Assembly (NCBI GenBank): GCA_964361585.1
Contig: CAYIBB010000001.1
Location: 36,116-77,454, forward strand
Length of the DNA: 41,339 nucleotides
Source: Candidatus Woesearchaeota archaeon
Lineage (GTDB): Archaea; Nanobdellota; Nanobdellia; Pacearchaeales; UBA12030
Direction: 5' to 3'
Shown: positions 1 to 41,339 of the stretch, piece after piece
How the letters are laid out: every line of letters starts with the position of its first letter
Position numbering within the stretch: the stretch's first letter is position 1
The notes under the pieces: generated by a model
Told to the model about the DNA's origin: nothing
The model's database searches: none
Seen by the model: the letters and a program-made list of their open reading frames with translations, nothing else
Position numbers and translations under genes: made by a program

Positions 1-884
1 TAATTAAGTTTAATCTCAATTTGAGTTTGACGAGAGGAAGTTATCATTATTCCGTAACCCTCAGCAGCTGCAATTTCCTTCTTTACGTAAGTTGTCTGTA
101 AGAATGAGTCGAAGAACCTAAAGCTCTTGCGGTTTGAGAACTTTTGTTGTTCTTCCTGTGATGGTACAAGGTAGACATCAATAGGCTCCTCTGATATTAT
201 CTCAAGCTCTAGGGGAACTACATAGTCAAAATCTTGAACTAAAGGGTAGAAATACGCAAATCGTGGCACAATAATTGTCCCAAAGTCTTGTTTAAAGCAA
301 GCGTAATTCATTGTTACATAACATCTTCTGTCAATTTGCTCAATGTCCTCGCAAAAGACTCCTACGCCTGCATCAGTATAATTCATATTGAGTATGTTTG
401 CCCTGTGGCCAGTACTATTCATCCACCCATCTACTGCCTCTTTTGAAAGATTAGTTCTTGAAGAGAATCGTTCTATGAAGAAAAGGTTCTCGCCACTACA
501 GATAAAGTAAATTCCTGCCTCCTTAAATCTGTCAGACACATCCTTGCCTTCAGGACTTTCATGTTCAAAATAATTTCTGAGAGCCATATCTTGACTGTGA
601 AGTTTTGCTACTTGTGTAATTCTTGCATCTAAATCCAGGGGATATAAACCTCTTTCAGTCCTTTCTGCGTTTACAAGATCAAAAACATCTCTCTCAATTT
701 TAAAAATTTCTACTTCTACATCTTGCGAAAAAGAAGGATATGGAACTTTAATTTGTTCAAAGGGCTCTAAACTCTTCTGGAGCTCTTCATATTTATATTG
801 CGGAATCAGAATTATTGCTAAAAGTAGAGCGATAAGGGCTATAGAGAAGAATAAAAGAACTGCAATGATTGTTGTTGACCTCAT
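1..884 (-). CDS. Membrane-anchored or secreted CAP (SCP/PR-1, YkwD-like) domain protein; 3' end lies beyond the window
   Basis: Absent from the supplied ORF track because it has no stop in the window. Hand translation of the minus strand from ATG (884-882) stays open for 294 codons to the window edge. It reads MRSTTIIAVLLFFSIALIALLLAIILIPQ (hydrophobic anchor), then ...AKLHSQDMALRNYFEHESPEGKDV...GENL...AVDGWMNSTGHRANIL, the hallmark CAP/SCP motifs. Confidence 0.6.
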   Translation of the reverse strand, partial: MRSTTIIAVLLFFSIALIALLLAIILIPQYKYEELQKSLEPFEQIKVPYPSFSQDVEVEIFKIERDVFDLVNAERTERGLYPLDLDARITQVAKLHSQDMALRNYFEHESPEGKDVSDRFKEAGIYFICSGENLFFIERFSSRTNLSKEAVDGWMNSTGHRANILNMNYTDAGVGVFCEDIEQIDRRCYVTMNYACFKQDFGTIIVPRFAYFYPLVQDFDYVVPLELEIISEEPIDVYLVPSQEEQQKFSNRKSFRFFDSFLQTTYVKKEIAAAEGYGIMITSSRQTQIEIKLN

Positions 885-1057
885 ACCTTTTTGACTTTTT
901 GTGACTTTAAATTCTTTCTCCTAAAATACATATTTATTACCACAACTAAGTACAGGACTACTTCCAGAGGATAACTTTACTTTCCGTAAAAAAACCGAAA
1001 AGTATATAAAGAAATTTGATGCTCTGATTTCAGTGTAAGATAGGAAAACAGTAAAAA

Positions 1058-1657
1058 ATGGTAAGAGTACTCATATCCACGATTTATGAGGGAAGGGCCA
1101 ATAAGATTGCAATTAAGGAGCTTTCGCCTCATAAGCTGATTATTGTGGCTAATGAAAAAAGTGACCTTACACAGCACAAGGCCATTTCTGAGCTTAGAGA
1201 ATTCTATAAGGACACTATGGATATTGAAGTGCTGCGCACTTCCGTCTACGATATATACAAAATTGTTAAGGATGTTATAAGTAAGGTTGATAATGAGACA
1301 AAGAAAGGCAACGAGGTGGCAATTCATGTTAGTGAAGGCCGTAAGACGCTTTTCCTAGCCACACTTTTTGCCGCTTATCTGAGAAAGGAAAAGATTAAGG
1401 GGGCTTATTATGTAATTGAAGAGACTTCTGCACTTCTGTCCTTGCCACTGCTTGACCTCGGCCTGCGGGATACAAAAAGAAAGATGCTTCAGGAGATAAT
1501 TAGGGGAAATGATAATATAAATAAGCTCATAAGGAAGCTCAGAGTTAAGAAGACTATGGTATACACTCACATTAATGATTTGAAGAAGGAAGGCTACCTT
1601 ATCAATGATAAAAGGCTTCTAGAGCCCACTGATTTTGGGAAGATTTGTTTGCTTTAG
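1058..1657 (+). CDS. Csa3-like regulator: CARF-type Rossmann-like domain plus C-terminal winged HTH
   Basis: 199-aa ORF. The N-terminal ~130 aa are Rossmann-like (MVRVLISTI..., ...VAIHVSEGRKTLFLATLFAAYL...). The C-terminal part is wHTH-like (...MVYTHINDLKKEGYLINDK...). Size and two-domain layout match the Csa3 / CRISPR-locus-related DNA-binding protein family by recall only. Confidence 0.5.
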   Translation: MVRVLISTIYEGRANKIAIKELSPHKLIIVANEKSDLTQHKAISELREFYKDTMDIEVLRTSVYDIYKIVKDVISKVDNETKKGNEVAIHVSEGRKTLFLATLFAAYLRKEKIKGAYYVIEETSALLSLPLLDLGLRDTKRKMLQEIIRGNDNINKLIRKLRVKKTMVYTHINDLKKEGYLINDKRLLEPTDFGKICLL

Positions 1658-1689
1658 GTGTTGGGAGCTTTGTAGATTGTAGGAATTTC

Positions 1690-2181
1690 TTAGTTCTCAA
1701 CCGATTTTTCTAGTCTTGCGACATATATTCCTAAAGGTAACTCTTCCACCTCTACAATAGTGCTGTTCATTGGGCGGTTTATTGGACATACTACTGTTAC
1801 AACTCCTTCTAAACCTTCTGAGCCTTCTAAAACAAGATTTACTTTACCTCTTAACAAACTTTCCTCTGGGTAATGCCCTGTTACAGGGTCTTTTATTCCC
1901 ACACACATTTGATAAGCGACCAAAACTCCATCTTTTTCAATTGATGAAATTCTTAGGGCATAAAAATCTCTTCTTATTACGTGAACTGATGGAAGGCCAG
2001 AGCCACTTTCATCATATTCTGAGAGTATTTTGTTGACATCTCCAATATCAAAACTTATTTGATACGTCCTCATATGCTCGTCAAAACGCGCTAAAATGTT
2101 TTGAGTGGCTTGTTCCATGGCCTTTTTAATTTGTTCAGCCCTATTCTTGAGTTTAGGATCAGGATTTTCTAGGCTTGCCAT
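1690..2181 (-). CDS. Hypothetical protein
   Basis: 163-aa ORF with non-repetitive composition and no motif I recognise. The antisense ORF 1770..2036 is Leu-rich and looks spurious. Confidence 0.5.
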   Translation of the reverse strand: MASLENPDPKLKNRAEQIKKAMEQATQNILARFDEHMRTYQISFDIGDVNKILSEYDESGSGLPSVHVIRRDFYALRISSIEKDGVLVAYQMCVGIKDPVTGHYPEESLLRGKVNLVLEGSEGLEGVVTVVCPINRPMNSTIVEVEELPLGIYVARLEKSVEN

Positions 2182-2329
2182 ATTACTAAAGAGAAGAAGG
2201 GAATAAAAATATTACTCTTTCTAATCAAAGGCTCTAGAACCTACTCAAAGCATGAGTTCTTATAAGATGTATTATGCGTAGTATTTTACCCCCTTTTGCT
2301 CTTATCGGCTAAAAGTTTTAGCTGTTTGG

Positions 2330-2878
2330 TTAAAAGTTTTCGCCGTAATTCAATACTAAATAAATTACGCCTATTGTGCATGTTTTTTTATAGTGTAGTA
2401 AACTCCATCCCTCAATTAGATTCCACCTATTTGCGTATTCTGCCATATCCAAGATTGGATTTATTATAAAAAGAGGGGAAGATTCTTGTGAAGTTGAAGG
2501 TGGAGCACTACCAGCATTGATAATTGGGATCCTCTGCACTCCTTCAGCTGGCAGGTTCGCCATTTCAATGTATTCCTCAATTGTCTTCTCAGGATCCCTG
2601 ATAGCTAAAACGTCTGAGTAGCTCATTAATATTCTCAATGTATCAGTTAAAGTCTCACCCTTTTTTAGAGAAGTTGCCTCTTGCGAGCCTAGCTCTAGTA
2701 GGCCCATTCCCAATTTATTAGCTGCAAAGCCTAAGAGCAATCTCATTTCTAATGTCTCTCGTGATGGTTCTTTATCAAAGAAAGCCAAACAAAGTAATTT
2801 GCCTTTATTTTTACTAATGTCAAAACTATCAAATTTATGAAAGTGTTTATTTATTTGATCTTTTGTTAGTATATCCAT
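2330..2878 (-). CDS. Aspartate/ornithine carbamoyltransferase-like protein, N-terminal (carbamoyl-phosphate) domain only, with degenerate motifs; possible gene remnant
   Basis: 182 aa. KLLCLAFFDKEPSRETLEMRLLLGFAANKLGMG...LKKGETLTDTLRILMSYSDVLAIRDPE...IPIINAGSAPPSTSQ aligns by eye to the ATCase/OTCase pattern F.EPSTRTR.SFE...LG...KGESL.DT...Y.D.I.IR...P.INAG...HPTQ. However STRTR reads PSRET and HPTQ reads STSQ. The ORF stops about 25 aa into where the second domain should begin. Confidence 0.45.
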   Translation of the reverse strand: MDILTKDQINKHFHKFDSFDISKNKGKLLCLAFFDKEPSRETLEMRLLLGFAANKLGMGLLELGSQEATSLKKGETLTDTLRILMSYSDVLAIRDPEKTIEEYIEMANLPAEGVQRIPIINAGSAPPSTSQESSPLFIINPILDMAEYANRWNLIEGWSLLHYKKTCTIGVIYLVLNYGENF

Positions 2879-2927
2879 AACTATAAAAAAGCAAAAAATT
2901 TAAATAATCTACTGCAAAAAATTATAC

Positions 2928-3599
2928 ATGAGTTTTTTAGAATGGTTGTTTGGAAGAAGAGGTAATGATTTAGAAATTCTTAAGAGTGAAATTAGAAATT
3001 CTTTCTCTAATGTAAAGAGAGATTTCCATAAAGTTAGCAAATGGATAGATCATTTTGATGAGAAACATAAATATCAGGAAAAAAGGCACAAAGAATTACA
3101 TTCACGTCTAGAAAAAATAGAAAATGATCTCGCGGAGCTAAAAAATTTCATTAATTTCTTCACAGAAGACGTAAAAATCAAACTTTCAGGGAGGCTGTCC
3201 AAACAGGCACAAACAGCTGTCCAAACAGGGGTTGTCCAAACGGCTGTCCAAACAGCCGTCCAAACGGCTGTCCAAACACCTTCCTTTATAAATCTCAAGG
3301 GATTAACAATGATAGAAAGAGTAATATTGTGGATTCTTTTAAATACTGATTTGAAATTGAGTTATGAAGATATCTCTGCAATTACTGGCAAGGATAAGTC
3401 GACGATCAGAGGGCAGTTAAATAGTATAAAGCAGAAAAATGAGAGTCTTGTCCAAGAGATCATGGAAAAGGATGGGAAAAAGAGATTTTATATAGAGGAA
3501 GAAGTAAAAGTGAGGGTTCTGAGTGCGCTAAAAGCCGAGGGAAAGGGCAAAAATGAGCCTCTGGAAGAGCAGGAAAGGCCTGTAAAAAGGAAAAAGTGA
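2928..3599 (+). CDS. Coiled-coil plus C-terminal winged-HTH protein with a TAVQ-repeat linker (paralog A)
   Basis: 223-aa ORF. The N-terminus has EIRNSFSNVKRDFHK and a heptad-like region. The centre is QTAVQTGVVQTAVQTAVQTAVQT, encoded by 12-nt DNA repeats. The C-terminus is wHTH-like (LTMIERVILWILLN...LSYEDISAITGKDKSTIRGQLNSIK). A TATA-like aatttaaataat lies about 20-28 nt upstream of the ATG. Confidence 0.6.
   Translation: MSFLEWLFGRRGNDLEILKSEIRNSFSNVKRDFHKVSKWIDHFDEKHKYQEKRHKELHSRLEKIENDLAELKNFINFFTEDVKIKLSGRLSKQAQTAVQTGVVQTAVQTAVQTAVQTPSFINLKGLTMIERVILWILLNTDLKLSYEDISAITGKDKSTIRGQLNSIKQKNESLVQEIMEKDGKKRFYIEEEVKVRVLSALKAEGKGKNEPLEEQERPVKRKK
3193..3277 (+). repeat. Direct-repeat array of GTCCAAAC (6 exact copies plus 1 GCACAAAC variant), mostly 12-nt period, inside CDS 2928..3599
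   Basis: Exact GTCCAAAC at 3197, 3219, 3234, 3246, 3258 and 3270. Variant GCACAAAC at 3207. The last four copies are spaced exactly 12 nt apart. Confidence 0.9.
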
Positions 3600-3670
3600 G
3601 ACTTATTTAGCTTAGATTTGCCTTATATTGATTGTTTTTGAGGATTAGTGCGCTAAATAGGCGACTTATA

Positions 3671-3702
3671 GCACAAACACTCGTCCAAACAGCCGTCCAA
3701 AC
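3671..3702 (+). repeat. Second, non-coding copy of the same array (GCACAAAC, GTCCAAAC, GTCCAAAC; 12-nt period) in the convergent intergenic spacer
   Basis: gcacaaacactcgtccaaacagccgtccaaaca, with units starting at 3671, 3683 and 3695. It lies about 70 nt downstream of the stop of CDS 2928..3599. Confidence 0.85.
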
Positions 3703-3745
3703 ATATCTTAGAGGGAAAAGTGAGTGTTAAATGTGTGCTTTCGTT

Positions 3746-3773
3746 AATTTTCCTTAACACTGAAAGGAAAATT
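3746..3773. repeat. Perfect 10-bp inverted repeat AATTTTCCTT / AAGGAAAATT with an 8-nt loop, between convergent genes
   Basis: aattttcctt-aacactga-aaggaaaatt read directly. It could be a hairpin shared by the two convergent transcripts or a dyad protein-binding site. Confidence 0.7.
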
Positions 3774-3843
3774 GAGTCATAGAACTCGAAAAAATAGGGA
3801 AAAGAGTGAATTTAGAGTGATTTTAGCCTGATTTTAAGGAGGA

Positions 3844-4491
3844 TTAAAGTGAATTAGTGAGGGATTCTCTAAATTTTATTAAGTTCTCGAGCGTTTCAAG
3901 GCGTCGAAATTCAGGAGTGATACTAAGGAAAACCTGCTTGTTATCGACTCTTCTCTTCAAAATTGGGGCTTTCTTGTCTATTAAATTCTTAATATGATCT
4001 CTCACAGTGCTGCCCGAAAGCTTGATTCTTACGGCTATTTCCCTATAGTTTATGGGTCTTTTCAACTCTTCTTCAAGTTGATAAAGTGCAAAAAATATCA
4101 AAAATTCCTGTTTCGTAAATGTATTAAATACCTCTCCAAGTTCTGTTTTTGCCATCTCAATATCCTCAGAAGTGGCCTCGATATGTCGAAACATCTGTCG
4201 AACTGTTGTCGAACTGTTGTCGAACTGTTGTCGAACTGTCGAAACCCCTTCATTTCCTGTGGAAGAAGGTTTAGAAAGCCCAATTTGACCAATTTCGGTT
4301 TTCATTGTCGAGGATCTGTCGAAGTGCTGTCGAGGATCTGTCGAAGACTCATTTAGCCTATTTATTACTACTTTTAATGCATTTTTTATAACACTAAGGT
4401 CATTTTTTACAGAAAAAATTTCTTCTCTCAATAAATCCATATCTTGTTTTACTTTAGCAAAAGATTCCCGAATTTCCTCTTCCCTTACCAT
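3844..4491 (-). CDS. Coiled-coil plus C-terminal winged-HTH protein with a repeat-encoded linker (paralog B)
   Basis: 215-aa ORF. The N-terminus EIRESFAKVKQDMDLL parallels EIRNSFSNVKRDFHK of paralog A. The centre is repeat-encoded (STDPRQHFDRSST...STVRQQFDNSSTTVRQMF). The C-terminus is wHTH-like (FTKQEFLIFFALYQ...INYREIAVRIKLSGSTVRDHIKNLI). TATA-like tataaatatatttaaat lies upstream on the minus strand. Confidence 0.6.
   Translation of the reverse strand: MVREEEIRESFAKVKQDMDLLREEIFSVKNDLSVIKNALKVVINRLNESSTDPRQHFDRSSTMKTEIGQIGLSKPSSTGNEGVSTVRQQFDNSSTTVRQMFRHIEATSEDIEMAKTELGEVFNTFTKQEFLIFFALYQLEEELKRPINYREIAVRIKLSGSTVRDHIKNLIDKKAPILKRRVDNKQVFLSITPEFRRLETLENLIKFRESLTNSL
4184..4345. repeat. Array of 10 TGTCGA[AG] units (plus-strand reading), predominantly 11-nt period, in two blocks inside CDS 3844..4491
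   Basis: Units start at 4184, 4196, 4207, 4218, 4229 and 4237 (block 1, including three exact tandem copies of ctgttgtcgaa). Block 2 units start at 4306, 4317, 4328 and 4339, forming two copies of a 22-nt unit tgtcgaggatctgtcgaag. Confidence 0.9.
4245..4269 (-). promoter_or_regulatory. Origin-recognition-box (ORB)-like element inside CDS 3844..4491
   Basis: The minus strand reads CTTCCACAGGAAATGAAGGGG: a TTCCA-N-GGAAA dyad followed by a G-run, like mini-ORB/ORB boxes of archaeal origins. It matches the box next to orc1/cdc6 (12404-12428) at 20 of 25 positions, including an exact 11-mer tcatttcctgt. Confidence 0.45.
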
Positions 4492-4578
4492 AACTTTTTT
4501 ACATGGTGAAGATTTAAATATATTTATACAAAATAAGACAGATTATGTTACTACTTTGAAATTGTCTTAATTTTACGG

Positions 4579-4872
4579 CTATTTAGCAACTGTCTTATAC
4601 GCTCTATAGATATCCTTAGAAAGCCTCCATCTTTCTCGCCTTAAGAACTCAATTCCGCGCCTGTTTTTGTTTATTCTCACTACAAAGTTCTCGGTATGAA
4701 GCTCGCGGAGTAGTTTTTTTGTGAATTCCTCATCTCTTGCAATATCCCTAGCTATGTGAGAAGTAAAGGCCGTCTTAGGGAAATTCTCGTATAAGAAGGC
4801 GAGGATTGTTTCCTTTATTTTCTTTATTTTTTCCTGGGAGATTTTGGGCATCCGGCCTAAATGAGTATGCAT
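4579..4872 (-). CDS. Small winged-HTH DNA-binding protein
   Basis: 97-aa ORF. ILAFLYENFPKTAFTSHIARDIARDEEFTKKLLRELHTENFVVR has a wHTH-like pattern. The TATA-like ttttaaat abuts the first ATG, so the true (leaderless) start may be the Met at 4851 (MPKISQEK...). Confidence 0.5.
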   Translation of the reverse strand: MHTHLGRMPKISQEKIKKIKETILAFLYENFPKTAFTSHIARDIARDEEFTKKLLRELHTENFVVRINKNRRGIEFLRRERWRLSKDIYRAYKTVAK

Positions 4873-4972
4873 ATTTAAAATAATCGGTAATACGAAAAAA
4901 GTCTTATGGGTGTTATTAGTATAAAAAGAAAATATATAAAGTCTTTAGACTTGAGCTACGGGTCCTATAAAA

Positions 4973-7591
4973 ATGATTAAGATACTAAGTAAGCCAAGGG
5001 AAGAGAAAGAGCTAAGAGAGGCCTTAGATCCGATAGTCAGGGATTGGTTTTTCTCAAAGTTCAAGGAATTTTCACTACCTCAGCTTTATGGTGTCATGCC
5101 TATTCACGAGAGAAAGAATATACTTATAAGTGCCCCGACTGGAGGCACTAAGACTCTGACTGCATTCCTCTCAATTTTAAATTACTTAGTGAAACTTGCA
5201 CGCAAGGTAGAGCTTGAAGATAAAGTCTATTGTATTTATAATTCTCCGCTCAAGGCACTTAATAATGACATTTTCGTGAACCTTATTACACCTCTTGAAG
5301 AGATTAAAGAGATTGCTAAGAAATACGGAGTTGCCCTACAAGAGATAAGAATTGCAGTAAGGACGGGGGATACTCCTACAGCTGAGAAAGTTAAGATGCT
5401 TGCTAGGCCTCCACATATACTTATAACAACTCCTGAGACTCTGGCTATTGTATTGAGTTCGAGAAAATTTATTGACTATCTTAAGGCAGTTGAGTTCCTT
5501 ATTGTGGACGAAATTCATGCTCTTGCCAGCAACAAAAGAGGTGTTCACTTAAGTCTTAGTCTTGAGCGTCTTGAGGGAATTTCTTCCATTCCTCCTGTAA
5601 GAATAGGGCTTTCTGCTACTATAGCTCCATTGGAGGAGATTGCTAAGTTTCTAGTTGGTCTAGACGATGGTAAAGAAAGAGATTGTGAAGTGGCTGATGT
5701 TCAATTCTCTAAGGAGCATGACCTAAAAGTTCTTTGCCCAGTTCCTGATTTAATTGATACTTCTTCTGGGCAACTTCACCGTGGATTGTATGGACTTATT
5801 GACAGGCTGATACAGGAACATAAGACTACCTTAATTTTTACTAACACAAGAAGTGCTACTGAAAGAGTTGTTAATCACCTTAAAGAGATGTTCCCAAAAA
5901 AGTACTTGGAGGAGATAGGGGCTCATCACTCAAGCCTGAGTAAGAAACATCGCTTTGATATTGAAAAGGGGCTTAGAGAAGGCAAGCTCAAGGTGGTTGT
6001 GTGTTCCACTTCGCTGGAGTTGGGAATTGACGTAGGTTACATTGATCTTGTTATCTTGCTCGGAAGTCCAAAAAGTGTTGCTCGAGCCTTGCAAAGAAGT
6101 GGGAGAGCAGGGCACAAGTTACATGACATTTCGAAGAGCAGACTCATAGTTCTAGATCGCGATGACCTTGTAGAATGTGGCGTTCTCCTTAAAGAGGCAA
6201 TAGAAAAGAAAATTGACAAGGTGCAGATTCCTAAAAATTGCCTCGATGTCCTATGTCAGCAGATTTATGGAATAGCAATAGCAGAAAGAACAAATATTAA
6301 TGACCTATTTAAGATTATTAGGAGAAGTTACTGTTATAAAGACCTCAATAGGGAGGAGTTTATGGATGTAATCTCTTACCTTGCTGGCGACTTTGCCGAA
6401 CTTGAATCCAAGAATGTGTATGCTAAGATATGGTATGATTCTGAGACAGGAATGATAGGCAAGCGGGGGAAGTTAGCAAGAATGATTTATATGACAAATA
6501 TTGGAACAATTCCAGAAGAATCTTTTATTAATATTGTTGTTAATGCTGGAGGTAGAGAGGAAAAAGTCGGCGTAGTTGATGAGGCATTCCTCGAGCGACT
6601 ACAGAAAAGGGATGTCTTTGTACTCGGAGGCCATAAGTATGAATTTCTTTACACAAGGGGTATGAATGCCTATGTCTCTGGTGGAGTGCAGAGGTCGCCT
6701 ACTATTCCTTCGTGGTTTTCCGAGATGTTGCCTCTAAGCTTTGATCTTGCTCTTGAAATTCAGCGTTTCAGGAAGCTCATGGACGAAAAATTCTCGAGAA
6801 AGCGAGGAGAGCAGGATATCAAGGAATTTATTAGAAAATTCCTTTATGTGGATGAGAATGCTGTTAATGCTATTTACAACTATTTTAGAGAGCAGTATTA
6901 CTATGCTAAGATCCCTAATGAAAATAGGCTCCTAATTGAGCACTACACAGACATGGATGGGAAAAAGTACATAATTTTCCATACTCTTTATGGCCGCCGC
7001 GTTAATGATGCGCTCAGCAGGGCTTATGGTTTTCTTGTGGGAAAGCTCAGTAAGAGGGATGTGGAAATAGGAATTAGTGATAATGGATTCTTCATTGCTT
7101 CTTATGATAAGATGCAGATTGAGAGAGCCATCCAATTATTAAATTCAAAGAACTTGCGAGAAGTGCTTGAACAAGCAGTTGAGAAGACTGAAATGTTCAA
7201 GAGAAGATTTAGACACTGTGCCACTAGAAGTTTAATGATCTTACGCAGTTACATGGGGAGACATAAAAGTGTTGGCAAGCAACATCTAAAGTCTGGATTC
7301 CTTCTGGGGGCTGTAAGAAAATTAGATGAGAATTTTCCTATCTTGAGGGAAACTAAAAGGGAAGTATTACATGATTTAATGGATATTGAGAATGCCACCC
7401 AAGTACTGAAATGGCTTGAAGATGGAAAGATTAAGATTGAAAAAATAAATGTTGACGTTCCATCTCCATTTGCCTTCAACTTAATTATGCAGGGCTATGC
7501 TGACTTGCTTAAAATCGAGGATAAGCTTGAATTCCTTAAGCGTATGCATAAGGAAGTTTTGGCAAGGATTGAGAAGGATGTTGTAAGATAA
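4973..7591 (+). CDS. lhr: Lhr-type ATP-dependent SF2 helicase
   Basis: 872 aa. Helicase motifs: I APTGGTKT (variant), II VDEIH, III LSAT, VI QRSGRAGH. A long Lhr-type C-terminal extension is present. Confidence 0.85.
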   Translation: MIKILSKPREEKELREALDPIVRDWFFSKFKEFSLPQLYGVMPIHERKNILISAPTGGTKTLTAFLSILNYLVKLARKVELEDKVYCIYNSPLKALNNDIFVNLITPLEEIKEIAKKYGVALQEIRIAVRTGDTPTAEKVKMLARPPHILITTPETLAIVLSSRKFIDYLKAVEFLIVDEIHALASNKRGVHLSLSLERLEGISSIPPVRIGLSATIAPLEEIAKFLVGLDDGKERDCEVADVQFSKEHDLKVLCPVPDLIDTSSGQLHRGLYGLIDRLIQEHKTTLIFTNTRSATERVVNHLKEMFPKKYLEEIGAHHSSLSKKHRFDIEKGLREGKLKVVVCSTSLELGIDVGYIDLVILLGSPKSVARALQRSGRAGHKLHDISKSRLIVLDRDDLVECGVLLKEAIEKKIDKVQIPKNCLDVLCQQIYGIAIAERTNINDLFKIIRRSYCYKDLNREEFMDVISYLAGDFAELESKNVYAKIWYDSETGMIGKRGKLARMIYMTNIGTIPEESFINIVVNAGGREEKVGVVDEAFLERLQKRDVFVLGGHKYEFLYTRGMNAYVSGGVQRSPTIPSWFSEMLPLSFDLALEIQRFRKLMDEKFSRKRGEQDIKEFIRKFLYVDENAVNAIYNYFREQYYYAKIPNENRLLIEHYTDMDGKKYIIFHTLYGRRVNDALSRAYGFLVGKLSKRDVEIGISDNGFFIASYDKMQIERAIQLLNSKNLREVLEQAVEKTEMFKRRFRHCATRSLMILRSYMGRHKSVGKQHLKSGFLLGAVRKLDENFPILRETKREVLHDLMDIENATQVLKWLEDGKIKIEKINVDVPSPFAFNLIMQGYADLLKIEDKLEFLKRMHKEVLARIEKDVVR

Positions 7592-7596
7592 TTGTT

Positions 7597-7760
7597 TTAT
7601 TCAATTTCCTTCAATAATTTTTTCTCTATCAGTCTCGAGAGAGACGCTCCTTTCATTTTAGCTTCCTCCTTAAGCTCAAGAATTAATTTTTGTCCAGAGT
7701 TATATCTATTCTTTTTCTACCTATAAGCAATTCTCTTGTTCTGTCATAATGCTCTAGCAT
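7597..7760 (-). pseudogene. Frameshifted ribbon-helix-helix (CopG/Arc-like) gene
   Basis: Hand translation gives MLEHYDRTRELLIGRKRIDITLDKN* and then, one frame over, KLILELKEEAKMKGASLSRLIEKKLLKEIE*. Adding one A to the A5 run (plus T5 at 7687-7691) joins them into a typical RHH: a beta strand (KRIDITLDKKL) plus two helices. Confidence 0.45.
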
Positions 7761-7889
7761 CTGAATGCTTCTAGCTCCTTGCTTTAACAGCTTATTTATC
7801 TTATCCAATTGCTTTTTCCTCTCTAATTACCTCTATCGATTATAGTTTGTATAGATAGATTTTTTACTATTTAGATTCTACTTTAGATT

Positions 7890-8612
7890 ATGAAACTAGA
7901 ACTCCTTCCAGGTATTTATGTAGTGAATCTAGCAGTCTGGATTCCTAAGCACAAACTTCTGGCCATAGCAGATGTACATATAGGTTATGAAGAGTACCTT
8001 AATTCACAGGGAATCTTAGTTCCCAGGCAACAATTTAAACTTACAAAGCAATCCCTTGAGAAAATTTTTTCTGAGATTAAAATTAAGCCAGATACAATAA
8101 TAGTTAACGGAGACCTAAAGCATGAGTTTGGAGTAATAAGCAAGCAAGAGTGGCGCGAGGCTCTTGAGATTTTTGATTTGTTAGCGAGGCACTGCAAGAA
8201 AGTTGTTTTAATTAAGGGCAACCACGATACTATTTTGGAGCCTCTTGCTAGGAGGAAGAAACTTCAAGTAATGGACTTCTACTGTAAGGGAGAGATTTGT
8301 TTTACCCATGGTCATAAAATCTTCAAAGACAGGGAATTTGAAAAATCGAAAATCATGATTATAGGAAATGAGCACCCTGCTATTTCTATTCGAGAAGGTG
8401 TTAAGTCTGAACTTTACAAATGCTTTCTCCTAGGCTCGTGGAATGGTAAGAAACTTGTGGTCGTGCCTTCTTTTCTTCTTATCATAGAGGGAAGTGACTT
8501 GAGGAGAGAACAAGTAATGAGCCCTTACCTGAACCAACATCTCGGAAAATTTGAGGTCTTTATTGTTGGGGATAGAATTTATAGATTTGGAAGGCTAAAA
8601 GATATAAAGTAG
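7890..8612 (+). CDS. Metallophosphoesterase, small archaeal SbcD/Mre11-related type
   Basis: 240 aa with calcineurin-like motifs ADVHIG, NGDLKHE, KGNHD and THGH. It lies downstream of lhr on the same strand. Confidence 0.8.
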   Translation: MKLELLPGIYVVNLAVWIPKHKLLAIADVHIGYEEYLNSQGILVPRQQFKLTKQSLEKIFSEIKIKPDTIIVNGDLKHEFGVISKQEWREALEIFDLLARHCKKVVLIKGNHDTILEPLARRKKLQVMDFYCKGEICFTHGHKIFKDREFEKSKIMIIGNEHPAISIREGVKSELYKCFLLGSWNGKKLVVVPSFLLIIEGSDLRREQVMSPYLNQHLGKFEVFIVGDRIYRFGRLKDIK

Positions 8613-8631
8613 TTTTCTCTCTTCTTTGTAT

Positions 8632-8803
8632 GCCGGGTTGTGCCGAACGGTAAGGCACCGGATATGACCTTTCTTGGAAAGAAAGCTCAACTAAAGAAAG
8701 GCATAGGTGTATCTCGAAAACCGGCGGCGTAAGCCATGCAGGTTCGACTGAACCTTTTAGAAAAAGCTTCACCAAAAGGATCTCGAAAATCCTGCACCCG
8801 GCG
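8632..8803 (+). tRNA. Class-II tRNA, probably tRNA-Ser(CGA), interrupted by two introns
   Basis: Acceptor GCCGGGT (8632-8638) pairs with ACCCGGC (8796-8802); discriminator G is 8803. The D arm is TGCC-GAACGGTAA-GGCA, a Ser-like D loop. The anticodon arm CCGG(8658-8661)+T(8712)-CTCGAAA-ACCGG forms only after removing 8662-8711. The long variable arm is C-GGC-GTAA-GCC-AT. The T arm GCAGG-TTCGACT(8738-8749)+CCTGC(8791-8795) forms only after removing about 8750-8790. T-runs follow the 3' end. Exact splice points are ambiguous by 1-3 nt. Confidence 0.7.
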
Positions 8804-8866
8804 TTTTATCGAAATGTTTTTATGTTTTAGTATTAGTTTATTGTAACAATAAACGATAGAAAAAAG

Positions 8867-9169
8867 ATGGAAAGTTATGATCTTCATGTGTATATGGCTA
8901 GGGAAGAAGGTGAAGATGGTAAAAGAGGGTATAGGGGAAGTTATCTAGGGGATGAAAGGAAGAATGAGGGAGTTGTGTTATATTGTAAATCTCTTAGTAA
9001 CTTAAGGTTATTTGTAAAAACCGCGATGGAAAAATTCGCAAAAGACGGGAAGAGTATAAACCTTATTAATAGTCCAAGGAAGAGGGAAGATGGAATTCCT
9101 TTAAGTAAGGATGATTTTTTTGTATTAGAAGAGATTTTAAATAATAGAGGAATAGCTATTGTTGGGTAG
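8867..9169 (+). CDS. Hypothetical protein
   Basis: 100-aa ORF with no recognisable motif. ATG is preceded by a purine-rich tract (agaaaaaag). Confidence 0.4.
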   Translation: MESYDLHVYMAREEGEDGKRGYRGSYLGDERKNEGVVLYCKSLSNLRLFVKTAMEKFAKDGKSINLINSPRKREDGIPLSKDDFFVLEEILNNRGIAIVG

Positions 9170-9192
9170 TAACAAATAGAAAGGTTTATAAA
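9167..9192 (+). promoter_or_regulatory. Conserved 26-nt promoter-like motif (copy 1): TAGTAACAAATAGAAAGGTTTATAAA, containing BRE/TATA-like GAAAGGTTTATAAA
   Basis: 24 of 26 positions are identical to 19381-19406. The motif ends 30 nt upstream of the ATG at 9222. Confidence 0.45.
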
Positions 9193-9221
9193 TTCGGTGT
9201 GAATGTTATAAAGAGACTAAA

Positions 9222-9452
9222 ATGCCAGACGAATTATTTCAAGCTGCGGTAGATAGGCAGGAAATTGTTAAGAATGCACTAGAAGAAGGCCGAGTAGAGC
9301 CTGTATGGAAATGCCCTAAATGTGGCTCTCCGTTTTTTGCTGCTGTGAATATAGAAAATCGCGATGGCTCTTACTTTATAAGGTACTGTGGAAATTGTAT
9401 GAAGCCAGTAACTGCTCATGGAAGTCATAATCAGCCAGAGCTAAGTTATTGA
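9222..9452 (+). CDS. Small zinc-ribbon protein
   Basis: 76 aa with CPKCGS...(22 aa)...YCGNC, two CxxC pairs. Confidence 0.5.
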   Translation: MPDELFQAAVDRQEIVKNALEEGRVEPVWKCPKCGSPFFAAVNIENRDGSYFIRYCGNCMKPVTAHGSHNQPELSY

Positions 9453-9492
9453 TTCTTTTAGTTCTTCTTTAGATCTCCTTACTTAGAATTAG

Positions 9493-9921
9493 TTACCCCA
9501 CAAACTCACTGCCACTCTTCTTCACAATTCTAGGAATGGGCACGTGTAATGGAAGTCCCACTTCATCTTCGAGGAAGAAAGACTTTAGACTGCACTTCGT
9601 CCAAACAACATTCCTAATCAGCATTCCAAGATCCTCTTCAATCTTCTTCTTTTTCCAATCATTTAAAATGGCCTTGGCCTTGGCCCTCGAATCAACATAC
9701 ATTACGTGGCCCTCGAAGTGAATTTTAGCTGCATCCGGCTCATACTCAATATTAAAGTCAAAGTCGAAACTTAATACACTTTTTTCTTTTGAAAGGTCCT
9801 CGGCTTTTTCTTCTCTTATGTCAGTAATGCTCAACTTTGTCTGAACATTGAGATTTTTCTCTTTAAGATCTTCCTTCCTCTCAACATTTATTTTATGTAA
9901 ATGAAATCCTACTACTGGCAT
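9493..9921 (-). CDS. Hypothetical protein
   Basis: 142-aa ORF whose start overlaps the stop of 9912..10193 by 10 nt (same strand, operon-like). No confident family assignment. Confidence 0.55.
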   Translation of the reverse strand: MPVVGFHLHKINVERKEDLKEKNLNVQTKLSITDIREEKAEDLSKEKSVLSFDFDFNIEYEPDAAKIHFEGHVMYVDSRAKAKAILNDWKKKKIEEDLGMLIRNVVWTKCSLKSFFLEDEVGLPLHVPIPRIVKKSGSEFVG

Positions 9922-10193
9922 TTTAGTCTGTATCCGTAAGGAAATGAGCTGTATTCTACCTTACCTTCTTCTTTTAATTCTTCTAAGTCTGCTCGCAGCA
10001 CTAGATAGGGAGTTACTACATGATTAGGCTTTGCTTTTCCCTCTTCATTATAAGTCTTTGCACCTTCCACATACTTTATCCATAGATCTGGATCTTGTTT
10101 TTTAATCATGTCGCCAACCTCTTTAGGACTAAGCCACTCATTAATACCTGTCTGACTTAAAAATTCTAAGAGTGAATTATTTACAATAGACAT
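9912..10193 (-). CDS. Hypothetical protein
   Basis: 93-aa ORF, co-directional with and overlapping the downstream ORF. Confidence 0.5.
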   Translation of the reverse strand: MSIVNNSLLEFLSQTGINEWLSPKEVGDMIKKQDPDLWIKYVEGAKTYNEEGKAKPNHVVTPYLVLRADLEELKEEGKVEYSSFPYGYRLKCQ

Positions 10194-10252
10194 TTTTGAT
10201 TAAATTGGATAACATTTAAAAAGATTTATGTGTTTTGTTTATTATTCTAATA

Positions 10253-11962
10253 TTACATCCTCTCTAAAGGAGTAATGTTAAGAAGCTTTAAAGAATTTTC
10301 TAAAACTTGTCTTGTCGCCTCTGTAAGTTGCAATCTTTCTTTCCTTTCTTCCTTTTCCTCAGTCAGTACCTGTAAATTCGAATAAAAATTAGTAAAAGTC
10401 TGAGCAAGTTTGTAAGCATAATTAGCCACAATGTCGGGTTTAAGCTGCTCCGATGATATTTCAACAACTTCAGGAAATCTTGCCAGTTCGCGGAGGAGCA
10501 AGTATTCTTCTTTTTCCTTTAGCCTTAATACCCCTTTGTTAAAGGAAACCTTTTTCCCAGCCTTCCTTAAGATGCTTGAGGCCCTTGCATACGCATATTG
10601 AATGTAAGGTCCTGTTTCGCCCTCGAAAGATATTGCCTTTTCTGGATCGAAAAGTAAGTTTTTGTTTGGATCTATTTTGAGAAGGTAAAATTTTATTGCT
10701 GCCAAGGCTATATTTCTGGCTCTTTTTTCTAACTCACTCTTTTTTATTTTAGGTTCTCTCTTTAAAATCTCCTTCTCGGCAAGCCTTGTAAGTTCCTCTA
10801 TCAAATCATCTGCATCAACTACATTGCCTTTTCTGGACTTCATTCTTCCACTTGGCAAATTCACAAGACCATAACTCAAATGATGACAGTTTTTGGCCCA
10901 CTTGTAGCCTAAAAGTTCAAAGATTTTGAAAAGTTGTTTAAAGTAAGTATTCTGCTCCGAGGCCACAACCCAAATCATTCTATCTAATTTATATTTTTCA
11001 AATCTATGTTTTGTTAATGCAAGATCATTTGTAAGGTAGATAGAAGTTCCATCTGCTCTCAAGACTACTTTGCTGGGTAGACCATGACTCTCAAGTTTAG
11101 CTACAATATCGCCTTTCTCATTCCTTACAAATATCCCTTTTCTCAGACCTTCTTTTATTATTGGTCCTGCTTTATCATAAAACTCAGATTCCCGAGGCCA
11201 CAAATCGAAATGTGATCCAAAAGTTTTATAAGTTTGTTTCATTCCGCTGAGTGCCCACTCTGTTAGTTTGTGCCAAACTTTTCTAACTTCTGTTTCTTTT
11301 TTTTCCCATTTTCTTAGAAGTTCCTGAACTTCTTTCTCACTTTCCTCTGTCTTGTGTTTCTCGTAAAGCACGTAAAGTTCGCCAATAAAATGATCGGGTT
11401 TGATTCCAACTTTTTGTGGGTTTCTGTTTTTACCCCACTTAATATAAGCGTAAATGATCTTACACACATGCACACCCCTGTCATTTATAATGTTGGTCTT
11501 TATTACTTTATGGGCTGAAAATTCTAAAACATTAGAAATAGCCATACCAATAGAATCATTTCTTAAATGCCCTAAGTGAAGTGGTTTGTTGGAGTTTGGA
11601 CCGCTATACTCGAGCATTACTTTTTGTCCTTTACGTAAAAAATTCTGTCCAAAGTTTCTTTTTTTTCTGAAAGTTTCTTTTAAAACTCTTTCCCCTAGAA
11701 TTTCTTTCTTAACAAAAAAATTAAGGTAACCCTTTACTGCTATAGCTTTTTCTATTACACTATTCTCAAGATCTTTTTCTATCTTTAAGGCAAGCTCCTT
11801 AGATATTTTCTCGGGACTCTTTTTGTAGTGCTTCGATAATTTAAAACAAGGAAATGCGTAATCCCCTAGTTCGGTGTTAGGAACCTCTATTAAATTGTTT
11901 ATTTCTTCTTCTTTAAGTGGAATTTGTTTCTTAAGTAGTTTAATAACTACGTGTTTAAACAT
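10253..11962 (-). CDS. argS: Arginine--tRNA ligase
   Basis: 569 aa. Class-I HIGH motif in NSNKPLHLGHLRN. ArgRS-type C-terminal anticodon-binding region ending ...ITPLERM. Confidence 0.95.
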   Translation of the reverse strand: MFKHVVIKLLKKQIPLKEEEINNLIEVPNTELGDYAFPCFKLSKHYKKSPEKISKELALKIEKDLENSVIEKAIAVKGYLNFFVKKEILGERVLKETFRKKRNFGQNFLRKGQKVMLEYSGPNSNKPLHLGHLRNDSIGMAISNVLEFSAHKVIKTNIINDRGVHVCKIIYAYIKWGKNRNPQKVGIKPDHFIGELYVLYEKHKTEESEKEVQELLRKWEKKETEVRKVWHKLTEWALSGMKQTYKTFGSHFDLWPRESEFYDKAGPIIKEGLRKGIFVRNEKGDIVAKLESHGLPSKVVLRADGTSIYLTNDLALTKHRFEKYKLDRMIWVVASEQNTYFKQLFKIFELLGYKWAKNCHHLSYGLVNLPSGRMKSRKGNVVDADDLIEELTRLAEKEILKREPKIKKSELEKRARNIALAAIKFYLLKIDPNKNLLFDPEKAISFEGETGPYIQYAYARASSILRKAGKKVSFNKGVLRLKEKEEYLLLRELARFPEVVEISSEQLKPDIVANYAYKLAQTFTNFYSNLQVLTEEKEERKERLQLTEATRQVLENSLKLLNITPLERM

Positions 11963-12027
11963 TACTGGAAAAGAAAAAGTTCGTTAATAAATTTATCTAA
12001 AAATTCAATTAAAAATTAAAAATAAAA

Positions 12028-12288
12028 TTAAACTATATCTTCCTCTGCAACAACAACAAAATCGCCTATAGCAATAATAGAATTGTAAGGAACGGTGTAA
12101 TTTCTCTCTGTGTTCTTTTCTAATCCTAATTCCAGGGCATAACGTGTTGGATTTTTCAAAATAACATGAACACATTCCCCTGTCCTAGTTTCGAAAGTAA
12201 TATCTTGTACTTCTCCTAAATTCTTACCTTCCTTTGTAACAACTATTTTTCCAACTAGCTCTTTTGCTGGTCTTTTCTCGTCTACCAT
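12028..12288 (-). CDS. PRC-barrel domain protein
   Basis: 86 aa. LVGKIVVTKEGKNLGEVQDITFETRTGECVHVIL...IIAIGDFVVV has the typical PRC-barrel pattern. Confidence 0.6.
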   Translation of the reverse strand: MVDEKRPAKELVGKIVVTKEGKNLGEVQDITFETRTGECVHVILKNPTRYALELGLEKNTERNYTVPYNSIIAIGDFVVVAEEDIV

Positions 12289-12403
12289 GCTTTATCTCTG
12301 GAACTTAAATTTATAAATTTTTCTATAAATCAACCCTTATTACGTATTTTATTGGTTTTATAAAACCGAATAACTTCGGAATAGCCTGATTTTCGTATAC
12401 ACA

Positions 12404-12428
12404 CCCCCTCATTTCCTGTAGAAACAAG
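12404..12428 (-). promoter_or_regulatory. ORB-like box (minus strand: GTTTCTACAGGAAATGAGGGGG)
   Basis: Dyad-like TTTC-N-GGAAA followed by G5. Near-duplicate of 4245-4269. Confidence 0.5.
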
Positions 12429-12482
12429 ATTTATAAAATACATAACTTTAGAGTATTTTATTATTTATTTTATAAATATTTA

Positions 12483-12507
12483 TATAATATAATATAATAT
12501 AATATAA
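12483..12507. repeat. (TATAA)x5 microsatellite in the AT-rich core (candidate unwinding element)
   Basis: Five exact tandem tataa units read directly. Confidence 0.9.
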
Positions 12508-12677
12508 TAGTTATAAAATAATGTTAGAGTAAATTTATCTACTTCGGCGTTATAATGTTTATAAATTAATATGTTTAAAGAACGTGATGTTTCAAAATAA
12601 CTCTTTTTCTATATAATTGTTTTTAAACAACTTTCTTGTAAGTCCACAAGTAATAAAGTCATAAGTATTCCGAAGGA

Positions 12678-12700
12678 CATTCCAAAGGAAAGCTAGGGGG
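12678..12700 (+). promoter_or_regulatory. Weak second ORB-like box (CATTCCAAAGGAAAGCTAGGGGG), inverted relative to 12404-12428; may instead be only the cdc6 Shine-Dalgarno region
   Basis: About 16 of 23 positions match the reverse complement of the first box. However the G-run (GGGGGAGAGG) sits immediately 5' of the ATG at 12706. Confidence 0.3.
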
Positions 12701-12705
12701 AGAGG

Positions 12706-13902
12706 ATGAATCTTGATAAGATATTTAATCATTTTACAGAAACGTCGATTTTCAATAGTAAGAAAGTATTACAAGTAAGCTATACCCCTGAAGTTGTTTC
12801 ACATAGAGAAGAACAAATTTCACAAATTGCGAGTATAATGGCCCCTTCTCTAAGACTTGAAAAACCATCGAACCTTTTTTTATATGGCAAGACTGGGACT
12901 GGAAAAACTTTGAGTGTAAAGTATGTAGGGCAACAACTTAATAATAAGGCGAAAGAAAAGAACACAAATGTGAACTTAATTTATATAAACTGCAAACTTA
13001 AGAAAGTGGCTGATACTGAATATAGAATACTTTACGAGCTTATCAGGACTTTAGGTAAGGAAGTACCTGCAACAGGATTACCAACAGAACAACTTTATAA
13101 AATATTTCTCGATATTGTTGATAAAGAAGAACAAGTTCTTATAATAATTTTGGATGAAATAGATCAAGCAGTAAAAAAGATTGGTGATGAGTTCTTGTAC
13201 AATTTTACTAGAATAGATCATTTGAAAAAAAGCCAAATCTCTTTAGTGGGAATATCAAATGATTTAGTATTTATAGAAACGCTCGATCCCCGAGTGCGGA
13301 GTTCTCTCGGCGAAGAAGAGATAGTGTTTCCACCTTATGATGCTATACAGCTGAAGGATATTTTAGAAGCAAGGTCTAAAGTAGCTTTTAAAGATGGTAT
13401 TGTTGCAGAGGGTGTAATAGAAAAATGTGCAGCATATGCCGCAGGCGAGCATGGCGACGCTAGAAGAGCTCTCGATCTGTTGAGAGTTGCCGGCGAGTTA
13501 GTCGAAAGAGATTGTAAGAGTAAAATCACTCTTGAGTATATAGATAAGGCTGAAGAGAAAATTGAGAAAGAAAAGATTCTTGATATTACTATAAATCAAC
13601 CTAAACAGTTTCAATTAACACTGCTTTCCATAATTGAGAAATCTAAAGAAACAAATAAAGTATTTTATACGGGCGATATATATGAGGGATACGAGAAACT
13701 TTGTAATAACCTTAGATTTAAACCACTAACCCAACGAAGAGTCGGCGATATTATTTCAGAATTTGACATGCTCGGACTTATAAATGCCCGAGTTATTAGT
13801 AGTGGAAGATATGGCCGAAAGCGTGAAATAAGGGTGACAATTCCTAAAAACTTAGTTGGGAAGGTAGAAGAAGCACTTCTCAAGTCTTTAAATTTAAAGT
13901 AA
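12706..13902 (+). CDS. cdc6: Orc1/Cdc6 replication initiator
   Basis: 398 aa. AAA+ Walker A LYGKTGTGKT and Walker B IIILDEID, with a C-terminal winged-helix region. Confidence 0.95.
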   Translation: MNLDKIFNHFTETSIFNSKKVLQVSYTPEVVSHREEQISQIASIMAPSLRLEKPSNLFLYGKTGTGKTLSVKYVGQQLNNKAKEKNTNVNLIYINCKLKKVADTEYRILYELIRTLGKEVPATGLPTEQLYKIFLDIVDKEEQVLIIILDEIDQAVKKIGDEFLYNFTRIDHLKKSQISLVGISNDLVFIETLDPRVRSSLGEEEIVFPPYDAIQLKDILEARSKVAFKDGIVAEGVIEKCAAYAAGEHGDARRALDLLRVAGELVERDCKSKITLEYIDKAEEKIEKEKILDITINQPKQFQLTLLSIIEKSKETNKVFYTGDIYEGYEKLCNNLRFKPLTQRRVGDIISEFDMLGLINARVISSGRYGRKREIRVTIPKNLVGKVEEALLKSLNLK

Positions 13903-13950
13903 ATTTTTATACACATCATTCAAAGATTAAATTAATTGTGGAGTGAGAAT

Positions 13951-15555
13951 ATGGATCTGGTAGAAAAATTTTTAGAGGAAGGGTATCTTCTTGAACCCAA
14001 ATTATTTGGGCAAATTAGAGAAGAAGAGGTTGAAGAGTTCTTAGAAGACATCAAGAGAAAAAGTGAAACCCCATTAATAATAACCGAAGATATTTATTCT
14101 TCTTTTATAGTATCTAAAAACAAAAAAGAAACTTACGATGAAGTGCAGATCGAGAATCTGAAAAGTAAATCTCTGGATTCTATAAAAGAAAGGCAAATTC
14201 TGAAGTTGGAGCAAGAAGTATTTGAAGTTGAAGTTCCTGAAGCTAAAGTTTCGACATCACAGGAATTAGAATTGGAGGTTAAAGATTCTGGATCTGATGA
14301 TGAAGAAACAGATAAAGAGGTTAAAATAAATAGTGTGAGAGTTCTCTATACTTACAACGAAGATCCCAAAAAATTTACTGTCGAGGACTTCACATCTTAT
14401 TTTAAGAGTCGCTATAGTGTCTTGCGTGATATACTGCTGGCAAGGAACGAACTCGAAAATGTCACTAGTATCAATAAAATAAGTTCAGAAAAAAGCCAAA
14501 TAAGTATCATTGGTAGTATACTTGATAAAAGAATTACGAAAAATGGGAACTTCATGCTGAATATTGAAGATCAAACCGGGATCGCACGAGTTATTATCTC
14601 AAAAAATTCAGAACTTTTCGAACTTGCTGATAACTTAACTTATGATGAAATTTTAGGTTTAAAGTGTGTGGGGAATAATGAATTTCTATTTGCTAATAAA
14701 GTAGTATTCCCTGATGCTTACAAATCAAAAAAGAAAGGAAAGGGAAAGGAGGGTTACGCTCTATTTATCTCTGATTTACATGTTGGGAGTAATAAATTCC
14801 TCGAGAAAGAACTTCTAAAATTTGTCAAATGGATTAATGAGAGAAGTGATAGTGTAGCAGATAAAGTAAAATATATCTTTATTGTAGGCGACTTGGTTGA
14901 TGGTATAGGGGTCTATCCTGGGCAAGAAGATGAACTTCTGATTAGAGACATATACGAACAGTACGAGGAATGTGCTTACATACTTTCACAAATAAGGAAA
15001 GACATAAAATTAATTGTTATCCCAGGAAATCATGATGCTACGAGACTTTCTGAGCCACAGCCAATTCTTGATGAAAGTCTGAGCAAACCCTTATACAGAC
15101 TAAAAAATCTCATCATGCTTAGTAACCCTACTTTTATGAATATTGTTGCAGAGGAGAATTTCGAGGGTTATGATCTTTTACTATACCATGGGTACTCATT
15201 AGATTACTATGCTAATAACATCAAAGCAATGATAGGGAAAGCCTATAAGAGTCCCGACATTCTTCTGAAGTATTTACTACAGAAAAGGCATCTTGCGCCA
15301 ACACATGGCAGCACTGCTTATGTTCCTCTTGATCGAGATCCTTTAGTTATAGGAAAAGTTCCTGACTTATTTGTGTCAGCGCATTTACATAAGACTGCTA
15401 TAAATTACTATAATGGGGTTTCACTCGTGGCCTGTTCTTGCTGGCAAGCTCAAACAGATTTCCAGAAAAAGATGGGCCATGAACCGGACCCCTGTAAAGT
15501 CCCTGTTCTAAATCTAAAAGACGGAAAAATTACTCTTTTAGATTTTTCTAACTGA
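13951..15555 (+). CDS. polB: DNA polymerase II (family D) small subunit DP1
   Basis: Phosphoesterase motifs SDLHVGS, GDLVDG, PGNHD and LYHGY, plus an N-terminal acidic region. I place the start at ATG 13951, preceded by GGAGTGAG. The track start at 13936 is a TTG. Confidence 0.9.
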   Translation: MDLVEKFLEEGYLLEPKLFGQIREEEVEEFLEDIKRKSETPLIITEDIYSSFIVSKNKKETYDEVQIENLKSKSLDSIKERQILKLEQEVFEVEVPEAKVSTSQELELEVKDSGSDDEETDKEVKINSVRVLYTYNEDPKKFTVEDFTSYFKSRYSVLRDILLARNELENVTSINKISSEKSQISIIGSILDKRITKNGNFMLNIEDQTGIARVIISKNSELFELADNLTYDEILGLKCVGNNEFLFANKVVFPDAYKSKKKGKGKEGYALFISDLHVGSNKFLEKELLKFVKWINERSDSVADKVKYIFIVGDLVDGIGVYPGQEDELLIRDIYEQYEECAYILSQIRKDIKLIVIPGNHDATRLSEPQPILDESLSKPLYRLKNLIMLSNPTFMNIVAEENFEGYDLLLYHGYSLDYYANNIKAMIGKAYKSPDILLKYLLQKRHLAPTHGSTAYVPLDRDPLVIGKVPDLFVSAHLHKTAINYYNGVSLVACSCWQAQTDFQKKMGHEPDPCKVPVLNLKDGKITLLDFSN

Positions 15556-15648
15556 CTCCCTCGTTATCTTATAGACTTAGTTAATATTAATTACCATAAT
15601 AGTTTTATACTCTACAATTCTTTATACCTCTTAATACATACTATAAAA

Positions 15649-18600
15649 ATGTACCTTAAAGATATTGAGAGGCAAGTAAGGGTTGCTTATTCTTTAGCTG
15701 CGGAGGCTAGAAGTAAAGGCCTCGATCCAATTAGCCGTGTTGAGGTTCCACTCGCAACAGATCTTCCCGAACGAGTTACTGGATTAGTGTCAGCGTTGCT
15801 GCCGCAAGTTAAGGATATTAGAATAGAAAAAAGAATTCGGGAGTTAGAAAAACAATTTGGTTTTTTAGATCCTGCTGTTGCCTTCGTGATAGCGGATGAA
15901 ATAGCAACAGAGAAATTTTGTAAGTTCACTAGTAAAATCGAGGCAATAGAGGCAGGAATAAGGATAGGCTTTGCGTATCTAACTTTAGGTAGTGTTGCAT
16001 CCCCCTTAGAAGGTTTTACTAAACTTGAATTAGGCAAGAATGCTAAAGGCGAAGACTATTTTATTTTATTTTATAGCGGTCCAATAAGATCCGCAGGAGG
16101 AACTGCAGCTTCTATCTCTGTAGTTTTAGCAGATTATTTAAGAGAGAAATATGGATATGGGAAGTATGATCCTAACGAAGATGAAGTAGGAAGAGCGGTA
16201 ATAGAAGTATTGGACTACCATGAAAGAATAACTAACTTACAATACCTTCCAAGCGAGCAAGAAATTTCGTACTTGGCAAGCAACTTACCTGTACAAATCT
16301 CGGGTGACCCAACTGAAGATTTAGAAGTTTCCCTTTACAAGAACATGGCTCGTGTTAATACCACTAGGCTTAGGGGGGGTTTCTGTTTAGTAATGGCTGA
16401 ATGTTTGGCTCAAAAAGCTTCTAAAGTTTCGGCAATAGTGCAGAAATTAAGAAGTAAGGATTTTGTTTTGAGTGATTGGGATTTTCTCGAGGAACTTGCA
16501 GCAATGCAGAAAAAGAAAAAATCTGAAAAGAAGGAAGATGTTGCTAATTACATCAAAGATATTGTCGCAGGCAGGCCTATTCTGGCACACCCCTCATATC
16601 AAGGTGGATTCCGTTTACGTTACGGAAGAACAAGAGCCTCAGGCTACAGTTGTGTGGCAATCCATACTACACTTCCTTATTTAATAAATAATTTCATTGC
16701 TGTTGGTACGCAGCTAAGAATGGAAAAACCAGGCAAGAGTGCAGCTGTAACATTCTGCGACAGTATTGAGGGCCCAATAATTAAGCTAGATAATAGCACA
16801 GTATTGCAGGTTTCAAACATTGAGGAAGCAAAGCGCATATCTTCGCAAGTAAAGGAAATTTTGTATTTGGGAGACATACTGATAAGTTATGGTGACTTCT
16901 ACAATAGAAATCATACTTTGCTACCTTGTGGCTTTAATGAAGAATGGTGGCAGCAGGAACTCGCTGCAAGAGGTGTTAAGGTTGAAAGAAAAGCAAGTTT
17001 TGAGGATGCTGTAACTCTATCTCGTGAGCATGGAGTAGCATTACATCCTTCATACACTCATTATTGGACTGCTATAAACGCGTTTCAGTTCCGCGAGCTC
17101 TTGAAATGGCTACTAACAGCAAAAATTGATGATGAGGTAGTTTTAACCTATCGGGGTGAAGAGTTAAAGCGAGTTCTAGAACTATTAGGGGTCCCTCATA
17201 TAGTAATTGCTAATAAGATAGTTATCAACAAGGCTGCGAAGAGTTTCCTGTTCAATTTAGGAAATTGCAAAAAAGATTCTCTAGATGAGGTTATAGAAAA
17301 AATAGATTCAGGAAATTATTCCGATGTTTTATCTTTGGTAAATGAACTTTCTGAAGTGAAAATTAAAGATAAAGCTGGAAGTTTTATTGGGGCTAGGATG
17401 GGAAGGCCAGAGAAGGCAAAATTGAGGAAGCTTACTGGTAACCCTAATGTTTTATTTCCAGTGGGCGAGGAAGGAGGGCGACTTCGAAGTTTTCAGGAAG
17501 CTACTAACGGCGGAATAGTGAGAGCAGATTTTCCAATTTATTACTGTAGTAAGTGCAAACGTGAAACCATCTATTATGTATGTGAAGAATGCGATAGTAT
17601 TACTCGCAGGCTTTATCTCTGCCCAACTTGTAATAAAAAATCACAGGAAAAGTGTGAGTTGCATAAGAAAGGAATTCCCTACGAGGAAAGAGCATTAGAT
17701 ATTAAGCGTTATTTAGTTAGTGCAAAGAAAAAGTTGAATTTTACTGATGCTGAAATGCCTCCTCTAATCAAGGGTGTTAAGGGTACTTCCTCAGCATTTC
17801 ACATTCCAGAACACCTTGCCAAGGGAATTTTAAGAGCGCTGTATGGACTTACTGTTAACAAAGATGGTACTATGAGGATCGATTTAACCGAACTTCCGTT
17901 GACACATTTTAAACCTCTAGAGATAGGAACCCCTGTAAAACTTTTAAGAGCCCTTGGGTATACTAAAGATATCGATGGTAAAGAATTAGTGCACGAAAAT
18001 CAGGTTCTTGAGTTGAAGGAACACGATATAGTGGTTCCTGCAGGCGAAAGTCTTGAGGAGAGAGTAGATTCCGTTCTTATAAAAATGTGTAATTTTATTG
18101 ACAACCTTCTCGTTAGATTTTATGGACTAAGACTTTTTTATGAGGTTAAGAGTCGTGAGGATTTAGTGGGCAAGCTTGTGGTCGGACTTGCCCCTCATAC
18201 TTCTGTTGGAGTAATTGGAAGAATTATTGGCTTTTCATCAGCTCAAGCACTTTATGCACATCCACTATGGCACGCTGCTATGCGTAGAGATGCGGATGGT
18301 GATGAAACCTCTCTGATATTGCTACTTGACGTGTTAATAAATTTTTCAAAATCTTATTTACCAGATCATAGAGGCAGTACACAAGATGCACCACTTATAT
18401 TAAACACGAGGATTAAGGCTAATGAGGTCGACGATATGGTTTTTGACATTGAAACGGTCTTCGAGTACCCACTAGAGCTTTATCAAAAAGCCGAGAATTT
18501 TGCAAACCCTCGCGAAGTTAAAATACCTCAGGTAAGAGACTTTCTCGAGAGTCAGATAAGAATGGCTTACACACATGAAATTACTAATCTTAATCACGGT

Positions 18601-19026
18601 GTCATGCAGTCAGCGTATAAGAAAATTGCTACTATGGGAGAAAAAGTGGTTAAGCAAATGGAAGTTGCTGAGAGGATTCGCGCTGTGGATACTGCGGATG
18701 TCGCCCGTCTCGTTATTGAGCGACATTTTATTAGAGATATAAGAGGAAACTTAAGAAAGTTCAGCAGCCAGCAGTTCCGTTGTGTGAAATGCAATACTAA
18801 ATACAGAAGGCCACCCCTTTATGGCTCCTGCAGGTGTGGAGGCAGACTTATTTTCACAATAGCTGAAGGAGGTATTGTTAAGTATCTTGAGCCTGCTCTG
18901 GAACTTGCAAGGAAATATGAAGTTTCTCCATACATCAAACAGTCTCTGGAACTAACTAAGATGCGTATTGAGAGTATATTTGGAAGAGAGAAGGAAAAGC
19001 AAGTTGCCTTGCAGAAATGGTTTTGA
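15649..19026 (+). CDS. polC: DNA polymerase II (family D) large subunit DP2
   Basis: 1125 aa. Cys clusters CSKCKRETIYYVCEEC...CPTCNKK and CVKCNTKYRRPP..GSCRCGG. No intein-sized insertion. Follows DP1 on the same strand. Confidence 0.95.
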   Translation: MYLKDIERQVRVAYSLAAEARSKGLDPISRVEVPLATDLPERVTGLVSALLPQVKDIRIEKRIRELEKQFGFLDPAVAFVIADEIATEKFCKFTSKIEAIEAGIRIGFAYLTLGSVASPLEGFTKLELGKNAKGEDYFILFYSGPIRSAGGTAASISVVLADYLREKYGYGKYDPNEDEVGRAVIEVLDYHERITNLQYLPSEQEISYLASNLPVQISGDPTEDLEVSLYKNMARVNTTRLRGGFCLVMAECLAQKASKVSAIVQKLRSKDFVLSDWDFLEELAAMQKKKKSEKKEDVANYIKDIVAGRPILAHPSYQGGFRLRYGRTRASGYSCVAIHTTLPYLINNFIAVGTQLRMEKPGKSAAVTFCDSIEGPIIKLDNSTVLQVSNIEEAKRISSQVKEILYLGDILISYGDFYNRNHTLLPCGFNEEWWQQELAARGVKVERKASFEDAVTLSREHGVALHPSYTHYWTAINAFQFRELLKWLLTAKIDDEVVLTYRGEELKRVLELLGVPHIVIANKIVINKAAKSFLFNLGNCKKDSLDEVIEKIDSGNYSDVLSLVNELSEVKIKDKAGSFIGARMGRPEKAKLRKLTGNPNVLFPVGEEGGRLRSFQEATNGGIVRADFPIYYCSKCKRETIYYVCEECDSITRRLYLCPTCNKKSQEKCELHKKGIPYEERALDIKRYLVSAKKKLNFTDAEMPPLIKGVKGTSSAFHIPEHLAKGILRALYGLTVNKDGTMRIDLTELPLTHFKPLEIGTPVKLLRALGYTKDIDGKELVHENQVLELKEHDIVVPAGESLEERVDSVLIKMCNFIDNLLVRFYGLRLFYEVKSREDLVGKLVVGLAPHTSVGVIGRIIGFSSAQALYAHPLWHAAMRRDADGDETSLILLLDVLINFSKSYLPDHRGSTQDAPLILNTRIKANEVDDMVFDIETVFEYPLELYQKAENFANPREVKIPQVRDFLESQIRMAYTHEITNLNHGVMQSAYKKIATMGEKVVKQMEVAERIRAVDTADVARLVIERHFIRDIRGNLRKFSSQQFRCVKCNTKYRRPPLYGSCRCGGRLIFTIAEGGIVKYLEPALELARKYEVSPYIKQSLELTKMRIESIFGREKEKQVALQKWF

Positions 19027-19043
19027 ATCAGAATCTTAAAATA

Positions 19044-19244
19044 TTAAAAATCAGGTAAATCTTCTCCTGCAACAACCCTCTCAAGAATACCTAGTAATAT
19101 TTCTCTTTTATCCAGAGATTCATTTGGAAACCACTTCTCTCTTTCTTCTTTTGGCACCTCCATTAACTTAGCTTCATACATAGATGCATGATAGATTACG
19201 GTTATCCCTACAGATTCTAATCCAAGTCTGAGTTTAATTTTCAC
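19044..19244 (-). CDS. Hypothetical small protein (weak call)
   Basis: 66-aa ORF with a GTG start. No motif recognised. Confidence 0.3.
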   Translation of the reverse strand: MKIKLRLGLESVGITVIYHASMYEAKLMEVPKEEREKWFPNESLDKREILLGILERVVAGEDLPDF

Positions 19245-19380
19245 ACCATTTTAATTCTTGCTGAGAGGCCTGGGACATATCTAAAGCCACACTCTGCCAT
19301 AATCACTTTCCATTTAATATCTACTGATAAGGAATATTTAAATTTAATTAAGGTTTTTAAATAAATTCATTAGTATTTAG

Positions 19381-19406
19381 TAGTAACAAATCGAAAGGTT
19401 TTTAAA
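19381..19406 (+). promoter_or_regulatory. Conserved 26-nt promoter-like motif (copy 2): TAGTAACAAATCGAAAGGTTTTTAAA
   Basis: 24 of 26 positions are identical to 9167-9192. It ends 13 nt before ATG 19419 and 22 nt before ATG 19428, so a leaderless start at 19428 is plausible. Confidence 0.45.
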
Positions 19407-19418
19407 CTAAAATCTCAT

Positions 19419-19982
19419 ATGATACATATGTCAGGCAAAGGGCGAGGTTTAAAGGCTTTAGTACTAACTTCGATAGTCATCCCTTTAGCTTACCTTGGCA
19501 CAACCTTTTTTAATACTTTTTCCAATCAACAAGCTAATCCTTCTAAAAGTACAACGAGGCAGATTCAATCAGCAACTACAGAAGACAATTTACGGGAAAG
19601 GGAGCTGACAGATGCAGAAGGAGTTAAGGAAATTGAAGATATTCTCAAAAGTCAAGGATTGCTTTATGAAAATGGAAAGGAATTTGAAGGGAGGAAAGTG
19701 GATATTTACTTGAAAGCTCCTAATGGTGATAAAATCTATATAGACTATGGTGGAAGCGAAGAAGTTTCAGATCCCACTTACATGAAATGGATACTGAAAG
19801 GTGAAGTAAGAATGAATGAAAGATCTGTCGAGGTAAGAGAAGGAGATGAAACTAGATATGAATACCCCTTACTATTTTTTTATATTCCTACTGGAAATAA
19901 GAAAAATATCAGGGTTTATTTTACAGACAAGAACCTTCCATACATTCGGGAATCTTTTGGAATTGAAAGGAAAACTAATTAA
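19419..19982 (+). CDS. Membrane-anchored or secreted hypothetical protein
   Basis: 187 aa. Has an N-terminal hydrophobic segment (LKALVLTSIVIPLAYLGTTFF). The start may be the Met at 19428. Confidence 0.55.
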   Translation: MIHMSGKGRGLKALVLTSIVIPLAYLGTTFFNTFSNQQANPSKSTTRQIQSATTEDNLRERELTDAEGVKEIEDILKSQGLLYENGKEFEGRKVDIYLKAPNGDKIYIDYGGSEEVSDPTYMKWILKGEVRMNERSVEVREGDETRYEYPLLFFYIPTGNKKNIRVYFTDKNLPYIRESFGIERKTN

Positions 19983-19989
19983 TTATTAA

Positions 19990-20664
19990 TCAAGGGTCAC
20001 ATTTACCTACTTCATCTTGGCTATAACCGCAGTATGAAGGATTAAAACAAACCCTTTTTAGTGTTTGATCACCTTTTTCAGCACAAATTCTAATATACCT
20101 TCTTCCCCATGCATAGGCCTTCGCCTTACTTTTTATCCATATATCTATCCTATTTCCTATTATACTTCCTCCAGTATCTTCAGCTCTTCCTTCAGTTGGA
20201 ATATCATATTTAGTTGTCCAACCTTTACTTACGGCATCTGGGATTATTATCCTACTACCCAAATCAATTTTTTTTATGTCTACAGAGATTGTTCCTTTAT
20301 GTACGCAGATTCCTCCGGCAGTGCATCCTTTATTACAATATGCTGTAGCTGTTACCCATTTTAGTTCATAACCTTGAGGACAAACCGACTGGGATTTTAC
20401 ACAACAAGTCTTAGTTGAGGTTGAAATCGCCGCAGTAGTTCCATAAGTTCCATCACAAGTTCCTGCAGGATCATAACCACTAGGACAAGTTCCATCTACG
20501 CAGAGGTCGCATTGTTGCAGCGTCTGGGTGCTTAATGTTCTACTAAAAAAATCTCTTATAGAATTCAAGAAAGTAGCCTTTCCCGTAAGAGATTGTTTCT
20601 CAGTAATAAATAATAATAGAGGAATTACCAGTACGAGCGCAACAACAATTGGAACTAATTTCAT
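19990..20664 (-). CDS. Secreted Cys-rich protein with a C-terminal 3D (MltA-like double-psi beta-barrel) domain
   Basis: 224 aa. Signal-like N-terminus MKLVPIVVALVLVIPLLLF and a Cys-rich middle. The C-terminal WVTATAYC...ISVD...LGSRIIIPD...GRAEDTGGSIIGNRIDIWIKSKAKAYAWGRRYIRI matches the 3D-domain signature (TATAY, ..D.., aeDtGgaIkGnrIDi, A..wGrr). Confidence 0.7.
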   Translation of the reverse strand: MKLVPIVVALVLVIPLLLFITEKQSLTGKATFLNSIRDFFSRTLSTQTLQQCDLCVDGTCPSGYDPAGTCDGTYGTTAAISTSTKTCCVKSQSVCPQGYELKWVTATAYCNKGCTAGGICVHKGTISVDIKKIDLGSRIIIPDAVSKGWTTKYDIPTEGRAEDTGGSIIGNRIDIWIKSKAKAYAWGRRYIRICAEKGDQTLKRVCFNPSYCGYSQDEVGKCDP

Positions 20665-20753
20665 TTGAGTCCTCTTTTATATCTATCTGGAGGCTAAATT
20701 TATAAATTTTTAGATTAGAAAAAAATTCCTCCCTCGATAAATACGAACAGCCG

Positions 20754-21560
20754 TCATCTAGCCTTCTTTTTCCAGATATTACTCTCTAAATACTCATCAT
20801 GCTTAACTGAAATATTTTTCCAGAATGCCCGAAAAATTGAATTGTACCATTTATAGGTGTCTTTTCCTTCTATAATCTCAATATGTATTGGATTCTTCCA
20901 AGTAACTATTACAACCTTGTTATCATAAGTCCACACATACTTATTTCCAAAATTATAATCTGGTTCAACCCATTTAATATTCCCTGCTACAAAAGCAAAA
21001 TCTGGATGGCCCATATGTGCCTCATTAAGAATAACTTTACATTTCACCCCAAGTTTCATTTTAAGTTCTTGGGAGAACCTGTAATATTGAAGGCCGGTAA
21101 AATCACTCACATTACCACCATTACCTATGAATTTGTATACTTCTTCGTTTTCGCGGTTTGTGTTGAGCAAATCAAGGAAGAAATTTTTATATGCTGTTAC
21201 CCCCCTCAAAATTCTTACTTGTTCTTCATCACGCATCTCTCGCGATAAATTCATTCTGCTTTTTATTTCCTTGATCAGACTATATTTTTCTCTTGTCTTT
21301 TGTTGTTCATCTGCAAGATCACTTAAAAATCCTTGGGGGTTAGGATAGTAAATAGTTTGACCTTCCTTTATTTGAGTATACACGAGACCTTTTTGAATAA
21401 GTCGCTGCATGGTGTTGTAAACAGTACCCCTATGTAGTTGGGTTTGTTTGATAATCCGGCCAATAGAAGAATTATTTAACTCAATAATAGTGGAAAACAC
21501 AGATACTTCTACTTTAGTAAGTCCTAACGTTTCAAGAATGGTCCTTAAATCAGTATCCAT
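20754..21560 (-). CDS. TrmB-family transcriptional regulator
   Basis: 268 aa. N-terminal TrmB-type wHTH LGLTKVEVSVFSTIIELNNSSIGRIIKQTQLHRGTVYNTMQRLIQKGLV, plus a C-terminal effector-type domain. Confidence 0.75.
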   Translation of the reverse strand: MDTDLRTILETLGLTKVEVSVFSTIIELNNSSIGRIIKQTQLHRGTVYNTMQRLIQKGLVYTQIKEGQTIYYPNPQGFLSDLADEQQKTREKYSLIKEIKSRMNLSREMRDEEQVRILRGVTAYKNFFLDLLNTNRENEEVYKFIGNGGNVSDFTGLQYYRFSQELKMKLGVKCKVILNEAHMGHPDFAFVAGNIKWVEPDYNFGNKYVWTYDNKVVIVTWKNPIHIEIIEGKDTYKWYNSIFRAFWKNISVKHDEYLESNIWKKKAR

Positions 21561-21679
21561 TTCCCCTATTTTTAATAATTAGCAGAACTATTTAATTCTT
21601 TCGAATTTGTCGCCGTCGGGGGCGATAGCTAGGGTATTTATCTTAGTAATAATACAAGATTTGTAAGGAGGTGATAAAA

Positions 21680-21874
21680 ATGAGTTTGGAGAGTAAGTTA
21701 ATATCTGAATATGGCCGCGATAACTTTCAGCGACAAGTAGATTCCTGGCAAGCAAGTGGTTATAAACTTGATGCAACAAGTTATAAAGCTACTCAAGTAA
21801 AAGACGATAAAACCGGACAGACTTACATATTACATACTGGCGTTATGGTACTGGTTGATAAAAGTAAATACTAA
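21680..21874 (+). CDS. Hypothetical small protein
   Basis: ATG at 21680 lies 7-8 nt downstream of a strong AAGGAGGTGA. The track start at 21671 is a GTG within the SD. Confidence 0.5.
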   Translation: MSLESKLISEYGRDNFQRQVDSWQASGYKLDATSYKATQVKDDKTGQTYILHTGVMVLVDKSKY

Positions 21875-23073
21875 ATTAAAAAGAACAAAATAACTGGAAG
21901 AATAAGGCAGCCCATTAGGTGCATCTTTCTAATTTGCCAAAAAGAGGCAAGAAGTCCAATTGATGTTCCAGTAATAAGTATAAGCAAGCCATAAAATCCT
22001 GAAATAATTACGGTAAGAACTGCAAGTAAAGTGATTATGCCTAGTGAGAGCTTCCGGTAATTTACTTTCATAATTTCTTTGGCAAACACCCTAGCAAAAA
22101 ATAAGGTCAGAAGAAAAGCGATGCTTCCTGAAAAGAGCATTACTGCAAGAAGTAACATGAGCTGATTTAATGTAAATGCTTCAAGAAGCTTACCTACCGC
22201 AACCGCTACTCCATGCCTTGGCCGCGAGATGGCATAAAGAGCCACAAAACCAAGGCCTATTGTTATGGTGCTTATGGCTCCAAGTAAGATGAGGAAGGAT
22301 TTTCTTCCTAATTTCCCTGCAATGCTTTTGCCAACAACAGCACCCTGGGCAGCTCCTAACCCTGGTAAAAAAGAAACGAGTGATCCTGAAAGGATGCTAG
22401 CAGCCAATGCCTTAAAGTAGCCTTTATGGACTTTCTTCCCACTTGAGATTCTCTGTTTAGGAATTTTCGATTTGTGGAGTATGCTCATAATCAATAGGGG
22501 AGTGCCAAAAAGTCCTGTGAGTAACGGAAAGAGAGGTTGCTTAATAAGTGTGAAATTCAGAGTTGCAATTCCTAGAACTCCTGCAAGAATGAAGAGTAAA
22601 AACGCAAGGATTTTCTTACCTCTACCTTCACTTAGTATCAAGAACAGAGAAATTACAATCAAGATGGGTGCAATATACTCTACAAAGTATTCATAATAAC
22701 TAGGAAGAAAAAGAACATAGAGAGGAGAAATTAAAATTATAATAAAGAGAGCAAAGAAACTTCCCATAGCAGTTAGCTTTATGGCTTCATAGCCCCTGCC
22801 ATCTAGTAGCATGCTATGTCCAGGCAAAACGCTTAGTGCAGTATCATCAGGAACTCCAAGAAAGATTGAGGGAATCATATCCAGAAATGTATGTACTATA
22901 GACATTGAAACTAGAAAGCACACTAGGGCTATTGCAGAAGCAAAACCTAGGAAGAACGCAGAAGATGAAAGTAAGGTGGTAGCCACTAAGTTTATATGAA
23001 TGCCAGGTAAAAGGCCCGTAATTATTCCTGCAATTATGCCCAACAGGACTGCAATAAAAATCTCAAAAAACAT
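21871..23073 (-). CDS. TctA-family (DUF112) integral membrane transporter subunit
   Basis: 400 aa and polytopic. GLLPGIHINL and IVHTFLDMIPSIFLGVPDDTALSVLPGHSMLLDGRGYEAIKLTAMGSF resemble the TctA signature. Confidence 0.65.
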   Translation of the reverse strand: MFFEIFIAVLLGIIAGIITGLLPGIHINLVATTLLSSSAFFLGFASAIALVCFLVSMSIVHTFLDMIPSIFLGVPDDTALSVLPGHSMLLDGRGYEAIKLTAMGSFFALFIIILISPLYVLFLPSYYEYFVEYIAPILIVISLFLILSEGRGKKILAFLLFILAGVLGIATLNFTLIKQPLFPLLTGLFGTPLLIMSILHKSKIPKQRISSGKKVHKGYFKALAASILSGSLVSFLPGLGAAQGAVVGKSIAGKLGRKSFLILLGAISTITIGLGFVALYAISRPRHGVAVAVGKLLEAFTLNQLMLLLAVMLFSGSIAFLLTLFFARVFAKEIMKVNYRKLSLGIITLLAVLTVIISGFYGLLILITGTSIGLLASFWQIRKMHLMGCLILPVILFFLI

Positions 23074-23085
23074 TTTTCCCTTTTC

Positions 23086-23445
23086 TCATATTTTTCTTAT
23101 TTCCACGATCTCAATTTGGATTTCTTTTTCGTATTCTGAAACTTTTCCTAAAATTTCTACTTCATCACCAATACTAAATTCAAAACTCTTATCAATTATC
23201 TTGTCCTTAAAGTAAGTTGCAGTTATTTTTCCTGAAATATCGCCTACTTCAAAAATGTAAAGTCCCTGAGTTTGCCTTACTTCCGTAATTGTACCAGTAA
23301 TTTTTACATAATTATCTAACATCTCAAAATTTACTTCAGAGATAGAAATAATTTTAGGCTCAAGATTCTGGGAAAGATAAATAAGTAGAATTAACCCCAC
23401 AATAGCAGTGGTTAAAGAAATCTTTATCAATAGTGGAGTTTGCAT
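23086..23445 (-). CDS. Membrane-anchored OB-fold protein
   Basis: 119 aa. N-terminal TM segment, then VKITGTITEVRQTQGLYIFEVGDISGKITATYF, an OB-fold (tRNA_anti-like) pattern. Confidence 0.55.
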   Translation of the reverse strand: MQTPLLIKISLTTAIVGLILLIYLSQNLEPKIISISEVNFEMLDNYVKITGTITEVRQTQGLYIFEVGDISGKITATYFKDKIIDKSFEFSIGDEVEILGKVSEYEKEIQIEIVEIRKI

Positions 23446-23520
23446 TCATTCTGAGGAGGGAAGAATTTAAAATGTCATCGAAAGCAAAAATTTAAGTAGC
23501 TGTTTTAAATTTTTTGTATC

Positions 23521-24486
23521 ATGGACTTCCAAAAAAGACTTGAATTAATAAAGAGGAACACTATAGAGATTGTTACGGAAAAAGAGCTTCATGAATTACT
23601 AGAAAAGAAAAAGCAGCCTGTTCTTTATCATGGCTTTGAACCTTCAGGAAAAGGGCTCCATATTGGGAATATCTTGGCAATTAACAAGCATATGGACTTC
23701 CAAAATGCTGGCCTGAAGCTCATTATCTTGCTTGCAGATTTTCATGCGTGGCTAAATGAAAAGGGCAGTGTTGAGGACATAAAGAAGACAGCAGAAATTT
23801 ACAAGAAAAGTATGACTGCTCTGGGTGTGGACGCAAAAAAATCTGAATTTGTTTTGGGATCTTCATTTCAATTGAAACCAAAATACTTTAGTGATGTTAT
23901 GAAACTTTCACTCAGTGTGCGAATGCTTAGGGCAAGAAGGAGTATGACCCTAATTGGCCGAGAGGAAGAAGATCCACACATATCTCAAGTTCTGTACCCT
24001 TTAATGCAAGTTGAAGATATCAAGGCGCTTAATGTTGATATAGCGTTTGGTGATATGGCACAAAGGAAAGTGCACATGCTTGCTCGTGAGAATCTGCCAG
24101 GAATTGGATTTAGATCGCCAATTGCAATTCATCATGAAGATATGATTGGCCTTCAGGGAGGAAAAATGTCCTCCTCAATTCCTAAAAGTCATATCCTTGT
24201 AAATGAATCGCCAGAGTCTATAGAAGGTAAGATTTCAGAGGCGTATTGTCCTGCAAAGCAGAATAATAGAAATCCAATCTTACAGATATGTGAATACATA
24301 ATCTTCGGTAGGCAGGAGGAATTTAAAGTCGAGAGATCAGAAAAGCATGGCGGAGACATACGGTATGATAATTATAAGGAATTAGAAAAAGATTTTACAT
24401 CTGGTAAGCTCCATCCACTTGATTTAAAGAAATCGGTGAGCAGAGTATTGATAAAATTTCTCGAGCCGGCGAGGAAGGTTAAGTGA
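23521..24486 (+). CDS. tyrS: Tyrosine--tRNA ligase, short archaeal type
   Basis: 321 aa. HIGH motif in EPSGKGLHIGN and KMSKS motif as GKMSSS. Confidence 0.95.
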   Translation: MDFQKRLELIKRNTIEIVTEKELHELLEKKKQPVLYHGFEPSGKGLHIGNILAINKHMDFQNAGLKLIILLADFHAWLNEKGSVEDIKKTAEIYKKSMTALGVDAKKSEFVLGSSFQLKPKYFSDVMKLSLSVRMLRARRSMTLIGREEEDPHISQVLYPLMQVEDIKALNVDIAFGDMAQRKVHMLARENLPGIGFRSPIAIHHEDMIGLQGGKMSSSIPKSHILVNESPESIEGKISEAYCPAKQNNRNPILQICEYIIFGRQEEFKVERSEKHGGDIRYDNYKELEKDFTSGKLHPLDLKKSVSRVLIKFLEPARKVK

Positions 24487-24493
24487 ATAACAC

Positions 24494-24832
24494 CTATTCA
24501 CGTACGTACTCTAAAATATGTTTATCTACCCTTTTTGGCTTTAGGACTTTTATTGCAATCTCTAATCCTTTTAAGATATCACTTTCCTTATTGCAAGAAA
24601 CAATGTCAAAGTCTGCATAATCTATCTCTGGCCATGTATGAATACTTATATGGCTTTCAGCAAGAAGGAAAACAACACTAATACCAGGATTATAGACATG
24701 GCTCACTCGCTTAACAATAGTCATGTTAAGTTCAAAAGAAATATTTTCAATGAGATTATTAAGTAGCTTTTCATCTACTAAAGTCTTCTTTTCGCAATTC
24801 TCTAATTTCGCATAAAGTCTTTTGATGATCAT
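24494..24832 (-). CDS. speH: S-adenosylmethionine decarboxylase proenzyme (small pyruvoyl type)
   Basis: 112 aa. Self-processing site context LLAESHISIHTWPE. Confidence 0.85.
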   Translation of the reverse strand: MIIKRLYAKLENCEKKTLVDEKLLNNLIENISFELNMTIVKRVSHVYNPGISVVFLLAESHISIHTWPEIDYADFDIVSCNKESDILKGLEIAIKVLKPKRVDKHILEYVRE

Positions 24833-24866
24833 CTGGAAGCCTCATAAATCTCACACTCCATCTCTA

Positions 24867-25877
24867 CTAGAGAGATTGACTTTTAATGGATCTTTCTTCT
24901 TTTAAATTTTTCGTAGGAATCTTAAAAACTATATTGGAATCATTATAAATTCTTTTTCCAAATTTATACTCCCCTTTTATAAGTTCTTCCGGTTTTCCTA
25001 TAGCTTCAGCTCTTATTAAATCGGTAAAGTAATAATCTACATCAGGAAGTTTAAATTTATACTTAAATTTTTCAGAGAATGAATTGTAATAGCTGGAGGA
25101 ATTTTGGCTTTCTGAGTATAGACTAAAGTCTCTGATTATATCTGTAATAACGAAGTTCATTTTATGAAGTATTTTCTGTACCATATAAGCTTTTTTGACA
25201 GAGGATTCCGGTAGGGCATGTGTAAAATAAATTACTCCATCCTGCTTCAACTTCCCAATCCCTCTAGAGAGGAATAGTTTTATTGCATGTATGCTCTCAA
25301 TTGGATCTGTGATCAATACATCAAATTTTTCATTTAACTTAAGAGTATGTTGTACATCATACTTTATTGCTTTAAGTTTGAGCTCTTTATCCCTTGCAAC
25401 TTTATTAATAAATCTAACAATTCTTTCGTCAATTTCAAGACAAATAATTTCTTTTGGTAGCCCAGTAAGAGCAAGGCTTATTGATTGGCTGGCATCATCC
25501 CCCAGAACTAGAATTTTTGTATTCTGCAAATCGGTTCTGTCATAAATGAATCTTACCCTTTTGACTATATCTTCATATCTTTGATAGCCTTGGTCTAAGC
25601 TCTCATCTAGTCCAGGGCGATTTTTGCATAGGCTTTTCGTTTCTTTTAGAATTTGCTTATAATCTATCTTTTTGCCAAGTCTTTCTCTTTTTAGTATGCT
25701 CTTGCCTTTTCTTGTCAGAAGGAATCTTGCATTTTTTGAATTTACAGATCCTTCCCTAACAAGTTTATCTAGAGTTTTAATAGTAGACAAAACATCTGCA
25801 TCTACCTCTCGAAAGATTTTCCAAATAGAAGAAGACCTTTGCAAAGTTCGGAGGATTTGTTTTTCTATTCTACTCAT
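24867..25877 (-). CDS. DUF43/BpsA-family aminopropyltransferase-like protein, divergent paralog
   Basis: 336 aa. wHTH-like N-terminus, then ILVLGDDASQSISLALTGLPKEIICLEIDE...FDVLITDPIES. GDDA and TDP replace the GDDD and EPP of the neighbouring paralog. Confidence 0.6.
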   Translation of the reverse strand: MSRIEKQILRTLQRSSSIWKIFREVDADVLSTIKTLDKLVREGSVNSKNARFLLTRKGKSILKRERLGKKIDYKQILKETKSLCKNRPGLDESLDQGYQRYEDIVKRVRFIYDRTDLQNTKILVLGDDASQSISLALTGLPKEIICLEIDERIVRFINKVARDKELKLKAIKYDVQHTLKLNEKFDVLITDPIESIHAIKLFLSRGIGKLKQDGVIYFTHALPESSVKKAYMVQKILHKMNFVITDIIRDFSLYSESQNSSSYYNSFSEKFKYKFKLPDVDYYFTDLIRAEAIGKPEELIKGEYKFGKRIYNDSNIVFKIPTKNLKEERSIKSQSL

Positions 25878-25890
25878 TCCTTTATTGACA

Positions 25891-26961
25891 TTAACGGTAG
25901 GTCATGGCATCTCTTCTATACCATGCTATCTTTTTAGTTACAGTTTTGTATAATGGCTTCGTGGCCTTAGTAGTCTTTAGCCTTACGAGATCACTTATAT
26001 ACCATGGCTTTGTTGGAGGATACTCTACATATTCGGGAACATAAACTTGCTTAAGCTCAGTTCTAATTGAAGGATATGTCGAGAACTTGGGAATATACCC
26101 AACTATAATAACACCCATCCTTGTGAGTGTTTCTTGAATCTTTAACATTCCTAGGGGAGGGCATGCTGTCTGCGTAACTCCTGCATATCCTACATATCCT
26201 GGCTTTTTCTTTAACAATTCTATTCCCCTGCTAACAAACATAGTAAAGCCTAGTACTGTGTCAGGAGGCTCTGAAATGAATGTGTCGTACTTGCCTTGAT
26301 ACGCTTTAGGAATAGGCTTTCTCAAGTCATGGTGCAATGTTTTTACAGGAACCTTAAACTTTTTAGAATGCTCCTCAATCAGGCCAAGAACTTCTTTATC
26401 AAGATCAACAGCAAGAACTTCTTTTGGTAGCCCAGTAAGAGCAAGTATTATACTAGTGAAATCATCATCTCCAACACACACTACTGACCTCCCCACAATA
26501 TCACCTTTCTGTATTGCATAAGCAACTTTCTTCACTGCCGCGTCTGGCATTAAAGGAGCTTGGTCAAATTTATCTTTTGCAGTAAATTTCTTATAAATTT
26601 GCTTTACTTGTGTGAGGATTTTTTTGTATCTTTTGTTGAGTCTTATTGGTTCAATATCAGTTATGAAATCTCTAGATAATTCCTTTTGAAGTAGTTCCTT
26701 AAAGAAAACTCTTCCTTTTGGAGTTAAATGCAGCTGCTCTTTTTTTGCAGACAACAATTTACGTCTTCTTAGGGCTTCAACAATTCCTATAACTACGCGG
26801 ATATACTCTTCAGAGCCATAATAAATATCCCACAGATCTATAGCTCTATTTTCATAAAGAAGTCTGCCTACCTCATGCAATGAGGCCTCTGCAACCGGAA
26901 AGTTCTTTATCTTACTTGCAGATTTTAAAATTTCATTAACTTGATTCTGCATATTAACCAT
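25891..26961 (-). CDS. bpsA: BpsA-like branched-chain polyamine synthase (DUF43 aminopropyltransferase)
   Basis: 356 aa. VVCVGDDDFTSIILALTGLPKEVLAVDLD...HHDLRKPIPKAYQGKYDTFISEPPDTV matches the recalled BpsA motifs (GDDDLTS, FDLRKPLP, FDTFITDPPET). Confidence 0.75.
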   Translation of the reverse strand: MVNMQNQVNEILKSASKIKNFPVAEASLHEVGRLLYENRAIDLWDIYYGSEEYIRVVIGIVEALRRRKLLSAKKEQLHLTPKGRVFFKELLQKELSRDFITDIEPIRLNKRYKKILTQVKQIYKKFTAKDKFDQAPLMPDAAVKKVAYAIQKGDIVGRSVVCVGDDDFTSIILALTGLPKEVLAVDLDKEVLGLIEEHSKKFKVPVKTLHHDLRKPIPKAYQGKYDTFISEPPDTVLGFTMFVSRGIELLKKKPGYVGYAGVTQTACPPLGMLKIQETLTRMGVIIVGYIPKFSTYPSIRTELKQVYVPEYVEYPPTKPWYISDLVRLKTTKATKPLYKTVTKKIAWYRRDAMTYR

Positions 26962-26994
26962 TTTCCCAGCCTTGGAACTGTTTGTTGAAAATAA

Positions 26995-27003
26995 TTTATA
27001 AAT
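26995..27003. promoter_or_regulatory. TATA-like box TTTATAAAT in the divergent bpsA / agmatinase spacer
   Basis: Its centre is about 25 nt upstream of ATG 27024 (leaderless geometry) and about 38 nt from the minus-strand ATG at 26961. Confidence 0.35.
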
Positions 27004-27023
27004 CTTTTCTTCCTCTCAAACAC

Positions 27024-27812
27024 ATGATAATAAAAATCCCCTTTAGGAGTTTAGATAAGACTGAAGGTACAGAAAAAGCTCCAGAAGCAATATATAATGC
27101 CCTGAAAGATATATGGCTAACTGAGGCTAAGGCAAAAATAAACTTCGACTCGAGCTCAATAATCCCTGTAAAAGATAATATAGATAGGAGTTTAGAAAAA
27201 ATAGAAAATGAATCAGCAATTGTTATGAAAAATTCTCGGGGGAGAGTAATATTTCTTGGGGGGGACCACTCAGTAAGCTACGCAACTGTAAAGGCATTTT
27301 CTAAGTTAAATGAAAATTCTGGATTAATCATTTTTGATGCGCATGCAGATTTGATGCCTTCCACCGCTTCTCCAGTACATGAAGATTGGCTTAGGATGCT
27401 TATTGAAAAGAAAATTCTAGATGCGAGTAAAGTAATCATCGTGGGAATTAGAAATGTAGATGAGAACGAGCAGGAATTTATTGAAGATCATAAGATTAAT
27501 GTTTATTCGACAAAGGAAATATTTTCTGAAGGTGTTAAAGAAATCTCCTATTCCTTGATGGAACTTGCACGTAATTGGCCTGCTCTGTATGTAAGCATAG
27601 ACATAGATGTCTGCGATCCAGCCTTTGCGCCCGCTGTTGCTTATCCTGAGCCAGGAGGATTGAGCAGCAGAGAACTTTTACACTTTATTCAAGGTCTAAA
27701 GTTGTTGAGGAACTTCAAGGCAGCAGATATCATTGAGGTAATGCCTGAAAAAGATATTAATCATATAACCGTAAAATTAGCAGCTAAAATCTTATCCGAA
27801 TTAAATTCATAA
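27024..27812 (+). CDS. speB: Agmatinase / ureohydrolase family protein
   Basis: Mn-binding motifs GGDHSVSY, FDAHADL and SIDIDVCDP. I place the start at ATG 27024; the track start at 26982 is a TTG that overlaps the TATA box. Confidence 0.8.
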   Translation: MIIKIPFRSLDKTEGTEKAPEAIYNALKDIWLTEAKAKINFDSSSIIPVKDNIDRSLEKIENESAIVMKNSRGRVIFLGGDHSVSYATVKAFSKLNENSGLIIFDAHADLMPSTASPVHEDWLRMLIEKKILDASKVIIVGIRNVDENEQEFIEDHKINVYSTKEIFSEGVKEISYSLMELARNWPALYVSIDIDVCDPAFAPAVAYPEPGGLSSRELLHFIQGLKLLRNFKAADIIEVMPEKDINHITVKLAAKILSELNS

Positions 27813-27813
27813 A

Positions 27814-28347
27814 ATGAGATGCTTTATTGCAATTGACTTGCCAGAAGATGTGAAAGAGAAACTAGTAAATTTACAAAATCACCTCAAAGACTTGGAAGAT
27901 GTAAAAATAAAGTTTGTTGAGAAAGGAAATTTACACCTCACCTTAAAGTTTCTTGGAGAAATAAGTGATGTTGAAATTAATAGAATAAAAGAGAAACTTA
28001 AGCAACTGGACTTTAATAAATTAAGATGTGAAATTGGAAGTGTAGGAGTTTTTCCATCTCCCAATTATATTCGTGTAGTCTGGATTTCTCTTGAGCCCTT
28101 GAGTACGTTAAGAGAACTTGCTGAAAAAGTAAATTCTTTGCTGGATAAGAAAGAGGACAAATTTGATAGTCACATCACTCTTGGTAGGGTAAAATTTGTA
28201 AAGGATAGAATTTCCTTTATTAAAAAATTGGATGGACTAAAAATAAGTAAAGAAGAATTTGTTGTTAATGAAATTAAACTCAAGAAGAGCACTCTAACAA
28301 GCAATGGGCCAGTTTATGAGGACATATTCGTGGTAAAATTAGGATAG
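27814..28347 (+). CDS. thpR: RNA 2',3'-cyclic phosphodiesterase (2H family, ThpR/LigT)
   Basis: 177 aa with two HxT/S motifs, HLTLKF and HITLGR. Confidence 0.85.
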   Translation: MRCFIAIDLPEDVKEKLVNLQNHLKDLEDVKIKFVEKGNLHLTLKFLGEISDVEINRIKEKLKQLDFNKLRCEIGSVGVFPSPNYIRVVWISLEPLSTLRELAEKVNSLLDKKEDKFDSHITLGRVKFVKDRISFIKKLDGLKISKEEFVVNEIKLKKSTLTSNGPVYEDIFVVKLG

Positions 28348-28350
28348 CAA

Positions 28351-28971
28351 TTAAGGTAAATATCTTTCTGAGAGGATTCTTTTTATAACTCTAGCTCTTT
28401 TTTCACCCAAATTATCGACCTTCATGAGCTTTTCTACTGAAGCATTTGCTATTGTTTTAATAGTTTTAAATTTCTTGAGCAGAGCTTTAGCAAATCTTGG
28501 CCCTACTCCCGGGAGACCCTCTATAATGAGCTGTTGCTGTTCCGCAATGCTGTAAGTCCTCTTTTTTACACGCAAGCTTACATCTTGCCGAGGTTTTCCC
28601 TGTTTTTTTGCGAGCAAGTGTAAAACTTGTGCAGTTTCCTCACTATCCTCTGTGAATATTATTGGCACATCGAAGTCAAGTAATACACTTAGAAGCATAC
28701 CTTTAATTGCATTTGGGTTGAATCCATTCTCATAAAGATCACCTTCTACTATAAGTAGTCTCCTTTTGTATTGTTTAAGCTCTCCAAGTTGCTTCACAAG
28801 CCTCCTATTTATAATTGAACTAACAAAGTCAGAGGCTGTTTTCCTCTCTATTGCTATTTCATTAATTATGTAGTCTGCAACAGGTAGTTGCCTTAGGTCA
28901 ATTTTAGAACCTAAATTAATTAGTTCTGAAACAACTAAAGAATTTTTTTCCCTGTTATCTATTATTATCAT
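28351..28971 (-). CDS. xpf: Short XPF/ERCC4-type structure-specific nuclease
   Basis: 206 aa. ERCC4 motif VADYII...IERKTASDF. C-terminal (HhH)2 GLPGVGPRFAKALLKKF. Confidence 0.8.
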   Translation of the reverse strand: MIIIDNREKNSLVVSELINLGSKIDLRQLPVADYIINEIAIERKTASDFVSSIINRRLVKQLGELKQYKRRLLIVEGDLYENGFNPNAIKGMLLSVLLDFDVPIIFTEDSEETAQVLHLLAKKQGKPRQDVSLRVKKRTYSIAEQQQLIIEGLPGVGPRFAKALLKKFKTIKTIANASVEKLMKVDNLGEKRARVIKRILSERYLP

Positions 28972-30161
28972 TTTATGCTTTTACCCTTAGCTAAATATCT
29001 AAAAGCTATTGAAGTTATAAAAGTTACTATAAAAGCCATGAAGATTATTGCGGAATAAATCTCGTTATTTATAATACTATTCTGTAAAGCTAAAGTAGCG
29101 AGAACTAGCTCAACATCTCCTTTAGGAGAAACTCCTAGGCCTACAGCTAATCCTTCTTTGAAACTTCCTTTACTTAGCATAACCCCTATTATACTACCAC
29201 CTATCGTACCAATTAGCGCAATTAATATTAAAGTTACAGAAAGACCAAGATTCGAAAAAACTGCATTTAAGTCTGTATTTAACCCAACTAAAACAAAGAA
29301 AATAGGAACTAGAAAGCCGAAGGCAATTATATGTACTGCTCTTGCAATTCTATGTTCCTCCCAAGGTTTTTTATGTCTCCCAGTAAATAAAAAATGTCTT
29401 ATAGAAACTCCAGCAACTAAAGCCCCAACCAAAGCCCCAAACCCAAAAATTTCTGAAAGGGCTGAAACTAGCAATACCATTATTAGTGCACCCATAAACA
29501 AACTTGTTAACGAACCTTCCTTTTCAAATCTAGTTAGAACAAACTTAATTATTAACCTCCTAAAAATTAATATAATGAGAATGAATATTATTGTATGAAG
29601 TATCAAGGTCCATAAACCTATATTAAATGTTGAGACGTTTATCAAGGTTAAAATAATGCTAAGTAAGAACAGCTCGAAGATGTCATCAACCGCTCCAGAC
29701 GCGATAATCAATTTCCCAACACCGCTTTTAAGTAACTTAAGTTCTTCCAATATATCGAAGGAAATAGCTTGAGAGCTTACCGCAAGGCTCATGCCTATAA
29801 TTGTACTCACAACAAAATTTAATTTGAATGCAAAATAGGAAACTAAAAACCCTAAAATTAAAGGAATAACTGTATTAAATACTGAAATCAAAGTCGTTTC
29901 CTTTATCAATTTCCTTGTAGCTTTCAGATTAGTTTCAAGTCCTACGAAAAAGAATAAGAGAATCATACCCAAATTACCTAGAAATAAGAGCGTTTCAGGG
30001 CCTCCATCAGGAAATAAATGATCTTTGATGAGAGGGATTCCAAGAAGTAATCCCGCAGCAATCTGGCCTATGCCCCTAGGAATTTTAAAATGTTTGAATA
30101 CCTCTCCCCCTATATAGGCTGCTACTAACACAATCAAGATTACTACTATCAGGTCGGCCAT
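28968..30161 (-). CDS. Cation:proton antiporter (CPA2, Kef/NapA-like)
   Basis: 397 aa and polytopic. Typical CPA N-terminus (GGEVFKHFKIPRGIGQIAAGLLLG). Its stop overlaps the downstream xpf start as ATGA. Confidence 0.8.
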   Translation of the reverse strand: MADLIVVILIVLVAAYIGGEVFKHFKIPRGIGQIAAGLLLGIPLIKDHLFPDGGPETLLFLGNLGMILLFFFVGLETNLKATRKLIKETTLISVFNTVIPLILGFLVSYFAFKLNFVVSTIIGMSLAVSSQAISFDILEELKLLKSGVGKLIIASGAVDDIFELFLLSIILTLINVSTFNIGLWTLILHTIIFILIILIFRRLIIKFVLTRFEKEGSLTSLFMGALIMVLLVSALSEIFGFGALVGALVAGVSIRHFLFTGRHKKPWEEHRIARAVHIIAFGFLVPIFFVLVGLNTDLNAVFSNLGLSVTLILIALIGTIGGSIIGVMLSKGSFKEGLAVGLGVSPKGDVELVLATLALQNSIINNEIYSAIIFMAFIVTFITSIAFRYLAKGKSIK

Positions 30162-30240
30162 ATTTTCCTCTTTTACTAGTATGAGAATTTAATTAGATTT
30201 AAATATTTCTAATTAATAATTATCCCAGCATGAAGCAAAA

Positions 30241-31101
30241 ATGAATAATAAATATATTTTTACTGGACCTTTAGAAATAAAACCAGAAGAAATGGCACCT
30301 CTCCTGCTTTCTACTGCTGAGAATCTAAAAAACGATTCCATTTTTGTTATATCATTCTCTCAAGACTCATTAGTTTTAGGGGTTAATCAGTCAATAGAGG
30401 ATTTAGTAGAAAATTGGGACTCCAGAGATGGTCTTGTTTTTACACGAAGAATTACTGGCGGGGCAGCTTATGCTCACAAAAGTGGAGGGACAATGTGTAT
30501 AGCTTTTTTTAATGAAAATAAAAATGAAATTGGACCAGGGTATCTAACTAGAAATGGCCAAAAAGTTGTTGATTATTTGCGTTTTATTGGTGCTGATGTA
30601 AGTCTTGCAATGGGTTTTTATTCTCTTAACGATAACGGCACAGTAAAGAGAAAAAGTGGGTTTTATATCATTAATGAAAATAAAGAAACCATTGGTACAA
30701 TGGCTGGAGTCATAGTACCTCCATCTAACCAAACAGGACCAAGTACCAATATATCCCAAACTTGCTTAAGATTGAAAGAGATGACACGTACAGAAGCTGA
30801 ATTAGTAGTTGGAAGTATGAAAAGTTATGATGGATTGGATGTTGGTATATACATGCAAAAAACGGCTTCTCTTGAAAGAATGGATATTCATTTTAGTATA
30901 GATGAAGTGGTACTTTCTTTTCAAGAATTCTTGTCTAAAGGTGGAAATCAGCTCATAAACTGTCCTGAAACTACAAAGGTATTAGAAACTGAAAAATATA
31001 AGACTCCTTTATGGAAAGAAGGTGGATTAAGACTAGGTTTGTGTGGTTATAATAAAGGTAGGGATGCAGGAGTATTTAAAGAATTTAAAGAACTTTATTA
31101 G
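30241..31101 (+). CDS. Divergent LplA/LipM/LipL-superfamily (BPL_LplA_LipB) protein
   Basis: 286 aa. SLVLGVNQS...GLVFTRRITGGAAYAHKSGGTMCIAFF parallels the LplA motif P.V.LG..Q...RR.SGGGAVYHD.GN. The usual K-I-S-G lysine context instead reads NKETIGTMAG. Confidence 0.55.
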   Translation: MNNKYIFTGPLEIKPEEMAPLLLSTAENLKNDSIFVISFSQDSLVLGVNQSIEDLVENWDSRDGLVFTRRITGGAAYAHKSGGTMCIAFFNENKNEIGPGYLTRNGQKVVDYLRFIGADVSLAMGFYSLNDNGTVKRKSGFYIINENKETIGTMAGVIVPPSNQTGPSTNISQTCLRLKEMTRTEAELVVGSMKSYDGLDVGIYMQKTASLERMDIHFSIDEVVLSFQEFLSKGGNQLINCPETTKVLETEKYKTPLWKEGGLRLGLCGYNKGRDAGVFKEFKELY

Positions 31102-31102
31102 A

Positions 31103-31840
31103 ATGTGGCGTGTAATTAAACCAAGGGCTTATTCTGCATATCTGAGCCAAGCTTTAGTTGAGACCCTTACCGAGTTTGTTGGACAGGGAAAATCTCCTTC
31201 TACAATAAGATTTTATGAGTGGAAGCCAAGTACTGTGGCTTTTGGATTTAATGAAAGAGTGCATGAAGTGGTTAATGTTGATGAGTGCAAAAATCTAGGA
31301 ATAGATATAGTAAGAAGGCCTAGTGGAGGTGGTGCAGTTTACCTTGATGAGGAAGATTGCTTTACTTATGGTGTAATCTCTCGTGATTTGCCTCGGAGTA
31401 TCTCAAAAAGTTATTCTTTAGTGTGTGGGGCAGTAATTGATGGTCTCATGGACTTGGGAATAGAGGCAAGTTTCAGAAAGCCAAATGATATAGTAGTTAA
31501 GGGAAAGAAGATTTCTGGAAATATACAAATAAATAGGAAGAATGTTGTTGTAGTCGGCGGGACAATACTTTATGATCTGGACTTGGAAAAAATGTTTCGA
31601 GTTTTGAAAGTTGATAAGGAAAAGATGAAAAAGAAAGGTTATAAAAATTCACTAGAAAGCGTTACCTGTATTAAGGAGCACACTAAGGTAAGTAAACAGA
31701 AAGTTTATGAAACCCTGATTAGAGCTTTAACTAAAGGCAAAGAATTTTCTTTCGGGGATTTAAACCAAGAGGAAATGGATAGAGCAAAATTTCTTGAAAA
31801 AACAAAATACTCCACAAGAGAATGGAATTTCCGAAAGTGA
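31103..31840 (+). CDS. lplA: Lipoate--protein ligase A, catalytic domain only
   Basis: TVAFGFNE...IVRRPSGGGAVYLDEE...VKGKKISGN are canonical LplA motifs. ATG 31103 lies 1 nt after the stop of the upstream gene. The track start at 31043 would overlap that gene by 59 nt. Confidence 0.8.
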   Translation: MWRVIKPRAYSAYLSQALVETLTEFVGQGKSPSTIRFYEWKPSTVAFGFNERVHEVVNVDECKNLGIDIVRRPSGGGAVYLDEEDCFTYGVISRDLPRSISKSYSLVCGAVIDGLMDLGIEASFRKPNDIVVKGKKISGNIQINRKNVVVVGGTILYDLDLEKMFRVLKVDKEKMKKKGYKNSLESVTCIKEHTKVSKQKVYETLIRALTKGKEFSFGDLNQEEMDRAKFLEKTKYSTREWNFRK

Positions 31841-31852
31841 TTATTCCATAAA

Positions 31853-33133
31853 CTATTCCATAAGCAACAATTCAGGATCCTCAAGCTGTCTCTTCACTTC
31901 ATTAACAAAACGGGCAACATAAGCTCCGTCCACTACACGATGGTCGAATGACAGCGAGAGAGGGAGGATTTTCCTAATATCTATTTGTCTGTTTATCACT
32001 ACAGGTTTCTCTTGAATTCTCCCCACTCCGAGAATGGCAACTTCTGGATAGTTTATTATTGGTGTCCCGAAAATTCCACCTACGCTACCATAATTTGTTA
32101 TTGTTAAGCTACCACCTCGCAAGTCAGCGAGATCAATTTTTCTCTCTCGAGCGGAATCTGCAAGAGTCTCAATTTCTCTCGCAATTTCTAGAATGCTCTT
32201 TTTGTCCGCTTCTTTTATCACTAGCACAATAAGTCCATCGTTAACATCTACCGCAATTCCTATATTGTAATACTTTTTAACGATAATTTCCTCATGTTCA
32301 TCGTCAAGTGTTGCATTCAACAACGGAAATTCCTTTAGAGCAGCAATAACTGCCTTTACAATGAATGGCAGGAAGGTTAGATGCACTTTCTTCTTTTCGG
32401 CAGCGGCTTTTTCTTTCTCTCTTAGCTTTACAAGTTCAGTAATATCAACTTCTTCCATATGAGTGACATGTGCAGCTCTGTTCAACGATGCTCGCATGTT
32501 CTGCGCAGTGACTTTCCTTATACCCTTAAGAGGAACTCTTTCAATGTAACCATACATATCATACTTTCTCTGAATCTTTATCTCAGCAACCTTCTCTCGA
32601 GGAACTTGCTTTGCAGCATTTCTTACATCAGCCTCTGTAATTCTCCCACCTACTCCTGTCCCTTGAATCTTGGTAATATCCACTCCTAACTCCTTTGCAA
32701 GTCTTCTTGTTGCAGGAGTTGCAAGAACTTTTCCTTCTATCCTTTCTACCTTTATCTGTGGAGTAATTTCCATCTCAGATTCAACTTCCAGAGTTTCAGG
32801 AATTTCTCCCACAACTCCTGTAGAAATCCTTTTCTCTTTAAGAGTGTCTTTCCTGGTTCCCTCTCTTCTGCTCTCCTTAGGTTCCTTAACAACTTCCCCC
32901 TTCTCTCCTATAGTAACAAGAACTTCTCCAACCTTAATGGTATCCCCTTCCTTATGATGTATTCTCAAGACCTTACCAGAGTAGGGTGAGGGTAGCTCAA
33001 CAATCGCCTTGTCAGTCTCAACATCACAAATAATATCATGCTCCTTTACAACATCTCCCTCCTTAACACGCCACTTTATTATCTCACCTTCAGTAATACC
33101 TTCTCCGACATCTGGAAATCTGAATTCTGGCAT
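31853..33133 (-). CDS. 2-oxoacid dehydrogenase complex E2 (dihydrolipoamide acyltransferase)
   Basis: 426 aa. Lipoyl domain with DVETDKA, subunit-binding domain ATPATRRLAKELGVD, and a catalytic domain with SFDHRVVDG. Confidence 0.9.
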   Translation of the reverse strand: MPEFRFPDVGEGITEGEIIKWRVKEGDVVKEHDIICDVETDKAIVELPSPYSGKVLRIHHKEGDTIKVGEVLVTIGEKGEVVKEPKESRREGTRKDTLKEKRISTGVVGEIPETLEVESEMEITPQIKVERIEGKVLATPATRRLAKELGVDITKIQGTGVGGRITEADVRNAAKQVPREKVAEIKIQRKYDMYGYIERVPLKGIRKVTAQNMRASLNRAAHVTHMEEVDITELVKLREKEKAAAEKKKVHLTFLPFIVKAVIAALKEFPLLNATLDDEHEEIIVKKYYNIGIAVDVNDGLIVLVIKEADKKSILEIAREIETLADSARERKIDLADLRGGSLTITNYGSVGGIFGTPIINYPEVAILGVGRIQEKPVVINRQIDIRKILPLSLSFDHRVVDGAYVARFVNEVKRQLEDPELLLME

Positions 33134-33146
33134 TTTCCTCTTTTAT
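33131..33146 (-). promoter_or_regulatory. Conserved translation-initiation region ATAAAAGAGGAAAATG (copy at E2 start)
   Basis: Exact 16-mer shared with 36528-36543 and 38024-38039. GAGGA lies 4 nt upstream of the ATG. Confidence 0.6.
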
Positions 33147-33312
33147 ATGAATTTAAAACTATCTTACTTCATTCATCGTATCGAGCTAATTTAAATTTTA
33201 TGTGGTAATATTAAAATGATATCAATATTAACTCTTAAAAGTTATTTAAAATAAACCGGGCTTTCATTAAATAAATATTTAAATCTTTTTGTCATTTATC
33301 CTTTAGGTTAAG

Positions 33313-34044
33313 ATGGGAGCAAATAAAATTTTAGTAGTGCCGACAGTAGCTTTATTTGAATCAATACCTCACTTTCATGGGTTTAAAGCAGCTAATAGCT
33401 CTGAATTAGATAAATTAGAAGTAGTAATAAGAAGTCATGGTGAGTGGAAGGAAAGACTTTATGATGGGGACTCAAAAATAGAACATGATTTTACTTATAA
33501 GCAAATAATCCCCTATGGTGTTATTATTACTAATGACAATGACGCGTTAAAAATATTATTATACCCTAGAGAAAAAGGCAGTGGAGATTCAAGATTATGG
33601 GGAAAAACATCCATTGGTATAGGTGGTCATATAGAGTCTCAAGACTCGATAAATCTTAGACCAGAATATTTAGAGAGAAAATTAAAAGAATCCATAGAAA
33701 GAGAAATAAAGGAAGAGATTACCGCTAGTAAATATGGAGATTTCTCCTTTTTAGGTTTTCTTAATGATGATACACAGCCAATTACTGAAGAAAATTTCAT
33801 TTACGGTGATAGTGAAGAGGGTAATTCTGGGAGGGTCGAAGGCGTGGGAGTTCCGATAGGTTATGTTCATTTTGGTTTAGTTTATTTGCTTAAAGTAAGC
33901 CCAGATGTTAAAACAGTTGAAGCGCACCAAAAAAAGTTTAAATTAATAACCCTAGATGAAATTGGCAGCTATATACCCACTATGGAAACTTGGTCTAGAA
34001 TTTTAGCGCCTGAAATTAAAAGGTTATATGGCGGATTCTTTTAA
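33313..34044 (+). CDS. Nudix-family (YmaB/COG4112-like) phosphoesterase
   Basis: 243 aa. YKQIIPYGVII...SRLWGKTSIGIGGHIES...ESIEREIKEEI has a Nudix-box-like GGH..E...REI.EE pattern. Assignment is by recall. Confidence 0.5.
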   Translation: MGANKILVVPTVALFESIPHFHGFKAANSSELDKLEVVIRSHGEWKERLYDGDSKIEHDFTYKQIIPYGVIITNDNDALKILLYPREKGSGDSRLWGKTSIGIGGHIESQDSINLRPEYLERKLKESIEREIKEEITASKYGDFSFLGFLNDDTQPITEENFIYGDSEEGNSGRVEGVGVPIGYVHFGLVYLLKVSPDVKTVEAHQKKFKLITLDEIGSYIPTMETWSRILAPEIKRLYGGFF

Positions 34045-34089
34045 GTATTAATTACTCTTTTGGGCATAACCATTAATTAGCACTTCTAA

Positions 34090-34424
34090 TTAACTCTTAG
34101 CTCTTTCATAAGCTTCTTTTAGAAGCTTTAATGCAACTCTCACTTCTGCACTTGTATGAAGGTTGTAGATCAACCATTCTGAAGAATAAGGATTTTTGCT
34201 CCGCCTTTTATTTTGTTATATCTCTTATAAGGCAATCTAAAATCAAGTTCGTTAGGATTGTGAAAATGTGCAAATTCTTCTTTACTTACAAAGAATGCCT
34301 TTATGTAGCTGTAATTGCTGTACTTTTCCTTAACACCAGGCCAACTCAGAACCTTTTTCCTAATATTCTCATTGGTGCCTCCTTTCTTCCCAAAATTTGA
34401 AATTTTTTTCATGAAACTTTTCAT
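34090..34424 (-). pseudogene. Small conserved protein (luciferase-domain/DUF5519-like, tentative) disrupted by a frameshift
   Basis: The track ORF 34170..34424 ends ...KGGAKILILQNG*. A different frame continues EWLIYNLHTSAEVRVALKLLKEAYERAKS* to 34090. Adding one A to the A5 run (plus T5 at 34193-34197) gives ...GGAKNPYSSEWLIYNLHTSAEV.... The start abuts the E1beta stop. Confidence 0.45.
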
Positions 34425-34425
34425 T

Positions 34426-35391
34426 TTAGTAACTCATAACTTTTTTTATTCCCCAAACAATCCTTTGAACATTAGGAAGATAGTAATCCTCGAGCTTGTA
34501 AAGAGGCATAATCGTGTCGAATCCAGTAACCCTGACAAGTGGGGCTTCAAGGTAGAGAATGTCCCTGTCAGAAAGTAATGCAGCAAGTTCTGCTCCAAGT
34601 CCACAAGTCTTAGGAGCCTCATGAACTATCAATGCCCTCCCGGTTTTTTTCACGCTATCGAGAATCGTTCTCAAGTCTAGTGGTGAAAGAGTTCTTAAGT
34701 CAACAATTTCAGCATCAACTTTTGTTTGTTGCACAGCTTGTTCACATAAGGGTCTCATGGCACCCCAACAAAATATAGTGAGATCATTGCCTTTTTTCCA
34801 TACTCTTGCCTTCTCAAGCGAAATAGTGTATTCTTTTTCAGGAACATCTTCTTTAATTGCACGGTAGATTTTTTTAGGTTCCATAAAAATTACAGGATCA
34901 GGATCTCGAATTGCCGAAATGAGTAACCCCTTTGCATCGTATGGAGATGAGGGAACTACTACCTTTAACCCAGGTGTATGACATAGTAATGCTTCAGTAC
35001 TCTCAGAATGATGTTCAGGAGCATGAATTCCACCTGAGTAAGGAAATCGTACAACTAAAGGCACGCTAAAACGTCCTCTTGATCTTGTTCTAATTCGAGC
35101 AGCATGACTAATAAGTTGATCGAAAGCAGGAGGCATGAAACCCTCAAATTGAAGTTCTACCACAGGACGAAGTCCATAAACAGCCATGCCTATAGCAGTC
35201 CCAACAATTGCAACCTCTGCAAGTGGGGTATCAATAACACGTGAAGGAAACTTTTCATAAAGTCCTTCAGTAACTCTGAAGACACCTCCATCCTTTCCTA
35301 TATCTTCCCCTAGAAGCACTACTCGAGAATCTTTCTGCATTTCTTGCTTAAGTGCAAGATTAATTGCCTGCACAATATTCATTGTTGTCAT
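34426..35391 (-). CDS. 2-oxoacid dehydrogenase E1 component, beta subunit
   Basis: 321 aa with a transketolase-like pyrimidine-binding and C-terminal domain pattern (VLLGEDIGKDGGVFRVT...). It starts 2 nt after the E1alpha stop. Confidence 0.9.
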   Translation of the reverse strand: MTTMNIVQAINLALKQEMQKDSRVVLLGEDIGKDGGVFRVTEGLYEKFPSRVIDTPLAEVAIVGTAIGMAVYGLRPVVELQFEGFMPPAFDQLISHAARIRTRSRGRFSVPLVVRFPYSGGIHAPEHHSESTEALLCHTPGLKVVVPSSPYDAKGLLISAIRDPDPVIFMEPKKIYRAIKEDVPEKEYTISLEKARVWKKGNDLTIFCWGAMRPLCEQAVQQTKVDAEIVDLRTLSPLDLRTILDSVKKTGRALIVHEAPKTCGLGAELAALLSDRDILYLEAPLVRVTGFDTIMPLYKLEDYYLPNVQRIVWGIKKVMSY

Positions 35392-35393
35392 TT

Positions 35394-36530
35394 TTACTTT
35401 GATTTTTTAGATTCTTCTCTTGAACTCAAAACTTCCTTTAGTTCAGCAAGCTGCTCTTGCAAATTCCAAGGCAGCTTCTCAAAAGTGAATTTGAAAATAT
35501 CCTCGTAACTTTCAGGAGGAGTAGCAAGATATTTCTTCACGGCATCATCAACCTTCTTTTGTGCCTCACTTAAGACTTTCTTTTCGTATGCTTCGCTCCA
35601 GAGCTTTTTACCCTTCATATACTTCTGCAGCCTTGTTATGGGATCTTTTTTCTTCCATTCTTCTAATTCCTTTTTAGATCGGTAACGAGATGCATCATCC
35701 GCAGTTGTATGATCACCTAATCTGTAAGTGTAAGCCTCAATAAGTGTAGGACCTTCTCCTCCTCTTGCTTTTTCTACCGCGTACTTAGATGCTGCGTAAA
35801 CTGCAAAAACATCATTACCATCAACCTGAATTCCTTCAATCTCGTAAGCTATGGCTTTCTGTGCCAAAGTTTTTGAGGCACTTTGCCTTTCTCTAGGCAC
35901 ACTTATAGCATATTGATTATTTTGACAAAGAAAGATACAAGGAATTTTAAAGACGCCTGCAAAATTTAGTGCCTCATGGAAATCTCCTTTACTTGTGGCA
36001 CCATCACCAAAATAAACTAAAGAAATAACATTTTTCTTTTTCATTTTTGCGGCCCATGCAAATCCTACAGCATATGGAATCTGCGTGCCTACTGGAATAC
36101 TGACTGTGAATGCATTTACATTCTTAGGAATACTTTCGCCGCGTTCATCACCACCCCAATATTGCAGAATCATGTGCATCGGCATTCCTTTTACTATGTA
36201 GGCGGCGTGCTCTCTAAATGCTGGGAAAATCCAATCATCTTTTCTCAATGCAAAAGCACTTCCGACTTGCGCAGCTTCTTGCCCTCTAACTGAAGCATAA
36301 GTTCCTAGTCTACCTTCTCTCTGGAGTTTCAGCGCAGCCTCGTCAAAGAGCTTTGTAAGCATCATATATTCGTAAAATTTCTTTATATCCTGAGAAGAGA
36401 TTTTTGGTAATTTACCTTTTAATTTTCCATTCTCATCCAAAATCTGCAAATACAGAATTTCATATTTTGCTATAACTCTTGTTCCTTTAAGTTTAGTTTC
36501 GCTTTTCTCATTTTTTGATTTAGAACCCAT
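35394..36530 (-). CDS. 2-oxoacid dehydrogenase E1 component, alpha subunit (TPP-binding)
   Basis: 378 aa. TPP motif GDGATSKGDFHEALNFAGVFKIPCIFLCQNN. Confidence 0.9.
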   Translation of the reverse strand: MGSKSKNEKSETKLKGTRVIAKYEILYLQILDENGKLKGKLPKISSQDIKKFYEYMMLTKLFDEAALKLQREGRLGTYASVRGQEAAQVGSAFALRKDDWIFPAFREHAAYIVKGMPMHMILQYWGGDERGESIPKNVNAFTVSIPVGTQIPYAVGFAWAAKMKKKNVISLVYFGDGATSKGDFHEALNFAGVFKIPCIFLCQNNQYAISVPRERQSASKTLAQKAIAYEIEGIQVDGNDVFAVYAASKYAVEKARGGEGPTLIEAYTYRLGDHTTADDASRYRSKKELEEWKKKDPITRLQKYMKGKKLWSEAYEKKVLSEAQKKVDDAVKKYLATPPESYEDIFKFTFEKLPWNLQEQLAELKEVLSSREESKKSK

Positions 36531-36543
36531 TTTCCTCTTTTAT
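36528..36543 (-). promoter_or_regulatory. Conserved translation-initiation region ATAAAAGAGGAAAATG (copy at E1alpha start)
   Basis: Exact 16-mer repeat. Confidence 0.6.
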
Positions 36544-36585
36544 AAGTACTAATTAAGACAAATAATTTAAGAATAAAAAACTTTC

Positions 36586-36876
36586 CTATTTACCTAAAGC
36601 CCACCTCTTGAATTCTTCATAAGGAACAGCTCCACAAATCCATTTCTTTGTTTTTGTGTTGAAGAAAAATGGCACGCCTCCGCAGTAGCCTTTATCATAT
36701 TGTTGCATCAATTTTGCATTGGCTGCATTATGCCACACCTCAATTCCCCTCACTTTAAGTTTAGTTTCTCTTTCTAGTCTTACAATCAGAGGCTCCATAC
36801 TTTTACAATGAACACACTCAGTCCCATAAAATCCAAGCAATTCTCCTAATGTAGATTTTTTACCTTCTTTTGGCAT
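36586..36876 (-). CDS. Thioredoxin/glutaredoxin-like small redox protein
   Basis: 96 aa. CxxC motif in YGTECVHCKSMEP. The start overlaps the 3' end of the upstream dehydrogenase gene by 17 nt. Confidence 0.65.
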   Translation of the reverse strand: MPKEGKKSTLGELLGFYGTECVHCKSMEPLIVRLERETKLKVRGIEVWHNAANAKLMQQYDKGYCGGVPFFFNTKTKKWICGAVPYEEFKRWALGK

Positions 36877-38026
36877 CTTTAGTCATTCCTTTTTTCTTCA
36901 TAGCTTCCTTTACTCTTTTAACTGCAATTTTCATTGCCGCATCCCGGGGTTTTATTCTATCTTTTTCTGCTTCTTTTAAGACAATTCTTACATTTTTAGT
37001 AACCTTTTCCTCGACCAGAGAAAACATATCTTTTGGATTCTTTCCAAGATATTCAGCGTAAGAAGAAATTACACCGCCGGCATTTGCCACGAAGTCAGGA
37101 ACTACTAAGATTCCTTTTTTGTGAAGCATTCCCTCAATTTCTGGAGTTGTTGGAATATTAGAGCCTTCCACTATAAGCTTTGCTTTAATTTTTTTAACAT
37201 CTTCCCTCTTTATGAGGTCAGGAATTGCAGCAGTTACTAAAATATCCACATCAAGCGGAATAATGTCTTTACTTTCCTTTATTACCCTGCCAGACCCATA
37301 GGCAGTTACAGTTCCTTTCTCTTTCTTAACTTTCATTAATCTTTTATACTCTAGTCCCTTATCATTATAAATAATACCTTTAGAATCAGAAACCGCAACC
37401 ACTTTAGTCTCCTTACTTAAATACTCCATTGCGAAAGTTCCTACATTTCCGAAACCTTCTATTGCTACACTTGCCTTTCTTAGATCGAGGCCAGCAAAAG
37501 GGGCAGCAATTTTTGTAGCATGATACACACCAAAGCCTGTACTTCCAAATTCGTGAGGAATGCCACATTTTTCTCCTTTCTTACCGAAAAGCCTCATACA
37601 CATACTAGATGGCTTTCCAGTGCAAGAATGCCAATCCCCATTCGCATCAGCAAACCATCTCATTTCTTGTTCTCCTGTATTCATGTCAGGACCTGCCACA
37701 TAATAGCTAGGGCAAATTGGCTTAATTGCTCTCGAGAAAGATTCTACAATTCCCTTCTTCTTTTCCTCAGAGATATTGCGATCGTCTGCCACTATGCCTG
37801 CCTTAGCTCCTCCAAAAGGCAAGTCAGCAAGAGCATTTTTCCATGTCATTGTACGAGCGAGGCTTGCAACTTCATCTATAGTAACTGTTGGAGTCATTCT
37901 TATTCCTCCCTTTCCAACTCCCAGCGCAGAATTGTCAACTACAACAAAACCATGCATACCTGATTTATGATCATACACCTCGAATATCTTTTCAGGACCA
38001 AACTCATCAAAAATTAGTGTTCTCAT
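36860..38026 (-). CDS. Glu/Leu/Phe/Val-family amino-acid dehydrogenase
   Basis: 388 aa. GKGGIRM, LPFGGAKAGI (catalytic Lys region) and the Rossmann motif GFGNVG. Substrate specificity cannot be assigned by eye. Confidence 0.85.
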   Translation of the reverse strand: MRTLIFDEFGPEKIFEVYDHKSGMHGFVVVDNSALGVGKGGIRMTPTVTIDEVASLARTMTWKNALADLPFGGAKAGIVADDRNISEEKKKGIVESFSRAIKPICPSYYVAGPDMNTGEQEMRWFADANGDWHSCTGKPSSMCMRLFGKKGEKCGIPHEFGSTGFGVYHATKIAAPFAGLDLRKASVAIEGFGNVGTFAMEYLSKETKVVAVSDSKGIIYNDKGLEYKRLMKVKKEKGTVTAYGSGRVIKESKDIIPLDVDILVTAAIPDLIKREDVKKIKAKLIVEGSNIPTTPEIEGMLHKKGILVVPDFVANAGGVISSYAEYLGKNPKDMFSLVEEKVTKNVRIVLKEAEKDRIKPRDAAMKIAVKRVKEAMKKKGMTKDAKRR

Positions 38027-38039
38027 TTTCCTCTTTTAT
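38024..38039 (-). promoter_or_regulatory. Conserved translation-initiation region ATAAAAGAGGAAAATG (copy at dehydrogenase start)
   Basis: Exact 16-mer repeat. A near copy (TAAAAGAGGAAAATATG) precedes the antiporter start at 30161. Confidence 0.6.
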
Positions 38040-38075
38040 TACTAAAGTACTATGAGTTCTATTTAAAATTTTTCT

Positions 38076-38333
38076 TTAAATGATTTTTTCTCCAGTGTCT
38101 AAATTAATTATATGAATTACAATTACAGGACAGCTTTGTGCAGCTTCAAACATTTCCTCGAAGTCTGTATCATCAATCTCTAAAATATACTCCTCTTTGC
38201 CTTCAACTTTTTCTGAGCCTATAAGATTAGCTTTTCCATCCTCAACCATCTTCCAATATTTCGGGCTTACAGCTGCACACGCAGCAGCTCCTATACACCC
38301 TTCTCTATCGTAAATAATTTTGTAACGTGTCAT
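38076..38333 (-). CDS. Small single-cluster ferredoxin
   Basis: 85 aa with CIGAAACAAV ... AAQSCPV, a mono-cluster Fe-S ferredoxin pattern. Confidence 0.65.
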   Translation of the reverse strand: MTRYKIIYDREGCIGAAACAAVSPKYWKMVEDGKANLIGSEKVEGKEEYILEIDDTDFEEMFEAAQSCPVIVIHIINLDTGEKII

Positions 38334-38376
38334 ATAAAGAATAGAATGAATAAACTTTTATTTTTATCTTTTCTAC

Positions 38377-39870
38377 CTATCTCCACTCCCTTAAAAGTTT
38401 TAGAATGAGCCTTACTCCGTAACCTGTTGCTCCTTTTCTTTGGTAAGATGCCGGCCTTTCATTATTTCTCCATGCAGTTCCAGCTATGTCCAAGTGCGCC
38501 CATGCTGTTTTTTCTGGAATGAAATTTGCCAAGTATGCAGCACCAGTAATTACTCCTGCCTCTCCTCCCTTACCTCTGCCTAGATTTCGAATGTCAGCTA
38601 CATCACCCTTAATGAGTTCCTTATATTCATCATAGAAAGGAAGTTCCCATACACGCTCGTAGGTGTAATTTCCTGCTTTTGCGAGTTTTTGCGTAAGTTC
38701 TTTATTATTTCCTACTAACCCAGAAGCTTCATAGCCAAGAGCAATTATGCAAGCTCCTGTCAATGTTGCGAAGTCAATTATTGCACTTGGTTTGAATCTC
38801 GCAGAATATGCTAGAGCATCAGCGAGTACTACGCGACCTTCTGCATCCGTAGTTATTATTTCGGCAGTTTTTTTATTCATGTATCTCACAATATCTCCCG
38901 GCCTAAATGCAGTTCCACTTGGCATATTCTCACAGATAGGGCAGAGTCCTATTAAATTAACCTTCAGCTTGAGCTCAGAGACAGCCTTGAAAATTCCTAG
39001 AACTGTACAAGCTCCAGCCTTATCCATTTTCATATCAAGCATTCCTTCAAAGGGCTTTAGATCGAGTCCGCCAGAATCAAAAGTGATTCCTTTCCCTACA
39101 AGGCACAGAGGAGCTCCAAATCCTTTTTTATACTCGAGCACAACAAATCGAGGTTCGAGGGAAGATCCCTTAGAGACCGAAAGAATCCCGTTCATGCCTA
39201 GCCTTTTTATCTCCCCTTTACCAAAGACTGTAACCTTAAATTTATTTTTCTTCCCTAATCTTTTAGCTTCATCAGCAAGATTTGCAGGAGTCATATCCTC
39301 TGAAGGCATATTAACAAAATCTCGAACATAGCAGACTGCATTAGCACCAATTTCTGCCTCTTTCATTGCTTTTAGGTTCTCTGAGTTATTCTTAGCTGCC
39401 AATATAATCTCATCAACTCCTCGAGTTTTTTCTCTATCAACTGTTTTATACTTATTAAAATCATAAAGCGCAAGTATCACAGATTCAGTGGATGCGAAGA
39501 TCTTTTCCACTTCGCTAGTGTTTTTTATTTCTTCCTTATTCAATAATAAAGTAAGTTTTTCAGCCAAATAACCTTTAGCTAATTTTGCTGCTAATGCGCA
39601 ACCCTTCCTTAACTTTTCAATATCAAAGTCATTTTTCTTCCCTAAGCCAATAAGAAGTACATTCTTTGCATTTATTTTTTCACTCGCCAAGATCCTCGTT
39701 TGTCCAAAGAAGCCCTTAAATTCTCCTTTTTTCTTCAAATTTTTAATTATTCCTTTCAACACAAGATCTGATTCATTACTACCTTTACTTTCGTAATCCT
39801 CAAAAATCCCCAGAGCGAGTATATCTGACTCTATTCTTCTAAAATTTACATCCTCAATTTTTATTTTCAT
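38377..39870 (-). CDS. pepA: Leucyl aminopeptidase (M17)
   Basis: 497 aa with VGKGITFDSGG and TTDAEGRVVLADAL, the M17 metal-site motifs. Confidence 0.9.
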   Translation of the reverse strand: MKIKIEDVNFRRIESDILALGIFEDYESKGSNESDLVLKGIIKNLKKKGEFKGFFGQTRILASEKINAKNVLLIGLGKKNDFDIEKLRKGCALAAKLAKGYLAEKLTLLLNKEEIKNTSEVEKIFASTESVILALYDFNKYKTVDREKTRGVDEIILAAKNNSENLKAMKEAEIGANAVCYVRDFVNMPSEDMTPANLADEAKRLGKKNKFKVTVFGKGEIKRLGMNGILSVSKGSSLEPRFVVLEYKKGFGAPLCLVGKGITFDSGGLDLKPFEGMLDMKMDKAGACTVLGIFKAVSELKLKVNLIGLCPICENMPSGTAFRPGDIVRYMNKKTAEIITTDAEGRVVLADALAYSARFKPSAIIDFATLTGACIIALGYEASGLVGNNKELTQKLAKAGNYTYERVWELPFYDEYKELIKGDVADIRNLGRGKGGEAGVITGAAYLANFIPEKTAWAHLDIAGTAWRNNERPASYQRKGATGYGVRLILKLLREWR

Positions 39871-40700
39871 CTTCTCTCATACTCTTTTTTCACAAGCAAA
39901 GCATCCTCTTCGATATTGGGGCTCTCACTTATTACAATTCCTTCAATTTTAAAATCTTTCCACACTTTACATAAGTCCTTGTAATTGAAGTCGCTTTCCT
40001 TTAAGTTAAGGTGATGTTTCTCTCCTTTATCACTGTAGGCTATTCCTGTAATATGAATGTGCATACTTTTAAGGGCTTCCTTCCCAAGTCCTTTCTCTAG
40101 CTGTTCAAAAATATTCACAAATTCATCATACTTATTATAATCTCCAATGGCCCTTGCATGTAAATGAGCGAAGTCTATGCATGGCATCACTTGATCTACT
40201 TCTTGACTTAGCTTTATGAGCTCATTAAGATCACCGAACTGCGAAACTCGTCCGGAAATTTCGGGCCTTATCCAAATCTTTATGTCCTCATCCTTTAGAG
40301 TTCTTATAATTTCTTTAACACCAATTTTAATTTTCTCATATGTTTGTTCTTTACCCTTTTTCATGTAATAGCCTGCATGGAATGCTACGCTTTGCGCACC
40401 ACACAAAAAGGAAATTCTAGCAGAATTTACAATGTAAGATACAGAGGCGTGATAAGTTTTCTTTTCCTCTGAGTTGAGATTTATGAAGTAAGGAGCATGG
40501 CATGTTAATGTTATACTGTTTTGTTCAGCTACTCTTTTGACTTCGGGAGCCCTTTCTTTTTTAATGTTAATGGCCCTAACAAATTCTAGCTCCATACAAT
40601 CGAGGCCGAGTTTTCTTACCCACTCAATTCCCCTTTCTGTGCTAGTACCCTTAGCAGAAACAGGAATTCCCGCAGTTCCGAAAAGAAGTTTATTCATCAA
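39867..40700 (-). CDS. nfo: Endonuclease IV (AP endonuclease family 2, TIM barrel)
   Basis: 277 aa with HAPYFINL, FHAGYY, DFAHLHA and HIHITG. Its stop overlaps the pepA start as ATGA. Confidence 0.85.
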   Translation of the reverse strand: MMNKLLFGTAGIPVSAKGTSTERGIEWVRKLGLDCMELEFVRAINIKKERAPEVKRVAEQNSITLTCHAPYFINLNSEEKKTYHASVSYIVNSARISFLCGAQSVAFHAGYYMKKGKEQTYEKIKIGVKEIIRTLKDEDIKIWIRPEISGRVSQFGDLNELIKLSQEVDQVMPCIDFAHLHARAIGDYNKYDEFVNIFEQLEKGLGKEALKSMHIHITGIAYSDKGEKHHLNLKESDFNYKDLCKVWKDFKIEGIVISESPNIEEDALLVKKEYERR

Positions 40701-40747
40701 AATGTGAGAATAGTTAATTTTAAATATTTTTTAATCATGATAGTTAG

Positions 40748-41164
40748 ATGGCCGAAGGAGTGTACAATGAATCAATTGGGAATAAGAGATATGATTTCTA
40801 TGCCCGGTTAAAAGAAGAATATCCGGATCGCAAAGAATTAATAGATGGTTATCAAAGACTTCATGAATCCTTGGATAACCATTTTAGTCCTAATGGAAAT
40901 ACAACTTCAGTAGACGAATTGAGATTGGATTCTATTAAAAGTTCTGAATTAGCAACCGCTCGAGGAACTTTACTAATAATTTTGGGTCACTCATATTTAG
41001 ATCCTAGGTCAAGCGAAGTTGTGGCATGCGTAGCAGAATATTATAAAGCAGAATCTACAGAGCTAAGTGAAAGGGTAAGGCTTTTATCCTCTTTAGAAGC
41101 CCTTAAACCAAGCTTAAAGGAAAGAGTATTTAGATGGTTTAGACGAAGGTTACAGAGATATTAG
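40748..41164 (+). CDS. Hypothetical protein
   Basis: 138-aa ORF with no recognisable motif. Confidence 0.45.
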   Translation: MAEGVYNESIGNKRYDFYARLKEEYPDRKELIDGYQRLHESLDNHFSPNGNTTSVDELRLDSIKSSELATARGTLLIILGHSYLDPRSSEVVACVAEYYKAESTELSERVRLLSSLEALKPSLKERVFRWFRRRLQRY

Positions 41165-41266
41165 ATCTCAAGCTAATTTTAGTTATATACGCTGATAGAG
41201 TGAAAGTTTGGCGGGGGTGATAACTCCAACCAAAACTCTTATATATTTTCTCTTTCTAAATTAACT

Positions 41267-41339
41267 ATGGTTAACCAGATTCTATATCCTCAAGAGGTAG
41301 AAGTATTCTATGTAATTCCAACTATTAGGAAAGAACTTG
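41267..41339 (+). CDS. 5' end of a CDS running out of the window; possibly an archaeal HTH regulator
   Basis: ATG 41267 lies about 20 nt downstream of TATA-like cttatatatttt. It reads MVNQILYPQEVEVFYVIPTIRKEL and is open to the window edge. The N-terminal pattern faintly recalls COG2522-type regulators. Confidence 0.35.
   Translation, partial: MVNQILYPQEVEVFYVIPTIRKEL

Follow-up and report, generated by a model that had tools for sequence, protein, structure and literature searches.

Introduction

The iteron-encoded part of the lambda O protein is an inter-domain linker, and in Bacillus subtilis a parS site lies inside spo0J, near oriC. The lambda ori is situated in the middle of gene O, where further repeats merely lengthen the protein by extra residues and synonymous changes to the repeats are possible (PMC7466680). 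The presence of oriV inside repC and other initiator genes has been described as 'uncommon but not exceptional' (PMC3155836). [quoted passage not shown] Short direct repeats also serve the small dimeric binders of the TubR-tubC, ParR-parC and omega systems (a wHTH protein in the case of TubR), which bind cooperatively, cover their own promoter and autoregulate (PMC6009700).

The present study analysed a 41,339-nt stretch of DNA from a DPANN archaeon of the Woese-/Pacearchaeota type (hereafter, the window) that carries two genes, A and B, each with repeats in its middle. A search of the literature on the A/B family or on DPANN origin elements found nothing specific. Based on the comparison of orthologous loci, we consider it fairly likely that the A/B pair, paralogous and convergent, is a conserved part of the origin neighbourhood in Woese-/Pacearchaeota-type DPANN archaea, and that the linker-coding parts of their ORFs are cis-acting DNA elements.

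Results

Kinship and predicted structure of A and B

Genes A and B are convergent in the list of open reading frames (Table 1), and the same N-terminal motif is seen in both. Pairwise BLASTP returned no significant match between the two proteins (E 0.018-0.25), a result overruled by the profile-profile alignment obtained with hhalign (97.3% probability, E 2e-11, 161 columns spanning the N-terminal motif, the linker and the wHTH), which identifies A and B as paralogs. The AlphaFold model of A comprises a helix (residues 11-86), a disordered segment (87-122) and a wHTH domain (125-206), the latter with pLDDT >90 in blocks spanning residues 131-190, while that of B comprises a helix (2-48), a disordered segment (approximately 49-92), a second helix (93-123) and then the wHTH. 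According to these models, the repeats encode predicted disordered linkers, which have pLDDT <50 and yet bear the most invariant residues of the family. The earlier note on this DNA had proposed a common architecture for the two genes, and the alignment, the models and the location of the repeats at the linkers all agree with it.

Table 1. Location of genes A and B, their repeats and the neighbouring replication features (positions in the window).
Feature	Position	Strand	Description	Basis
Gene A	2928..3599	+	223 aa; predicted long N-terminal helix, disordered linker, C-terminal winged helix	ORF, AF2 model
In-ORF array of A	3194..3280	+	7 units of ~12 nt, consensus gcTGTCCAAACAGg; linker residues 90-118	TRF, counts, position-weight matrix
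Third repeat, AAAAGTGAG	3506-3514, 3592-3600, 3716-3724, variants to 3862	+	3' end of A and A-B spacer	Sequence
Non-coding A-unit copies, gcacaaacactcGTCCAAACagccGTCCAAACat	3671..3704	+	A-B spacer	Counts, position-weight matrix
Gene B	3844..4491	-	215 aa; predicted helix, disordered linker, second helix, wHTH	ORF, model, Pfam
B array 1	4184..4243	+	TGTCGAA x6 (TTCGACA on the coding strand), 4 perfect 11-nt units	TRF, counts
ORB-type element, CTTCCACAGGAAATGAAGGGGTT	4243..4265	-	Between the B arrays; encodes the family-invariant S-x-G-N-x-G-V of the B linker	Pattern search
B array 2	4306..4345	+	TGTCGAG/TGTCGAA x4 with a period of 11; flanks the ORB opposite array 1	TRF, counts
Small wHTH-like gene (sW)	4579..4872	-	97 aa; third of the conserved trio A+ B- sW-	ORF, tblastn
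Predicted chromosomal oriC	12289..12705	.	Inverted ORB-like elements 12404-12422 (-) and 12681-12699 (+) flanking AT-rich tandem repeats 12459-12526	
orc1/cdc6	12706..13902	+		Cdc6_C 83.6 bits, Cdc6_lid 79.6 bits
PolD small subunit	13936-15555		After cdc6	DNA_pol_E_B
PolD large subunit	15649-19026		After the small subunit	Named from this position, not by profile

Both A and B are predicted to adopt a winged helix-turn-helix fold. Gene B matched the Pfam family HTH_24 at 26.0 bits (cut-off 21.9), with MarR_2 at 12.2 bits, below its cut-off of 27, while for gene A no Pfam family exceeded the gathering score, leaving sub-threshold coiled-coil and HTH noise; Pfam wHTH matches of the small wHTH gene were only weak. 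The best Foldseek matches of the A wHTH were Lrs14/AbfR2, SmtB and MarR-type wHTH proteins (6cmv, 1smt, MepR), the C-terminal domain matching 6cmv with E 1.1e-4 in Foldseek and 5.4e-4 in the profile comparison. Five residues of the A recognition helix are invariant (T159, R161, G162, Q163 and N165). UBP/ucm of Sulfolobus was considered as a relative and set aside as unrelated to A/B, since it binds DNA by beta-hairpins and not by a winged helix (PMC12141716).

More than 1,083 homologs of A were found, belonging to Nanoarchaeota or Pacearchaeota where named, and the family extends over 502 species-level DPANN genomes (502 genome loci); at 50% identity, the wider family is represented by 537 sequences. 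A word-indexed protein search recovered 11 relatives of B, an under-report of that family; searches with the ORB pattern and tblastn placed a B gene in convergent orientation to A at 73 of 80 genome loci. A scan of viral contigs with the B alignment found no relatives, hence an origin from viruses is unsupported, although one B-like gene, in locus L083, lies near an integrase.

The repeat array of gene A

The word GTCCAAAC has 10 exact copies in the 41 kb, compared with 0.86 expected, and none of 100 shuffles reached 10. Of these, six belong to gene A (3197, 3219, 3234, 3246, 3258 and 3270) and a further two, at 3683 and 3695, to the A-B spacer. Similarly, TGTCGAR has 16 copies, compared with 3.9 expected (0/100 shuffles), 10 of which are in gene B, at 4184-4243 and 4306-4345. 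The exact repeats counted in the earlier note, six in A and ten in B, were therefore confirmed against shuffled sequence.

The units of the A array score 19.7-25.7 with the position-weight matrix and have a period of 12 (TRF), with spacings of 22, 15, 12, 12 and 12, the first of which spans a degenerate unit, cacaaacag. They are in frame, the 12-nt period being also a 4-codon period, and give LSKQ or xVQT depending on the frame in which they are read. The copies in the A-B spacer match the in-ORF segment 3205-3226 at 19 of 22 positions and have no counterpart in 63 other loci, where the bins downstream of A are empty. In the window, it is in this spacer, and not upstream of A, that additional copies of the A word sit: the upstream spacer of A is 49 nt long and without the motif, as in the closest relatives (L001, L002, L003 and L012), so promoter autoregulation cannot be universal. 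The third repeat, AAAAGTGAG, has 1-5 copies in orthologous loci, always in the orientation of A.

Conservation of the A word at the DNA level

The A word was followed in 64 orthologous genes from different species, with approximately 45% protein identity. The Q codon of the VQT motif was CAA in 191/191 cases (191 motifs, 64 genes; background 60-68%). The V codon was GTC (55%) or GTT (41%), together 96%, with GTA at 1% against a background of 22-26%, and the T codon was ACA or ACG in 99.5% of cases, with ACT at 0.5% against 31-34%. In the four-fold codon preceding VQT, the third base was T in 166 of 174 instances, compared with 42% elsewhere in these genes (p 6e-40). TGTYYAAACA was read in two frames (xVQT, and LSKQ, LFKQ or VFKQ) in 46/64 genes, and the number of repeat copies varied among the orthologs.

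The word also recurred outside the coding sequence, with at least one copy within 400 nt upstream of A in 48 of the 64 loci and at least two in 36, against a background of 0.07 per kb. Its position profile showed copies solely at -400..0 and +200..+400, near-absence elsewhere being judged within loci of about 8.6 kb and the 41-kb window. In orthologs, a copy in either orientation is located directly upstream of the BRE/TATA element cgaaacatttataaag. Distant relatives have other in-ORF repeats together with other recognition helices, such as GTTCGAAC/GTTCATGAAC in locus L086 and GTTCAATC in L087, and locus L083 has a lineage-specific word, ttaaacaaaccaac, in both ORF and promoter. Co-variation between the ORF word (CC or TT) and the upstream variant is weak (Spearman 0.375, p 0.008; Fisher not significant), and the species compared are not phylogenetically independent.

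That the word is kept at synonymous sites, is used in two frames and recurs in non-coding DNA identifies the A repeat as a DNA-level element: judging from these comparisons, the array consists of units of about 12 bp, TGTYCAAACAG, selected at the nucleotide level. The earlier note had argued that the arrays are nucleotide-level elements rather than the product of selection on a flexible linker, and that homologs keeping the linker through synonymous, non-repetitive DNA would speak against it. The A homologs keep the DNA word, at variable copy number, which upholds that argument. An ordinary coding repeat, with free synonymous sites and no non-coding copies, is contradicted by the codon and position data of the A orthologs. 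The repeats do encode predicted disordered segments and do vary in copy number, as expected of low-complexity coding repeats kept alike in a flexible linker by slippage and gene conversion, with no function as DNA. Nevertheless, synonymous sites fixed across 64 species at this level of protein identity, a word used in two frames, an ORB embedded in B and copies next to the gene in non-coding DNA, with hardly any elsewhere in the loci examined, render such an account hardly credible.

A constraint acting on the mRNA, whether small hairpins (CUGU-CCAA-ACAG) are formed or an RNA-binding protein is recruited to tune translation of A, would be in line with the partial self-complementarity of the A unit and with the folding of the array RNA, at -35.2 kcal/mol versus -25.3 for shuffles (z -3.0). 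However, copies of the A word, in either orientation, precede BRE/TATA and are thus external to the mRNA, the RNA of the B array folds no better than shuffles (z +0.24), and no Rfam family was matched within 2500-5000, where a SNORD57-like hit remained sub-threshold (E 0.43). Because of the presumably untranscribed copies, RNA folding was rejected as the main explanation, and we hold a constraint of this kind to be very improbable.

The arrays of gene B and the embedded ORB

In gene B, the period found by TRF was 11: four perfect copies span 4196-4239, and a further 3.5 copies span 4306-4344; the spacing is 12, 11, 11, 11 and 8, then a 63-nt gap, then 11, 11 and 11. An 11-nt unit, its length not being divisible by 3, is read by the ORF in each of the three frames (TVRQQFDNSSTTVRQ). 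Instead of the 11-nt TTCGACA units of the window, the arrays of B orthologs are mostly (ACAG)n or (CAAACAGA)n, A+C-rich and fast-evolving, typically microsatellite-like with best-fitting periods of 4, 8 or 12. Synonymous choice in the B linker is biased, with ACA at 76% vs 48% and GAC at 69% vs 28%. The spacing of 11-12 nt on which the earlier note had based a helical phasing of the repeats is found in the TRF periods of both genes, 12 in A and 11 in B. Phasing itself proved to be weak evidence, since the 12 nt of A equal four codons and the periods typical of B are 4, 8 or 12.

The arrays differ between lineages while the recognition helix of B (LSESSIRDYI) is constant, and the B repeats are absent from B promoters in the loci examined; these features, with the microsatellite-like character of the arrays, make binding of B to its own repeats less convincing. 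The repeats could alternatively be contingency tracts, in which units of 4, 8 or 11 nt slip during replication and the frameshift switches B on or off, so that the sequence would matter solely as a slippery tract. In 51 of 74 B genes, the period that fits best (4, 8 or 11 nt) is one that 3 does not divide, tandem copies can be perfect (4 x 11 nt in the window, (ACAG)9 in L026), and copy number differs among relatives, all of which suit phase variation. Against it, the 74 B ORFs are intact through the arrays, the A units are in frame (12 nt), and slippage leaves the conserved ORB, the synonymous sites of the A word and its non-coding copies unexplained. Phase variation thus appears improbable to us.

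Between the two B arrays, the first of which abuts its G-string side, lies an ORB-type element. Its core dyad, TTCCA-N2-GGAAA, is present (CTTCCACAGGAAATGAAGGGGTT has 0 mismatches to TCCANNGGAAANNNNGGGG), its G-string (GGGGT) follows the dyad at the consensus distance, and the sequence GGAAATGAAGGGGT is identical to ORB3 of 'Ca. M. intestinalis', GGAAATGA-AGGGGT (PMC4153887). The ORB, the nearby oriC with its conserved linkage and the B periods not divisible by 3 are additions to the earlier note. Published consensus sequences of the ORB are CTTCCAGTGGAAACGAAAGGGGT and GTTCCAGTGGAAATGA-AGGGGT (PMC4153887; PMC1868953), with invariant 'TTCC' and 'GAA' core motifs (PMC1904270; PMC4153887 Table 2). 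The element also resembles the ORB of the window's own oriC, TCTACAGGAAATGAGGGGG. It was found in 73 of 80 B orthologs, and the consensus over 74 B genes is tTTCCAyaGGAAATrrnGGGGTTCCAACAG, with TTCC and GGAAA invariant in 74/74 and GGGG invariant in 74/74. In another B-carrying contig (2670 nt), the B gene call starts inside the ORB, at residue T78.

At 4243-4265 there is a single in-ORF copy, not a pair of ORBs with an AT-rich unwinding element next to orc1/cdc6, and a lone ORB within a gene is not an origin; paired ORBs with a DUE are found at 12404-12699, upstream of cdc6. In Pyrococcus, a single mini-ORB did not stably bind Cdc6 (PMC1904270). No AT-rich unwinding region accompanies the A/B arrays, where composition is ordinary (35% GC in 2001-4000), unlike 12440-12530.

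The origin neighbourhood

The trio of A, B and the small wHTH gene is syntenic with oriC-cdc6-polD, located at 12.3-19 kb in the window, in the conserved order A+ B- sW- (Lhr) p142- p86- oriC Cdc6+ DP1+. The small wHTH gene had tblastn matches in 73 loci, with conserved order, and Cdc6 occurred within the fetched flank (up to about 4 kb beyond A) in 23/80 genome loci. In the window, the A/B pair is 8 kb from oriC and does not adjoin it. The oriC layout, with inverted ORBs and AT-rich repeats, is repeated in 12 orthologous loci. The neighbours scanned with Pfam were an OTCase_N fragment, a Csa3-like protein, Lhr, a metallophosphatase and a PRC-barrel protein; no ParA, ParM or TubZ gene was present beside A/B, either among these neighbours or in the conserved synteny. 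Among the functions suggested in the earlier note, replication control gains support from the ORB inside B and the conserved linkage to oriC/cdc6.

The same observations suit a different assignment of roles, in which the arrays and the ORB would be accessory sites for Orc1/Cdc6 or another trans factor (e.g., the small wHTH protein), making up a second ORB-type cluster by which the initiator is titrated or regulated, with A and B as mere hosts. The canonical ORB in B and the oriC/cdc6 linkage are compatible with it, as are the Cdc6-bound ORB/mini-ORB cluster inside dp1 of Thermococcales (PMC1904270) and the downstream ORB cluster that negatively regulates oriC2 in Haloarcula (PMC4010727). Moreover, hhalign pairs ...GVQT of A with ...GVPT of B, beside the ORB G-string, and a comparison at the DNA level (GGNGTYCAAACAG vs GGGGTTCCAACAG) suggests that the A unit may derive from ORB-flanking sequence. 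The A word, however, is essentially absent from 12 oriC spacers, where Orc1 must act (one TGTTTAAACA and one CTGTTTA were found), which argues for a binder other than Orc1. In addition, A-type copies abut the BRE/TATA of A, the usual position for a gene-specific regulator, and the invariant recognition helix of A parallels the invariant word. We regard it as unlikely that A and B merely host sites for the initiator or another factor, and favour a pair of paralogs carrying cis-acting elements of their own.

Discussion

Genes A and B probably double as protein docking sites, a role suggested by in-gene repeats and an ORB that are conserved as DNA and not as protein. The wHTH of A, dimerised via the long helix, would bind the 12-bp units cooperatively at the promoter and within the gene, leading to autoregulation and to a fixed nucleoprotein complex. 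Orc1/Cdc6 would bind the ORB inside B, and B and/or the small wHTH protein would bind the repeats flanking it. Jointly, these interactions could give rise to an accessory complex close to the origin, with an influence on the availability of the initiator or on the firing or positioning of the origin. More tentatively, and with a confidence that falls short of an even chance, A, B and the small wHTH protein, with the arrays of TGTYCAAACAG, the repeats AAAAGTGAG and the ORB of B, may constitute an origin-associated nucleoprotein system not described before and universal among DPANN archaea of the Woese-/Pacearchaeota type, acting in replication control or as a chromosomal centromere. If this is true, the linker-coding segments of the trans factors have come to contain the cis sites of the system, hence protein and site would be inherited and co-evolve as a unit.

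The locus offers an unusually clear case, drawn from comparative genomics only, of a coding stretch conserved for its role as DNA and not for its peptide. VQT...VQT and S-x-G-N-x-G-V are accordingly not to be taken as functional motifs of the proteins, despite being their most conserved residues. The analysis points to an uncharacterised, widely conserved part of the origin region of DPANN, whose cell-cycle biology is almost unknown, and defines the sites and proteins that EMSA, DAP-seq or ChIP could address. Genes with such repeats can also break assemblies.

The earlier note knew of no described family with this organisation, which holds for the A/B protein family, undescribed as far as searched, and not for the design, as in-gene cis sites are already known from lambda ori, oriV and the ORBs of dp1. 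The likeness to lambda O consists in a direct-repeat array placed centrally in a gene for a DNA-binding protein: A and B both have tandem repeats in their linker-coding middle, which encode a predicted disordered linker. There is no sequence relationship, and the differences are several. The lambda iterons are inverted-repeat sites of about 19 bp followed by an AT-rich unwinding region, whereas the A/B units measure 11-12 bp, without an adjacent AT-rich stretch. Furthermore, A/B have a separate canonical oriC and cdc6 nearby, their DNA-binding domain is C-terminal, and their locus is cellular, chromosomal and present in 502 species.

A cis site within the gene of a trans factor is also shared with repC of repABC plasmids and with RepA of the pAD1 and pAMbeta1 type. 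These are plasmid replicons, however, and repC has no repeats, only an A+T-rich region; A/B give no sign that replication starts there.

With TubR, ParR and omega, A/B share small size and short direct-repeat arrays, with TubR also a wHTH fold, and putatively dimerisation and binding. The tubC site of pBtoxis has 12-bp iterons. As to a promoter array like those of partition systems, the loci give a mixed picture, with at least two upstream copies in most orthologs (36 of 64) and intragenic and downstream copies in the window. The proximity to the replication origin recalls chromosomal parS. Unlike partition systems, A/B have no adjacent ParA, ParM or TubZ, and their arrays are inside the ORFs.

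In both fold and profile comparisons, the C-terminal domain is matched best by Lrs14/AbfR and MarR/ArsR-type proteins, which are small archaeal DNA binders. A/B differ from them by an additional N-terminal helix of 47-76 residues and a repeat-encoded linker, by a specific origin-linked position and, for A, by the lack of a Pfam match above threshold.

ORBs placed within a gene or next to one, at a distance of a few kb from oriC and cdc6 and with conservation across an order, are shared with Thermococcales dp1 and Haloarcula. In the window, the gene that hosts the ORB codes for a DNA-binding protein with a wHTH, where dp1 codes for a polymerase subunit; B has one full ORB flanked by short non-ORB repeats, and its paralog A bears a distinct 12-bp array, also found at the promoter of A in most orthologs.

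Convergent genes with embedded repeat arrays

Two convergent genes, here called A and B, each encode a long helix, a repeat-encoded disordered linker and a C-terminal winged helix (wHTH), and all the features described for them in the earlier note are present, from the repeat counts and periods to the convergent arrangement. Of the 10 copies of GTCCAAAC in the 41-kb window (0.86 expected), gene A holds six and the A-B spacer two; TGTCGAR is present 16 times (3.9 expected), and 10 of these copies are inside gene B. The period is 12 for the A array and 11 for the B array, with four perfect copies at 4196-4239 (TRF and repeat finder). The repeat also creates, purely mechanically, an antisense ORF over the A array (3074-3298, - strand; WTAVWTAVWTAV...) that does not represent a gene.

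Principal features of the locus and of the replication origin (window positions)
Feature	Position	Strand	Setting
Gene A	2928-3599	+	convergent with gene B
Third repeat family, AAAAGTGAG(AGTTA)	3506-3514, 3592-3600, 3716-3724; variants 3803-3862		3' end of A and A-B spacer
Gene B	3844-4491	-	convergent with gene A
ORB-like elements, inverted pair of oriC	12404-12422 (-), 12681-12699 (+)		oriC spacer 12289-12705
AT-rich tandem repeats of oriC	12459-12526		between the inverted ORB-like elements
orc1/cdc6	12706-13902		directly downstream of oriC

Pairwise BLAST found no link between A and B. By profile-profile comparison (108 A relatives, 74 B relatives; 97.3% probability, E 2e-11, 161 columns), they are paralogs sharing one architecture, as had been proposed from the window alone. 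In the AlphaFold models, one long helix covers residues 11-86 of A, residues 87-122 are disordered (pLDDT < 50) and residues 125-206 form a winged helix modelled with confidence; B has a helix (2-48), disorder at ~49-92, a second helix and then a winged helix. Both disordered linkers are exactly what the repeats encode. The winged helices resemble Lrs14/AbfR2, SmtB and MarR-type domains, with B above the Pfam HTH_24 threshold and no Pfam family passed by A. Despite the predicted disorder, V111, Q112, T113 and Q116 of the A linker rank with the least variable positions in the A family. More than 1083 A relatives were found in the protein collection, the named ones all from Nanoarchaeota or Pacearchaeota; 502 species-level genomes encode one, and the family has 537 representatives at 50% clustering. 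This distribution assigns the window to a DPANN archaeon of the Woese-/Pacearchaeota type.

Selection on the DNA of the A array

Codon use was analysed in 64 A orthologs from different species (43-55% identity to A), which are related, so that the counts are not independent events. In their 191 VQT motifs, valine is encoded by GTC in 55% and GTT in 41% (background GTC 8-11%, GTA 22-26%), glutamine by CAA in 100% (background 60-68%) and threonine by ACA in 89% and ACG in 10.5% (background ACT 31-34%). The third base of the four-fold codon preceding valine is T in 166/174 cases, against 42% elsewhere (p 6e-40). The array of 7-9 units exceeds the VQT run. A second reading frame turns the same word into LSKQ (CTG TCC AAA CAG) or LFKQ/VFKQ (CTG/GTG TTT AAA CAG), and 46 of the 64 genes use both frames. 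The arrays are thus nucleotide-level elements embedded in linker-coding DNA, as the earlier note had claimed; a linker kept through synonymous, non-repetitive DNA, which that note had set as the refuting case, is the reverse of what the orthologs display. Plain low-complexity repeats explain less, as does a constraint from mRNA structure, RNA folding against shuffles giving z -3.0 for the A array and z +0.24 for the B array.

The A word, the ~12-bp unit of TGTYCAAACAG type, and its relatives CTGTTTAAACAG, GTGTTTAAA and GTTTGGACAG occur only at -400..0 and +200..+400 of A orthologs, with almost none in the rest of the 4 kb to either side (background 0.07 per kb). As many as 8 copies are found in upstream spacers 300-350 nt long, often as doublets at 12-nt spacing, with one copy abutting the BRE/TATA in either orientation; at least one upstream copy is present in 48/64 loci and at least two in 36/64. 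The word is absent from the short upstream spacer of A in the window and its nearest relatives. Downstream copies (2.5 copies, 3671-3704) occur in the window only and match an in-ORF segment of A at 19/22 positions; the 41-kb window holds no further strong matches. Co-variation between ORF and upstream word variants is weak.

An ORB inside gene B

Gene B contains an origin recognition box (ORB). The invariant S-x-G-N-x-G-V of its linker is encoded by CTTCCACAGGAAATGAAGGGGTT (4243-4265, - strand), which fits the archaeal consensus CTTCCAGTGGAAACGAAAGGGGT and includes GGAAATGAAGGGGT, identical to an ORB of 'Ca. M. intestinalis' (PMC4153887; ORB consensus also PMC1868953). A pattern search found the element once per locus in 73/80 genome loci, within the convergent gene downstream of A, which makes B the universal partner of A; a word-indexed protein search for B had returned only 11 relatives. 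The ORB-region consensus of 74 B genes is tTTCCAyaGGAAATrrnGGGGTTCCAACAG. The collection's own B call (P0121) is a 138-aa fragment starting at T78 (window 4258, inside the ORB) on a 2670-nt contig, an assembly of the source organism apparently breaking at the B repeat/ORB region.

The G-string is followed by A+C-rich repeats, (ACAG)n, (CAAACAGA)n or (ACAAACCA)n, with a best-fitting period of 4 in 25 genes, 12 in 22, 8 in 15 and 11 in 11; phase variation as the cause of the repeats explains less. Synonymous bias is also seen in the B linker (ACA 76% vs 48%; GAC 69% vs 28%). In the window the B unit is 11 nt long (ACAGTTCGACA) and is translated in all three frames, while the nearest relatives have TTCGGCAC; typical B arrays share a CAAACAG core with A on opposite strands. 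At 4536-4600, around the putative promoter of B and the end of the small wHTH gene (its 3' side), TAAGACA(G/A) is present three times, twice direct and once inverted; these words are similar to the in-ORF TTCGACA(G) unit and could serve as an operator.

At one related locus (L083; 4001-5399, 6943-7752), a B-like gene (189 aa) with an ORB carries TTAAACAAAC / TTCAACA in its ORF and its own upstream spacer. Next comes an A-like paralog whose linker is acidic and free of repeats. The B-like gene adjoins ArgRS and the p142 homolog, with an integrase gene ~2.4 kb away.

A third repeat family and divergent A-like genes

The third family is present in 1-5 copies in 64/64 loci, always in the orientation of A, its sites in the loci L001-L080 lying at +400..+1000 relative to the start of A; where it overlaps the 3' end of A it is read as KVRV, or in another frame as KSEG/KSES. 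At least five loci (five inspected) also have a cluster in reverse orientation, aactctcactttttcac, ~2 kb upstream of A, in a spacer adjoining a ~273-aa gene whose assignment as a tyrosine recombinase is by eye only. Of two distant A-like genes, one (L086, 118-717) carries alternating in-ORF palindromes GTTCGAAC / GTTCATGAAC, read as FMNVRT, and the other (L087, 1110-1691) five in-ORF copies of GTTCAATC. Their recognition helices also differ (TIRRHISD and TTRRHIND), a hint that the repeat and the protein that carries it have changed in step throughout the wider family.

Linkage to the replication origin

The window holds a textbook archaeal oriC, with the PolD small and large subunit genes after orc1/cdc6 (stretch 12706-19026), as in Pyrococcus. 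A, B and the small wHTH-like gene sW form an origin-linked trio, in the order A+ B- sW- (Lhr and others) p142- p86- oriC Cdc6+ DP1+ across loci; about half have Lhr and other insertions between sW and p142, and Cdc6 falls inside the fetched flank of A in 23/80 genome loci. In 12 oriC spacers, ORB pairs flank the DUE and the A word is essentially absent. The window has eight copies of CTTCGG, three of them (12374, 12542, 12670) in the oriC spacer of 420 nt; CTTCGG is similar to the TTCGGCAC / TTCGACA units that B arrays have in the window's sub-lineage.

Two ORFs lie upstream of A. One (2330-2878, - strand; 182 aa) contains just the carbamoyl-phosphate-binding N-domain of aspartate/ornithine carbamoyltransferase; the other (1058-1657, + strand) encodes a Csa3/HFX_2341-like protein with a Rossmann domain and an HTH, near which no CRISPR array was found. 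A sub-threshold SNORD57 C/D-box snoRNA-like match in the A-B spacer (3807-3867, + strand; 20.9 bits, gathering score 47 bits, E 0.43) is probably due to chance.

Proposed function and known designs

A would bind its own 12-bp units, those by the promoter as well as those inside the coding sequence, because its recognition helix is invariant, a copy abuts the BRE/TATA and the word is nearly absent from oriC. Self-binding is less convincing for B, since its arrays vary although the recognition helix stays constant, and since the repeats are missing from B promoters. Orc1/Cdc6 may bind the ORB inside B, and the complex could act on origin function or origin positioning. In the main rival explanation, the binder is Orc1/Cdc6 or the small wHTH protein and the locus a second ORB-type cluster, with precedents in the Thermococcales dp1 ORB cluster (PMC1904270) and downstream of Haloarcula oriC2 (PMC4010727).

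The A/B family and organisation turned up in none of the literature searches. Cis sites inside the gene of a trans-acting factor are an already known design, as with parS inside spo0J. In lambda, ori occupies the middle part of gene O (PMC7466680); repC and other initiator genes contain oriV (PMC3155836); and short-iteron arrays are bound by small wHTH proteins in TubR-tubC (PMC6009700). The novelty lies in the protein family itself, in a pair of paralogs whose embedded elements differ, in an ORB placed within a regulator gene and in the breadth of conservation.
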